Below are positions 1 through 64,000 of a stretch of 64,000 bases of DNA, one piece after another; within the stretch, counting starts at the first letter, position 1, and the number at the start of each line of letters is the position of its first letter. Below the pieces are notes generated by a model that made no database searches, was not told where the DNA came from, and saw only the letters and a list, made by a program, of their open reading frames with translations. The position numbers and the translations under genes were made by a program. Source of the DNA: an uncultured Verrucomicrobiae bacterium (GTDB lineage: Bacteria > Verrucomicrobiota > Verrucomicrobiia > Limisphaerales > Palsa-1400); assembly GCA_963707025.1 (NCBI GenBank), contig CAVPOM010000003.1, positions 96,001-160,000 on the forward strand, given 5' to 3'.

Positions 1-15
1 AGCCCTCGGCGGCCT

Positions 16-1224
16 TTGCCCGCCCACCGCCATGTCCGCCTGCCCGGTCGCGTCCCGGCTGGAATCCTCCTTCTCTCCTGCCTGCTGGCCTGTTCCCCGG
101 AAAAAGTTCCCGCCCAGGTTCCGGCCCGCCCCTCCGCCCCGGCCGCGTCCAAACCGGCGGCGCCGGCTCCGCCCAGTTGGCCCATCTTCCGCGGCAATCC
201 CGCCCTGACGGGCGTGGCCGGCGACATGTTGCCCCAAAAACCCGGCCTGCTCTGGACTTTTAAAACAGGCGGCCCGGTCAAATCTTCGGCGGTCATCGGG
301 GCGGGCAAGATTTTCATCGGGTCCGATGACGGCCATTTGTATGCCGTCAATTTTGCCGATGGCAAACAGGTGTGGGCCTTTCCCGCCGGCTCCGCCGTGC
401 AGGCCCCGCCGCTGCTGGTCAACAATGCCGTCTTTGCCGGCACGGTGGATGGTTTGTTTTACGCCCTGGACGCGGGCGCCGGCGGCCTGCTCTGGAAGGT
501 GCAAACCGACGGCAAAATCCTGGCTTCGGCCAGCGTGGCGGCCCGCCGGGACGGCCCGGCGCGCATCCTCATCGGCAGCTACGATTTCAAATTGCGCTGC
601 CTGGACGCGGAGAAAGGCGCCACCAACTGGCTTTTTGAAAGCGGCAACTACATCAATGGCGCTTGCGCCGTCGCGGAGGGCCGGGCCGTTTTTGGCGGAT
701 GCGATGCCATGGTGCATGTCCTGCAGGTGCAGGACGGCCAGGAGATCAGCCAGATCGAGGCGGGCGCTTTTATCGGCGCGTCGGTCGCCCTGGCGGGAAA
801 CCGCGCTTACTTCGGCCACTATGACAATGAGTTTCTCTGTGTGGACCTGGCCCGCTCCAACACGGTCTGGCATTTTCACGACCAGGATTTCCCCTTCATG
901 TCCTCCGCCGCCGTGACGGAGGATCGCGTCCTCTTCGGCGGGCACGACAAAACGCTGCATTGCCTGAGCCGGGCGGACGGCAAAAGCCTCTGGAGCTTTC
1001 CGGCGCAGGGAAAAATCGAAAGCTCGCCCGTCGTCGCCGGCGACAAAGTGGTCTTCGGCTCCGACGACGGCCGGGTCTATTTGCTGGCGCTGGCCGACGG
1101 CCGGGAACTCTGGTCCTACGACACCGGCCAGCCGGTGGCCAGTTCGCCCGCCGTCGCCGGAAATAGAATTGTCATCGGTTGCGACGACGGCAACGTCTAT
1201 TGTTTCGGCGCAACAGCCTTATGA
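16..1224 (+). CDS. PQQ-like beta-propeller repeat protein (BamB-like), probable lipoprotein; 5' end may lie upstream of the window
   Basis: Repeated W-x-F...SSP/SSA...G..DG.LYAL blades; WPIFRGNPALTG N-terminal motif; lipobox-like LLAC; frame is open to position 1. Confidence 0.85.
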   Translation: MPAHRHVRLPGRVPAGILLLSCLLACSPEKVPAQVPARPSAPAASKPAAPAPPSWPIFRGNPALTGVAGDMLPQKPGLLWTFKTGGPVKSSAVIGAGKIFIGSDDGHLYAVNFADGKQVWAFPAGSAVQAPPLLVNNAVFAGTVDGLFYALDAGAGGLLWKVQTDGKILASASVAARRDGPARILIGSYDFKLRCLDAEKGATNWLFESGNYINGACAVAEGRAVFGGCDAMVHVLQVQDGQEISQIEAGAFIGASVALAGNRAYFGHYDNEFLCVDLARSNTVWHFHDQDFPFMSSAAVTEDRVLFGGHDKTLHCLSRADGKSLWSFPAQGKIESSPVVAGDKVVFGSDDGRVYLLALADGRELWSYDTGQPVASSPAVAGNRIVIGCDDGNVYCFGATAL

Positions 1225-1265
1225 AGATCAAGGAAATCCTTCGCCGCCGCCGTCCGACACGGTGC

Positions 1266-1294
1266 TTGAGCTTGTGCCCAAACGCGTGTAGGAT
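1266..1294 (+). promoter_or_regulatory. Putative sigma70 promoter, leaderless transcript of the TA pair
   Basis: TTGAGC(1266-1271)-N17-TAGGAT(1289-1294), ATG at 1301 after a 6-nt gap. Confidence 0.45.
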
Positions 1295-1300
1295 AATGGC

Positions 1301-1483
1301 ATGAGCGCAAAGGAACTCGCACTCGATGTTATCAAACAGCTTCCAGACCAGGCTACGATGCGTGATCTTACGGAGGAATTGTACGCCGCCGCCGTGCGCG
1401 AAGGATTGGATGAGCTCGACCGCGGCGAGGGCCTGTCCCACGAAGTGGTCAAACACCAGTTCGACTCATGGTTTGCAAAATAA
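1301..1483 (+). CDS. Small putative antitoxin of a RelE/ParE pair
   Basis: 60 aa, acidic, GLDELDRGEGLSHEVVK motif typical of ParE/RelE partners; overlaps the toxin start. Confidence 0.75.
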   Translation: MSAKELALDVIKQLPDQATMRDLTEELYAAAVREGLDELDRGEGLSHEVVKHQFDSWFAK

Positions 1484-1770
1484 CCTGGTCGCCCCGCGCG
1501 CTGGAGGATTTGCGGGACGCGGTGCGCTACATTCGCCGCGACGACCCGGAGGCGGCGCGACGGTTCGGGCTCAAACTCATCGAAAAGGCGGAAACCCTGA
1601 CCAGCTTTCCCGAACGCGGACGGGTGATCAGAAAGTTCCAAAATCCCAATATCCGCGAGGTTTTTCTCGGTCCGTATCGGATTGCCTACCGCATCCATCG
1701 CGATCCGGCCTCGGTCGAGATTGTCCGCATCTGGCATGGTGCAAGAAGCGACGAGGATTTGGAGTTTTGA
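1468..1770 (+). CDS. Type II toxin, RelE/ParE family
   Basis: ITWSPRALEDL...L..FPERGR...REVFLGPYRIAYRI...IVRIWHGAR pattern. Confidence 0.9.
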   Translation: MVCKITWSPRALEDLRDAVRYIRRDDPEAARRFGLKLIEKAETLTSFPERGRVIRKFQNPNIREVFLGPYRIAYRIHRDPASVEIVRIWHGARSDEDLEF

Positions 1771-1779
1771 CCAATTATC

Positions 1780-2259
1780 ATGTCTGTCAAACCTAGAAAA
1801 TCGTGGGGGGAAAAACTGGCCGACAGCAAGGGGCTGCCCAAGGTCATTCCCATCGCCGGCCGCATGAGCCGCAAGTGGGGGACCGGCACGGTCGTCATTG
1901 CCGCGCCCCTGGAAGTGGATGCCTTGATGCGCCAGGTTCCCAAGGGCAGGGTGGTGACGGTCAACCGGCTGCGCGCCGCCCTGGCCCGGCGGCACGGCGC
2001 GACCATCGGCTGCCCCATTACCACCGGCATCTTCGCGTGGATCGCCGCCCACGCCGCGGTCGAGGCGCAGGCCCAGGGCCGCAAGCGGATCACCCCCTGG
2101 TGGCGCACCCTCAAGGCGGAGGGCGAGTTGAACCCGAAATTTCCCGGCGGCGTGGAGGAGCAGGCCAGGTTGCTGCGCGCCGAAGGGCACACCATCCTCC
2201 CCGGCAAAGGCAAAAAACCGCCCCGGGTCGCCGACATGGAAGGCCGCCTGGCCATGTAA
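1780..2259 (+). CDS. MGMT-family DNA-binding protein, alkyltransferase-like (no catalytic Cys)
   Basis: VPKGRVVT...PWWR...Q..LL.AEG; Trp replaces the Cys of the PCHR motif. Confidence 0.75.
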   Translation: MSVKPRKSWGEKLADSKGLPKVIPIAGRMSRKWGTGTVVIAAPLEVDALMRQVPKGRVVTVNRLRAALARRHGATIGCPITTGIFAWIAAHAAVEAQAQGRKRITPWWRTLKAEGELNPKFPGGVEEQARLLRAEGHTILPGKGKKPPRVADMEGRLAM

Positions 2260-2272
2260 TGGACCCATTTTT

Positions 2273-3613
2273 ATGAGCACCACCGCCCAACTCACTCCGC
2301 CCGCGCCGCCCATCGCCCAGCAAACGACCGTCGGCAACTATTTCGTCTCCAACTACCCTCCCTTCTCCTTTTGGAAACCGGAGTTTGTCCAGGACGCCCT
2401 GGCCGCCCTGGAACGGCCTCCATCCTCGCCGGTTCCGTTGGGCGTTTACCTCCACATTCCCTTTTGCCGCAAACGCTGTCATTTCTGCTACTTCAAGGTG
2501 TACACCGACAAGGATTCGTCGGCCATTCGCGGTTATATTGAAGCGGCCCTGCGGGAACTGGCCCTCTATGCCGCCAAGCCCGCCCTGGCCGGGCGCAAGG
2601 CCAATTTCGTTTATTTCGGCGGCGGCACTCCCTCCTACCTGTCCGTGGACCAGCTCACCCACCTGACCCAAGGCATGAAGAAACTCATTCCGTGGGATGA
2701 GGCCGAGGAAGTCACCTTCGAGTGCGAGCCGGGCACGTTGACCCGCCACAAACTGGAGGCCATCCGCCAGATGGGCGTGACCCGCCTGAGCCTGGGAGTG
2801 GAAAATTTTGACGATCATATCCTCGAAATCAACGGGCGCGCCCACCACAGCCAGGAAATCGCCCGCGCTTACTCCTTCGCGCGCGAACTGGGTTTTCCCC
2901 AAATCAACATTGACCTCATTGCCGGCATGGTCGAGGAAACCGAGTCCAACTGGCGGGAATGCGTCCGCAAAACCATCCAGATGTCGCCCGACAGCGTCAC
3001 CATTTACCAGATGGAAGTTCCCTACAACACCGCCCTCTATCAGGAAATGAAAGCGGCCGGCAAACTGGCCGCCCCGGTGGCCGATTGGGAAACCAAGCGG
3101 GCCTGGGCAGGCTGGGCCTTTGCCGAATTGGAAAAGGCCGGCTACACCGTGGGCAGCGCCTACACCGCTGTCAAAAATAAAGCCACCGCCAGGTTCCTCT
3201 ACCGCGACCGCCTCTGGGCCGGGGCCGATTTGATCGGCCTGGGGGTGGCCTCCTTCGGCCATTTGCAAGGCACCCATTATCAGAATCAGCACGACTTCGA
3301 GCCTTACGTCAATGCCGTCCAGTCCGGCCGGCTGCCCCTCTATCGCGCCATGACCCCCACCGCCGACGAACGGCTCATCCGCGAATTTATTTTGCAACTC
3401 AAGCTCGGCCGCACCCAGTGCGATTACTTCCAGAAAAAATTCGGGGTGGATGTGGGCCGGCGTTTCGCCGCGCCCTTGCAGCGCCTGCGCGACTGGGGTT
3501 TTGGCGAAGTCCAGGACGGGACCGTGCGCCTGAACCGCCAGGGCCTTCTCCAAGTGGACCGCCTCCTCCACGAGTTCTTCCTCCCCGAACACCAAAATGC
3601 CAGATACGCATGA
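2273..3613 (+). CDS. HemN/HemW-like radical SAM protein
   Basis: YLHIPFCRKRCHFC (CxxxCxxC), YFGGGTPS, RLSLGVENF, INIDLIAG. Confidence 0.9.
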   Translation: MSTTAQLTPPAPPIAQQTTVGNYFVSNYPPFSFWKPEFVQDALAALERPPSSPVPLGVYLHIPFCRKRCHFCYFKVYTDKDSSAIRGYIEAALRELALYAAKPALAGRKANFVYFGGGTPSYLSVDQLTHLTQGMKKLIPWDEAEEVTFECEPGTLTRHKLEAIRQMGVTRLSLGVENFDDHILEINGRAHHSQEIARAYSFARELGFPQINIDLIAGMVEETESNWRECVRKTIQMSPDSVTIYQMEVPYNTALYQEMKAAGKLAAPVADWETKRAWAGWAFAELEKAGYTVGSAYTAVKNKATARFLYRDRLWAGADLIGLGVASFGHLQGTHYQNQHDFEPYVNAVQSGRLPLYRAMTPTADERLIREFILQLKLGRTQCDYFQKKFGVDVGRRFAAPLQRLRDWGFGEVQDGTVRLNRQGLLQVDRLLHEFFLPEHQNARYA

Positions 3614-4194
3614 ACTCGAGCGAGACCAAAACCTGTCCCGAATTGACGCCCTTTGCCCTGCGCCCGCTCCATTCGGCCACCTATCCGCTGGACGATTTTT
3701 ACGCCGTCCGCCGCCTGCCCCTGCCCGTCATGGACCAGATCGAGCCGGACCAGATCCCCGAACCGTATCGTTGGCTGCTGGTGCATGATGGAGACATGAC
3801 TTCGCGGCTGGAAGCCTTCCACAAAAGCACAATTCATATCCGCGCGCTGGCCCGCAACCACCATGGCCGCGAATACTTCCGCGAGGTTGTGCTGGAACTG
3901 GACGGCTCCCTCCAACCGGTGGAATTCGGCGCCAGCAAAGTCAACCTCGACTTTTTTCCCGGCCTGGCCCAGGAGGAAATCCGGCGCGAGTTGCGCCCGC
4001 TGGGCGGCATTCTGCATGACTTCCACATCGCCTTCACCAGCCGGCCCGGCGCCTTTTTCCGCGTGGCGGCGGATGCCTTCATCGTCGGAGCACTGCGCCT
4101 GGCCGGCGCGCCTGTCCTCTTTGGCCGGCGCAACACCCTGCTGGACGCCCGCGAGCGGCCCATGGCGGAGATCGTGGAAATTTTGCCGCCGTGA
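3610..4194 (+). CDS. Chorismate pyruvate-lyase/UTRA-like protein
   Basis: ATGA overlap with the upstream stop; LLVHDGDMTSRLE...REVVL...PLGGIL...GRRNTL...EIVEILP resembles UbiC-like proteins. Confidence 0.6.
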   Translation: MNSSETKTCPELTPFALRPLHSATYPLDDFYAVRRLPLPVMDQIEPDQIPEPYRWLLVHDGDMTSRLEAFHKSTIHIRALARNHHGREYFREVVLELDGSLQPVEFGASKVNLDFFPGLAQEEIRRELRPLGGILHDFHIAFTSRPGAFFRVAADAFIVGALRLAGAPVLFGRRNTLLDARERPMAEIVEILPP

Positions 4195-4312
4195 ACCGTA
4201 ATACGCCAGTGAAAGGGGGGACTGCCATTCCAGCGGAGTGCGCCCGTCCCCGGGCGCAGCAATGCGAAAATGTTCTTGCGCGTACGGCGTCGCTGCTGGA
4301 TTGGCCGGGAAT

Positions 4313-4409
4313 GGTAGGGCGGGCAGTCCTCTGCCCGCCGCGCGGCGGCGGCGCAATGTTGATTCATTGGCCCATGCCCGACGGCGGGCAGAGGACTGCC
4401 CGCCCTACC
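4313..4409. repeat. REP/REPIN-like inverted repeat (GGTAGGGC family)
   Basis: GGTAGGGCGGGCAGTCCTCTGCCCGCC ... GGCGGGCAGAGGACTGCCCGCCCTACC perfect inverted pair; related copy at 12381-12435. Confidence 0.8.
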
Positions 4410-4444
4410 CATGACTGACGCACGACTGCTTTTCCGTTCCCGAC

Positions 4445-5732
4445 ATGAACCACACCAATTTGCTTGACTGCATCATCATCGGCGGAGGCCCCGCCGGATC
4501 AACCGCCGGAGCCATCCTCGCCCAATTCGGCCATCGCGTCCTGCTCCTGGAACGCGAAAAATTCCCGCGCTATCACATCGGCGAATCCCTCCTGCCCTTC
4601 ACCTTCCAGCCCCTGCAACGGCTCGGCTTGATTGAGCGGATGAAAGCCTCCGCCTTTGTCAAGAAATACAGCGTCCAATTCGTTTCCCCCTCCGGCCGGG
4701 CCAGCCAGCCCTTTTATTTTTACACCCGCTACGACCGCGCGACCGTCGCCCAAACCTGGCAGGTCCTCCGTTCCGAGTTCGACCTGATGCTGCTGGACAA
4801 CGCCCGGGAAAAAGGCCTCCAGGTCATGGAGCAGAACCGCCGTCCGGGAGTTGATCCAGGAAGACGGGGCGGTCGCGGGCGTGCGCGCTCAAACCCAGGG
4901 CGGCCCCATCACCGAATTCCGCGCCCCCATCACCCTGGATTGTTCCGGCAAGGAATCCTTCGCCGCCGTGCGCAACCAGTGGCGCGTCAAGGACCCGTTC
5001 CTCAATAAAATCGCCGTCTGGACTTATTACAAAGGGGCCAAACGCGACGCCGGCCTGGACGCCGGCGCCACCACCGTGGCCTACCTGCCGGAAAAGGGCT
5101 GGTTCTGGTACATCCCGCAGCACAACGACATGATCAGCGTCGGCGTGGTCGCGGAGGGAAAATACTTGACACGCGGCGGCCTCAAGTCGCCGGAGGAGAT
5201 TTTCCGGCGCGAGGTGGAGCAGAACCAGTGGATCCAGCAGCATCTGGCCTGCGGCAAACAGAGCGGCCCCTATCATCTCACCAGCGAATACACCCACCAC
5301 GCCAAACATTGCGGCGCGCGGGGGCTGCTCCTCGTCGGCGACGCCTTCGCCTTTCTCGACCCGGTCTTTTCCTCCGGCGTCATGCTCGCTCTGAAAAGCG
5401 GCGTGCTGGCCGGCGACGCCGTTCACCAGGCCCTGGTGGAAAAGGATTTTTCCCCGGACCGTTTCGCCGGCTACGCCCGTTTCCTGCGTGACGGCGTGGA
5501 AAACATGCGCAAGCTCGTCTATGCCTTTTACCATCCCAAATTCAGCTTCCGCCAACTGACCAACAAATACCCCGAAGCCGCCGGCTGGGTGACCGACTGC
5601 CTCAGCGGCGATGTCAACAAAGATTTCACCCCCCTCTGGAAACAGATCGAAGAATTCGTCCCTCTCCCGGCCCCGCTCCCCGTCGGCCAACCAATGGCGG
5701 CCGCCGAACCGGCCCCCGCTGCCAGTCTCTAA
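4445..5732 (+). CDS. FAD-dependent halogenase/oxidoreductase (tryptophan halogenase/GGR superfamily); one frameshift near 4835 in this sequence
   Basis: GGGPAG FAD motif and FPRYHIGESL in the first frame; GWFWYIP (WxWxIP) and GDAFAFLDPVFSSG in the second; removing one A at 4835-4836 gives EQTAVRELIQEDG. Confidence 0.8.
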
Positions 5733-5802
5733 TCCGGCCATTGCCCGCCGCATGGGTGGAATCCCGATGCAATCGGGACCCATCCCGCTCACACAAATCT
5801 TT

Positions 5803-5899
5803 ATCCCAAAGGGATAAAATCATCTAGCCCAGGGTTGCGCGCCACGCGCTACCCTGGGTGGGCCAATGACAAATTGGTCAACTCTGAAAGAGTTGTATC
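5803..5899. repeat. REP-like arm left of the Y1 transposase
   Basis: Imperfect inverted copy of 6382-6480, with internal hairpins CCCAGGGTTGCG..CGCTACCCTGGG and CAACTCTGAAAGAGTTG. Confidence 0.75.
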
Positions 5900-5927
5900 A
5901 ATCCCCTGATTCCACCATCATCCCCTC

Positions 5928-6383
5928 ATGCCGCAATCACTCGCAAAAATTCCGGTGCATGCCGTTTTCTCGACAAAAAACCGCCGTCCCTTCCTCCGCG
6001 ACAAGCCACTGCGCGAGGAATTGCACCGCTACCTTGGCGGCATCCTGACGAATCACGACTGCCAGCCTCTTATCGTCGGTGGCGTTGCTGACCATGTTCA
6101 TATCCGCTCCACGCTCTCGCGCACCTGTGAAGCGGCGGAAATGATCAAGGAGGTCAAACGCGGCTCGTCCCTTTGATTGAAAACCAAAGCCCTGGATTTG
6201 CATGATTTTGCGTGGCAAACCGGCTATGGCATTTTCTCCATTGGTTTTTCCCAGGTTGAGACGGTGCGAGATTACATAGCTGGACAGGAGGAACAGCACC
6301 GCAAAGTTTCGTTTCAGGATGAGTTGCGTGAATTCCTCAAACGCTACGAAATCCAATTCGACGAACGATATGTTTGGGACTGA
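5928..6383 (+). pseudogene. tnpA: IS200-like Y1 HUH transposase (RAYT-like) with an internal nonsense codon
   Basis: HAVFSTKNR, DHVHI (HUH), FAWQTGYG, YIAGQ; in-frame TGA at 6174-6176 where Trp is expected (GSSL*LKTK). Confidence 0.85.
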
Positions 6384-6480
6384 GGCAACGCTTTCAGCGT
6401 TGATGGATCTTTTGGGACGTTGACCCAAGGTAGCTCGTTCCTCGCAACCTTGGGCTGGATGATTGCAATCCCGTTGGGCT
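6382..6480. repeat. REP-like arm right of the Y1 transposase
   Basis: Reverse complement aligns with 5803-5899. Confidence 0.75.
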
Positions 6481-6610
6481 TGCCAGCGCGGCGGGGCGGA
6501 CCGCGCCGTTTCCATGGCGAACCTGCTTGCCTCGTGCCACAGCAGGCTCGCCATGGAACCGGCGGCACCCAAATTCAGTCGTTTGGCCATCTCCTCCCTT
6601 TTCCGCCCTG

Positions 6611-6648
6611 AAAAAAAGGGCGGGGCTGGCGCAAGGCCAGCCCCGCCC
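6611..6648 (-). terminator. Rho-independent terminator after groEL
   Basis: Minus strand: GGGCGGGGCTGGC stem, short loop, GCCAGCCCCGCCC, then T7. Confidence 0.85.
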
Positions 6649-6683
6649 GGTGTTTCCCGGTTCCTCCGGTGATCTTAAATCCC

Positions 6684-8369
<1,686 letters not shown>

Positions 8370-8663
8370 TTATTCGATGATCGCGAGGATATCGTCCGAG
8401 GAAAGGATTTTGTATTCCTTGTCGTTGAGCTTGATCTCCGTGCCGCCGTATTTGCTGACGAGCACGCGGTCGCCTTTTTTGACTTCAAACGGAACTTTTT
8501 TTCCGTTGTCGTCCGTTTTGCCGGTGCCGAGGGCGATGACGATGCCTTCGGTGGGCTTTTCCTTGGCGGAATCGGGGATGATGATGCCGCCTTTTTTAAC
8601 TTCCTTCTCTTCGGCCGGTTCGACAAGAACCCGGTCGCCGAGGGGTTTTACATTGAGTGCCAT
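8370..8663 (-). CDS. groES: Co-chaperonin GroES
   Basis: [14 protein letters not shown]...[13 protein letters not shown]...KYGGTEIK; 97 aa. Confidence 0.98.
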
Positions 8664-8748
8664 AGGTGTCTTTTCTCTTTTTTTGTGTTTTCTGTTTATG
8701 TTCGCTTTCGAATCAAACTCCCGCCGCACCCGCGGCCGGGAAAATTGT

Positions 8749-9417
8749 CTAACTGCCTTCCGCCGGGGCGATTCCACCCGGCAACGGCTCAAATTGCGGC
8801 AACGGCTCGCCTATCACCGCATCAATGGCTTTCATCAGCCGTTCCTTGACCGGTTTGGGCAGCGACGGCAGATCGCCATCCTTGAAATAGCCCAGCCCTT
8901 GCAGGGAAATGCGCCAATTAAAGTCGCCGTTAAAGACGGTGTAAGCGGCGCGCAATCCCTCCTTCAAGCCGATGCCCTGGCGCAGCAATTCGTCAATATC
9001 CAAGTAATCCTTTGCCTGGCTGCGCGTCCAGATCGTGCGCAATTTTGTCGCCAGCAAATCCAGCGCCGAAGCCAGCCGCAGGACCTTGTCGTCTGTTTCC
9101 AGCGGATCGCGCACACGGCGATAGGACAGCCCGCCGAGAAACTGAATTTTTACCACCGCGCCGCGCGTCACCTCGACATCGAGCGTGTTGACGGCGACCT
9201 GCACCGGCTTGGCGCCGCGCAAGAACGGCAGCGACCGCATCAACTCCTCCGGGTTCACCGGCTCGGAGGTGAAAAAGTCGAAGTCCACCGAGAAACGATG
9301 CCCATAATAAAGCGCGACCGCCGTGCCGCCATAGAGCACGAAATGTCTCGGCACTTGCGCCAGCTCCGGCCACAACTGGCGTTGCGCCTCAGGCAACACG
9401 CTCAATTTAGGGCTCAT
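8749..9417 (-). CDS. AbiEii/AbiGii-like nucleotidyltransferase (type IV TA toxin family)
   Basis: [30 protein letters not shown]...R...KDYLDI. Confidence 0.9.
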
Positions 9418-9418
9418 G

Positions 9419-10096
9419 TCAAAGATCAAAATCCTTCAGGAATGCGCGCTTCGGCAGTTCCGGCGCAGGCAGTCCGAAAAAGCGGTGCCACATCGTCCAT
9501 GATTTGATTTCAAACAGTCCCGGCTCGGCGTTGACCAGTGCGTCGCGAAACGCCTCCCAGCCGAGGGCCTGCTTGAATGCCACCACTTCGGGCCAATCCC
9601 CGCGCGCCATCACCTGGCCGAGCAGACGCCGCGGCTGGCCGAGGGAAACCTCCGGCGGCTGCCACCAAATCAACTTGGCGGCGAAGCGTTTCAATTGTTC
9701 TTCATTGGCCGTTTCCGGACCAATCGTCGTGGCCGCGACCACCGGGCCGGCGGCGACCAGTCTCTTCCGGCGCGCGTCCACGTTGACGTTCATCCCTTCC
9801 AGCGCCCGCGAACCCAGCAACGTCAGGTCGCCCGGCTGCGCGAACACCACTTCGTCAATCGTCTCGAAGCCCGCCACGCGCAAAATGGCATAGCCGACCG
9901 TGCGAGTGAGGATCTGCCCGTTGGCCATTTGAATCTGCAAATCCTTTTTCACCGGCTGGACCCCGATCCGTTTCAACACCTCTTCCGGCAGCCAGGTGAA
10001 TTCGCTGCCCGAATCCACTAGCAGCTTCGAAACCACGGCAGACCGTTTCTGATCCTTGTGGTTCTCCACTTTGCAGCCGATGTAAAAAGCGCCCAT
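9419..10096 (-). CDS. Fusion protein: retropepsin-like aspartyl protease + C-terminal putative antitoxin domain
   Basis: N-terminal [13 protein letters not shown] and [11 protein letters not shown] (clan AA motifs); C-terminal IWWQPP...QVMARG...AEPGLF...SW..WH resembles small AbiEii partner proteins; no stop at the junction. Confidence 0.75.
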
Positions 10097-10170
10097 ATTC
10101 TGTCTGGTTTGTTTTTTGACCCCCATTGTGATGGGGTCCGGAAAAGCTGAAGCGCGCTCGCGCCGTCACC

Positions 10171-12114
10171 TTATTTCTTCTCGTCCACCACTTCGGCGTC
10201 AATGATGGGGCCTTCTTCCTTGGCGCCGGCACCGGAGTCGGCGGACGCCCCGCCTTTCGGGCCGGAGGATTCTTTACCGGACCGCGCCTTGGCGGATTCG
10301 GCGGCGGCGGCTTTGTACATTTCGGCGGAGGCGGCCTGCCAGCCTTCGTTGAGCTTCTCGCTGGCGGATTTGATGGCGGCGATGTCCGAGCCTTTCAGGG
10401 CTTCCTTGACGGCGCCGGCGGCGCTCTCGATTTTTTCCTTGTCGGCAGCGGAGATTTTGCCGGCGTTGTCCTTGAGCATTTTTTCGCTGCGATAGACGGC
10501 GTTCTCCGCCTCGTTGCGGGCCTCGACTTCCTCGCGTTTCTGCCGGTCTTCCTCGGCGTGCAGCTCGCCGTCCTTGCGCATCTTTTCGATCTCGTCCTTG
10601 GACAATCCGCTGCTGGCGGTGATGGTGATCTTTTGTTCCTTGCCCGTGCCCAAATCCTTGGCGCTCACGTCCAGGATGCCGTTGGCGTCAATGTTGAAGG
10701 TCACTTCGATCTGCGGCACCCCGCGCGGGGCGGGCGGAATGTCCGACAAATTGAATTTGCCAATCGTCTTGTTGTCGCGCGAAAACTGGCGCTCACCCTG
10801 CAAGACATGGATTTCCACCCCGGGCTGGTTGTCCGAGGCGGTGGAGAAAATCTCCGACTTGCGCGTCGGGATGGTGGAATTGCGTTCGATCAGGCGGGTG
10901 AAGACGCCGCCGAGGGTTTCGATGCCCAGGGACAGCGGCGTCACGTCCAGCAAAAGAACGTCCTTGACCTCGCCCTTGAGCACGCCGGCCTGGATGGCGG
11001 CGCCCACCGCCACCACTTCGTCGGGATTGACCCCCTGGTGCGGCGGCTTGTTGACCAGCGATTCGGCGGCCTGCACCACCCGGGGCATGCGCGTCATGCC
11101 GCCGACCAGCACCAGCTCGTCTATTTTTTCCGCCGTCACTCCCGCGTCCTTCAAGCAGTTCTTGACCGGGCCGATGGTGCGTTCGAAAAGATTGTCGCAA
11201 AGTTGCTCCATTTTGGCACGGGTCAACTTGGCGCTGAGGTGTTTGGGGCCGCTGGCGTCGGCGGTAATGAAAGGCAGGCTGATTTCATAGACCTGCGCGC
11301 TGGAGAGGGCGATCTTGGCCTTTTCGGCTTCCTCCTTGATGCGCTGGAGAGCGTCGGGCTGTTTGCGCAAATCCATGCCCTGTTCGCGTTTGAACTCGTC
11401 CAGCATCCAGTCCATGATGCGGTTGTCCCAGTCGTCGCCGCCCAGATGGGTGTCGCCGTTGGTGGCCTTGACTTCGAAGACGCCGTCGCCGATTTCCAGC
11501 ACGGAAATGTCGAAGGTGCCGCCTCCCAGGTCATAGACGGCGATTTCCTCGTTCTTCTTCTTGTCAAGCCCGTAGGCCAGCGAGGCCGCGGTCGGCTCGT
11601 TGATGATGCGCAGGACCTCCAGGCCGGCGATGCGCCCGGCATCCTTGGTCGCCTGGCGCTGGGAATCGTTAAAGTATGCGGGCACGGTGATGACGGCCTG
11701 GGTGATTTTTTCGCCCAGCCGCATTTCCGCGTCCGCCTTCAATTTGGCCAGGATCATGGCCGATATTTCCGGCGGGCTGAATCGTTTGGTCTTGCCCTCC
11801 ACTTCCACTTCCACGGCGGCATCGCCGTTGGTGGCGCGCACGACCTTGTAAGGCACGCGCTTGATTTCCTCCTGCACTTCATCGAATTTTCGGCCCATGA
11901 ACCGTTTGATGGAGTAAACGGTGTTGCGGGAGTTGGTGACGGCCTGGCGTTTGGCGGCATCGCCGATCAGACGTTCGCTCGTCTTGGTGAAAGCGACGAC
12001 GGAAGGGGTGGTGCGTTTGCCTTCGGAATTCTCCAAGACAACCGGTTCGCCGCCCTCCATGACCGCCATGCATGAGTTGGTGGTTCCTAAATCAATTCCA
12101 ATTACTTTTGGCAT
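10171..12114 (-). CDS. dnaK: Chaperone DnaK (Hsp70)
   Basis: [34 protein letters not shown]; 647 aa. Confidence 0.99.
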
Positions 12115-12155
12115 AAAATTCCTTGCTGTAATGTGCAATTCAGCAAGAATCTATG

Positions 12156-12171
12156 AGCAATCCCAGTGCCA
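12156..12171 (-). promoter_or_regulatory. Sigma54 (-24/-12) promoter of dnaK
   Basis: Minus strand TGGCACTGGGATTGCT fits TGGCAC-N5-TTGCW with exact GG-N10-GC spacing, about 40 nt upstream of the ATG. Confidence 0.75.
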
Positions 12172-12188
12172 CAGCTCAGCGAGTCATA

Positions 12189-12201
12189 TAAGTGGTTGAT
12201 A
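12189..12201 (-). promoter_or_regulatory. IHF binding site
   Basis: TATCAACCACTTA is a perfect WATCAANNNNTTR in an AT-rich patch just upstream of the sigma54 site. Confidence 0.65.
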
Positions 12202-12236
12202 ATAATATACTTATGTATTGTTACCCCACCAATGCT

Positions 12237-12261
12237 GACACAATGATAGAGACATTGTGGC
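12237..12261. promoter_or_regulatory. Candidate enhancer (bEBP) site
   Basis: Dyad CACAATG-N7-CATTGTG about 100 bp upstream of the predicted start; related GCCAAAATGACAC at 12292. Confidence 0.45.
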
Positions 12262-12380
12262 GCAAAGCGCCAGTTTAAGCCGCTTTCAAGGGCCAAAATG
12301 ACACATTCTGCGTTTATCGCTGTGGGTCAATTCCACGTCGTTGGGGCAGTTTAAGGAATTGTGTCGCCCTACATGAGGGT

Positions 12381-12435
12381 GGTAGGGCGCGCACTCCGTG
12401 CGCGCCGTGGCGGGCAACGGAGTGCCCGCCCTGCC
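12381..12435. repeat. REP-like palindrome (GGTAGGGC family)
   Basis: GGTAGGGCGCGCACTCCG ... CGGAGTGCCCGCCCTGCC. Confidence 0.7.
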
Positions 12436-12529
12436 AACTCATTCGGACAGATCACTGACGCATTACGAGAAATGTGAACTCCTGTTTTCACCCGGCTTGT
12501 CGCGTCGGACCAATCATCAATAGCAACAT

Positions 12530-14443
12530 TCAGGCGGCGTTGCTCTCCACATTCGCCGGGGTGCCTTGCTTGAGCCAGACCATCAGTATGCCAATGTCCG
12601 CTGGCGAAACGCCGGAGATGCGCGAGGCCTGGCCCAAGGTCGCCGGCTGGATTTTTCCCAGCTTTTGCCGCGCCTCGGTCCGCAAGCTGGGCACTTTGCT
12701 GTAATCCATCCAGCTCGGAATCTGTTTGTCTTCCAGGCTCTTTAGCTTGGCCACCTCGATTTCCTGGCGGGCGATGTAGCCCTCGTACTTGATGAAGATG
12801 TCCACTTGCTGAATGACTTCCTCCGACAATTCGGCATTCCGGTCTGGAAGATTGGCATAAACCATTTCCGGCCGCCGCAACAGTTGAGCCAGCGTATCGG
12901 CTCCAACCCGGGTCCTTTCCAGGCGCGCCAATTCGTTCTCGATCGCGGTTCGCTTGGCTTCCAACTTCCGGGCATGGCGCGATGGCAACAGCCCGATGTC
13001 ATATCCAAGACCTCCCAGCCTCAAATCAGCATTATCCTGCCGCAGAAGCAAACGATACTCCGCGCGTGAGGTGAACATGCGATATGGCTCGGTCGTCCCC
13101 TTCGTTACCAGGTCATCAATCAAGACTCCAATGTAAGCTTCGTTGCGCCGAAGAATGACGGGAGGCTTTTCCTGCACCCTCCGCACCGCGTTGATCCCGG
13201 CCATCAACCCTTGCGCCCCGGCTTCCTCGTAGCCCGACGTGCCGTTGATCTGTCCGGCCAGAAACAAGTTCCGGCAGACTTTCGTTTCCAGGGACGGATG
13301 GAGCTGCGTCGGGAACGCAAAATCGTATTCCACGGCATAAGCCGGCCGCATGATTTCGGCGTTTTCGCATCCGATAATCGTGCGGACCATCTCCATCTGC
13401 ACGTCGAACGGCAGGCAGGTGGAAAAGCCATTGACGTAGATTTCGTCGGTGGCTATTCCCTCCGGTTCCAGGAAGATCTGCTGTCTTTCCTTCTCCGGGA
13501 ACTTGACGATCTTGTCCTCAATGGACGGGCAATAGCGGGGGCCGATTCCCTCAATCACACCCGAATACATCGGCGATTTATGGAGGTTGGCCCGGATGAT
13601 CGCGGCGGTGGCCTCGGTGGTATATGTAATATAGCAGGGAAGCTGTCCGTTGATCCGACCCAAAATGGAGCCAGGCGGGTATTTGCCGTTGGATCCTGAT
13701 ATATCGCACGCCGGCGCCCCGGAATGTTCCACGTGGAACAAATCGTCTTTCCAGTAAGAAAACCAAGGCACCGGATCGTCGCCCGGCTGGACATCCGTTT
13801 TGGAAAAATCAATGCTCCGCCGCAACAACCGCGGCGGGGTTCCGGTCTTGAGCCGCCCCAATTCCAACCCCAGTTCCTTCAACGAACCGGATAGACTCAT
13901 CGCCGCCCCTTCCCCTGCCCGCCCACCCGATTGCTGATTTTGCCCGATATGCATCAGCCCGCGCAAGAATGTGCCCGTCGTCACCACCACAGTCGTGCCG
14001 TGATATTGCACTTCCATCGTGGTCTCCACCCCTCTGGCCTCGCCGTTGCGATGCAGGATTTTGGTGATTTGCCCCTGCTTGACATCCAGATTCTCCTGCC
14101 TTTCGCAAATCCATTTCTGCCGGAATTGATACGCCTTTTTGTCGCACTGCGCGCGCGGCGCCCAAACCGACGGCCCCCGCTTGGTGTTGAGCATGCGAAA
14201 TTGCAGCCCCGTCATGTCGGTCGCTTTCCCCATTTCACCCCCCATCGCGTCAATCTCGCGCGCCAGGTGTCCCTTGGCCAGCCCGCCAATGGCCGGGTTG
14301 CACGACATCTGCCCAATGGTGTCCGCATTGATCGTCAACAATAAAGTCCGGCAGCCCATCCGCGCCGCCCCCAGCGCCGCCTCCACTCCCGCATGGCCGG
14401 CCCCTATGACAATCACGTCATACTTCCTCGGATAAACAAACAT
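12530..14443 (-). CDS. mnmG: tRNA U34 modification enzyme MnmG (GidA)
   Basis: VIGAGHAG.EAA, MSCNPAIGG, KTGTPPR, GPRYCPSIEDK, GQINGTSGYEEA, YRMFTSRAEYRL. Confidence 0.98.
   Translation of the reverse strand: MFVYPRKYDVIVIGAGHAGVEAALGAARMGCRTLLLTINADTIGQMSCNPAIGGLAKGHLAREIDAMGGEMGKATDMTGLQFRMLNTKRGPSVWAPRAQCDKKAYQFRQKWICERQENLDVKQGQITKILHRNGEARGVETTMEVQYHGTTVVVTTGTFLRGLMHIGQNQQSGGRAGEGAAMSLSGSLKELGLELGRLKTGTPPRLLRRSIDFSKTDVQPGDDPVPWFSYWKDDLFHVEHSGAPACDISGSNGKYPPGSILGRINGQLPCYITYTTEATAAIIRANLHKSPMYSGVIEGIGPRYCPSIEDKIVKFPEKERQQIFLEPEGIATDEIYVNGFSTCLPFDVQMEMVRTIIGCENAEIMRPAYAVEYDFAFPTQLHPSLETKVCRNLFLAGQINGTSGYEEAGAQGLMAGINAVRRVQEKPPVILRRNEAYIGVLIDDLVTKGTTEPYRMFTSRAEYRLLLRQDNADLRLGGLGYDIGLLPSRHARKLEAKRTAIENELARLERTRVGADTLAQLLRRPEMVYANLPDRNAELSEEVIQQVDIFIKYEGYIARQEIEVAKLKSLEDKQIPSWMDYSKVPSLRTEARQKLGKIQPATLGQASRISGVSPADIGILMVWLKQGTPANVESNAA
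13725..13740. other. parS centromere-like site inside mnmG
   Basis: Perfect 16-bp palindrome TGTTCCACGTGGAACA matching the parS consensus; reads LFHVEH in MnmG. Confidence 0.85.
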
Positions 14444-14457
14444 GGCGCGACCCCTGG

Positions 14458-16047
14458 TTATTGGATCTGGTAAATGGCGTCGAACGGCGTTGTTCCAGCG
14501 GCCTTTTGCATCTTGCGCGCGCTGTTCGCCGAGAGATGCTCGCATATCTTAAAAACAGTCTCCAATTCTCGGCTCCCAATGCCGGCGGCGATTTCGGCGA
14601 CGGTCTGGGCCGTTTTCCTCTGCTTTAGAAGTTCGACAATCTTCAGTTGCAGAGCGATAACCGCTCCAGCCGCCTTCTTGCCCGCCTCAACCCCAGGTTG
14701 GTGATATGCGTTGATGTTGACCAGTGACCCATAAAAACCGACCGCCCTTTCAAACAGCGCGATCAAAATACCGACCGAAAACGGCGAAACGTCCTTTATC
14801 GTTAAAGTAACCGATTCCCGCCCTTTTTCATACAAAGCGCGGCGTGTTCCGAGCAAAAAACCCTGTAAATAGTCCCCTGACGTTACCTCATTTTGCACGA
14901 AAAATGGTGCGCCAACCCGGTCCACGGAAACCTCAATGAACGTTACAAAGAAGTTCTTGAGACCATCCCGAAGCTGCTGAACGTAGGCATGTTGATCGGT
15001 GGAACCCTTGTTTCCATAAACCGCGATGCCCTGATGCACAACTTTCCCGTCCAGATCACGCTCCTTTCCAAGTGATTCCATGACCAATTGCTGCAAATAT
15101 CGCGAAATCAGCTCCAACCGGTCTTTATACGGCAAAATGACCATATCTTTCGCTCCCTTGCCCTTGCCGGCATAGTACCACATCAGAGCGAGCTGTGCGG
15201 CCGGATTGACTTTAACGTTATTTATCCGCGTGATCTTGTCACATTCCATCGCTCCTCCAAGAAACGCATCAATATCGAATCCTTGCAGCGCCATTGGCAA
15301 CAGGCCCACATCCGAAGTCTCACTGGTCCGTCCGCCAACCCAGTCCCACATCGGAAACCGCGCCAGCCAATGGTCGGCCACCGCGACCTTGTCCAAATTG
15401 CTGTCCACCCCGGTCACAGCCGCGGCGTGCCGGCCGAAATCCAGGCCGGCCCGTTGATAAGCCGCGCCGGCTTCCAACATGCCATTGCGCGTCTCCTGGG
15501 TGCCGCCGGACTTCGATATGACCACGCACAGCGTTTCTCCAAGCCGCCCGTCCAGGCGCGACAACACCTTGTCCATGCCGTCCGGGTCCGAATTATCGAA
15601 GAAATGAACCGACATTTTGTCCGTGACCGGCTGGCCGATGGCATTGGCCACGAACTGCGGCCCCAAAGCCGAGCCGCCGATGCCGATGACCAGCAGATTC
15701 TTAAACGGCCCGCCCGCGCCGCGAATCGCGCCCGCATGGACCTGCCCCGCAAAATCCTTGACGGCCTGGATCGCGCCCTCGATTTCCTGGCGGATGGCGG
15801 CCTGCGGGGCCAGCGCGGGATTTCTCAGCCAGTAATGCCCGGCCATGCGTTTCTCATCCGGATTGGCGATGGCGCCCTGTTCCAGGCTGGCCATGGCGGC
15901 GAAAGCCTTTTCCATGCGCGGCTGCATCGCGTCAAAATAATCGTCCGGGAAATTCATCCGGCTGATGTCCAGGGCCAGGCCCAGGGCGGGGAATTGGGAA
16001 TAATACTTTTGGTATCGTTCCCACAACCGTTCAGGTGTCATTTTCAT
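14458..16047 (-). CDS. pgi: Glucose-6-phosphate isomerase
   Basis: [44 protein letters not shown]. Confidence 0.97.
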
Positions 16048-16288
16048 AGCGCCGCCCAAGATAACCGCAGCTCATCGGAAAGTCGAATGGTCTTGTTTTG
16101 CTGCCAGAGCGTTGCCTCACGCGGGACGGCCCATCGCACAAGGCAACATCCTCTCCGTCTGAAGCCGCGCCGGTTGCGAAAAGGGCGAAGTTGGAACCGC
16201 ATCGCAAAACTGCGCAGGCCGGGGAAAAAATGCCCGCGAAAAGGCGCGTCCGGCGCCGCAACCATAAAAGCTACCTCTGCAACACGCC

Positions 16289-16361
16289 TGTAGCGGCGGT
16301 CTATGACCGTCGCCATGCCGTTATTTCCCCTGGTTTGCGGCGGTCACAGACCGCCGCTACA
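16289..16361. repeat. REP/REPIN-like element (TGTAGCGGCGGTC family)
   Basis: TGTAGCGGCGGTC..TGACCG ... CGGTCACAGACCGCCGCTACA; second copy at 27350-27419. Confidence 0.8.
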
Positions 16362-16757
16362 ACCGTGGAAGCGCGTTTTGCAGAGGTCTCTACAATAGTC
16401 TTGACAATATGAACAGGATTTTTCACCGCGAAAAACGCAGCGCGGAAAGCCCCGTCCGAATCCGGAACCGCCCCGCAGACCACGCCGATGAACGCGGCTA
16501 CAGCAAACTGTTTGCCTCGATCTCCGCCAAGCCTTTAACTTGACTGCCGCCGGTTCCCGGGCGAACGCTCCGCGCCATGCGGGAAGAAAACGATATTATG
16601 CGATTATGCGGGACTGACCCGAATGGCGCTTTACGTTACCGTTGTCCCGATCGGCAGGGGGATGAGCGGCGAGAATTTTGTCGAGACGGGCGGACAAGGC
16701 CGGGCCCAGCGCCGGGCGCTGGCGGGGTTTTTGGATCGAGCGCGCAGTTGGATTCTG

Positions 16758-17687
16758 TCAATATTGCGTCGGCAGTATCATATTGCCGAATCGAGAAGCA
16801 AAATTTGTTATCCCGCCCATCCAGGCAAAATCCCATACTGTTCCACTGATTCCTCCCGTATGCATGGTTTGGATAAGTTCCCAACAAGTGATCCAATTCT
16901 GAGGAGTTCCTGCTTCGTACGAAACGGAAATGGTCCCAAGATAGGTGTGGGTTGTGAGATCGTAACACCACATGGTTCCCGTCCCATCAACTACAGCATC
17001 CCAGAGGATACCGAGCATATCACCCATCGGCAAGTTAAAGTCAGCCGGCACACCATTTTGATAGGAGGTTGAATCTCCACCGGGTGAGTTTTCCACGTAA
17101 AAGCAATGAGTAGAACCATCTTGAATGCCCCATGTTCCTCCATACCCGTTCTCTGCTGACACACCGTTAATATCGTAGGGTTCATAACCGGTGCTGTTCT
17201 GAAACCAACAAATCGTAAATGTAGTAATCTCCGTAACGGGGCTATTAGTTGTACCTGGTGGCATGACCGCCAGGTGGAGAGAGGGAAAGTTCGTGCTGGT
17301 AATGACTTTGTACACATTACTTGACGTCCACGGCATATTTGTTCCCTGGATACGCGCATTAGCATAAGGAAAGAGTGAGGGAACATTGCTGTTTTGCATG
17401 ACACAGTTTGTCCAATCCGGAACTTGCCACACCCCGTCATGGTTTCCTTCGTAAATATCAAAAGGGGGCAATCCGCCTCCCTCTATGGTATTTTTATAAA
17501 CCTGATTGCTTCCCACATTTTGGCCATACGCGTTGGTGGACTGCCAACCTGGTTCCACCATCCAATCAAAATTGATGCTCGTGCCGGTTGCGGTTTTTGG
17601 AGCGCCATTAAGCCACATTGGCCGTAATTGGCCAAACGCCGATGCAGCGCAAAGGAAGCAAAAGATGATGGCTGTTTTGATTTTCAC
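16758..17687 (-). CDS. Secreted hypothetical protein, AT-richer than the flanks
   Basis: 309 aa, signal-peptide-like MKIKTAIIFCFLCAASAFG; Asn/Thr/Trp-rich; GTG start overlaps the upstream stop. Confidence 0.7.
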   Translation of the reverse strand: MKIKTAIIFCFLCAASAFGQLRPMWLNGAPKTATGTSINFDWMVEPGWQSTNAYGQNVGSNQVYKNTIEGGGLPPFDIYEGNHDGVWQVPDWTNCVMQNSNVPSLFPYANARIQGTNMPWTSSNVYKVITSTNFPSLHLAVMPPGTTNSPVTEITTFTICWFQNSTGYEPYDINGVSAENGYGGTWGIQDGSTHCFYVENSPGGDSTSYQNGVPADFNLPMGDMLGILWDAVVDGTGTMWCYDLTTHTYLGTISVSYEAGTPQNWITCWELIQTMHTGGISGTVWDFAWMGGITNFASRFGNMILPTQY

Positions 17688-20242
17688 CAGTTGGCTCCAT
17701 CATAGACTCCCGTCCATTCATTAGTCGGAGTATTCCACGCCCCCAGTTGCACGCCGGACGGGATGGAATTGGTGCCCAATCCGGGCACCGTAAAAATCGC
17801 ACCGGTGGTGTTCGTAAGGATTGCGCTTCCATTCACATTCTTGACAATCACCGTTATCATCTTGCCCACAGTGGTCAGGTCGTTGGTGATGAACTCGTTG
17901 GTCCCCCAGGCGAAAAGCACCGAGTCGGCCAGCGTGACGTTGTAGTTGTTTGTGATCCATTTGGTGGTCGTGACCATGTTGCCCGATTGCAAATTCGTGA
18001 AAAGCAAACCGTTGAGAGCTTGCGCGACCTGAGACACCAAATTGGAAAGTGCAGCGGGCAACGCGGCCGCGGGCAGGGTGCCGATGATCTTGTTGCCGCT
18101 AAGCGACGTAAGCCAAGCGGGATCGGAATAAGAACTGGTGTTATAAACGCCGTCGGACACGGTGGCGGCATTGCCCGTCAGGTTGCCATTGAAGGTGCCG
18201 TAGAAGATGTTCTCCGCATTGGTCGCCAGCGTCACTCCGGCGAAGGCGTTTGTTCCCGTGAAGGCATTGCCGCCGTTGAGCAAAGGAACATTGGTGGAGA
18301 GTTGGGCGTCGGCGAGGTTCCCGGCCAGGTTGGCGGCGGTGGTCGCCGTCGTCGCGTTGCCCGCCAGATTGGCCGTGATGGTGCCCGCCGAGAAATTGCC
18401 TGACGCATCGCGCTGCACAATCGTATTGGTAGTGTTGGCGCTGGTGGCGCCATTGGCCGCGCCGGCCCCGCTGGCCACACTGGCCGCCGTCTGGCCGCCC
18501 ACGGTGGAAACTACGGTTGCGTTCTGCGTCCCCGTCACGTCGCCGGCCAGCGATCCACAGAAATTATTGGCTGTTCCGGCCGTCGTGGCCACGGTCGCGG
18601 TGGTGGCTGTCGGAGCGTTGCCCGTCAGGTTGCCATTGAAGGTGCCGTAGAAGATGTTCTCGGCATTGGTCGCCAGCGTCACTCCGGCGAAGGCGTTTGT
18701 TCCCGTGAAGGCATTGCCGCCGTTGAGCAAGGGAACATTGGTGGAGAGTTGGGCGTCGGCGAGGTTCCCGGCCAGGTTGGCGGCGGTGGTTGCTGTCGTC
18801 GCGTTGCCCGCCAGGTTGCCATTGAAGGTGCCGTAGAAGATGTTCTCGGCATTGGTCGCCAGCGTCACTCCGGCGAAGGCGTTTGTTCCCGTGAAGGCAT
18901 TGCCGCCGTTGAGCAAGGGAACATTGGTGGAGAGTTGGGCGTCGGCGAGGTTCCCGGCCAGGTTGGCGGCGGTGGTCGCCGTCGTCGCGTTGCCCGCCAG
19001 ATTGGCCGTGATGGTGCCCGCCGAGAAATTGCCTGACGCATCGCGCTGCACAATCGTATTGGTAGTGTTGGCGCTGGTGGCGGCATTGGCCGCGCCGGCC
19101 CCGCTGGCCACACTGGCCGCCGTCTGGCCGCCCACGGTGGAAACTACGGTTGCGTTCTGCGTCCCCGTCACGTCGCCGGCCAGCGATCCACTGAAATTAT
19201 TGGCTGTTCCGGCCGTCGTGGCCACGGTCGCGGTGGTGGCTGTCGGAGCATTGCCCGTCAGGTTGCCATTGAAGGTGCCGTAGAAGATGTTCTCGGCATT
19301 GGTCGCCAGCGTCACTCCGGCGAAGGCGTTTGTTCCCGTGAAGGCATTGCCGCCGTTGAGCAAGGGAACATTGGTGGAGAGTTGGGCGTCGGCGAGGTTC
19401 CCGGCCAGGTTGGCGGCGGTGGTTGCCGTCGTCGCGTTGCCCGCCAGATTGGCCGTGATGGTGCCCGCCGAGAAATTGCCTGACGCATCGCGCTGCACAA
19501 TCGTATTGGTAGTGTTGGCGCTGGTGGCGCCATTGGCCGCGCCGGCCCCGCTGGCCACACTGGCCGCCGTCTGGCCGCCCACGGTGGAAACTACGGTTGC
19601 GTTCTGCGTCCCCGTCACGTCGCCGGCCAGCGATCCACTGAAATTGTTGGCTGTTCCGGCCGTCGTGGCCACGGTCGCGGTGGTGGCTGTGGCGGCATTG
19701 CCCGACAGATTGCCGTTAAAGGTGCCATTGAGATTCACGCTTATCGCATTATTGTTCGTCACGACGGCGCCCGGCAATTGAGCCAACCCCAGCGTGCCGC
19801 TGACATTGGCGGCCGCAACCGAGTTGGCGATGCCCGCCGCGCTCGCAAGCCCCGCATTGGACGCATAAATGGCGTAAGGCGTCGGCAAGATCTCTTGCAG
19901 TGGAGTTAACAGGGAAAAAGTGTCGCTGCCGTTTGTCCGAACGCCAATCTGGAGCCAGTTGCTCGTGCCCGTGAAGGCGCCCGCGCCAAAATCAATGGTG
20001 GTGATGAACAGTCCATTACTCACGGTCGTAGCCAGGTTGGTGATTGGGCCGGCCGTCGCCGTGCCGCCGCTGCTGTTGGTATAGAGGGTGAAGGTCAGGT
20101 CGTAAGTGCCATCAGCGGGCGTGCCCTTATCTCGAAGTTGGCCTTGGTAGGTGAATGCCGTTGTGCCTTGGGCGAAGGCGCGCTTATTATCGGCCAGTAT
20201 CAACACAGCCAAAATGGCGATGAGACGCGAAATGCTGTTCAT
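17684..20242 (-). CDS. Secreted fibre/adhesin-like protein with modular internal repeats
   Basis: Signal peptide then TAFTYQGQL domain; LAGDVTGTQ and TIVQRDASGNFSAGTIT repeats of tail-fibre type; 852 aa. Confidence 0.8.
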   Translation of the reverse strand: MNSISRLIAILAVLILADNKRAFAQGTTAFTYQGQLRDKGTPADGTYDLTFTLYTNSSGGTATAGPITNLATTVSNGLFITTIDFGAGAFTGTSNWLQIGVRTNGSDTFSLLTPLQEILPTPYAIYASNAGLASAAGIANSVAAANVSGTLGLAQLPGAVVTNNNAISVNLNGTFNGNLSGNAATATTATVATTAGTANNFSGSLAGDVTGTQNATVVSTVGGQTAASVASGAGAANGATSANTTNTIVQRDASGNFSAGTITANLAGNATTATTAANLAGNLADAQLSTNVPLLNGGNAFTGTNAFAGVTLATNAENIFYGTFNGNLTGNAPTATTATVATTAGTANNFSGSLAGDVTGTQNATVVSTVGGQTAASVASGAGAANAATSANTTNTIVQRDASGNFSAGTITANLAGNATTATTAANLAGNLADAQLSTNVPLLNGGNAFTGTNAFAGVTLATNAENIFYGTFNGNLAGNATTATTAANLAGNLADAQLSTNVPLLNGGNAFTGTNAFAGVTLATNAENIFYGTFNGNLTGNAPTATTATVATTAGTANNFCGSLAGDVTGTQNATVVSTVGGQTAASVASGAGAANGATSANTTNTIVQRDASGNFSAGTITANLAGNATTATTAANLAGNLADAQLSTNVPLLNGGNAFTGTNAFAGVTLATNAENIFYGTFNGNLTGNAATVSDGVYNTSSYSDPAWLTSLSGNKIIGTLPAAALPAALSNLVSQVAQALNGLLFTNLQSGNMVTTTKWITNNYNVTLADSVLFAWGTNEFITNDLTTVGKMITVIVKNVNGSAILTNTTGAIFTVPGLGTNSIPSGVQLGAWNTPTNEWTGVYDGANW
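18173..19699 (-). repeat. Intragenic repeat block B-A-B-A-A-B-A (B=261 bp, A=186 bp)
   Basis: B at 19439-19699, 18992-19252, 18359-18619; A at 19253-19438, 18806-18991, 18620-18805, 18173-18358; near-identical DNA. Confidence 0.92.
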
Positions 20243-20872
20243 ACGATTATCTCCACTTTTCTCACCAAGCTGACGCACCATCGTGCCTAGAGGCGCGAAC
20301 TCAACGCCCTCCATCCGAGGCACCGCGACGCATCTAAGCAGAGAATCTGCCAGCCGTCGCCACAGTTAACTCTAATGTCTCCTTTCATATAAGTTTCACT
20401 TATTACACCCGCCAAAACGGCTAGTCGGTCAAGTCTAAAATGGCCGACAGGCTTCATGCATGGGCGCATCCCATTTTTTTGGGCAGTCGCTCTCATTTTC
20501 AATCTTAGTTCTAATCCAGATCTTAACCCATTCTGATTGCTAAGCCGCAGGGACAGATCCATCCCAAATCGTGTCCATTCGTCATACTATCGGCAGATGG
20601 GGGCCAGTGGTGAAGCCGCGCCTGGGAAAACTCTGTCAAGGAGTTCCGCTGACGCAGAAACCAGATGTGCTTCCTCAGCCGAATTCGCTGTTTTGCGAAG
20701 AAAGTGCAAGTGCCAGTTATCACTTGATAATCTCCCGGATTGGCTCCCGGCTTCGGGCAGATTTCGAAAGGGCGCTCCAACCGCTCGAATTGCCGGCGAC
20801 CAACTGCGCCCTCCGTGGCAATTCCACTTGCCAACCGTCCCGCTCATCCTGGAAAATTTTGCGCAGCGGGAT

Positions 20873-21137
20873 TTTTAACGCAAAGTCCCAGCGCGGCCAG
20901 CCGCAACCAAAGATGAATTGACCACAAAGAACCCAAAGATCGCAAAGAGAAAGCAGCATAAGTTCTTGTCTCTGCGTTCTTTGCAGTGTTATCCACAAGA
21001 ATTGCGCATTTTTGGCAAAATCAAAACCATCCTTCCGAATGACAAATGAGAAATTCTCAATGACAAATTCTCAATTCGGGCTCAACGCTTTGGTTGCGGC
21101 GTCAGCCGCGCTGTGGCTTGGCGACTTTGCGTTGAAA
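20873..21137. repeat. Nested inverted-repeat element
   Basis: TTTTAACGCAAAGTC..CAGCGCGGC..GCCGCAACCAAAG pairs with CTTTGGTTGCGGC..GCCGCGCTG..GACTTTGCGTTGAAA; inner short repeats. Confidence 0.7.
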
Positions 21138-21501
21138 GGTCTTGCTTCCGTGGTTCAATTCTGCTGGCTGAAGCTCCGCCACCGCGCCAAAATTCCAAAA
21201 CTTTCCGTTGACAGCTTCTGACTTAACCACTACGATTTGCTCAGTGATGAGGAATCGAGCAAAGGGCGGGCGATGCGGAACCGCGGCTGGCCGCGACGCC
21301 GCCGTCTCTCCATCACTCCATTACTCCAGCCTCCTCCAGGTACTCTACCAACTCACTGTACTTTATGACTCCCTGCGCATTTCCTGTCCCCCGTAGCTTT
21401 CAGCGAAGGAGAATGCGCCTTTTTGTGGCAAATAATTTCAAGTGCTGGTCCATGAACACTTTACATCAAATGCGGAGCTTTCCGGTCAAACCAGGTCAAA
21501 C

Positions 21502-23459
21502 GTTGCGCCAGTGAAGTTGGTTGGAACGCGGGTGAAAGTCCCGCCCGTCGAATTAGGCTGTTCACGACGGAACACGACCTCAACAGCGCCGCCGCGAGGC
21601 GGGGTTGGAAGCTGAGGGAGATGAACAGACGGGCCGTAATGAAAATGAACCACATCCAATGAGCCTCGATAAGTTTAGAACCGGAGACAAGCCGAGCCGC
21701 TGTTTGACCGGCGAAGGCCGCAGGGAGGAGGCAGGGCAACAGTCAGAGCCTTCTCAACGCTCCGGCGGGGTCGGCGTGGACGGCACGTCTGGAAGTTCAA
21801 CCAAGGTAAGCTGGGAGAACTCCGGCGGCGGGCGGCCAGCCCAACCGCCCGCGCAAGCTGGCAAGACCAGTCAGGCGAGCGGCCCTGCCGGAGAAGTCGG
21901 AGTTCCTCATAGTAGCGTGGACTTGTTTGCGCTCCAGGCGGATTTCCGCCGGGAGTTGCGCGAGCGAACGCAAAGGGGGAACACTTGCTCAATGCGTGGA
22001 GGCGAAGCGAAGGATGCGGGGATGGCCGGGGCGACCCGGATAGCAACCCCGGAGAAAGTTCGGCAGCTTCAAATCGCGCTCTATCGGAAAGCCAAAGCAG
22101 AGCCGAAGTATCGGTTCTGGAGCCTGTATGGGGAATTGCTGCGCAAGGACGTGCTCGAAACCGCCTTGGCAGCGCAACAGCGCAACGGCGGGGCTGCGGG
22201 AGTGGACGGACAGAGTATGGAGTCCATCACCGCCGACCCGGCCCTGCGCCAGCAATGGCTCGACCGCCTGCAAGCAGAACTCAAAGCCAAGACGTATCGG
22301 GCCAGCCCGGTGCGGCGGGTGATGATTCCCAAGAGCAGCGGAGGGGAACGGCCGTTGGGCATCCCGACGGTCAAGGACCGGGTGGTGCAAACGGCGGTGT
22401 ATCTGGTGCTGATGCCGATCTTGGAGGCGGACTTTCATCCGCGCTCCTACGGCTTTCGGCCCAAACGCCGGGCACACCAAGCCATTGCGGAAATCCAACA
22501 AGCAGTGCAGCAAGGCTACGTGGAAATCATCAACGCGGACCTGACGAAATATTTCGACACGATTCCGCACCGGGAACTGATGAAGGCCGTGGCCCGGCGG
22601 GTCAGCGACGGCAGCGTGCTGCGGCTCCTCAAGAGCTGGCTGCGCGCCCCGGTCGCGGAGGAAGACCAGGACGGCACCAAGCGAGTGATCCCCAACCGGC
22701 GCGGCACGCCGCAAGGCGGGGTCATCTCGCCGCTGCTGGCCAACCTCTACCTCAACCCGCTGGATCACGGGGTGAACGAGAAAACCTCCGGCCAAGCCCG
22801 CATGGTGCGCTACGCCGATGACTTTGTCATCGCGTGCGCGGCGGGGTGCGGCGGAGGGCTGATAGCGCGGCTCAAGAAATGGCTTCGAGCCAAAGGGCTG
22901 ACCCTCAACGAAGTCAAAACCCGAATTGTGAACATTCGCAAGGAAGGGATCAACTTCCTGGGCTTCAACCTGACCTGGCGCAAGTCCTTTGGAGGGCGCG
23001 GCTACCTGCACGTTCAACCCAGCCAGAAAAGCCGGGGGCCCTGCGCGAGAAACTGGGCGGCATCCTCAACCACTGGACGCAGGGGCGTCCGATACAGGAG
23101 GTGGTCAAAGAGGTCAACCAAGTCTTGCGCGGATGGGCGGGCTACTTCCACTACGGCAACAGCGTCTCGGTGATGAACCGGATGAAACACTACAGCCAAA
23201 ACCGTTTTCGGCGCTGGCTGTGGCGCAAACACGGTTGCCGCCGCAGCCTGTGGGAACACTACGTTCCCGAGCAGTTGCACCAGCGTTATGGACTCTATGA
23301 ACTGCCGACCACGGCGAAGTGGAAGGCGGCCCGATGAATGAGTTCGGAGAGCCGAATATGGGAAATCCGTCCGTTCGGTTCGATGAGGGGCGAAGTGGCA
23401 GCGCGAGACTGACAACTGCGGTCAGTTCAATCCGCCTCCTTCCACTTCGCCTACTCTAC
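21502..23459 (+). mobile_element. Group II intron (RT/maturase, no endonuclease domain; class E-like by inspection)
   Basis: 5' GTTGCG; EBS1 loop GTTTGAC (21702-21708); domain V GAGCCG..GGGAAATCC..CGGTTC near 23349-23381; domain VI GGCGAAGTGG/CCACTTCGCC with bulged A; 3' end CTAC. Confidence 0.92.
22022..23337 (+). CDS. ltrA: Group II intron reverse transcriptase/maturase; one frameshift at about 23034-23038
   Basis: RPLGIPTVKDR, SYGFRP, GTPQGGVISPLLAN, YADD (22811-22822), FLGF; maturase LRGWAGYF continues in another frame after a G5 run. Confidence 0.9.
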
Positions 23460-23716
23460 CAGGTCAAACCATATTCATGAACCTTGACCATCCCCAACAC
23501 CCCAAGACGGAAAAGCTCAGTTACTCTATCATTTTACTATAGATTAAGTGTTTCGCGCGCCAAAAAAGCTCCCAATTTTCAGTTAATCTCACTTGAAACA
23601 TGAACAATCCGGCGCGCGCATCAGTCCAAGTCCACAATGGCGAACTGCAGGTTGAACTTTTCGCGTTGGAACGCATTCTTCTCCTGTGAGCGCGCCCCAA
23701 TAACAAACTGAAAGCA

Positions 23717-24559
23717 ATGCTTTACCGCCCCTGCACGAGAAAACTCCGGACGCCCGGGGCGCTGCTCGAGTCTGCCACCGTTCGATGGGATAAACCCCCA
23801 ACCCTCTCCCCACTTCGCGGGGCGGGGGAATTGGCCAAAGGCAAAGGGGCGGCGCCGGGATGCGCCGGCCCGGCCGCGCGGGGGTTCACCCTGATTGAAT
23901 TGCTGGTGGTCATCGCCATCATCGCCATTCTGGCCGCGCTCTTGCTGCCCGCCTTGGGCAAGGCCAAGGACACGGCCGTTCGGACCACTGATGTCAATAA
24001 TATAAAACAGATGGTCCTGGCCCTGACCATGTACGGCAACGACAACCTGGACAACTCGCCCTGGTCCAACTGGCTGGCCGGCGACGCCAGCAACCGCCAG
24101 GGCTGGCTCTACACCATCAATCCCCAGGCCAACGGCCCCGCCCAGTTCGACCCCCGCACCGGCGCGTTGTGGCCGGCCCTGCAAAACAGCAACATGTATT
24201 TCTGCCCGCGGGACAAACTGACCCGCACCTTCAATCTGCGCGGCCAGCAATGCTCCACCTACGTCATGAACGGAGCGGTCAACGGCTATGGCCGGGACAT
24301 CTATCCTCCAGACAAGTTGAGCCAGATGCCGCCGCGCGGCATCGTTTTTTGGGAGCCGGACGAGAATGACATCGCCAACTTCAACGACGGGGCCAGCAGC
24401 CCCAATGAGGGCCTGACCGCCCGCCATGCCATGGGCGGGGTGGATGGAGAATTCGACGGCGCGGCGGCCTTCATCAAACAGACCGACTGGAACAACGGCT
24501 GCGCCCAGCCCGGCGCCAACCAGTTTTGGTGCTACCCCGACAGCCCCGACGGGCGGTGA
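23717..24559 (+). CDS. Prepilin-type N-terminal cleavage/methylation protein with H-X9-DG motif (start uncertain)
   Basis: [38 protein letters not shown]. Confidence 0.88.
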
Positions 24560-24789
24560 AGGGGAAAGGCTAAAGGCTAAACACCATTGCCGCGAGGGCG
24601 TCTTAATTGCCAATGACAAATTCTCAATCACCAATTTTCAATTCCGAGAAGCGACGAGGCACTACTCCCGGCCGGATATCGAGAATTTTCCATTGAATAT
24701 TTGTTAATGGTAATTGACTGTTTTGATGATTGGTCCAAGGAGAAAAACATTAGGATGAGGCGAACCCAAAAGCCAGGTCAGTGGAAAAG

Positions 24790-24943
24790 CCCGGCCTCAC
24801 CCCGGCCCTCCTCCAGGAGAGGGTGAAACCTCGGCCGCCTTGGCGAAAGGCCAGCGCGGGGATTTGCAGGACTCGCATCTGCGCAAGCCGAGGCGGGCGA
24901 TGTCGGTTCCTTCTCCCAGGGGGAGAAGGTCAGGATGAGGGCG
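24790..24943. repeat. REP-like element (CCTCACCC..CCCTC family)
   Basis: CCTCACCCCGGCCCTCCTCC..GGAGAGGG and inverted TTCTCCC..GGGAGAAGGTCAGGATGAGGG; relatives near 23795 and 60002. Confidence 0.6.
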
Positions 24944-25074
24944 AGCCACAAAGAATTTTGTCTCACACCGGGGCAAAATTCAATCGCCCGCCAGCTTGTC
25001 AGACCGGGGAGAGTGTGTCAGGTTTCCGTTTTCAGCCGGAAGGCTGAAGACGGAACACTGGAACCCTTTCGGCC

Positions 25075-26004
25075 ATGCTGGCGGCAATCTTAACGACCAT
25101 CTTGTGGGCGGCTTCGGGCGTGTGCGGATCGCGCTCGGCCCGCCTGGTGGGCGGCACGGAAGCCAATTTCTGGCGGCTGGTGATCGCCACCGTGACGCTG
25201 GGCTTGTGGGCGCATTTGTTCGGCCAGGGTCTCGGCGGCGTGTCCTTCCCGTTTTTTTTCCTGAGCGGAATCATTGGGGTGGGCGCGGATGTTTTCCTCT
25301 TTCAAAGCTATCCCCTGCTGGGCGCGCGCTTGACCATCCTCATCATTCAATGCGGCGCGGCTTTAATCGGAGCGGTGGTGGAATGGCTCTGGCAGGACGC
25401 CCGCTTGAGCGGCTGGCAAATCGCCGGCGGCGCCACCATCCTGGCCGGCGTCGCCCTGGCGCTGGCGCCCGGAAAACATCTGACCTCGACCGCCCGGGAA
25501 GTGAGAGCGGGCATGGCCTTGAGCGTTTTGGGCGCTTTTGGCAACGGCCTTGGCGCGGTCTTGAGCCGCAAGGCTTACGCCGTGGCGGAGAAAGCGCAGC
25601 AAAACATTGACGCGCCCACGGCGGCCTATCAACGCCTGGTGGGCGGGCTGTTGGTGGCGGGGATTTGCCTGCTGGCGGTGGCATGGCGCCGCTCGCTCGC
25701 TCCGGTTGCTCCAGCCCCGCCGGCCGGAACTTCGCGCGCGGAGCGGTGGCGGCTGGCTTGGCCCTGGGTTTTGGCCAACGCCGTGTTGGGTCAGACCCTC
25801 GGCGTCAGTTGCTACCAATGGGCCTTGAAAACCACCAAAACCGGCCTGGTGCTGGCCATCGTCTCCACGGTGCCGCTGGTGATCATGCCCTTTTCCAGCG
25901 TGGTGGAAGGCGAGAAGATGACGCGGCGCTCGATTTGCGGCGGCGTCCTGGCGGTGCTTGGGGCCATCGTGCTGGTGACGGTGACGGCCAAAACCGGCAA
26001 CTAG
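25075..26004 (+). CDS. DMT/EamA family transporter
   Basis: 309 aa, about ten hydrophobic segments in two repeats. Confidence 0.8.
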   Translation: MLAAILTTILWAASGVCGSRSARLVGGTEANFWRLVIATVTLGLWAHLFGQGLGGVSFPFFFLSGIIGVGADVFLFQSYPLLGARLTILIIQCGAALIGAVVEWLWQDARLSGWQIAGGATILAGVALALAPGKHLTSTAREVRAGMALSVLGAFGNGLGAVLSRKAYAVAEKAQQNIDAPTAAYQRLVGGLLVAGICLLAVAWRRSLAPVAPAPPAGTSRAERWRLAWPWVLANAVLGQTLGVSCYQWALKTTKTGLVLAIVSTVPLVIMPFSSVVEGEKMTRRSICGGVLAVLGAIVLVTVTAKTGN

Positions 26005-26056
26005 CCTGACGGCAATGGCTTGGACGAAAGGATGCCAACTTCCATTTATCTGTCTC

Positions 26057-26084
26057 TTGACACATGGCCAATCAAAATTATAGT
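26057..26084 (+). promoter_or_regulatory. Sigma70 promoter, near-leaderless
   Basis: TTGACA-N16-TATAGT, ATG at 26093. Confidence 0.65.
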
Positions 26085-26092
26085 GCCTGAAA

Positions 26093-27331
26093 ATGCATAA
26101 GCATCATCTTGCGGGTCACACGGGGGAAAAGCCCGGCCTCGCCCGCTTGAATTCCCTCAAAGAATTCCACTCCGCCGGGCGCGGTTTTTGGGCCGATGTC
26201 GCCGAAAGCGACTGGAACGACTGGCGCTGGCAACTCAAACACCGCATCACGACCCTGCCACAATTGCAGCGCCTGATGCCGACCCTCACCCCGGAAGAAT
26301 ACGCCGGCACCATGCTGGCCAATACCAAACTGGCGCTGGCCATCACGCCCTATTTCTTTAATCTCATTGACGCGGCCGACGAGAATTGCCCCATCCGCTG
26401 GCAGGTCGTGCCGCGTCTGGCGGAGACCCGGACCGCCCCGTGGGAGATGAGCGACCCCTGCGGGGAAGACACCCATTCGCCCGTGCCGGGATTGGTGCAT
26501 CGCTATCCGGACCGGGTCCTGTTCCTGGTGACCGACCGGTGCGCGGCCTATTGCCGTTACTGCACCCGGTCGCGCCTGGTGAGCAACGCCACCGGTTATG
26601 ATTTCCACCCGGAATTCGACCGGCAGATCGAATACGTCCGCCAAAACCCCGGCGTGCGCGACGTCCTGTTGAGCGGCGGCGATCCCCTGCTGCTCTCCGA
26701 CGAGAAACTGGAAGACCTGCTCAGCCGCCTGCGCGCCATCCCGCATGTGGAATTCCTGCGCATCGGCACGCGCATGCCGGTTTTTCTGCCGCAGCGCATC
26801 ACGCCCGAATTGTGCGCCATGCTCAAGGAATTTCATCCGTTGTTCATCAGCCTCCATTCCAATCATCCGCGGGAACTGACCACCGAAGCGCGCGCGGCCT
26901 GCGCCCGCCTGGCCGATGCCGGCATCCCGCTGGGCAACCAGTCCGTCCTCTTGCGCCACGTCAACGACGATCCGCTGGTCATGCGCGCCCAGGTGCAAAA
27001 ACTGCTGCTCTGCCGGGTCAAGCCCTATTACCTTTACCAGTGCGATTTGATCAGCGGCTCGGCCCATTTGCGGGCCAGCGTGCGCACCGGATTGGAAGTG
27101 ATGGAAAGTTTGCGCGGCCACACCACCGGCTACGCCGTGCCGCAATATGTGATTGACGCACCCGGCGGCGGCGGCAAGGTCCCGATCAACCCCGATTACA
27201 TTGTCCAGCGCACCGCCGAGCGCCTTCTCATCCGCAATTTCGAGGGCAGGCTCTTCGAGTACCCGGAAGCCGCCGACGGCACACCGCTGACCCCGCCGCC
27301 GCGTGAAATCGTGGAGCCGGAACTGGCATAA
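26093..27331 (+). CDS. kamA: KamA family radical SAM protein (lysine 2,3-aminomutase-like)
   Basis: WNDWRWQL, GLVHRYPDR, CAAYCRYCTR, LSGGDPL, DAPGGGGK (PLP Lys). Confidence 0.88.
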   Translation: MHKHHLAGHTGEKPGLARLNSLKEFHSAGRGFWADVAESDWNDWRWQLKHRITTLPQLQRLMPTLTPEEYAGTMLANTKLALAITPYFFNLIDAADENCPIRWQVVPRLAETRTAPWEMSDPCGEDTHSPVPGLVHRYPDRVLFLVTDRCAAYCRYCTRSRLVSNATGYDFHPEFDRQIEYVRQNPGVRDVLLSGGDPLLLSDEKLEDLLSRLRAIPHVEFLRIGTRMPVFLPQRITPELCAMLKEFHPLFISLHSNHPRELTTEARAACARLADAGIPLGNQSVLLRHVNDDPLVMRAQVQKLLLCRVKPYYLYQCDLISGSAHLRASVRTGLEVMESLRGHTTGYAVPQYVIDAPGGGGKVPINPDYIVQRTAERLLIRNFEGRLFEYPEAADGTPLTPPPREIVEPELA

Positions 27332-27349
27332 AAACTCCTCTCCCTAAAT

Positions 27350-27419
27350 TGTAGCGGCGGTCTGTGACCGCCGGTGTTTCGGGTTTTTTGTTTTGCGGCG
27401 GTCACAGACCGCCGCTACA
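27350..27419. repeat. REP/REPIN-like element between convergent genes (TGTAGCGGCGGTC family)
   Basis: TGTAGCGGCGGTCTGTGACCGCCG ... CGGCGGTCACAGACCGCCGCTACA perfect inverted arms. Confidence 0.82.
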
Positions 27420-27430
27420 GGAGTTTGGTC

Positions 27431-29215
27431 TCACCGGCCGTAGAGCGGGCCGAAGTTGGCGCAGGCGCGGAAATCGGCCCCTTCCCGGTCCGCCGTGCCG
27501 AACCCGTTCCAGGCGGCCGGGCGGAAAATGGCCTCCTCCGCCACGTTGTGCATGTAAACGGGAATGCGCAGCATCGCCGCCAGGCTGATCAGGTCCGCGC
27601 CGCGATGGCCGTAGCACAACGCGCAATGGTTGGCGCCCCAGTGGTTCATCACCGTATAAACGTCCCGGAACGCCCCTGTCCCGGTCGTGCGCGGCGCAAA
27701 CCAGGTCGTCGGCCAGGTCGGATTGGTGCGCTCGTCCAAAATCTGATGCGTCCTGGCCGGCAGCTCCAGCGTTTGCCCCTCGGCGATCTGCAAGGCCGGC
27801 CCAAGCCCTTTGATCAAATTAAGCCGGCAAATCGTCACGGGCATCCCGCCGCGCGTGCGGAAGCGGGTGGACCAGCCGCCCCCCGGAAAGTACTCGGTGA
27901 TGGACGGATGCCAGGTGGTCGCTGTCAAACATCTCTTTATTTCGGCCGGGCTGATTTCCCAGAATGGTTTTAGGGCGGGCCGGCCGCGGCTGGACTGTTC
28001 GCCGGTTCCGTCCAGGGCGGCCGGGCCGGAATTGATCAGGTGGAGAAAGCCGCCGGCGGCCGCGCCCACCGGCTTGCGTCCCGTCACCCGTTGCACCGCG
28101 GCGGGGCTCCAATAGGTCCGCACATCGGCGAAGATCTGCGCCGTATTGGTCAGCAGATAACCCAGCAACATGCCCGCGCCGTTCAAGGCATCGTTCTCTG
28201 TCGCCACGATGTAAGGGGCGCGCGCGCCATTCCAGTCGAAGGAGGTGTTGAGAATGGCCTCCAGAAAATCGCCGTTGGGCAGGTGATCGGTCCATTGGCG
28301 CTGGCCCTGGAAGCCGGCGGCGATGGCGTTGTGGCCAAGGGCTTCCTCGCCGCGGCCCAGCGCGGCCAGGCGCGGATTTCCCGCCATTAGATCGCGCGCC
28401 ACCAGCGCCATTTTCACGGAGATCTCCCATTCCCGGTCCAACTGGGCGCGCGGCCGGCGCGTTTTTGGGGAATTGTAATCCTTGCCCTCGCGGCAATTCG
28501 TTTTCACCCACTTCATCGCTCTGTCGAACTCGGACCGGTCGTAAATTCCCCGCTCCATGCGCCGGATGAATTCGCTCATGTCCACCGACTCCACTCTCAT
28601 CCCCAGGTAATTCTCGAAAAAAGCAACATCCACCATCGAGCCGGCAATGCCCATGGAAACGCCCCCCATGCCCAGGTAGGACTTGCCCCGCATCATCGCC
28701 ACGGCCAGTCCGGCCCGGCAAAAGCGCAGGATTTTTTCCCGCACGTCCTCCGGGATGCTTTGGTCCGCCGCGTCCTGTACGTCGCGGCCGTAAATGCCGA
28801 AGGCCGGCAGCCCTTTCTGCGCGTGCCCGGCCAGCACCGCCGCCAGATAAACCGCCCCCGGCCGTTCTGTGCCGTTAAATCCCCAGACCGCCTTGGGCAG
28901 GGTGGCGTTCATGTCCATCGTCTCGCTGCCGTAACACCAGCAAGGGGTGACCGTCAGCGAAACCTCCGCGCCGGCCCGCGCAAATTTCTCCGCGCAGGCG
29001 GCCGCCTCCGCCACCCCGCCGATGCAGCCGTCGGCGATCACACATTGGACCGGTCGCCCGTCGGGATACCGCAAATTGGCGCTGATCAAATCGCTCACGC
29101 GCCGCGCCAGGCCCATCGTTTGCGCCTCCAGCGATTCGCGCACTCCGCCCAAGCGCCCGTCAATGGCGGGGCGCAGTCCAATTTTCGGCAGATTTTTAAA
29201 AAGAGGGTGTTCCAT
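27431..29215 (-). CDS. fucI: L-fucose isomerase
   Basis: [49 protein letters not shown]; 594 aa. Confidence 0.96.
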
Positions 29216-29295
29216 AGTATTTTCCTGTTTGATTTTGTATCCCCTCCCTGAAGTGGTCAACAAGGGAAAATTCCGGCAGCGTTCTAATTCGATTG

Positions 29296-29377
29296 TTGTA
29301 GTGTCGGCGCCCTGTCCGCCGTAGGTTTGGCGAAGGGGGATGCGCGCCGATTTCGAGCCGCAGGCTCGACGCTGCAA
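29296..29377. repeat. REP-like element carrying a 30-bp nested insertion
   Basis: Matches the reverse complement of 48346-48396 except for an insert at 29311-29340 and one substitution. Confidence 0.8.
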
Positions 29378-29611
29378 CAAATTAGGACGCCGCCGGAACT
29401 CGCGCCGCAATGCGTCCGTCATGGTTGGGAAGACGGGTCCCGAATTATCGAGACCCGCCGCAGGACGGTAGTGCGGCCTGGCGCCTCTGCAAATCTAAGA
29501 AGGCGGGCGGAGAATACTGCCGCTCCGCTTCAACCCCGCCGGTTGGCTCCGTGGATCAATGTCCATCAGAATGAAAATGGGCTCCCCCCACATTTCTCAT
29601 ACGAGTCCAGA

Positions 29612-30439
29612 TCACGCTCCGGGCTGATGGCCATCCGGCTGAAAAGTGCTCCACCAGAGGTGGGTTTTGCCGCCCGGTCCCGGCCCTGCACCGGAAGGAA
29701 TATTTGAATCTTTGGCAAAGTTTGTGGACGAGATGAACTCAACGCCGCCATCCAGCCGCATGATGTTCCCGCCCGTCTTGTTGTGGAGCAGCCCGATTCC
29801 CTCCTGCCCCTCCGGCGGCGCGGTCGGGAAATTAGCGCCATCGTTAAATTCAAATGCGCCTACGCTGTTGTGGTCATCAGGCTCCCAGAAGAGATAGCAC
29901 ATCGGACTCCAGACTTGGCTTGCCTTGCAACTGACGTACGCGTTGTTGGCGTTGAAGCCACAGGCGGAGCCATCCCAGACATAGCTGCAGAGCTGGTTAT
30001 TGCGTTGCGTGTAGTACTGGCTGAGAATGTCCTTGGGGCAGAGATAGGCCATTTTATTGCCCATATTGACCCATAATGACCCTTCCTGCCAATCCAAGGT
30101 GGGCGCTTGTTGTGGTGGAGTGGTACCAATTTTGGGACAAGCACCCGGGCCGTAAAGCCAGCCCTGTCCGGGGGCGTTGTCCCCATCCCAGTTGCAAAAC
30201 GGCAGCCAATCCTTGTTCTCCGAGGTGTACATGTGTTCGGCGAGGGCCAGTTGATGCTGGTTGTTCATGCATTGCGTGCGAATGGCTTGTTGTTTGGCCA
30301 GCGCCAGTGCCGGCAGCAAAAGCGCGGCCAGGATGGCAATGATTGCGATCACCACCAGCAGTTCAATGAGGGTAAACGCGATGGTTAGCCTTGACGGTTG
30401 GCTGGCTGGAGAGATAGCCGGTGCCTTTGGAGTCTTCAT
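29612..30439 (-). CDS. Prepilin-type N-terminal cleavage/methylation protein
   Basis: [42 protein letters not shown]...DG motifs shared with 23717-24559. Confidence 0.9.
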
Positions 30440-30910
30440 GGGTCCTTTTTAAACGGTTAAATAGTGAATATGGTTCAATCTACATCAGCATCATGTTTCA
30501 TGTCCAGTCCAATTTTTGCCTCTATTTATACACGCGCCAGAGGGGTGCCGGATTCCGCCAAAAATCTTTGCCGTATTGCGCCCTGAGTGGCAAGGGCGGG
30601 TCCCGCAATATCGGGACCCGCCGCACTGAGGCAGCGCGACGTTGATTCCCCTGCCAATGCCCGGCGGGGGGCATGCGCCGCCGCCAAGGCTGCGGCGCAC
30701 AGGGCGGAGTGCCCGCCCTGCTTGGCCCACCCCTGGCTGACGCATTGCTCTTTGCGCCGGTTGGAGGGGGTGGAGAATACAGAACCGGACGGCTCGAGCC
30801 GCGCTTTGGGGAGCGCGGCGGCCTGATCCCGCAATGCGGGAGGGGAGAGCCGCCATTGTTGGTCCGCGCCTCTTCGCATATCAAGTGTTCTTATGGATAA
30901 ATCCTGATGG

Positions 30911-33900
30911 TCAAGGCTCGACCAGACGGTAGAATACGTTGGAGTTGGCCGTGTTAATGTTGATGTTCTCGTTGGTGACGGCAGCCGAGCCGGCGATGTT
31001 GAACCAGTCGCTTGGGTTGGCCACATTGATCGAGTTGCTTTGCAGGATCCAGCCGAGATAGTTGGTCGGCCAGGTGAATTTCAGCACACTGCCGCTGAGA
31101 TTGAAGCTCATCGTTGGTGGCGTGGCGACCGAGACGTTTAGCAGCACTTGGGCGCCACTGACTGAGATGGTGCTTCTGTAAACCGAAGCCGAAGGGATGG
31201 CGGTCCCGGATACGGTGTAAGTGCCTGAACCGGCGACAGATCCGCTGGCTTGCTGGATCAGAACGTAACTGCCGGGGATCAACGCCGAACCATTTACGGT
31301 AAAGGCATTGCCGTTGAGCGACAAAGTGCCCGAGGAGATGGCGAGAACACGATGGGTGCCATCGTAATTCAAGGTTATCGGCCTTGAGCCGAGGCTGACC
31401 GTGCCCGTCCCCGCAATCGTTGCCGGGCTGGCGGTGCCGCTGGCGGTGAGCGAGGCGCTTGCGCCCAAGGTGTAAGAGGGCAGAGCGGTGACATTAAAAG
31501 TCGCTCCGGCGACGATGCTGACGCCGGAGGCGCTGCCCAGCGAACCGCCTGTCCCCAAGGCCAGCGTGCCATTGCTGATAACCGTGGCGCCGGTGTAACT
31601 GTTCGCAGCCGTGAGGGTCAGCGTGCCGGCCCCAATCTTGGTCAAGGTGCCGCCGGTGCTGGACAAGGGCGTGGCAAAGGTGACGTTCTGGCCGGCCGTG
31701 TCAATAACAATAGGCAGGTTCTGCGCGGTGCTGAAGCGGCCGGAGTAATCGTTTTGGTTCGCGGCGGAGTATTGCAGAATGCCGCCGCCAAAAACGATGG
31801 AACCAGGATTGGACGCAGGGGAAATGCCCAGTGGCCCGGAAGTTCCCGGGGTTTCGGGGGAACCCAGGGTGAGGATGCCGGCATTGATGGTGGTCGCGCC
31901 GTGGTAGAGGTTTTGGTCGGTGAGCGCCATCCGGCCCGCACCCGCCTTGATCAAGCCCCTGACGGAAGCACCGACGACGATGCCGCCGGCGTCAGCCAAA
32001 GGCACGGCGACCGTCAGGTCCGGACCGGCGGCGCCGGTGTTTGACACCGTGAAGGTGGTCTGGCCCGTGGCGGCGTTAATCCCCAGATTAAGGCCCGCGT
32101 TGGTCACATCCAGGGTGTTGGTGATGACGGAGGGGAAGGTGCCGCCAACGGTCACCGAACTGCCCAACTCGAAAGGCTCGTACTCCACCGTGGTCCCGGC
32201 CGGAGCAGGATAACAGAGCAGTTCGCCGCCCATGAGAGTGAGGGCGCCGATGCCCGCGTTGCCGACAGTAATTTGCATCACGCCGCCCTGGTTAATGATG
32301 AAAGCCAGTGCCGGAGTCGTGGTGCCATTGCCGAACTCATTGCCCTGAGGGGCGGCCGCGCCATCGAGAGAAAGAACGCCGTTGCTGTTGATCGTGACGG
32401 TGCGGCCGGCAGTTTGCGGATTGCCCAAGCCGCTCGCCGTCGGATTGGCCGCGTTCTCCTGGTTAAGGTCCGACACATAACTGTTGGTTATGGTGATATT
32501 GCCGGTGAAGGTATTGGCCGCGCTGAGGGTCAGGATGGCGCCGCTATTCGTTCCGCCTCCGTTGACGTTGAGCGCGCCGGCCCCGGAAATAACTCCCGAT
32601 AACGTCTGAGGCGCCCCGCTGTTGTAGTTGAACGTGCCGCTGTTGGCGATGGTGCCCGCATAAGCGCCGCTGCTCAATTGTCCGCCAGCCCCGATCGTCA
32701 GCGTGCCGCTGCTGACGGTGGTGTTGCCGCCGTAAGTATTGACGCCCGACAGCGTGGCGGTGCCGGTGCCCGCCATGGTCAATCCCCCGGTGTCCTGGAT
32801 GACCGCAGGGATGGTCGTATTGGATGGGCCGGTCATGGAGAGCACATAGCCGCCGTTGTCTATCAGTTGCTCAAAGACAAGGTTGCCGGCGGCCGCGTTA
32901 ATGGTCGCCGGTGCGAAAAGGGCGACCGCCAGGTTGAACGTTTCCGTCTGGGCCGAGTTGTTGGTGATGCCGCCGGTGATCCCCAGGTTGTTGCCACTGG
33001 AGCCGAGGGTGAAACTCCCGGCCGTACTGTCGAACAACAGTCCCACGACGGTGTAGCCCAGATCCATCAGCGGCGACGGCCGTGTCAGGCCGGCAAAAGT
33101 GACCGTGTCCCCGGTTTGAGCAGGCGCCAGGTTCCCAAGCCAGTTGGCATTGTCGCTCCAATTGTTGTCGGTGGAGGACAGGCCGGTCCAGTAGCGGCCG
33201 GGCAGAACGGTGAACGAAATGGTGGCCACACCCACCTCGCCGGCGGCGTCCGTAATCAGCGCTGTCAAGGTCTGGGCGCCTGGAGTGAAGCCGTTGAGGA
33301 TGGTGATGGTGTTGGTGTAAACATTGGGCGTGCCCGTTGCCGTCATGGGCACGGCCGACAACCCGCCTATCGCGCTTTCATTCAAAACCACGCTGGAGAT
33401 GGCCGGGTTGCCGCCGGGAGTGACGGTGACGGTGACCAGCGCGCTTCCGTTCTCATACAGGTTGGTCGGGCTGATGGAACCGACGCCGATGGGCGGCAAG
33501 CTTGAGGCGAGGTAAGAATGGAGCAAAACTTGCGTGGCGTTGGTAATAATGTTGAAGTTGGCTGCATTGGCCGGTTTGACATCCCAAACCGGCGTGCTGC
33601 CGGGGTTGCCGGTGATGCCGCCGGTCACGCTGAAGAGCACGTAATCGGCCGAGGTGTCCAAATTCGCCGCGGCGCTTGGGGCGGAGATATGAATGGGGTT
33701 GCCATTGAGCGCCAAGCCGCCGCCGACAGTGAACAGACCGTTGCTTTGATTGTGGGCGGTGCCCAGACACATGTAGGCCGCGACGCCCGAGCCCAAGGTC
33801 AGGGCATTGTTAAAGGTGTTGGTGGCATAGTTGGTGGGATAGGCGGCGGCCAAGCCGGCATAAACCTTGCAACCCGGGCCGGCGGTAAAGGGGCCGTTGT

Positions 33901-36900
33901 TGGTGCCGCTGCCAAACTCGGTCTGGCCGCTCAGAGTGTAGGCGGTGGCCGACAAGTCCAAGGTCGCTCCGGCGGCCACGGTAATGGTGGGGCTGGTCAA
34001 CCGTGCAGGGTTCAGGCTGTCGTTCAGCGCCAGTGTGCCGTTGCTGATGGTCGTCGTGCCCGACCAACTGTTGGTTCCGCTCAAAGTAAGCGTGCCGCCG
34101 CCGGTCTTGACCAAGCTGCCGACGCCGCCGATGCCGCCGCTCAGCCCAATGTTATACGGCACACCATTGGGATCAGCCGCCTGGATGGTGAAGGTGGTGG
34201 CCGTGGGCAGGAGGAAGCCAGTGCCCGAGCCGTTGGCCGTGACCGAACTGGACCAATTGCTGAGCGCGCCCAAAAGCCCGCTTTCCAGGGAGATCGTGGG
34301 CAAATAAGTCCCGGTCAGGCTGGCTGGATTGATGCCGCCGCCGCCCACATACAACGTGGAATTGGTAATGAACATGAATCCCTGTCCGGCGGCGGTATCG
34401 CCACTGGTGCCAAAGTTGATCAACTGCACATAATTGCTGCCGCCCGAAAAAACCACTTCGGCGTCGTTCGCCACAGCGGCGCTATTGGCGATGACCAGGC
34501 CGTTGACCGTGTCCAGATTGGTGAAGTGGCCTCCGTTGAGCTGCAGGATGGTCCAGCGCCCGGTTGTCCCCTGGCTCCCCACCAACACCTCATTGGTCAC
34601 CGTCATGCTGCCCGCATCCATCCGAAGGGAGGTGGAAGAATTGGCCCCGTTTGCGCCGCCCACCGACAACTGGCCCAAATAGACTTGGGCCGGAGAGAGG
34701 GTGTTGGTTGAATTAATATAAAGGCCGACGGTGGTCAATGCCGCCGTGGGCGTCGTCGCGGTCGGTCCCGCGTAGTTATTATCGCGCCCCAGGAGAATCT
34801 CGGACGAGGTGAAGCTGCCGCCGGTGATCTCGATCAGCATGCCATCATTGTTGGCTTGTGTTATTTCACCAACATTGACCGTGCCGGCGGTTTGCAGAAA
34901 GGCGTTGGCGACCTGGCCCAGTATGTTGACTGTAGTGGAGGCGTTGGTCAGCAACCCGCCGTTGACCAGATAGCCCTGGCCCGCCAGCGTGCCGACGTTG
35001 AGGACGCCGCCATTGGAAATGGCCAGCGTGCCGGCGTTCACCGTGGTCAGGCCCGTCCAGTAATTGGAGCCGGTCAAGGTCAGCGTGCCGGATCCGTTCT
35101 TGATGAAGGGAGCGCCCAAGCCGGTGTCCGTCATGCCGCCGGAGTAGATGGCGTTTTGGTTGTTGCCGCCCACGCTCAAGGTGACCGGCAGGCTGCTCGC
35201 GTTGAGCAAGGGGAGGTTCGCCGAGCCGCTCAGTTGGCCAATCGAGGCCGTGGTCATGCTGGTGTCGAAGACCAGGACCCCTCCGCCGGTGTTGTAAACC
35301 AAAGTGCTGCCGGCCAGGGATTCGTTGTCCGTCGTAGTCGCCGAGTTGGCATTGCCCAAAAGCTGCAGAATGCCGTTGGCAACGGCCGTGGTGCCGTTAA
35401 AAGTTCCAGGGCCTTCCAGGAACACCGTGCCGGTGCTGCCCGGGAAGCTGTTCACGATGAGATTGTTTTGGCCCAAGTTGCCAGCGGAGGCGATGAGACC
35501 TTGCACGGTCAGGGACGACGCGCTGATGGCGTCCAGATAGGCATTGGTGCCGACACTTCCCGATGGCAACCCGATGGAGAAGTTGCGGTTGAGGGCGGTG
35601 ACCACGGTGCCGCTGCCCTGCAAATCGCCGCCGTTCAAGACCAGCGGCGCTACCGCGCCGAGATTATTGTCCGCGATAATGCTGATGGCGCCCGCTTTGA
35701 TGGTGGTGCCGCCGGTGTAAGTGTTGACCTCGAGCAAACCCAGGGTGCCGCTGCCCACCTTTGTCAATGTGCCGCCGTCACTAATGACACCACTGAGCGA
35801 CAGACCGTTGGCCTGGGTGTCCACCGTGCCGGTCACGCCTGGTGCAATATCAAAGTTGTTGAGCAAGTTCGCCGACGCCCCCACCTGGAGGGTGCTGTTG
35901 GCCGCAAAGCTCACATCCCCCGCTCCCAGCGCGGTGTCACTGCCGACCTGCAAGATGGCGCCGTTGCCCAATATGGTGCCGAAGGTGCCCGCTGCGGGAC
36001 CGTAGGTGTTGACGCCCGACAACGCCAGGGTGCCTCCCCCGGTCAAGGCCAGCGCCTCGGGGGTGCTGGCGGCGTTGGCAATGCCGCCGGAAATGGCGAG
36101 CAAATTGCCGGTGCTGATCGTCGCGGTCAGGTTGTCGCTCAGCGATATTGGCGCTTGAACCGTGTTGGCGCTGCCGCCGCTCACATTCACCCTGGCTCCG
36201 CCGCCCTCGTTATCCAGCGTCAAAGTGTGCCCGCCGTCGGCAATGACAAAGGAGCTGTTGTTGGTGAACGCCAGGACACCGATGGTTTCGGGCGCATCCA
36301 AAGTAACGGTTCGTTGCGCCGTTTCGATCCCAAAGATGGCCTCGCTGCCGCGAGTATCAGGGACGGCGCTATTGAACCAGTTGGCGGAACCCGACCAGTT
36401 GCCACTGGCGTCCACGTCCCAGAGTCCCACCGTCACGGCCGGATCAATCGCTATCGTCAAGGTTAAATAGCCGCCGCTGGCGCCAAACGAATACTCGGCG
36501 CCCGCTTGTTGATTGCCGATATGGGGGTTAAAGGCGCTGACCGTCGTCCAGGTGCTGTCCAAGCCCGTGCCGCCGATGGCGCCGCTGTATTGGACGAGGT
36601 TGTAGGTGCCGGGCGTGCTGTAGCCGAACGGGCTGCCCGCCTGGAAAAGGTTGAAGGCCCCGCCACTGAGGGTCAAGCCGCCCGAGGAGGTGACGGTGAT
36701 TTGAGTGTTGGCCGCGCCGTTGAATTCAAGATTGAAGTTGGCCCCCGGGTTGATGAAAGTCCCGCTTGGACCGATCGTCACCGCTCCTACGGCCAGCGTG
36801 CCCGTGCCGCTGGGGTTGCCGGGGTTGACATTGCCGCCGGCGCTGACCGCCAGGCTGCCGGCCAACGATCCAGGGCCGGACAAATTGGCGCCGTTCTGCA

Positions 36901-39900
36901 CCGCCACCGGTCCCGAACCCGTGGCGGAACCGCTGGTATTGTTGACGACTAAAGTGGCGCCGCTGCCAATGATCGTGCCGCCCGCGTAGGTGCTGGCCGC
37001 CGACAAAGTCAACGTCCCGTTGGTCACCGTCAATGTCCCGCTGCCGCCAATCGGACTGGCCAGGGTCACGTTGTTCCGATTCAAGTCCAAAGTGCCGCCG
37101 CCCGGACCCACCACCAGCCCCTGGGCGGAAACATCCAGGGTGTTGCCGGAAGCCCACTGCAGCGTGCCGCCGTTCAAGGTAACGGGCCCCGTGCCCAAGG
37201 TGCCGGGGGCGAAGTTTAAGATGCCGCTATAGAGCACCGTGCCGCCAGAGTAAGAATTGGCGCCGGTCAGGACCACCGTGCCAATGGCGTTGGTCGCCGG
37301 GTTTGGGGTGTTGGCGCCCGTGCCGGGAACCAGCCCCAAAACATTCCCGTTGGCCGTGGAGGCCGGGATGCCGATGAACAACGGGCCTGTCCCCGCGCTG
37401 CCGCTGATGACGCCGTCCACCGTGAATGTCTTGTTGCTGACGGCCGCCAAGCCGCCCCCGTTGAACCCGAGGGCAAAGGGGCGCTTGTTCGCACCGGCGT
37501 TATCCATCGCAAAGGTGGCTCCGGCCAGCACGGTGCCGCCATTCAAATTGATCGTGGCAGCGCCGGAGGCGGCCCCAAAAACCGAAGAGTTGATGATATC
37601 CGATACTCCACCGTTCAAGTAGGTCTGTCCGGTGTAAGAGGTGGCCAGATTGTATATGACCGTGCCGGGACCTGACTGCACGAATTGATCCGGCGCCGTG
37701 CTGGTATCGGTAATCGTCTCATTGAAGATCAACAATCCGTTGGTGTTATTCTGCCAAAAGACCAGCGCGCGATTGGCCCCATTGCGGTTGGCCTCCATGC
37801 TGTTGTTGCCCGTAATGATGATATTATTGCTGCTCACGTCCGGAGTGACCAGAACGCCCGCCCCATCCACGATGCTGGTCAAGGTGTAGGTAATGGCGGC
37901 GGCGGTGTTGAAGCGCAGGCTCATTTGTGAGGCCGTATTATGCGAACTGGCGTTGCCGGTGATGTCGAGGTTTAAGCCGGTTTGAGTTACACCGCCGGCA
38001 GCGAAGGGCGTGTAGAACCCTGTAATCTGGCTGCCGCCCACGATCGTGGCAGGACCGCCGCCGGTTGTGGCCGCCCAATCGTACGCGCCGACGGTGGCGA
38101 AACCGCTGGAGGTTGTCGGGCCATTCAGCAGACCACCCCCAAATCCGTTTTGTCCTCCCGCCGTGAGCGTTGTAATGGTGCCCGTCGCGGCCACGGGATT
38201 ACCGCCCGCGCCGATGGTGGCAGGGCCATTGAAGACCACTGTTCCGCCCAGACTTTCAGTCATGTTGTTAAGATCCAGCTCCGGGGATTGGGGACCGGAA
38301 ACCGTGATTGTGGAATTGCCGGCGTTAAACACAGTGCTGGCGACGGCCTGGTCGTTAAACGCAGCGGCGTTGCCAATGACATTCAACGTGCCGCCCCCCA
38401 GGGTCAGAGCCGAACTGGAGGAAATGATATTATCGGCCGCGCCGCCCGTGTAATCCAGGTTCACCGTCCCGGCGTTGACGACGGTGGCGCCGGTGTAAGT
38501 TTGATTATTGGTGAGGGTCAGACTGGCGGCGCCTTCCTTGGTCAGACCGGTGGCGCCTCCGATGACCCCACTGCCGCCAATCGCATAACTGGTCACGTTG
38601 TTGTTGACCAGGACATTAGTCGGGTTGACCGTCGCGCTCACCGTCACGGTGATGGCGGTGGCGCCGTTGGCGGCGTCCGCAAAAACCGCGAATTCACCGT
38701 TCGCATACGTGGCGGCCGCTCCATCGAACCAGTTGGGGGTGGTGGTGTCCCAGATGCCCGAACCGGTTGCCCACGTCACTTGGTTGCCTTTGCCGGTAGC
38801 CAACAGCAGGTCAATGGAATTGTTGGCTGTGTTGTTCAAGATGGTGCCGGTCACCCCCAAGGTGGTTATGGTCAAGTTGGCCGTGGTCGGCGCCGCGCCC
38901 GAAAGTGCCCCGGTATATTTGATGAGCGGGTAATCGCCGGCGGGAATCGCCACGTTGCCGGAAATGATGACGTTGGGTGTGCCGGTAAAAGGCAGGGGGC
39001 CGTTGACCTGGAGCGGAGCGGCCGTGGTGCTGGGGCTTTGGGAGAAATTGAAAATCGTGTAAGCCGTGCCCGAAATGTAGGTCAAGCCGGCACAAGTCCA
39101 CTGCCCGCCTGTGGTGGTCACATTGACGGCGTTGGTCGCTCCGGCCGCCACCGTGACGGCGCCCACACTGGAACTGCCGGTGGCCACGATGAGTTCGCCG
39201 GCATTGACGGCAGTTGGCCCGGTGTAGGTATCGTTTCCCGAAACCGTCAGCGTGCCTGTGCCATTTTGGTTCAGCGCGCCCGTCCCGGAAACCGCACCCG
39301 AAATGGTCGCGGCGGCTGCGCTGTTGACCGTGATCGTGCCATTGTTGGTCACTGTTCCCAACAAGGTCTGCGCGGCCAGGCCATTGAGGTTGATGGCTGC
39401 GCCGACCGCGTTGGTAATCGCGCCCAACAAGGTCTGTGCGTTGGCGCCGGTGAAATTGAAGATGCCGCTATTGGTAATGGCGCCGGCGTAGGCCCCGGAG
39501 TTCAACTCGCCGGTGGGGCCGATGGTCAGCGTGCCGGCGATGCCCTGGATGGCGCCGGTGAAAGTGTTGGTGCCGTTGAGCGTGAGCGTGCCCAGGCCGG
39601 TCTGGGAGATGGCTTGCGCCCCGGAAATGGGATAATTGATGACCAGGTTGCCGGCGGCCAGGCTGACATTGAAACTGTGGGTGGCGCCCAGGGCGATGGG
39701 CAGATTGATCGTTTCCACCGATGTGGCGTTGTCCGTCAGCCCGGACCCCGGGGTGATCCCGACGCCATAGAGCACGAACGGCCCGGCGCCGGTGCTGAAG
39801 GTGATGCCGTTGAAAATGAGTTGCGCCACGGTGTTGGTGTAGTTGTTGGTGGTGTTGAGCTGGGTCGAGCCGGAAAAGGTGAGCGTGGCGTTGGTGGCCG

Positions 39901-40057
39901 GCGTAGCCACCGGCGACCAGTTGTTGGCGTTGGTCCAATTGCCGTCACCGCTCCCCAACCCGGTCCAGGTTTGGGCAAAGGCGGCGCTGCCGGCCAGCAA
40001 CACGCAGAAGGCGACAAAGATGTGAAGGCGACGCAGAGTATGGACGATGATTTTCAT
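30911..40057 (-). CDS. Giant secreted protein with autotransporter-associated beta-strand (PATR) repeats
   Basis: 3048 aa; signal peptide; many LTK.G.GTLTL...N.Y.G.T.V..G.L repeats; ends WP..YLGWILQ...VFYRLVEP; no recognisable beta-barrel. Confidence 0.9.
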   Translation of the reverse strand: MKIIVHTLRRLHIFVAFCVLLAGSAAFAQTWTGLGSGDGNWTNANNWSPVATPATNATLTFSGSTQLNTTNNYTNTVAQLIFNGITFSTGAGPFVLYGVGITPGSGLTDNATSVETINLPIALGATHSFNVSLAAGNLVINYPISGAQAISQTGLGTLTLNGTNTFTGAIQGIAGTLTIGPTGELNSGAYAGAITNSGIFNFTGANAQTLLGAITNAVGAAINLNGLAAQTLLGTVTNNGTITVNSAAAATISGAVSGTGALNQNGTGTLTVSGNDTYTGPTAVNAGELIVATGSSSVGAVTVAAGATNAVNVTTTGGQWTCAGLTYISGTAYTIFNFSQSPSTTAAPLQVNGPLPFTGTPNVIISGNVAIPAGDYPLIKYTGALSGAAPTTANLTITTLGVTGTILNNTANNSIDLLLATGKGNQVTWATGSGIWDTTTPNWFDGAAATYANGEFAVFADAANGATAITVTVSATVNPTNVLVNNNVTSYAIGGSGVIGGATGLTKEGAASLTLTNNQTYTGATVVNAGTVNLDYTGGAADNIISSSSALTLGGGTLNVIGNAAAFNDQAVASTVFNAGNSTITVSGPQSPELDLNNMTESLGGTVVFNGPATIGAGGNPVAATGTITTLTAGGQNGFGGGLLNGPTTSSGFATVGAYDWAATTGGGPATIVGGSQITGFYTPFAAGGVTQTGLNLDITGNASSHNTASQMSLRFNTAAAITYTLTSIVDGAGVLVTPDVSSNNIIITGNNSMEANRNGANRALVFWQNNTNGLLIFNETITDTSTAPDQFVQSGPGTVIYNLATSYTGQTYLNGGVSDIINSSVFGAASGAATINLNGGTVLAGATFAMDNAGANKRPFALGFNGGGLAAVSNKTFTVDGVISGSAGTGPLFIGIPASTANGNVLGLVPGTGANTPNPATNAIGTVVLTGANSYSGGTVLYSGILNFAPGTLGTGPVTLNGGTLQWASGNTLDVSAQGLVVGPGGGTLDLNRNNVTLASPIGGSGTLTVTNGTLTLSAASTYAGGTIIGSGATLVVNNTSGSATGSGPVAVQNGANLSGPGSLAGSLAVSAGGNVNPGNPSGTGTLAVGAVTIGPSGTFINPGANFNLEFNGAANTQITVTSSGGLTLSGGAFNLFQAGSPFGYSTPGTYNLVQYSGAIGGTGLDSTWTTVSAFNPHIGNQQAGAEYSFGASGGYLTLTIAIDPAVTVGLWDVDASGNWSGSANWFNSAVPDTRGSEAIFGIETAQRTVTLDAPETIGVLAFTNNSSFVIADGGHTLTLDNEGGGARVNVSGGSANTVQAPISLSDNLTATISTGNLLAISGGIANAASTPEALALTGGGTLALSGVNTYGPAAGTFGTILGNGAILQVGSDTALGAGDVSFAANSTLQVGASANLLNNFDIAPGVTGTVDTQANGLSLSGVISDGGTLTKVGSGTLGLLEVNTYTGGTTIKAGAISIIADNNLGAVAPLVLNGGDLQGSGTVVTALNRNFSIGLPSGSVGTNAYLDAISASSLTVQGLIASAGNLGQNNLIVNSFPGSTGTVFLEGPGTFNGTTAVANGILQLLGNANSATTTDNESLAGSTLVYNTGGGVLVFDTSMTTASIGQLSGSANLPLLNASSLPVTLSVGGNNQNAIYSGGMTDTGLGAPFIKNGSGTLTLTGSNYWTGLTTVNAGTLAISNGGVLNVGTLAGQGYLVNGGLLTNASTTVNILGQVANAFLQTAGTVNVGEITQANNDGMLIEITGGSFTSSEILLGRDNNYAGPTATTPTAALTTVGLYINSTNTLSPAQVYLGQLSVGGANGANSSTSLRMDAGSMTVTNEVLVGSQGTTGRWTILQLNGGHFTNLDTVNGLVIANSAAVANDAEVVFSGGSNYVQLINFGTSGDTAAGQGFMFITNSTLYVGGGGINPASLTGTYLPTISLESGLLGALSNWSSSVTANGSGTGFLLPTATTFTIQAADPNGVPYNIGLSGGIGGVGSLVKTGGGTLTLSGTNSWSGTTTISNGTLALNDSLNPARLTSPTITVAAGATLDLSATAYTLSGQTEFGSGTNNGPFTAGPGCKVYAGLAAAYPTNYATNTFNNALTLGSGVAAYMCLGTAHNQSNGLFTVGGGLALNGNPIHISAPSAAANLDTSADYVLFSVTGGITGNPGSTPVWDVKPANAANFNIITNATQVLLHSYLASSLPPIGVGSISPTNLYENGSALVTVTVTPGGNPAISSVVLNESAIGGLSAVPMTATGTPNVYTNTITILNGFTPGAQTLTALITDAAGEVGVATISFTVLPGRYWTGLSSTDNNWSDNANWLGNLAPAQTGDTVTFAGLTRPSPLMDLGYTVVGLLFDSTAGSFTLGSSGNNLGITGGITNNSAQTETFNLAVALFAPATINAAAGNLVFEQLIDNGGYVLSMTGPSNTTIPAVIQDTGGLTMAGTGTATLSGVNTYGGNTTVSSGTLTIGAGGQLSSGAYAGTIANSGTFNYNSGAPQTLSGVISGAGALNVNGGGTNSGAILTLSAANTFTGNITITNSYVSDLNQENAANPTASGLGNPQTAGRTVTINSNGVLSLDGAAAPQGNEFGNGTTTPALAFIINQGGVMQITVGNAGIGALTLMGGELLCYPAPAGTTVEYEPFELGSSVTVGGTFPSVITNTLDVTNAGLNLGINAATGQTTFTVSNTGAAGPDLTVAVPLADAGGIVVGASVRGLIKAGAGRMALTDQNLYHGATTINAGILTLGSPETPGTSGPLGISPASNPGSIVFGGGILQYSAANQNDYSGRFSTAQNLPIVIDTAGQNVTFATPLSSTGGTLTKIGAGTLTLTAANSYTGATVISNGTLALGTGGSLGSASGVSIVAGATFNVTALPSYTLGASASLTASGTASPATIAGTGTVSLGSRPITLNYDGTHRVLAISSGTLSLNGNAFTVNGSALIPGSYVLIQQASGSVAGSGTYTVSGTAIPSASVYRSTISVSGAQVLLNVSVATPPTMSFNLSGSVLKFTWPTNYLGWILQSNSINVANPSDWFNIAGSAAVTNENININTANSNVFYRLVEP

Positions 40058-40316
40058 GGCTGGTTTATGGCTGTTTCTGGGTTTTCGGGCAAGAACCGGC
40101 GGCTGGCTTCGAGTGGCGGGAATGTGCCGGCTTTTCATAATACTGCTTTCGTTCGGTTTGCCACGCTCCGGCATGTCCCCGTTAGGCGACACAGACACAA
40201 CCGGCGGAATGATACATTCCGGCGCGTGGGCAAGAGTTATAGCCGGGATTATCCCCTAAATGACCGGGCTTGGCTATCGCCAATTCTGGCGACGCCAGAA
40301 TGAGCGGCACTAATCG

Positions 40317-40985
40317 TCAATTCAACCCGGCAGGAGGCGCGGCTGCGGCCGGCCGCCGACTTTGCCCCAGGTGCTTGGCCACCGCCTCCGTGCGCGAGCG
40401 GACGTGGAGTTTCTCGTAGATGTGCCGGATATGGGTGTGGACCGTGGCGTAAGTCAGCCGCATGAGGTCGGCGATTTCCTTGTAAAGGTAGCCCTTGGCC
40501 AGCAAATCCAGGACTTGCGCCTCGCGGGGGGACAAATTCTGGCCTTCCGACTCGTCCGCCCCCGGCTGCTGAAAGGATTGGACGATCTTGCGCGCAATGT
40601 GGCTGCTCATGGGCGAGCCTCCCTCATGCGCGTTGCGGATGGCCGCGAGCAACTCCGCCGGCGGCGTCTGCTTGAGCATGTATCCAGTGGCCCCGGCGGC
40701 CAGGGCGTTAAAGATGTTTTCGGTGTTCTGATAGACCGTGAGCATAATCACCTGGGTGGCCGCCGCCAGCGGCTTGAGTCGCCGCACGCATTCCACCCCG
40801 TTCAGACCCGGCAGGTTGATGTCCATCAGGGTCACATCCGGGCAGATCCGGGGAATCTCCTGCAAAGCGTTCTCGGCGGTGGCGTGCTGGCTGACACAAC
40901 AGTAGCCCGGCGAACTGTCAATCAACCGGGCCAGCGTTCCCCGCACCTCGGCGTCGTCCTCAACTATCGAAACAGAAATGCTCAT
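40317..40985 (-). CDS. NarL/LuxR family response regulator
   Basis: IVEDD, LMDINLP receiver; LSPRE.QVL.LLAKG..YKEIA..HIRHIYEKLHV HTH. Confidence 0.95.
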   Translation of the reverse strand: MSISVSIVEDDAEVRGTLARLIDSSPGYCCVSQHATAENALQEIPRICPDVTLMDINLPGLNGVECVRRLKPLAAATQVIMLTVYQNTENIFNALAAGATGYMLKQTPPAELLAAIRNAHEGGSPMSSHIARKIVQSFQQPGADESEGQNLSPREAQVLDLLAKGYLYKEIADLMRLTYATVHTHIRHIYEKLHVRSRTEAVAKHLGQSRRPAAAAPPAGLN

Positions 40986-41000
40986 GGAGTGCCGGCCACT

Positions 41001-44000
41001 TTACTTCCCCGCCGCCGGCCCGCCAATCGCCACAATTGGCGATGCGGCTCCATTGTTCCGGCCCGCCTGCGGCCGGATGGGCAGATGCAGTTCGACTCGC
41101 GTTCCGCAGCCCGGATTGCTGATCACCACGCAACGGCCGCCGATGGCCGCCAGGCGATTTTCCAAATTCAACAGCCCCGAGCCGGAAGCCAGGCGCAGGC
41201 CCCCGGCGGCCGCCAGCCCGCCGGGCTGGCGGGCGTCAAACCGTGGCCGTTGTCCTCCACCACCAAGATCAATCCATCCGGCTGAAGGAGCAGGCGCAGC
41301 CAGACTTCGCTGGCATTGGAATGCTTGACGATGTTGTTGAGCGTTTCCTTCAGCGCCAGGAATAAATGGTAACGCAACTCGGTGTCCACCCGCGCCTCCG
41401 GCAGCGCGCCGGGCATGTCCATGCGGCAGCGCATGCCCGCCGTGCGCAGAAAATCCTCCGCATAGGCCGAGGCGTAGTCCATGAACCCGCTGAAGGTGTC
41501 GTGCTGCGGATCCACCGCCCAGACGATTTCATCCATCGCCCGCGTCAATTGCCGGGCGGATTGGGAAATGCGGTCCAGGTGGGCGGCGGAGTGTTCCGGT
41601 TCGCGGCGCGCCAATTCGCTCAAGAGGGTGATCTGGGTCAGGCCCGCGCCGATATCGTCATGGATGTCCTTGGCGATGCGGGCACGGTCCCGCTCGATGG
41701 CATGTTGCTGCTCCAACCGGGCCAATTGGCGCCGGTATTTCCGGGCCGAGGCGGCCCGCACGCCCGCGCCCACTCCGGCCAGCGCCACCGCCCCGCTGAA
41801 CGCCAGAAACCACCCCGCTTCATACCAATAAGGTTCCACCCGAAACGCCACCGCGGCCCCCGTCCGGTTCCAAATCCCGTCACCATTGCAGGCCGTCACC
41901 TGGAAGACATAATTATTGGGCGGCAGATGCCAATACTGGGCCGTGGGCCGCTTCGGGTCGGTTTCCGCCCAGGCGGTGTCCAGTCCCTCGATGCGAAAGC
42001 GAAAGCGCGTCTTGTCCGGCGCGTCGAAATTCAGGGCCGTGAAGCGGAATTCAAACTGGTTGTGCCCCGGACCCACCAGCAGCTTGCCCGCTCCCAGCGC
42101 CTGCGCTTCGTTATCCACCCGCATCTCTTCGATCACCACCGGAGGGGGGACGGAATTGGCCGTCAGTTCCGCCGGATTAACCGAGACGACCCCGGCGGTG
42201 GTGGTGAACCAGAGGCGGCCGTCGCGCCCCCGCCAGCACGCCGGCTGATAACGGTCCGAGCATTCCAGGGTTGGCAGCCCGTCAAAGGTTCCGTAAGCCG
42301 CGCAATCCACCACACTTTTGGCGTGGCTGGCCACCGCGTCCAACTCCGTCTTGTCCACCCGGTAAATGCCTTGATGGGTCCCCAGCCAGAGCCGGCGGCG
42401 GTCGTCTTCCAAAATCTGGGAAATGACATCCACCGGCAGCCCTTCCTGGGCGGTGAAACGTGTGAACTTGCCCTCCTTGAACCGGAGCAGCCCGCCCCGG
42501 AACGTCCCCGCCCAGACCACCCCGTTCTTGTCCGCCAGCAACGACCAAATCGGCTGGTCCGCCAGCGCGTCGTTCGGTCGAAACCCCTTCAACTTGTCCC
42601 CGTCGCTCCGATAAAGCGTCCCATTATCAGCCCCGCACCACACTGTTCCGTCGGCCCCTTCCGCCAAGGCCCGCACCGCCGGCAGGGCCGCGCCGTCCTC
42701 CGTTTCAATGGCGTGCCGCCCCGCCGGCGACCACCAGGAAACGCCCGCCTTGGTGCCCGCCCAGAGACGGCCGGCGCAATCGCTTAAAATAGATTTGACT
42801 CCATGCACCTCCCACGGCGCCCGTTCCACCCGCCCGTCGCGAAAGTCGAACAAATCCTCCCCCTCCCCCGCGCTCAGCCATAAGCCCCCTCGGGCCGCGG
42901 GTACATGGAAAACACAAAATTCGCCGCCGCGCTGTTCCCCACCGAAAAGGCCGTGATCTTTTCCCCCTCCCTCCGGCACAAACCTCCCTCCGCCGTCCCT
43001 ATCCACACCGCCCCGTCCCGGTCTTCGCAGACGGACATGGCGGCCCGCGCCGTCAGGCCTTCCGCCCTGCCGATCACCTGAAACCGCCGGTCATGCAGCC
43101 GCGCCAGCCCGCCCTGGTCAATCCCCAGCCAGATGCCCCCGTCATGCCCTTCCAGCCAGGCTCCAATCCGGTTCCCCAGCAGCCCGTCCCGCGTGGTCAG
43201 CCGCTCATGCCGCCCTTCCGGGGTGATGTGAAAGACGCCATTGCCATAATGATTAAACCACACGCCCCCCGACCGGTCCTCGTGCGCCCCCATGGCCCGG
43301 CCCGAAGCCGGCCCCAGCAATCCGCGCCACTCCGTCACTTCCTCCACCCACTGCCGCCCCGTCTGTTTGCGCAACCGGTCCCCGTCCAAAACCCACAGCG
43401 CCCCGGACCGGGTGGGAAAAAGCATCGGCCGGCTGCAAATTGGCCTCCCCGTTCGTCGGCGTCATCGTCTCGAACCGGCTCCCGTTCCAGCGGCCAATCT
43501 CATTCTCCGCGCCGGCCCAGACCGCCCCGCGCGCATCCGCCACCAGCGTCAGCACCCGTTTGCTGCCCAGGCCGCCGTTCTCCGGCAAGGCGGTGAATTC
43601 CTTGTCCACCACCCGGATGATGTTTCCTTCCCGCGACAGAAACCACAAAATGCCGTTCCGGTCCACACACTGGAACAGCGGCCGCATCTCGCCCGGCGGT
43701 GTCAGCGTGTTCCAACTGCTTTGCCGCGGCGGGCCATGACCGCCGCGGGCGGGCTCCTCGCCAGGACCGTCCAGCTTGTGCTCAAACACCGTCCCGAACT
43801 GGGTGACAAACACCACCGCATTGGACGACGAGGAAACCAGCCTCGTGTGCAGATCAAACACCGCCTGATCCGGCAACTCCCGGCGAAACACCCCGTTCTT
43901 CAAGGCCGTCAGCCCCCCGCGGAACGTGTTGATCCAGAGCGTGCCCGTCACGTCCACATCCAACTCCTGAATGCGCGCGTGGTTCAGGTGATCAAAGGTG

Positions 44001-44254
44001 ACAAAGCGCGACCCGTCAAAGCGCGCCAGCCCGTCGTAGGTTCCCAGCCAAAGATAGCCATCGGGCGTTTGCGCGATGCTGGTGACAGTGCTATTCGGCA
44101 GGTTTTTCTCCGTGCCCCACACATCCACCAGATAAGCCGCCGGGGCAGCGGACGCCAGACGCGCTCCCCCGGCGACGAACAGCAGGGCCATTCCCGCCGA
44201 AGCCAGGCGGCGCCGCGCCGGGCGGGCAGATGGGCAACAGACCGGCAAGGGCAT
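41001..44254 (-). CDS. Sensor histidine kinase (beta-propeller + Y_Y_Y + HisKA_3/HATPase); three frameshifts in this sequence
   Basis: QTPDGYLWLGT..GLARFDG, repeated ED..G.LW.GT blades, ERDRARIAKDIHDDIG, ETLNNIVKH, EDNG.G; frame breaks near 43428, 42887 and 41220; final frame SGLLNLENRL ends at TAA 41001. Confidence 0.85.
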
Positions 44255-44321
44255 GCCCTCCACTATGGAAAAATTGCCCCGGCAAAGCAAGCCGCGTCTG
44301 GCGAGCTGTCGGAACGCGCGG

Positions 44322-44618
44322 CTAAAAGGCGGCCATCAGCCCCTTGCGATACTCGTCAAACGCGGCGCGGCCCGCGCGCGTCAGCCGCAGCAGCGTCATG
44401 GGCACTTTGCCGCGATAGGTCTTCTCAATCTCCACGTAGCCGGCCTCCTCCAAACGGGCCAGATGGCTGGACAGGTTGCCCTTGTTCATCTCCGTCTCGT
44501 GCAGCAGGTAAAGGAAGTCGCATTCCTTCACCAGGGCGAGCAGGGATACAATCATCAGCCGCCCGGGTTCATGAATGACCCGGTCCAGTCCGGCAATGGC
44601 TTGCAGTTGCTCGTTCAT
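44322..44618 (-). CDS. Winged-helix transcriptional regulator (ArsR/MarR-like)
   Basis: LDRVIHEPGRL.I...GNLSSHL.RLEEAGYV..K...T...LT..GR.AF. Confidence 0.88.
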   Translation of the reverse strand: MNEQLQAIAGLDRVIHEPGRLMIVSLLALVKECDFLYLLHETEMNKGNLSSHLARLEEAGYVEIEKTYRGKVPMTLLRLTRAGRAAFDEYRKGLMAAF

Positions 44619-45415
44619 TCGGTTTCCGGGGCGGGCGGCGGGGTGCGCTGAAGATACGAATAAAGGGTGGCCCCGCCGGAGACGAGCCACACCAGCCCCA
44701 TGAACAACATCACCGGCCGCGACAGCTCGATAAAATTGCCGGGCACGAGCAGATTAATTTCAAGAGGTCCCAGCACGATGAGGGCCAGGAGGAGCAACTT
44801 CCACGGTTGTTTCCTGATCGTGGCGGCGACCATCATCAAGTATAAACACCCGCTCGGCACCACCAGCAAGGCCAGCAGGGTTCTTCGGGCAAGACCGATC
44901 GGGCCGGGGCTGATCGGGCTGGGGTTGATGGTGCCGGGGCTGATCGCGCCCGTGTGCCGCATCTCGGACATCAAAAAGAATGCCAAACCGAGACTGATTA
45001 CCACCGAAACGACCACGCCGGCCACCATCCCTATCCGGAAGGATTTTGTATCCCGCTGGTAGGCGACATAGCCGGTGCGCGGCCAGGTGAGGTATTTCTT
45101 GATGGCCTTGTGGATGCAGTACAGCCCGAAGGCCCCGACGCCGAACAGCAGCCAGGCGATTAAATGGGTCCACGCCGAAGTCCCTGGCAGGAGGAGATAC
45201 GTGTAGCTCGACAGGGCAAAGCCCAGCCACATCGTCGCACAGGCAATCTCTCCGGCCCCGTCTATCGCCTCATAGCGCATGGGCCGCAGCATGGTCTTTT
45301 GAATCCGTGCGTTTTCTTTCGCCGCGCGGATGAATTCGTCGGTGCGCCCCTCCCGCTGGGCGCGTCGGATGGCCCGGGCCATCTGGAGGTATTCTCGAAG
45401 AGGATTGTTCATCAC
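44615..45415 (-). CDS. Integral membrane hypothetical protein
   Basis: About six hydrophobic segments, TWPRTGYV motif; stop overlaps the regulator start. Confidence 0.7.
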   Translation of the reverse strand: MMNNPLREYLQMARAIRRAQREGRTDEFIRAAKENARIQKTMLRPMRYEAIDGAGEIACATMWLGFALSSYTYLLLPGTSAWTHLIAWLLFGVGAFGLYCIHKAIKKYLTWPRTGYVAYQRDTKSFRIGMVAGVVVSVVISLGLAFFLMSEMRHTGAISPGTINPSPISPGPIGLARRTLLALLVVPSGCLYLMMVAATIRKQPWKLLLLALIVLGPLEINLLVPGNFIELSRPVMLFMGLVWLVSGGATLYSYLQRTPPPAPETE

Positions 45416-45689
45416 AGACCAGTTTGCAACACAAACCGATTTGTGGCAAGAACTATTTTCAACTTTTTTTCTCAGGGCCGCCCGCTCGCGCCTTTCTTGG
45501 GAAATGGCATCGCCTTAGTCGTGCGTGGCAGCGCGGGCGGAGGGATGAGAAACCAAACCACGCAAAGGGCCAGCGCTTTCATCACCCCAACGGCATGGCA
45601 CTAATCCGCCGCCCTGGCAATCATTGAGATTTGCATATATCATTTAGCATTTTGCATTTTCCATTCCCGCCGTTACCCTGCATCTACGA

Positions 45690-47036
45690 ATGAAGATTGC
45701 CGTTTTTGGAACAGGCTACGTCGGCTTGGTCTCGGGCGTTTGCCTGGCGGCCAAGGGCCACGAGGTCGTTTGCCTGGATCTCCGCGCCGAGGTCGTCGAA
45801 AAGCTCAACCGCGCCCAGCCCCACATCCACGAACCGGGCCTGCCGGAACTGCTCCGCAACGTCCTTGCCGAAAAGCGTTTCCGCGCCACCTTGTCCCGCG
45901 ACGACGCCCTCCAGGACGCCGCCCTCATTCTCATCGCCGTCGGCACCCCGACGGCCGACGGCAGGATTGACCTCCAGCACATCGCCGCGGCGGCGCGGCA
46001 AATCGGGGCCTGGTTAAAATCCGCCGGGCGCTTCGTCGCCGTGGTGGTCAAAAGCACCGTGGTGCCGGGGACCACCGACGGGCCGGTGCGAAACATCCTG
46101 GAGGAATCCTCCGGCAAAAAACTCGGCCAGTTCGGCCTGGGCATGAATCCTGAATTCCTCCGCGAAGGCAATGCCGTGGCCGATTTCATCAACCCCGACC
46201 GCATCGTTCTGGGGCACGAAGACGAGGAAACCCGCCGCCTGCTGGGCGAGTTGTACCGCCCCTGGTCGTGCGAAAAGCTGGAGGTCAACACCCGCACCGC
46301 GGAAATGATCAAATACGCCAACAACTGCCTCCTCGCCACCCAGATCTCCGCCGTCAACGAACTGGCCAACCTCTGCTCCCGAATCGGCAACTTGGATGTC
46401 CTGCAAGTCATGGCCGGCGTGCATCTCGACAGAAGATGGAACCCGCTGGACGCCGCAGGCAGGCGCGTCAACCCCCCCATTCTGAGTTATCTGTTGCCCG
46501 GCTGCGGTTTCGGCGGCAGTTGCTTTCCCAAGGATCTGCAGGCCCTGCGCACCCTGGGCCGCGACCGCGGCCTGCCCATGTCCCTGGTGCAGGCCGTGCT
46601 CGACATCAACGAACGCCAGCCCTCCCAAGTGGTCGCTTTGCTTGACACAAAACTCAAGCCGCTGGCCGGCAAGAAAATTCTCCTCCTCGGCCTGGCCTTC
46701 AAGCCGGACACCGATGACGTGCGCGAATCCGCCTCCCTGGCCATCCTGCGCGAGCTGATCGCGCAAGGCTGCGCCGTGACCGCCCATGATCCTGTGGCCG
46801 GCGAAAAGGCGCGCCAGGAATTGCCCGGCACGCCCTTCCTGCTGACGCAGGATTGGCAGGGCGCCGTCGGCGGCGCCGACGCGGTGGTGGTGGCGACGCA
46901 ATGGCCGGAATACGCCGGACTGAAAATGCCGGCCCTGGCCGGGGCCCTGGCGGGGAAGGTGGTGCTCGACGCCCGGCGCATGTTTCGCCCGGGGGATTTC
47001 CCGAATTATCTGGCCATCGGACGGCGCATGTTATAA
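45690..47036 (+). CDS. UDP-glucose/GDP-mannose dehydrogenase family protein
   Basis: GTGYVGL, KSTVVPGTT, NPEFLREG, GFGGSCFPKD, GLAFKPDTDD.RES. Confidence 0.93.
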   Translation: MKIAVFGTGYVGLVSGVCLAAKGHEVVCLDLRAEVVEKLNRAQPHIHEPGLPELLRNVLAEKRFRATLSRDDALQDAALILIAVGTPTADGRIDLQHIAAAARQIGAWLKSAGRFVAVVVKSTVVPGTTDGPVRNILEESSGKKLGQFGLGMNPEFLREGNAVADFINPDRIVLGHEDEETRRLLGELYRPWSCEKLEVNTRTAEMIKYANNCLLATQISAVNELANLCSRIGNLDVLQVMAGVHLDRRWNPLDAAGRRVNPPILSYLLPGCGFGGSCFPKDLQALRTLGRDRGLPMSLVQAVLDINERQPSQVVALLDTKLKPLAGKKILLLGLAFKPDTDDVRESASLAILRELIAQGCAVTAHDPVAGEKARQELPGTPFLLTQDWQGAVGGADAVVVATQWPEYAGLKMPALAGALAGKVVLDARRMFRPGDFPNYLAIGRRML

Positions 47037-47059
47037 TCCATGCCGCTCGAAATCATCCT

Positions 47060-48328
47060 ATGTATCCGGCACATCACAGCGTCAAAGCGGGTCATCAATC
47101 CCGCTGCCAGGTTTGCCATTCGGATAAAATCCGCCTGGTTCTGGACCTCGGCCACCAGCCGCTGTGCGACACCCTGCTCACCCAGGAAATGCTCGACCAG
47201 GCCGAGGCCACCTATCCCCTGCGCATGTGCTGGTGCCCGGATTGCACGCTGGTGCAGATTGATTATTGCGTGGACGGCTCGCTGGTTTACCACCCGGATT
47301 ACCCCTACCGCAGCGGCATCACCAAGGAACTTTCCGAATACCAGGTCAACATCAGCAAGTCTCTCATTGCCCAGTACGGCCTGCGCCCCGCCAACCTGGT
47401 CATAGACATCGGCTCCAACGACGGCACCCTCCTGAGCGGTTTCCAGCGCGACGGCATCCGCGCCCTCGGCGTCGAGCCGACCAACATCGCCCGGATCGCC
47501 CGCGAAAACGGCATTGATACCGTCCAGGAATTTTTCACCGTCAAGACCGCCCGCGCCATCAAGAAAAAATACGGCCCCGCCGCCCTCATCACCTCCACCA
47601 ACATGTTCGCCCACATGGCCACCATCGGCGAGGTGGTCACCGGCATTGAACTCCTGCTCCAGGACGGCGGCGTGTTTGTTTCCGAGACGCATTATCTTCT
47701 GGACGTCCTCCAGGGCGGCCAGTTCGACACCATTTATCACGAGCATCTGCGGACTTACTCGCTCCGATCGCTCATCCGGCTCTTCGACTATTACAATTTT
47801 ACCATCACCGGCGCCGAACGGGGCAGCCGCTACGGCGGCAATCTCCGCATCCATGCCACCAAGGGCAAAAACCTGCCGGCCGGGCAAAACGTCGCCGACC
47901 TGCTCGCGCTGGAGGAAGAGGCCGGCCTGGGCAAATTGGAGACCTACCAAACTTTCGCCCGGCGCGTGCAAAGGGCCAAAAAGGAATTCACCAGCTTCAT
48001 TTTCCAGGCCGCGCAACAGGGAAAATCCGTCGTGGGCAATTCCTGCCCGGCCCGCTCGGCCACGCTCCTGAACTATTACGGCATGGACCCGGATTGGATT
48101 CCCTACATCGCCGAACAACCCACCTCGCTCAAGCTCTGGAAATTCCTGCCCGGCAAACACATTCCCGTCGTCAACAATGAAATCCTGATCAAAGAGCAGC
48201 CCGATTACGTCATTTTGCTCGCCTGGCATTACGCCGAACCGATCCGCAAACAACTGGAAGCCCGCGGGCTGAAATCCGATTTCATCGTGCCGCTGCCCGA
48301 CTTCCACATTGTCAGGAACGGCTCATGA
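47060..48328 (+). CDS. NDP-sugar C-methyltransferase-like protein (Zn-binding + class I SAM)
   Basis: CQVC...LDLG.QPL...C..C.LVQ, IDIGSNDG, FDTIYHEH, LAWHYA, FIVPLP. Confidence 0.85.
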   Translation: MYPAHHSVKAGHQSRCQVCHSDKIRLVLDLGHQPLCDTLLTQEMLDQAEATYPLRMCWCPDCTLVQIDYCVDGSLVYHPDYPYRSGITKELSEYQVNISKSLIAQYGLRPANLVIDIGSNDGTLLSGFQRDGIRALGVEPTNIARIARENGIDTVQEFFTVKTARAIKKKYGPAALITSTNMFAHMATIGEVVTGIELLLQDGGVFVSETHYLLDVLQGGQFDTIYHEHLRTYSLRSLIRLFDYYNFTITGAERGSRYGGNLRIHATKGKNLPAGQNVADLLALEEEAGLGKLETYQTFARRVQRAKKEFTSFIFQAAQQGKSVVGNSCPARSATLLNYYGMDPDWIPYIAEQPTSLKLWKFLPGKHIPVVNNEILIKEQPDYVILLAWHYAEPIRKQLEARGLKSDFIVPLPDFHIVRNGS

Positions 48329-48345
48329 AAGGCACGGTACGAATT

Positions 48346-48396
48346 TGTAGCGTCGAGCCTGCGGCTCGAAATCGGCGCGCAGCGCCGACACTACAA
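48346..48396. repeat. REP-like element (uninterrupted copy of 29296-29377)
   Basis: TGTAGCGTCGAGCCTGCGGCTCGAAATCGGCGCGCAGCGCCGACACTACAA. Confidence 0.75.
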
Positions 48397-48419
48397 CCAT
48401 CAAGCAAGCACACGACCCC

Positions 48420-49451
48420 ATGAAAACTCGGGTTGCAGTTGTGGGATCGGGCTTTGGTTTGTACGGCCTCCTGCCCGCCTTCCAGCAAATCCCCGACTGC
48501 GCCGCCGTCGGCATCTTTGGCGAAAGCAGCGACCGTTTGCTCAATTATTGCCGGCAAACCGCCGTCCCCTTTTTCCGCGACTGGCGCGGCATGCTCGAGC
48601 AATGCCGGCCCGACGCCATCGCCGTCGCCGTCATCCCCCGCCACCAGCACGAGATCATCGCTCATGCCCTGGCACGCGGCATTTCCGTCTTTGCCGAAAA
48701 ACCCCTTGCCGTGGACCTCGCACAAGCCAAAGCGTTGCTCGAACAAGCCCGCGCCAAAAAAGTGGCCCACATGGTGGATTTCCTTTTTCCCGAAATTCCC
48801 GAATGGCGTCGCGCCAGGGAACTTCTCGAACAAGGCGCGATTGGCCGGCCGCTCCATTGTCAAATGAACTGGCGCTTTCTCAGCCACGACATCAAACACA
48901 AGACGCAAGGCTGGAAAACCCGCCCGGAGGAAGGCGGCGGCGCTCTCTCCTTTTACTTTTCCCATGCCTTTTACAACCTGGAGTTTTTCCTGGGAAAAAT
49001 GCAAAGCCTGCGCTGCGGGCTGCCGGGCGCCCCGGACACTCCCGGCGCCGGCGAAACCGGGGTCAGCCTGGCCGCCTCCTTTCAAAACGGCTGCTCTGGA
49101 AACGTTATATTTGACTGCGCCTTCCCCGGCCGCCCTGAACATGCCTGGGATTTTCAAGGGGAGGCCGGCGCCCTCCTTCTGGAAAATACCGCCGCCTCCT
49201 TCACCGGTGGTTTCCAACTCACCCGCCGTCCCAAAAACGGCCCGGCGGAAAAAGTCCCCGTTCCCCCGCTCCCCTCCGATCCGTCCCTGGACGAGAGAGT
49301 CGTCCTGGTAAAATCCCTGGCCGAACGTTTCCTCTGTTGGCAGCGCGACTCCGTCCCGGCCCGCCCGGATTTTGCCGACGGCCTCCGCGTCCAGCAACTC
49401 ATCGAACTTGCCCGCCAATCCGCGCAATGCCGGCAAACCGTCCTGTGCTGA
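48420..49451 (+). CDS. Gfo/Idh/MocA family oxidoreductase
   Basis: VVGSGFG, EKPLA, GGGAL. Confidence 0.88.
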   Translation: MKTRVAVVGSGFGLYGLLPAFQQIPDCAAVGIFGESSDRLLNYCRQTAVPFFRDWRGMLEQCRPDAIAVAVIPRHQHEIIAHALARGISVFAEKPLAVDLAQAKALLEQARAKKVAHMVDFLFPEIPEWRRARELLEQGAIGRPLHCQMNWRFLSHDIKHKTQGWKTRPEEGGGALSFYFSHAFYNLEFFLGKMQSLRCGLPGAPDTPGAGETGVSLAASFQNGCSGNVIFDCAFPGRPEHAWDFQGEAGALLLENTAASFTGGFQLTRRPKNGPAEKVPVPPLPSDPSLDERVVLVKSLAERFLCWQRDSVPARPDFADGLRVQQLIELARQSAQCRQTVLC

Positions 49452-49731
49452 GTCTCATTTGAGGCGCGCCACAGTCTGGCGCGCCGCGGCGGACAGCGGA
49501 GCGCCCTTCCTGTGCCCGGGACGGAAGCGCCGCGACAGGGGCATGCGTCATGGAATATAAACAGCTTAACGCCGCCATGAAATCAAGTGCCTCAATGAAT
49601 TTGCCGGCAGGATCAAAACTGGCGGCTATTACTTATATTAAGATCTTCCCCAAACAGAGGGGCTTAAGTTGCCAGCCGTGGCTTCCAGCCACGGCAAATC
49701 CTGCGGGAATGAGCCTGACTCGCGCTGGCCG

Positions 49732-50523
49732 TCAGCGCCGGGCGGTGGAGTAACCGTGGATGACAAACTTGTGGCCGGCCCAGGCGTAGCCTCCCAGGTC
49801 ATCGAATGAGACGTTATAGAGGCCGGTGATTTCCTGCCAGGCCTTGCGCTCGCCGTGGTTATTGGACGCCCGGTTGCAATCCCAGTCGTCGAAATAGACC
49901 AGGGCGCCCTCCGTGAGCGCATTTGTTTTGAACATGAACTCAAGCACCTCATAGGCCGAGGCATACAGATCGGAGTCAATATGAATCATCGCAAAACGCT
50001 GTCCCGCCGGAATCTTCGGGAGAGTGTCCGAAAACCAGCCTGCGTAGATTTTTATGGAGTCCGCGCGGATGCGTTTGCCGCACCAGGCGCGCAATTGCGC
50101 CGGCGAGGCTCCTTTCAACTGCCCCTTGGCCCATACCCCCAGCTTGACATGCTCATTGTCCAGGTCGGCCGGATGGCGGGCTTCCGGCATTCCTTCAAAA
50201 CTGTCAAACAGGTGCAGGGACTTGTCCGCCCGGTAGAGCTGCATGGCGGTGGCAATGACCTTGGCCGTGCGCCCCGTCTGCGTTCCAAATTCCGCAATGT
50301 CCCCCTCCACGGCCGAGTGGACGGTGTATTGCACTCCCATGATCAAACTTTCCGCGATCAAGCGGAAGCCCAGGGCATCGTACCCATACTTGATGCTTTC
50401 CCGGGTGCTCGTCATGGACCGGGTCTCCGGCAGGCTGGCCAAAGGGCTGCACAATCGGCAGATCACCTTTTCCCAAAAGCCCGCCGGTCTCATCGGGTTT
50501 TGATTTTTTAACGGTTCCGTCAT
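49732..50523 (-). CDS. TylF/MycF/NovP-like O-methyltransferase
   Basis: VEGDIAEFG, FDSFEGMP, GWFSDTL, HIDSDLY.S, FDD. Confidence 0.88.
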   Translation of the reverse strand: MTEPLKNQNPMRPAGFWEKVICRLCSPLASLPETRSMTSTRESIKYGYDALGFRLIAESLIMGVQYTVHSAVEGDIAEFGTQTGRTAKVIATAMQLYRADKSLHLFDSFEGMPEARHPADLDNEHVKLGVWAKGQLKGASPAQLRAWCGKRIRADSIKIYAGWFSDTLPKIPAGQRFAMIHIDSDLYASAYEVLEFMFKTNALTEGALVYFDDWDCNRASNNHGERKAWQEITGLYNVSFDDLGGYAWAGHKFVIHGYSTARR

Positions 50524-50797
50524 TTTACGTTGCCGCTAGGCTCAAGGAACGGCCCCCGCCAAGTCAAGCTAATCTTCCGCCAGAGCCGGCCCGGCGCTCC
50601 GGACCACCTCTGCGGGCGCGTTCCGACAGCCTGGCGCAATTGAAAAAACAATGCCTGGCCGTCGCCAGCAGATCCACGGTGACAGCAACCTGGTTCCAAC
50701 GCCAGCAACACAGGCTCCAGAGGGATTATATAGCCGGCCTCAATCGCGCAAGAAACGGCTCTTCCCATGAGCTTTGACGCTCGCGGCCAGGCCACCC

Positions 50798-51559
50798 TCA
50801 CAGCCCCGTCGGATGATCCAAAAAAACCCACGGAACACGGAATTTTTTTGACAGCTCCGCCGCCAGGGCTTTGACGCCAAAAGTCTCCGTCGCGTAGTGG
50901 CCTCCGTAAAAAACATTGACCCCCAGCTCTTCCGCCAGCGCGCAGGTCCAGTGCGGCCCTTCCCCGGTGATGAACGTGTCCACTCCTTCCGCCGCCGCCG
51001 CCTGCAAATGGCTCCCCGCCCCGCCCGTCACCACGCCGATGCGCCGGCACCACGCCGGTCCGCCCGGCACGACCGTGGGCGCCCGGCCCAGCGCCCGCCC
51101 CAGCCTGTCCGCCAGAACTTCGCGCGCCACCCGGGCGCGCGTCTGCCATCCGATGGCCCGCCCTTTTTCCACAAAAAACGGCCGGAGATTCTTAAAACCC
51201 AGCGCCGCGCACAATTGCGCGTTGTTGCCCAATTGCGGATGCGCGTCCAGCGGCAAATGCGAACTGTAAACCGCCAGGTCCTTCTCGATCAGCCATTGCA
51301 GCAGCGCGCGCCGCGGCCCGGTCCACGGCGTCACCGGCCTCCAGAACAACCCGTGATGCACGATCAGCAAGTCGGCTTGCGCCGCCGCCGCCATTTTCAC
51401 CGTGGCCAGCGAGCCGTCCACCGCCGCCGCGATTTTCCTCACCGCGCCGGAGTTTTCCACCTGCAATCCGTTGGCCGCGCCTGCCTCGTCGTTAAACGTT
51501 GCGGGCCGCAGCCGTTTTTGGCAATGTCGGACTATGGCGGACAAGAATGCTTTGGACAT
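50798..51559 (-). CDS. Nif3-like dinuclear metal centre protein
   Basis: NGLQVE, VHHGLFW, HLPLDAH..GNN, GHYATE.FG. Confidence 0.93.
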   Translation of the reverse strand: MSKAFLSAIVRHCQKRLRPATFNDEAGAANGLQVENSGAVRKIAAAVDGSLATVKMAAAAQADLLIVHHGLFWRPVTPWTGPRRALLQWLIEKDLAVYSSHLPLDAHPQLGNNAQLCAALGFKNLRPFFVEKGRAIGWQTRARVAREVLADRLGRALGRAPTVVPGGPAWCRRIGVVTGGAGSHLQAAAAEGVDTFITGEGPHWTCALAEELGVNVFYGGHYATETFGVKALAAELSKKFRVPWVFLDHPTGL

Positions 51560-51675
51560 GAGGGCATGAAAACAGAGACGGCGGGAATTTTCAAACGCGC
51601 AACCGGAAAATTTTTGCAACGCCTTGTTGAAATTTGCGCGCCGCTTCTTATATTGCGCAACAGCTTGAAATCAAA

Positions 51676-53613
51676 ATGAGCCAGCCAGCCGCCCCGCCCC
51701 CTCCCTGGGACATCCAGGCCGCCCGCGCCCTTTACAACATCGCGCGCTGGGGCGCGCGCTATTTTGACATCAACGAGGCCGGCCACGTCGTCGCCATGCC
51801 GCTGCGCGAATCCGGCACGGTGGTGGACATCACCGACGTCATCGAGGAGGCCAAGGGGCGCGGCCTGCAATGTCCGGTCTTGATTCGATTTCAGGACATT
51901 CTCCGCCACCGCGTCGAGGCCATCAGCCAGGCCTTCGCCGCCTCCATTGCCGAATTCAATTATCAAAACACCTACCGCGGCGTCTTTCCCATCAAGGTCA
52001 ATCAACTGCGCGAAGTGGTGGAGGAAATTCTGGACGCGGGCAAGCCGTTCCACTTCGGCCTGGAAGTCGGCAGCAAGCCCGAACTGTTCGCCGGCCTGGC
52101 CCTGCAAAACCAGGTGGGCAGCCTGATTATTTGCAACGGTTACAAGGACACCCAGTTCATCCGCATGGCCCTGATGGGCGTCAAGCTGGGCAAGACCGTC
52201 ATCCTCGTGGTGGAAAAGCTGGAGGAACTCAAGCAGATCATCGCCGTCTCCCGCCAGTTCGGCGTCGAGCCGCGCCTGGGCATCCGCATCCGCCTGACTT
52301 GCAAGGGCGCGGGCAAATGGGCCGAAAGCGGCGGCGACAACGCCAAGTTCGGCCTCAGCACCGCCGAACTGCTCATGGCCACCGAGTTGTTGCGCGCCGA
52401 AAAAATGGAGCACTGCTTCAAACTCCTCCATTTCCACATCGGCTCCCAGGTCCCCGACATCCTCACCATCAAAAAGGCCGCGCAGGAGGCCGCCCGCTTT
52501 TATGCCAAACTTTTCAAAATGGGCTTCGCCATCGAATCCCTCGATGTCGGCGGCGGCCTGGGCGTGGATTACGACGGCAGCCGCTCCGCCTCCGACAGCT
52601 CCACCAATTATACCTTGCGCGAATACACCAACGACATGGTCTTTTACATCGCCGAGGTTTGCAACCAGGAGAAAGTCCCCCACCCCCAGATCGTCAGCGA
52701 AAGCGGCCGCGCCATCGTCGCCCATCACAGCGTCTTGATCGTCGAGATTATTGGCGCCATCGAAAAAACCCGCGCCGGCTCCGAAGTGCCCGACGGCGAA
52801 AACCAGCACGCCCTGGTGCGCGATCTGTTGGACATCCGCAAAAACCTCTCCCAACTCAACAAACTGGAGGCCTGCCACGACGCCTTGGATCGCCGCGAGG
52901 AAGCCCAACTCATGTTCGCCCTCGGCCTGCTCGAATTGCCCGACAAGGCCAGGATCGAGTCCCTCTACTGGGAAATTGGCCGCCAAGTCGTGCAAAGCTT
53001 CCACGGCCAGCCCCATGTCCCCGAGGAAATCCGCAAGCTGGAGGAAAGTTTGGGCGACCAGTTCCTCTGCAACTTCTCCGTCTTCCAATCCCTCCTCGAT
53101 CACTGGGCCTTGGGCCAGCTTTTCCCCATCATGCCCCTCAGCCGCCTCAACGAAGCCCCCTCCCGCGAAGGCACCCTGGTGGACATCACCTGCGATTCCG
53201 ACGGCCAGGTCAACAAGTTTATTGACATCGCCGACGTCCGCGACACCCTCCCCTTGCACGGCCTCCGCGCCAACGGCAACGGGCCGGAGCCGTATTACCT
53301 GGGCTTTTTTTTGATGGGCGCCTACCAGGACATCATGGGCGATTTGCACAATCTCTTCGGCCGCGTCAACGAGGTTCATGTCTTTCTCGATCCCGACGAA
53401 CCCTCCGGCTACTACGTCGAAGACATCATCGAAGGCTCCACCATTGTGCAGACGCTGACCTCCGTGCAATACGACGAGCACGAATTGCAGCGCCAGATGA
53501 AAATGCAGGTGGACGAGGCCATCAAGTCCGACCGCCTCAAGCCCTCCGAAGGCATGCGTCTGCTCGACGATTTCGAGCGCGGCCTCAAGGATTACACCTA
53601 CCTGACCAGTTGA
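51676..53613 (+). CDS. speA: Biosynthetic arginine decarboxylase
   Basis: FPIKVNQ, GLEVGSKPE, HFHIGSQ, DVGGGLG, ESGRA, DITCDSDG, GAYQ...HNLFG. Confidence 0.96.
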   Translation: MSQPAAPPPPWDIQAARALYNIARWGARYFDINEAGHVVAMPLRESGTVVDITDVIEEAKGRGLQCPVLIRFQDILRHRVEAISQAFAASIAEFNYQNTYRGVFPIKVNQLREVVEEILDAGKPFHFGLEVGSKPELFAGLALQNQVGSLIICNGYKDTQFIRMALMGVKLGKTVILVVEKLEELKQIIAVSRQFGVEPRLGIRIRLTCKGAGKWAESGGDNAKFGLSTAELLMATELLRAEKMEHCFKLLHFHIGSQVPDILTIKKAAQEAARFYAKLFKMGFAIESLDVGGGLGVDYDGSRSASDSSTNYTLREYTNDMVFYIAEVCNQEKVPHPQIVSESGRAIVAHHSVLIVEIIGAIEKTRAGSEVPDGENQHALVRDLLDIRKNLSQLNKLEACHDALDRREEAQLMFALGLLELPDKARIESLYWEIGRQVVQSFHGQPHVPEEIRKLEESLGDQFLCNFSVFQSLLDHWALGQLFPIMPLSRLNEAPSREGTLVDITCDSDGQVNKFIDIADVRDTLPLHGLRANGNGPEPYYLGFFLMGAYQDIMGDLHNLFGRVNEVHVFLDPDEPSGYYVEDIIEGSTIVQTLTSVQYDEHELQRQMKMQVDEAIKSDRLKPSEGMRLLDDFERGLKDYTYLTS

Positions 53614-53738
53614 GATGACTGCGCGGACCGAAAACCCACTCCGTCCGTGCCTGTCCTTTTCGTCCTTTTCGTCCCTTCTGTCCTTTCCCTTCTGCCTGCT
53701 GCCTTCTGCCTGCTGCCTTCCGTCCCCTCTCCCCCGCC

Positions 53739-54443
53739 ATGCTTGATGCCGCGAAAGCCGAACTGCTTCGCGCCCTGGGCCGCTTGGTGCGCGGCCTCTC
53801 CACCCTCTTCTGGGGCCTGGCCTTGACCGGCTTGGTTTGCCTGGAGATGGTTTACCTGGAAACGGCGCCAGCCGTCTGGCGGGAGACGTTCAGCCCGCTC
53901 CCCTTTCTTCCCGCCTTCCTCCTGGGCCCGCTGCTCTGGCACGGCCTGAACCAGTTGCGCGCTTTTCAGGTGCAGGAACGCATCTGGCAGCGCGCCTTGA
54001 GCCGCGCCGGGATTTTCGCCGTGCTCCAGGCCGGCCTGGCCCCGTTCTTGTATTGGTGGCACAAATTCCCCTCCGTTCCTCTTTACGCCGCCTGCGTCGG
54101 CCTGTTCTTCCTCTCCAGCCTGTTCCTCCTGGTCCAGATCAACTGCGTGCTGCAACGGCTCTGCGCCATGCTGCCGGACGAAACCTTGCGGGCGGAGACC
54201 AAACTTTTCACCGCCTTCAACATCTCCCTCCTCCTCGCCTTTTTGGCCGGCCTCTCGATTTATTTCCTCTTGACACGCCTCCCCCTCCTGCCCGTCTGGC
54301 TCGACCGCTGGATGGAGGCCGCCGCCGCCGCGGGCGTCTGGCTGGCCCTGTTCCTCATCCTCATGCCTCTGGCCATGACCATGGCCCTCCTCTGGAAAAT
54401 CAAGGAAGTCATCTTCTCCAGCCTCACCAACGCCGGCCCTTAG
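53739..54443 (+). CDS. Integral membrane hypothetical protein
   Basis: 234 aa, multiple hydrophobic segments, coding-like GC3. Confidence 0.75.
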   Translation: MLDAAKAELLRALGRLVRGLSTLFWGLALTGLVCLEMVYLETAPAVWRETFSPLPFLPAFLLGPLLWHGLNQLRAFQVQERIWQRALSRAGIFAVLQAGLAPFLYWWHKFPSVPLYAACVGLFFLSSLFLLVQINCVLQRLCAMLPDETLRAETKLFTAFNISLLLAFLAGLSIYFLLTRLPLLPVWLDRWMEAAAAAGVWLALFLILMPLAMTMALLWKIKEVIFSSLTNAGP

Positions 54444-54493
54444 CCCGTTCTCCTCCTCCTCCTCCTCCTGAGCCCGCTCCGGATCCTAATACT

Positions 54494-55264
54494 TCATTTT
54501 GCATTCTGCATTCTGCATTCTTCCTTCCCCTCCGTCCTCTCCGCCACCTCAAACCGGAACATCCGCCCTTTCATCCACCGCACCGCCAGCAAATCATAAA
54601 ACGACGCAAACAGCCGGTTCCACACCCCATAATGGCTCTGCCCCGCAAACCGCGGATTGGTCGTCACCTCGATTTCCGTCACCGTGTGCCCTTCGATCTT
54701 GAAGAGCGTGGGCATAAACCGGTGCATCCCCTTGAAAAACTTCAAATTCCCGATGCACTCCCGTTTGAAGGCCCGATACCCGCAGCCCGAGTCGGCAATC
54801 TGTTCCCCGGACAACTTGTTCCGCACCCAGTTGGCGATGCGCGAGGAGGCCACCCGCACCCAATTATCCCCCGCCCGGCGCCCCTTGACCCGCGACCCGC
54901 ACACGCAGTCATAGTGCTTAAGCGCCTCCAAAAACTTCGGCAAATCCTTCGGATCATTCTGCAAATCCGCGTCCAGCGTCACGATATATTGCCCGCGCGC
55001 CGCCTTCATCCCGGCCCAGTTCGCCGCGCTTTCCCCGCAATTAAACGCCAGCTTTTGCCCCCGCACCCGCCGGTCTGCCGCCGCCAATTCCTTGAGGATC
55101 TCCCAGGATTTGTCCCGGCTGCCATCATCGGTGATGATGACCTCGTAAGCCAGTTGCAGCGGCTCCACCGCCGCGCGGATCGCCGCCAGCAGGGCCCGCA
55201 AATTGTCCTGCTCATTGTAGCAGGGAATGACCAGGCTCAGTATGGGAGTTTCGTGGGCTGACAT
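54494..55264 (-). CDS. GT2 glycosyltransferase (polyprenol-phosphate glycosyltransferase-like)
   Basis: VIPCYNE, DDGS.D, TLDADLQNDP, DSGCG. Confidence 0.92.
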   Translation of the reverse strand: MSAHETPILSLVIPCYNEQDNLRALLAAIRAAVEPLQLAYEVIITDDGSRDKSWEILKELAAADRRVRGQKLAFNCGESAANWAGMKAARGQYIVTLDADLQNDPKDLPKFLEALKHYDCVCGSRVKGRRAGDNWVRVASSRIANWVRNKLSGEQIADSGCGYRAFKRECIGNLKFFKGMHRFMPTLFKIEGHTVTEIEVTTNPRFAGQSHYGVWNRLFASFYDLLAVRWMKGRMFRFEVAERTEGKEECRMQNAK

Positions 55265-55434
55265 TCAAATTCGTCCGGCAGCGTCACCGCGCGATTTTGT
55301 TTCCTCGTGGCAATCATTCAGATGCCCCGATTCTGCCCGGAATTGCCGCCAAAAGAAAGCCAATTCCACCCTCAGTAAAGTGTCAGGGCACAACCCAAAG
55401 TTGTTCACGTCATCCGTCCCATTCCTCCCATTCT

Positions 55435-55650
55435 TCAAAAATCGAAACCAAACTCCTTTTTGACCGTCTCCCAATCCGTGCCGGCTTTTCCGGCGTTTCG
55501 CTTCCTGGCGCGGGCCAGTGCGCGGCGGTCATCCAAGTCCTCCAAAGCATCCCGCAAATCACGCAGCACCACTTTGGCATCGCGAATCTGGCGATCCAGA
55601 TCCGAACTTTTGGCCCGGCGGTTCTTGCATTTTATGGCGGTCGCGTTCAT
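55435..55650 (-). CDS. Putative antitoxin downstream of a RelE toxin
   Basis: 71 aa, LEDLDD.RAL...WE.VKKE; start overlaps the toxin stop. Confidence 0.7.
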   Translation of the reverse strand: MNATAIKCKNRRAKSSDLDRQIRDAKVVLRDLRDALEDLDDRRALARARKRNAGKAGTDWETVKKEFGFDF

Positions 55651-55895
55651 CGGTAGATGTCTTTCCGTTGTCCAAGATCATAAACCACAATTCGGTTGCC
55701 AACAAGTTCAAACAACACACGCCAATTCCCGACCCGCAAGCGATATTCGTTCTTGCTTCCCCTGAGCTTTTTCACGTCGCCGGAAAATTCCTGCTGCAAA
55801 AGATGCAGGCGATAACCAATCTCACGCCGAATCTCCTCAGGCGCTTTTCTTAGCGCCCTTTTGGCATCGTCTTTGATTTCAATTTCGTGCCTCAT
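55647..55895 (-). CDS. Type II toxin, RelE family
   Basis: A.RALRK...GDVKKL.G...YRLRVG.WRVLF...RKDIY. Confidence 0.9.
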   Translation of the reverse strand: MRHEIEIKDDAKRALRKAPEEIRREIGYRLHLLQQEFSGDVKKLRGSKNEYRLRVGNWRVLFELVGNRIVVYDLGQRKDIYR

Positions 55896-55933
55896 CCCCT
55901 AATGTTTTCCTTGTTTGATTTGTTTGCGCGTCA

Positions 55934-57022
55934 TCATTTCTTCCCGTAAAACGCCCCAATCGCCTCGCACACCTGGTCCGCCGCGTCCAGCCCCATTTCG
56001 CCGTGAATCGGCAGCGACAAAATCTCCTTGACCGCCTGCTCCGTCTTCGGCAGGCGCGGCAGGTCGCTGAACCGGCCCGTGATGGCCGGCTGCTGATGGT
56101 TGGCCACCGGATAATGAATGCCCGTCTCCACCCCGTTCTCCCTGAGAAATTTCTGCAATTCGTCGCGCCGCTCCGCCCGCACCACATACATGTGATAGAC
56201 CGCCCTGGCCCAGGGCCGTTCCGGCGGCGTCCGCACCAGCCCCGCCAGGCGCTCGTGGTAGCGCGCGGCGATGCGGCGGCGGTTTTCGTTGAACCCGTCC
56301 AGGTGCTGCAGCATCACCCGCCCAATGGCGGCTTTAATTTCATCGAAGCGCACATTGAATCCGGCGAATTGGTGCAGGTACTTGTCCTTGCGCCCGTGGT
56401 TGCGCAGCATCCGCACCCGCTCCGCCAGCCCCGCGTCATTGGTGCAAAGGCAGCCGCCGTCCCCGAGCACCGTCAAATTCTTCGACGGGAAAAACGAGTA
56501 GCCCCCGGCCAGTCCCATCGAGCCGGCCCGTTTGCCCTTGTAAAGCGCCCCGTGCGCCTGCGCGCAATCCTCCAGCACCCAAAGTTGGCGCCGCGCGGCA
56601 ATGTCAATTATACGATCCAGGTCCGCCGGATGCCCGTAAAGATGGACCGGAATAATCCCCACCGTGCGGGACGTCACCGCCGCCTCAACCTGTCCGGCCT
56701 CCAGGCAAAACGTCTCGTCAATATCCACAAACACCGGTTTGGCCCCGCAATGGATCAGCGGTTCCATCGTGGGAAACGCCGTGTGCGACGGCACGATCAC
56801 CTCGTCCCCCGCCTTGAGTCCCTGCGTCAGGTGCATCATATACACGATCATCGTCCACGACGAACCCAGCACGCAGTGTTGCGTGCCGGCGTGCGCGGCC
56901 AGCTCCGCTTCAAACGCCTGGCATTCCTTGCCCAGGATGTATTGGCCGGAGCGCAGCGCCCGCAGCGCCGCCTCCTCCACTTCCCCGTTCACAAAACATT
57001 TCGACAGTGGAATTTTTTGCAT
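55934..57022 (-). CDS. DegT/DnrJ/EryC1/StrS sugar aminotransferase
   Basis: PVHLYG, EDCAQAHG, SFFPSKNL (PLP Lys), LRNHG, LSLP. Confidence 0.93.
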   Translation of the reverse strand: MQKIPLSKCFVNGEVEEAALRALRSGQYILGKECQAFEAELAAHAGTQHCVLGSSWTMIVYMMHLTQGLKAGDEVIVPSHTAFPTMEPLIHCGAKPVFVDIDETFCLEAGQVEAAVTSRTVGIIPVHLYGHPADLDRIIDIAARRQLWVLEDCAQAHGALYKGKRAGSMGLAGGYSFFPSKNLTVLGDGGCLCTNDAGLAERVRMLRNHGRKDKYLHQFAGFNVRFDEIKAAIGRVMLQHLDGFNENRRRIAARYHERLAGLVRTPPERPWARAVYHMYVVRAERRDELQKFLRENGVETGIHYPVANHQQPAITGRFSDLPRLPKTEQAVKEILSLPIHGEMGLDAADQVCEAIGAFYGKK

Positions 57023-57027
57023 AAATT

Positions 57028-58011
57028 TTATTTCAACTTCACGGCCTTTCCAGTCTGCGCGGATTGCAGGGCCGCGCCCAGCACCCGCACCGCCTCGTGT
57101 CCCGCCCAGCCGTCCGCCTGCGGCTTCTCCCGGCTCTGCGCCGATTTGACAAACGCCCGCAACTCCGCCAGCAACGGCTCCTCCGGCGCGCACTCGATCT
57201 GCCGCACCACTCCTTCCACCGCTTTGAATTCGTTGCCCTCGCGCGCGTGCCGGTTTTCATGCACCTTGATCTTATATTGGGCCGCGTTGTAATCACAAAC
57301 CGCGCTGCATTTCTCCCCCGCCACGATCACCTCGCGGAATTTTCCCGGATAAAAATAATCATTCTCCACCGTCGCCCAGGTCCGTCCCGCCGCCGTCTGG
57401 TATTCCAGCGACAAAAGCGAAACATCCTCCATGCCCCGCCCCAGGAAATCATGATGAATGGCCAGCACGCTCCGCGGCGTCGCCCCGAGGATATAATTGA
57501 ACAAATCAACAAAATGAATGCCGTCGGCGAACATCACCCCGCTGTCCTGGCGCGGCCGTTTGAACCCGCCGAAATGCCCGCGCAAGATGCGGACCCGCCC
57601 AAAAGTCCCCTCCCGCACCGCCTGGCGCAGCCATTGCGTCGCCGGATCAAATCGAAAAATATGGCCCACCTGCAGGATGCGCCCCGTTTGATCCGCCAGT
57701 TCCGCCAGTTGCCTCGATTCCTCCGGCAACAGAGCGAGCGGCTTTTCCACAAACACGTCCTTGCCCGCCTCCAGAAATTCACGGCACAGCGCAAAGTGGC
57801 TCGGCGCCGGCGTGGCGATCACCACCCCGTCCGCCTGCCCCGCCAACTTCTTGTAGTCGGTGCTCAGATGCGATTCGGCCATCCCCATTTGCCGCGCGCT
57901 TTCCAGCCTCTTCACGTCCAATTCGCTCACAAAAAGCTCCACCGGCAGCGCTTGCAGCACGCGCAAATGGTTCGCCCCCCACCGCCCGATCCCAATCAAC
58001 AATATTTTCAT
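57028..58011 (-). CDS. Gfo/Idh/MocA oxidoreductase (nucleotide-sugar dehydrogenase-like)
   Basis: IG.GRWG.NH.R, VEKPL, VGHIFRF; directly upstream of the aminotransferase. Confidence 0.9.
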   Translation of the reverse strand: MKILLIGIGRWGANHLRVLQALPVELFVSELDVKRLESARQMGMAESHLSTDYKKLAGQADGVVIATPAPSHFALCREFLEAGKDVFVEKPLALLPEESRQLAELADQTGRILQVGHIFRFDPATQWLRQAVREGTFGRVRILRGHFGGFKRPRQDSGVMFADGIHFVDLFNYILGATPRSVLAIHHDFLGRGMEDVSLLSLEYQTAAGRTWATVENDYFYPGKFREVIVAGEKCSAVCDYNAAQYKIKVHENRHAREGNEFKAVEGVVRQIECAPEEPLLAELRAFVKSAQSREKPQADGWAGHEAVRVLGAALQSAQTGKAVKLK

Positions 58012-58018
58012 TTTTCGC

Positions 58019-58233
58019 CATTCATCATTCACCATTCACCATTCACCATTCACCATTCACCATTCACCATTCACCATTCACCATTCACCATTCACCATTC
58101 ACCATTCACCATTCACCATTCACCATTCACCATTCACCATTCACCATTCACCATTCACCATTCACCATTCACCATTCACCATTCACCATTCACCATTCAC
58201 CATTCACCATTCACCATTCACCATTCACCATTC
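58019..58233. repeat. Heptamer tandem array (CATTCAC)29
   Basis: 29 perfect units at 58026-58228, plus one degenerate and one partial unit. Confidence 0.97.
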
Positions 58234-58240
58234 CTGATGC

Positions 58241-59929
58241 TCACGGCTTGGCCGGCAGCATCGCGTCCCGGCGCGCCTTGAATTCCGACCCCGCCTTCCA
58301 TTGCGGCCATTCTCCGCCCAGGGCCAGCGCGTTTCCCTCCTCGAAAAGCAACCGGATGTCCTCCACCGCCCCCGACAAATCCCAATCCGCTTTGATCTTG
58401 TCGCTCGGTTTGTGGTAATCGTTGGCTATGTAATAATCCCGCTTCTGCATCCCGTAACCGAAGGGCCGGCCGATGAAATCCACGCCGGCTTCAATGTAAA
58501 GCGCCGGCACACCCGCTTTGGCGAACTCAAAATGGTCCGACCGGAAATAGAAGCCTTTCTCCGGCGTGGCCTCCGGGACCAGCCGCCGGCCCTGCCCCTC
58601 CGCCAGCCCTTGCAGCGTGTCCTCCAGCGTGGACTGGCCCACCCCGACCACCTCGACATCGCGCGTGCGGCCCCAGACGTTAATGCCGTCAATATTAAAA
58701 TTCGCCAGCGTCCGCTCCAGCGGATAAAGCGGGTGCTCCGCGTAATACTTCGACCCCAGCAGCCCCTTCTCCTCCGCCGTCACGGAGAGAAACAGCACCG
58801 TCCGTTTCGGTTTCGGCTCCGCGCGCCTGAATGCCCCGGCCAGCTCCAGCAGCGCCGCGCTCCCGGACGCGTTGTCCACCGCGCCGCTGTAAACCTGCTC
58901 CCCTGCCAGTTTGGGGTCCCGCCCGAGATGGTCCCAGTGCGCCGTGTACACAATATATTCGTTCTTCAGCCGCGGGTCCGCCCCTTCCACCTTGGCGATG
59001 ACGTTGCGCGAGTCAATTTCCCGCAGCGTGTTCGTCACACCCAGGGCCACCTGGCAGGCCAGGGTCACCGGGCGGAAATCGCGCCGCGCCGCCGCCGCTT
59101 TCAACTCCTCGAATTTCTGGCCGCAGGCCGCGCACAGCTTCCGCGTGGCCTCGGCCGTGAGCCATCCCTCAATCGGAACGCGCCCGGCGTTTTTGTCCGG
59201 CGTTTGCAGGTCGAAATTCTCCCGGCTGAAGCTCCCCAGAATCACCACCCACGGATAACCCGCCGGCCCGGTTTCATGCACGATAATCGCCGCTTTGGCC
59301 CCCTTCTGCGTGGCGATTTCGTACTTGTAAGTCCAGCGCCCGTAATACGTCATCGCCTTGCCCTTGAACATTTTCTCGTCCAGCTTCGACGGGTCGTTTG
59401 GATCCGGCACCTGCGGATCGTTGATCAGCATGAGTATGGTCTTGCCCCGCACATCCACGTCCTTGTAATCGTCCCAGCCATACTCCGGCGCGACCACCCC
59501 GTAGCCGACAAACACCAGCTCCGAACTCTCCGTGCGCACCTCGGGCACATAGCGCCGCGAAGAAATCACGCAATCCCGCGGAAACACAAAATCCAGCGTC
59601 TGCCCGCCCGCGGAAAACGAAACACCCGCCCGCGCCTGGATGCCGGCCAGCGGCACGTTCTGCAGATAAGTCCCGTCCGGGTTGCCCGGTGCCAGCCCCA
59701 GTTTCTTGTACTCGTTCTGGAGATAATCCACCGTCAGCCTTTCCCCCTCCGTCCCCGGCGCGCGCCCCTCGAACTGCTCCGACGCCAGCACGCGGATGTG
59801 CTGGAGGATTCCGTTGGTTGTGATGCTTGACAGCGCCGCCTCCTGGGCGCGCGGTGCGAACCCGCCCGCCAAAAGGCAGCAAGCGACCCCCGCCGCGCGC
59901 AGTTTGGACCCGGCACATCGAATGTTCAT
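58241..59929 (-). CDS. M28 family metallopeptidase with PA domain, secreted
   Basis: [43 protein letters not shown]. Confidence 0.93.
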
Positions 59930-60134
59930 GCGCCCGAATCTATCCAAACCCTCCGCCTCAACAAAGCCAATTCACTCTACGCCGTGAGCCATTGAACAGC
60001 GACCCCCTACCCATCCCTCTCCTCCACACCCTTGTGGAAGGCCGGGGAGAGGAGGCTTGGTGAACATGCCGTGCTCGTCGCTAATGCTCTCGTGCTCAAT
60101 TTGCCGCCCGATTCGTTCACGACAAGACTAATCC

Positions 60135-60389
60135 TCACTTGATCAAGCCTTCATATTCGTCGTGAGAACCGATCCAGAACCATTCAATCTTGTCTCCGCT
60201 CCAAGTGGCCAAAGCGCGATGGGTGCTGCCGACGCGGGCAGACCAAAAATCGTTCACCTTCTTAAAATGCAGCGATGGATGGGCGGGGTCATGAAGCCAG
60301 AGCTTGAAATTTTTCCGGGCGAGCCGCTGAGTTTCGGGAGGAAGACTCCTGAAGCGGTTACGAAAGCTTTTCGTTGTCGAGGAATTCAT
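60135..60389 (-). CDS. ParE/RelE-like toxin
   Basis: F..LP...Q..A.K.FKLW..DP.HPSLHFKKV...WSARV...WFWIGSH.EY. Confidence 0.85.
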   Translation of the reverse strand: MNSSTTKSFRNRFRSLPPETQRLARKNFKLWLHDPAHPSLHFKKVNDFWSARVGSTHRALATWSGDKIEWFWIGSHDEYEGLIK

Positions 60390-60588
60390 CGAGCGGGACA
60401 TTGGACTGGCCCTGGTTTTCTGCTTGCAGCCGCTCGTACAGTTCGCGCAACTTGCCGCTTTGGGCATCTTCCTCGATCTGCCGGTCCCACTGGCGGTTTC
60501 GTTCGGCGTCGAACCAACGCTCCAATTCTACAAACTCCCCAGGGGGAAGTTTGGCAATGGCCTGTTCGATTTCGGCAACGGAACTCAT
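60358..60588 (-). CDS. Putative antitoxin
   Basis: MSSVAEIEQAI..LP...WDRQIEEDA..GKL; overlaps the toxin start. Confidence 0.8.
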   Translation of the reverse strand: MSSVAEIEQAIAKLPPGEFVELERWFDAERNRQWDRQIEEDAQSGKLRELYERLQAENQGQSNVPLDEFLDNEKLS

Positions 60589-60594
60589 GGGTAA

Positions 60595-60624
60595 AGTATA
60601 ACTCAGCACACGCGGCCAATGCAA
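60595..60624 (-). promoter_or_regulatory. Sigma70 promoter, leaderless transcript of the TA pair
   Basis: Minus strand TTGCAT-N18-TATACT-N6-ATG. Confidence 0.55.
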
Positions 60625-60650
60625 GCCGGCTCAACGGGCTTTTTGATTTC

Positions 60651-60992
60651 CTACCCAAAAAACTTCTCAATCACTGCTTGGATTCCCATGAAAGGAAGCA
60701 CGACGGCGAAATACCGAATCAGCAGAGGAAACCTGCCAACGAACCGGAAAAAGGCAATCCGCGATTCGTTCCCGGTCCGTGGTAAGAGAACGAGCAAAGC
60801 CAAAACAAAAAGGATGACCGGCAATGCGGTTTCGAGTGAGGCGATCGTCCTATGACCTGCCATCCGCAACTGAGCGCCGCGTGGCAAGGCCTCATCGGCT
60901 AAAACGAAGGTCATAACGAAGGACAGCAGGGGAGCGCAGAGGTTGTGTTCCCTTGCTGTTAATCTTCGCAGTCGGAAGGCCATAGTGGTCAA
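60651..60992 (-). CDS. Small hypothetical membrane protein
   Basis: 113 aa with three hydrophobic stretches; no recognisable family. Confidence 0.4.
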   Translation of the reverse strand: MTTMAFRLRRLTAREHNLCAPLLSFVMTFVLADEALPRGAQLRMAGHRTIASLETALPVILFVLALLVLLPRTGNESRIAFFRFVGRFPLLIRYFAVVLPFMGIQAVIEKFFG

Positions 60993-61079
60993 CCTTTATC
61001 AAACTACAGCATTGCCAATTGGTTACGCTTTCCCGTGTGCCTCAAATCTTCACATTTCACCATTCAAAATTCACCATTC

Positions 61080-62162
61080 TCAATTCAGCAGCCGGTACCA
61101 ATTGTCCCGCTGATGCGGCTCGTAGCCCGCGTCCCGGATCAGCCGCTGCATGTCCGCCACGCTCATGCGATGCGTCGTCCCCGCCTGCGACACCACATTC
61201 TCCTCGATCATGATGCTGCCCAGGTCGTTGGCCCCGAATTTGAGCGCCACCTGCCCGATCTCCGGCCCTTGCGTCACCCACGAGCTTTGGATGTTGGCAA
61301 TGTTATCCAGATAAATCCGGTTCACCGCCTGCGTGCGCAAATAATCATGCCCTCCCAACGTCGGCGCCTTCAACCGCGTGTGCTCCGCCTGAAACGTCCA
61401 CGCGATAAACGCCGTGAACCCCTTGGTTTTGTCCTGCTGCGCCCGCACCCGTTCCAGATGTTCGATCCGGTCCTCCAGCGTTTCCACATGCCCGAACATC
61501 ATCGTCGCCGTGGTCGCCAGCCCCAGCCGGTGCGCCGCGTCCATCACCCCCAGCCAGTCGTCGCTCATCGCCTTCAGCGGCGAAATCCGCTGCCGCACCC
61601 GGTCCACCAAAATCTCCCCGCCCCCGCCCGGAATCGAGCCTAGCCCGGCCTTGACGAACTGCGCCATAATCTCCTCCACCGGCATTTGGAAAACTTCTCT
61701 GAAATGAATAAACTCGCTCGGACTGAACCCGTGGATGTTCACCTGCGGGAACTTCGCTTTGATGTGCGCCAGCAAGTCCAGGTACCATTGCAGCGAAAGC
61801 TTGGGGTGATGCCCCCCCTGCATCAGAATCTGCGTTCCTCCCAGCGCCAGCGTCTCCTCGATCTTCCGGTCCATTTCCTCCAAGGTGATGACATAGGCGT
61901 CGGCCTCCCTTTCCGTGCGGTAGAAAGCGCAGAATTTGCAATACACGTTGCAGACATTCGTATAATTGACGTTCCGGTCCACGATATAAGTCACGATGTC
62001 GTTGCCCCGGCCCTCGTGCCTTTGGGCCTGGGCCAGTTGCCGCCGCCGGTCGGCCAGCGCCCCCAGTTCCTCCAGCGGCAGGCCATAAAGCCGCCGGGCC
62101 TCCGCCTGGTCAATCCGTTCCCCCGCCCAGACCTTCTGCAACAAATCTGCGTCATCACTCAT
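61080..62162 (-). CDS. mqnC: Cyclic dehypoxanthine futalosine synthase (CofH/MqnC radical SAM)
   Basis: DRNVNYTNVCNVYCKFCAF, LMQGG.HP, IPGGG.EIL, QSSWVTQG, FGAND.GSIMIEENVV. Confidence 0.88.
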   Translation of the reverse strand: MSDDADLLQKVWAGERIDQAEARRLYGLPLEELGALADRRRQLAQAQRHEGRGNDIVTYIVDRNVNYTNVCNVYCKFCAFYRTEREADAYVITLEEMDRKIEETLALGGTQILMQGGHHPKLSLQWYLDLLAHIKAKFPQVNIHGFSPSEFIHFREVFQMPVEEIMAQFVKAGLGSIPGGGGEILVDRVRQRISPLKAMSDDWLGVMDAAHRLGLATTATMMFGHVETLEDRIEHLERVRAQQDKTKGFTAFIAWTFQAEHTRLKAPTLGGHDYLRTQAVNRIYLDNIANIQSSWVTQGPEIGQVALKFGANDLGSIMIEENVVSQAGTTHRMSVADMQRLIRDAGYEPHQRDNWYRLLN

Positions 62163-62231
62163 GCTCCATCAGTCTAAAGCCAACCCCCGAAACTTCAACC
62201 CTCCATCGCTCCCCCACATTACCCATGCGGC

Positions 62232-63017
62232 TTACTTGATCCACTGCGGCCGGCCCAGAATTGCGGCGAAATCTTTGTCCCAAAGGTAGTCCCACAGGGC
62301 GGCAGGCCCATCCAGGGAATGGGCGCGTTGAAAACGGAGCAACATCCAGGCGCCGCCGCGATAGCGGTCGTCGGGGTGAGCCTCTTGCAGCGACTGACTC
62401 CAGCGCCGCGCCGCCTCCGGCATGCCCATGTTCAAAAGCAGGCAATAGCGCTCGTAATCGCACATGCCTTCGCCCCAAACCTGTTTGACGCGCTGAAATG
62501 CCGGATGCTCATGCCAGAAGTCGTGGCTTAATTCGTGGGCCAGCCAGCCGAACCAATCCTCGCTGCCGGCGGGTGGGTTTTTCAGGTCTCTCAGGCCGAT
62601 GCTGGGCCGCTTGCCGCCAAAGTCAAAATCGCCAGACCCGTTGTGGATGAAGATGAGCCGGATGTTCTCGCCATTGCGCCGGGCATAATGTTCGTTTGGG
62701 TCGAAGCGCGTCCAGCGCGCGCTAAAGCGGAAGGCCGTCTCCAGCCAGTCCGCCATTTCCTCCGGGTTGTGGACCTGCGACTCCGCGTACCACTGAGGTT
62801 TGAGATTATCGGGCCAGACCAGAACGATGTGCTCCCGCATAATGACCGCGGCCGGTTCGCGCGCCGTCGCCGCCACGGCTTGCTCCCTGGGGCCAAGCCG
62901 GTCGCTGGCGGGGCTGGCTGCGGCCGAACAGGACAGGACGGCGAATCCGAGCCATGCGACAACCCGAAGCGGGGCCTGCCAAATCGGTTCTGGTGCGAGG
63001 GTGCCGGTCATGATCAA
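62232..63017 (-). CDS. Secreted hypothetical protein with a gluzincin-like motif
   Basis: Signal-like N-terminus; AHELSH followed by WGEGMCDY. Confidence 0.6.
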   Translation of the reverse strand: MIMTGTLAPEPIWQAPLRVVAWLGFAVLSCSAAASPASDRLGPREQAVAATAREPAAVIMREHIVLVWPDNLKPQWYAESQVHNPEEMADWLETAFRFSARWTRFDPNEHYARRNGENIRLIFIHNGSGDFDFGGKRPSIGLRDLKNPPAGSEDWFGWLAHELSHDFWHEHPAFQRVKQVWGEGMCDYERYCLLLNMGMPEAARRWSQSLQEAHPDDRYRGGAWMLLRFQRAHSLDGPAALWDYLWDKDFAAILGRPQWIK

Positions 63018-63323
63018 TAAAACTTGCCCTTAAATTACAACCGCCGGTTCACCTGCTGAAACACAAAAATCCAATCCCGCCGGGCGGCCTTCGTCCCATC
63101 CATCTGCATTTTCAAACCGGCCACTCCGGGGTGCTTTATTCACATCAGGCTTCTTGATGCAAGCAAGGGGCTTTTCAATTTCTTCATCTCTGCTGCCGCA
63201 GCATAATCTCCTTCGGTTTCAATGGCTCGATGCGGCTCCACCAAACTGCTCAGCGACGCGCCTGCGATGGCTCCTCATTGGCCCGTTGTCAGAAACTCGA
63301 CCATCAAGTTCTGACAAACGCGG

Positions 63324-63764
63324 CTACAGCAAATCGGGATGATGCTTTTTCAGCCACGCATCAACTTCAAGGGAAAGACCTGTGGCGTGAAAAAGAAGTT
63401 CCTCCGCCTCGGTATTGCTGACGACATTGGCCTGCTCGTAAAGAAAATGGTTCCGCTTTCTGCGACAGGCATCAAAATAAACAGCCTTTTTGGCGAAGGC
63501 CGGATCAGCCGCTTTCAGGGCTAAAAAAGTATTGTAATGCCCGCCACCGTCGCTTTTGACCCGGTATCCGCTGGCGCGAACAACGATGTTGGCGAGGATT
63601 CTGGCGGCGTCATAGGCGTGGCCAAAGCGCCCATCGTCGGACAGTTTCCTGATTTGCGCGTCGGCGAGATTTCGGTGGACGACCGCCCGCAAGTCCTTAA
63701 TCTCGGCGCGGCTTGCCGGCTCCGCCGTCACGCGATTCTCGGCCAGCAATTGTTTCCAAGTCAC
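63324..63764 (-). CDS. HEPN-like protein (partner of MNT)
   Basis: AYDAA...GYR...GGH...RRKRNHFLY helical HEPN-like pattern; lies downstream of a nucleotidyltransferase. Confidence 0.7.
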   Translation of the reverse strand: MTWKQLLAENRVTAEPASRAEIKDLRAVVHRNLADAQIRKLSDDGRFGHAYDAARILANIVVRASGYRVKSDGGGHYNTFLALKAADPAFAKKAVYFDACRRKRNHFLYEQANVVSNTEAEELLFHATGLSLEVDAWLKKHHPDLL

Positions 63765-64000
63765 TCTTCATTCCTAAAACAAAAAGCAGCGGCTTGCCAA
63801 TCACAGACTGCAGAAAATGGCTGGTGCGGGCTTTTTGCGAGAATTCCCCCGGGGTGTAGAGGGTCGGGTTTATCTGCCGCCGCAATTTCCCTGTGGCCTC
63901 TTGCAGCAGGGGAACCAATTCGATCATGGTGACGGAACCGATGATGAGCAAATCAATGTCGCTGCCGGACGTTTCCGTGCCGCTGGCAATCGAGCCATAA
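63697..64000 (-). CDS. Minimal nucleotidyltransferase (MNT) protein, 5'-truncated by the window edge
   Basis: YGSIASG.E...SDIDLLIIG...L.RQINP..Y...EF. Confidence 0.8.
   Translation of the reverse strand, partial: YGSIASGTETSGSDIDLLIIGSVTMIELVPLLQEATGKLRRQINPTLYTPGEFSQKARTSHFLQSVIGKPLLFVLGMKSDLETIAGRESRDGGAGKPRRD

Follow-up and report, generated by a model that had tools for sequence, protein, structure and literature searches.

A retropepsin-like protease fused in frame to the probable antitoxin of an AbiEii/MenT-type pair in the dnaK-groES interval of an uncultured Verrucomicrobiae bacterium

The nearest known counterparts of the locus considered here are toxin-antitoxin systems of the MenT/AbiEii type. 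In MenT1 the active site consists of R37-x-T39-x-D41-x-D43, K137, D149 and D152, according to PMC11375011. That paper, together with bioRxiv 10.64898/2026.01.19.700257, describes further properties of the family: the toxins arrest growth by modifying tRNA, binding of the antitoxin induces auto-phosphorylation of the toxin, and unrelated, even minimal, antitoxins are able to trigger this modification. A second point of reference is the PeSL cassettes of T4-type phages, whose stem-loop copies are proposed in PMC2839356 to recombine with one another and so to drive shuffling. For retropepsins of bacteria in connection with antitoxins, an open-access literature search returned only retropepsins that neighbour type III CRISPR loci in archaea. 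No description of a protease-antitoxin fusion, of the chromosomal slot discussed below or of its repeated hairpin was found in the titles and abstract starts of the open-access literature.

The window analysed is a stretch of 64,000 nucleotides from an uncultured Verrucomicrobiae bacterium. On its minus strand, dnaK is followed by a 225-aa ORF (10096-9419), a 222-aa ORF, groES and groEL (8330-6684); the features are collected in Table 1. The product of the 225-aa ORF carries the triad D28-S29-G30, the motif LLGSRALE (residues 93-100) and a stretch at residues 112-122 that ends in GPVVAA; Pfam search and structure model reveal no sensor domain. An upstream in-frame ATG at 10126 would give a 235-aa form. 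The initial annotation had described this ORF as a protease joined to a second domain, which lacks an in-frame ATG at its start, and as abutting an AbiEii-like nucleotidyltransferase. Each element of that description is confirmed: two protease profiles match above cut-off, the translation is free of stops and has the motifs as described, the codon aligned with the start of the second domain is ACG, and the 222-aa ORF, which scores 63.1 bits against PF08843 (AbiEii; cut-off 22.5), begins 1 nt past the stop of the fusion. Just 3' of groEL, at 5928-6176 on the plus strand, there is a transposase fragment of 82 aa that is IS200-like (Y1; PF01797).

Table 1. Features of the dnaK-groES interval, in coordinates of the window
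Feature	Position	Strand	Basis and remarks
dnaK	10171..12111	-	Upstream flank of the slot; ORF list; same neighbour in related loci
Protease half, residues 1-122	9731..10096	-	Clan AA retropepsin-like; Pfam, pLDDT, Foldseek
Linker TTIGPE, six codons	9713..9730	-	15/18 nt identical to L078 tail codons (TAIRPE)
ACG codon at the antitoxin's ancestral ATG site	9710..9712	-	Alignment with ten stand-alone copies
DUF6922-like Trp-rich helical domain, putative antitoxin half, residues 129-225	9419..9712	-	Homologues, model, toxin adjacency
AbiEii/MenT-type (DUF1814) nucleotidyltransferase, putative toxin	8749..9417	-	PF08843, PADLOC AbiEii models, residue conservation
Hairpin of ~30 nt in the groES leader	8713..8744	-	33-copy consensus; one good copy in the window's genome
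groES	8370..8663	-	Downstream flank of the slot, then groEL; ORF list

The fusion is genuine: an aspartyl protease and what is likely the antitoxin of an AbiEii/MenT-type pair form one continuous reading frame. Among the 120 homologues listed, four match the whole query (97-100% coverage), namely P0003 (100% identity, with one residue different), P0004 (90%), P0005 (83%) and P0006 (64%); in the remaining 116 the protease part alone matches. Further full-length members belong to the 90% cluster, including P0124 on 31 contigs and P0125 on 14, and in the metagenome locus L021 dnaK, fusion, toxin and groES follow one another as in the window. These finds refute the possibility, raised in the initial annotation, that the fusion is unique to this assembly. 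The junction (9700-9745) is crossed without gaps by assembled contigs, as distinct from reads, of two runs: one contig spans 9591-9796 (run X3, from the same study as the best holder and possibly its source) and the other 9630-9777 (run X4, from another study). Among the RNA contigs listed, none spans the fusion junction; run X12 contains unfused relatives (joint 9707-10175), and run X16 the protease portion only. The count of fusions is a lower bound, because the region search overlooked P0006, and more of them may be unseen. The fusion is a rare new architecture built from known parts.

Motif, profile score and predicted fold place the N-terminal half among the retropepsin-like proteases of clan AA. 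Over residues 24-99, the Pfam profiles PF13975 (32.4 bits, cut-off 28.2) and PF13650 (31.5 bits, cut-off 24.3) both match above threshold, and the score against TIGR03698 (34.3 bits, with a cut-off of 57.35) leaves the protein outside that subfamily. The D-[ST]-G triad, with the codon of the catalytic D28 at 10015-10013, and the hydrophobic-hydrophobic-Gly motif (L93-L94-G95) are kept across 75 aligned sequences. A model of the fusion built from these sequences predicts an all-beta N-terminal domain (pLDDT 83-97 per 10-residue block for residues 1-110) and a helical C-terminal part; between them, residues 118-126 fall below pLDDT 50. With the protease model, Foldseek finds 34 PDB matches at E<=0.001, among them foamy-virus and HIV-1 proteases and DDI1; a PDB search with the protease sequence gave nothing significant. 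In the genome collection, the nearest protease loci have mostly Verrucomicrobiota titles. Three more stand-alone paralogues, 50-57% identical, are present in the genome of the window, G000 (C9:82497, C13:48204, C18:203815). In the slot protease of the same-genus genome G002 (L158), Gly replaces the catalytic Asp, and G010, a genome of the family, has two dnaK-protease-groES-groEL loci (C2:84045, C190:13661), which may reflect duplication or bin contamination.

The C-terminal half belongs to a large family of proteins of ~100 aa, with 560 cluster representatives at E<=0.001, and is modelled as six helices (pLDDT 92.9). Its relation to PF21956 (DUF6922) is one of likeness: the window's protein has no match at E<=0.1, nine of its 150 best relatives match below the cut-off, and the nearest Atlas clusters consist of 26-53% DUF6922 members (score 0.91-0.92), so that the domain is filed as DUF6922-like only. 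The profile and structure checks suggested in the initial annotation have thus identified both halves, the first as a protease by Pfam and Foldseek and the second as a six-helix, DUF6922-like domain. Neither the fusion nor its second domain gave a match to AbiEi with Pfam or PADLOC, and no PADLOC antitoxin model matched. With the domain model, Foldseek gave no match at E<=0.001 and the best VIA-align Z was 4.2, so there is no clear structural relative; a new fold is not implied by this absence. Among the 150 best relatives, an N-terminal HTH match occurs in ten, a fusion to AbiEii in one and a protease in none. A search for long fusions (255-2000 aa, best 7,996 candidates) found two proteins, neither with a protease match; its size range makes it blind to protease fusions of 215-237 aa.

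In a census of the order (401 genomes, 26 of them with a toxin match at E<=1e-35), each of the 26 toxin loci has the domain immediately before the toxin. An antitoxin role, which the initial annotation had tentatively assigned to the domain, is therefore supported by association. The locus has the two-gene layout of a putative toxin-antitoxin pair, with a small partner directly upstream and co-occurrence at 26/26 toxin loci and 24/26 partner loci. In the narrower family census the toxin always has its partner (4/4), and the partner outlasts loss of the toxin (L177, L172; also L042 and L077). Seven of the 26 toxin loci in the order adjoin dnaK or groES. As a partner of AbiEii-type toxins the DUF6922-like domain is widespread (P0150-P0299; L185-L210), in some cases with an N-terminal HTH.

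Sequence places the second ORF in the AbiEii/MenT family. PADLOC AbiEii models match it as well, and it contains G30-G31-T32, R41-x-S43-x-D45-x-D47, K125, D137 and D140. Across 32 toxin homologues, G30, G31, R41, D45, D47, K125, D137 and D140 are invariant, and S43 occurs in >=90%. A PDB search with the toxin gave nothing significant, the best profile match being 4o8s at E 0.09. Compared with MenT1, as given in PMC11375011, the residue spacing is the same and the phospho-acceptor position is retained, with a serine, S43.

The interval between dnaK and groES is a fast-turnover slot, and relatives of the window hold the protease and the toxin-antitoxin pair apart, in either order. In the family, 24 groES loci spread over 23 genomes comprise nine empty slots, six with the protease only, three with antitoxin and toxin only, two with another small ORF, one fusion and three deletion scars (an internally deleted protease in L173, an antitoxin with a toxin remnant, and an antitoxin stub). 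In G003, a genome of the same genus, the sequence is 96% identical to the window up to 9732 and 97% identical from 8746 on; the 985-bp block between these points is absent, and the protease has its stop directly after A122. In a metagenome set of 27 loci, the antitoxin match was recovered on re-search in 26; 24 of the 26 adjoin dnaK or groES, and in 24 the toxin comes next. Seven of these 26 loci contain a protease, which is fused in one, separate and upstream in one, and located after the toxin in five. An unfused protease upstream of the antitoxin was seen in L032 and L077.

These unfused copies point to the origin of the junction. Besides the many stand-alone copies that end at GPVVAA, a common allele of the protease is 163 aa long and has a basic tail that starts TAIRPE and stays recognisable. 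The linker of the window closely resembles the tail codons of one such allele (L078; Table 1), and the linker of P0129 still reads TAIRPE. Ten stand-alone antitoxins start ATG GCY AAY GAA, where the window and L021 read ACG GCC AAT GA. On these alignments, the linker is the beginning of the tail of a 163-aa allele, which runs straight into the former start codon of the antitoxin. Microhomology between the tail (V-A-K) and the start (M-A-N) is plausible from the proteins; in two DNA alleles of the 163-aa type it amounts to the GCC codon only. Within the main clade, all full junctions seen lack a separate antitoxin start. Four versions of the linker exist in this clade, and P0006 has a fifth. 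Other arrangements of the same parts are found as well: in L077 the protease stop is followed by the antitoxin ATG in the same frame; in L079 the protease is joined to a decayed antitoxin remnant (24/35 identical to an antitoxin), with the Trp residues lost and the toxin absent; and the protein collection contains in-frame joins of antitoxin and toxin (P0148, P0149, P0300).

The fusion has arisen at least twice. In a tree of 39 antitoxin rows, five fused sequences cluster in one subfamily (SH-aLRT 86) and P0006 lies in another, and a single clade of fused antitoxins is rejected (p-AU 6.3e-5). Within the main clade, with a 120-row protease tree that is a quick version, individual protease halves are each nearest to a stand-alone allele (96% for P0001, 97% for P0004, 89% for P0005). 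The hypothesis that the main-clade protease halves form one clade is rejected (p-AU 4e-5); it is not rejected when P0005 is left out (0.14). It follows that the block was transferred to a different protease allele on at least one occasion. Between two fused alleles, the single pair on which the fused-state values are based, dN/dS is 0.15 for the protease, 0.10 for the antitoxin and 0.16 for the toxin, and other pairs give 0.06-0.22. Both halves and the toxin are under purifying selection, as in unfused copies, and the low dN/dS indicates that the antitoxin half was constrained during the fused state. The linker is variable: its seven codons have three amino-acid-changing and no silent substitutions between the two fused alleles. 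The dS of fused alleles (0.24-0.39) is akin to that of their dnaK (0.36).

Taken together, the comparisons make it reasonably likely that the protein is a tolerated deletion fusion whose halves function independently. Since relatives carry the protease and the pair separately and in varied order, a by-product of shuffling is likelier than a switch. In the scenario we propose, a 163-aa protease allele would have sat upstream of an antitoxin-toxin cassette, and a deletion would have taken most of the basic tail, the protease stop and the antitoxin leader. The start codon of the antitoxin could afterwards have drifted to ACG or to GCG-type codons. The helical domain would tolerate N-terminal partners and continue to neutralise the toxin, probably by binding and by inducing auto-phosphorylation at S43, by analogy with MenT/AbiEii, and the protease would do whatever its stand-alone relatives do. 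The block of junction, antitoxin and toxin would move among protease alleles through recombination. An implication is that the toxin likely guards the 5' end of the protease gene against deletion, because the antitoxin now depends on the protease start. Against this reading stands the persistence of the fusion (dS 0.24-0.39), its presence on >45 contigs and its origin on at least two occasions in different antitoxin subfamilies; persistence, two origins and a lost start also fit selection for the fused state.

One way in which the fused state could be neutral is that it is processed. The protein would then be a constitutive polyprotein, with the protease dimer clipping its own C-terminal extension at or near GPVVAA and thereby freeing the antitoxin as it is synthesised. 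We regard this as unlikely on balance. In its favour, A122 is invariant in the 75 proteases, with G117, P118 and A121 invariant or nearly so, although the low-confidence segment of the model covers this site. Many stand-alone proteases terminate at GPVVAA, and others bear unrelated tails of variable length. Moreover, the bacterial retropepsin APRc of Rickettsia is reported to process itself in an Asp-dependent manner (PMC4140852). The cut described there, however, is N-terminal to the catalytic domain, at residues 92-105 of a construct comprising residues 87-231. Furthermore, the residue after A122 varies (T, G), and 163-aa alleles keep their basic tail, whereas a peptide that is clipped off would need no such conservation. 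A more ambitious combination, in which the dnaK-groES interval of this Verrucomicrobiota order would be an undescribed array of hairpin-delimited cassettes, carrying toxin-antitoxin pairs and further small genes, with a twice-selected, GPVVAA-cutting polyprotein that ties the AbiEii-type toxin to chaperone stress or phage, is quite unlikely.

The initial annotation had proposed a protease-gated toxin-antitoxin or abortive-infection switch, in which a protease that dimerises or is activated under stress or phage infection would free or destroy the antitoxin and so control the toxin. There are points in favour of this idea: two independent fusions have the same polarity, the fusion persists under purifying selection with the antitoxin's own start gone, and the genes are located within a chaperone operon. 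The catalytic Asp, too, is kept in 11/11 fusion sequences that cover the site; it is missing in 5/116 stand-alone relatives, sample sizes too small to separate fused from stand-alone copies. A regulated gate needs a regular link of protease and toxin, however, which was not found, and a conserved junction, where the linker varies and the GPVVAA end of the protease itself is conserved. In the order, a protease lies within 1.5 kb of the toxin at 1/26 loci, that of the window's genome, and is missing from the other 25; conversely, no toxin lies within 3.5 kb of the protease at 80/80 loci (the best 80 of 120). Where the metagenome loci have an unfused protease, it is usually located after the toxin (five of the seven loci with a protease). 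The seven linker residues vary, the third join, in L079, has decayed to a scar and lacks the toxin, the fusion occupies one of 24 family slots, and the protein has no sensor domain. The junction itself is accounted for by a deletion of a kind common in the slot. The proposal therefore receives no specific support and we consider it distinctly improbable.

It is also conceivable that a separate antitoxin is still made from an internal non-ATG start, either the ACG or a TTG five codons on, in which case the fusion would amount to a long protease tail. A single substitution separates the ACG from the ancestral ATG, and the window and L021 share the TTG. On the other hand, P0004, P0005 and P0136 have Ala at the ancestral start position, and GC-rich coding sequence replaces the A/T-rich leader of the stand-alone copies; this alternative is very improbable. 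Even less probable is a downstream pair that is not toxin-antitoxin, with the helical domain serving the nucleotidyltransferase as a partner in another role. The lack of an AbiEi or PADLOC antitoxin match and of a clear structural relative would be consistent with such a pair, as would the absence of DUF6922 from the open-access literature searched. It is contradicted by the small gene that immediately precedes the toxin-family gene at 26/26 loci, by a toxin that is never alone in the family census (4/4 with partner) and a partner that survives toxin loss, and by HTH fusions, typical of antitoxins, among the relatives. Finally, an assembly or sequencing artefact at the junction might be suspected from the fact that most run contigs stop at 9732 with loose ends, unfused alleles being dominant in those runs; it is ruled out for practical purposes by the diverged full-length fusions, L021 and the gap-free contigs of runs X3 and X4.

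A hairpin of ~30 nt precedes groES in family loci and recurs between units of cargo, in up to three copies per locus (at 1677, 2694 and 3119 in L022; 287, 776 and 1897 in L032; 2747, 3451 and 4319 in L077; 304 and 1198 in L023; 581 and 1046 in L036). Ahead of stand-alone antitoxins, some copies are followed by a TGATAAAAT-like element. The consensus of 33 copies, chosen by pattern, has an 8-bp stem in which the changes are mostly from C-G to U-G, a variation that fits an RNA stem; the single copy of the window has z = -1.99. With two mismatches allowed, the pattern occurs in 169/251 genomes of the order, a count that is noisy because a reversed control matches too, and that was used as a lead only. 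Rfam has no match in window positions 8300-10300, and no sigma-70 site was called in 8300-12600. Integron attC sites have the consensus RYYYAAC ... GTTRRRY and are about 57-141 bp long; on inspection, ends of this kind in that order are absent from the 33 aligned hairpin copies, and G000 (88% complete) has no match to the integron integrase model TIGR02249 above the cut-off.

The slot has other cargo as well. A PIN-like toxin (160 aa, below the Pfam cut-off) with a partner of 61-66 aa forms another cassette (L077 2385-4178, L023 336-1012), and the small partner of this pair occurs by itself in L163. In L077 a 114-aa ORF, the PIN pair, the protease and the antitoxin stand in a row. Several cargo ORFs have no Pfam match at E<=0.01 and are candidates for small defence genes: L031 2960-3565 (202 aa), L034 2597-3397 (267 aa), L036 636-1040 (135 aa), L040 25-567 (181 aa) and L022 1314-1607 (98 aa). 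Related, repeat-rich and apparently non-coding stretches between hairpins (L031 3610-3975, L034 3415-3975, L040 567-1026) may be REP-like elements.

The locus is a natural example of a new domain architecture arising in a turnover hotspot, in which the precursors, the origin of the junction, a second fusion and a scar can all be seen. Beyond that, it draws attention to a DUF6922-like partner of AbiEii/MenT toxins that is widespread and uncharacterised. Were the protease to gate the antitoxin, a nucleotidyltransferase toxin would be under the control of a self-contained proteolytic switch, for which no description was found. The broader finding may be the chaperone-operon slot with its hairpin-delimited units, which could be mined for small defence genes.

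Compared with known systems, the protease half shares with the clan AA retropepsins (PF13975, PF13650 and TIGR03698-like proteins, the RVP domain of DDI1, and APRc) the D-S/T-G triad, the hydrophobic-hydrophobic-Gly motif and the predicted retropepsin fold. It differs in that its score is below the TIGR03698 cut-off and it has no solved relative by sequence, and in the addition of a C-terminal antitoxin-like domain to a protease with neither membrane anchor nor N-terminal extension. With MenAT1, MenAT3 and AbiE (AbiEi-AbiEii), the pair shares the DUF1814/PF08843 toxin and a small partner gene upstream. In contrast to these systems, the partner in the window is a DUF6922-like six-helix domain that has no AbiEi match and is fused behind a protease. 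Because the partner is not AbiEi, the system is not a canonical AbiE system.

The slot as a whole resembles the chromosomal gene-turnover hotspots described in PMC5635113, with which it shares small variable cargo, conserved flanks and the lack of an adjacent mobile-element enzyme; mosaic alleles, suggestive of homologous recombination, are also common to both. Unlike in that description, the hairpin resident in the groES leader often recurs here as a spacer between the cargo units. Repeated short stem-loops between variable genes are in turn a feature shared with the PeSL cassettes of T4-type phages, as presented in PMC2839356, whereas the slot described here is located in a bacterial chaperone operon rather than in a phage.
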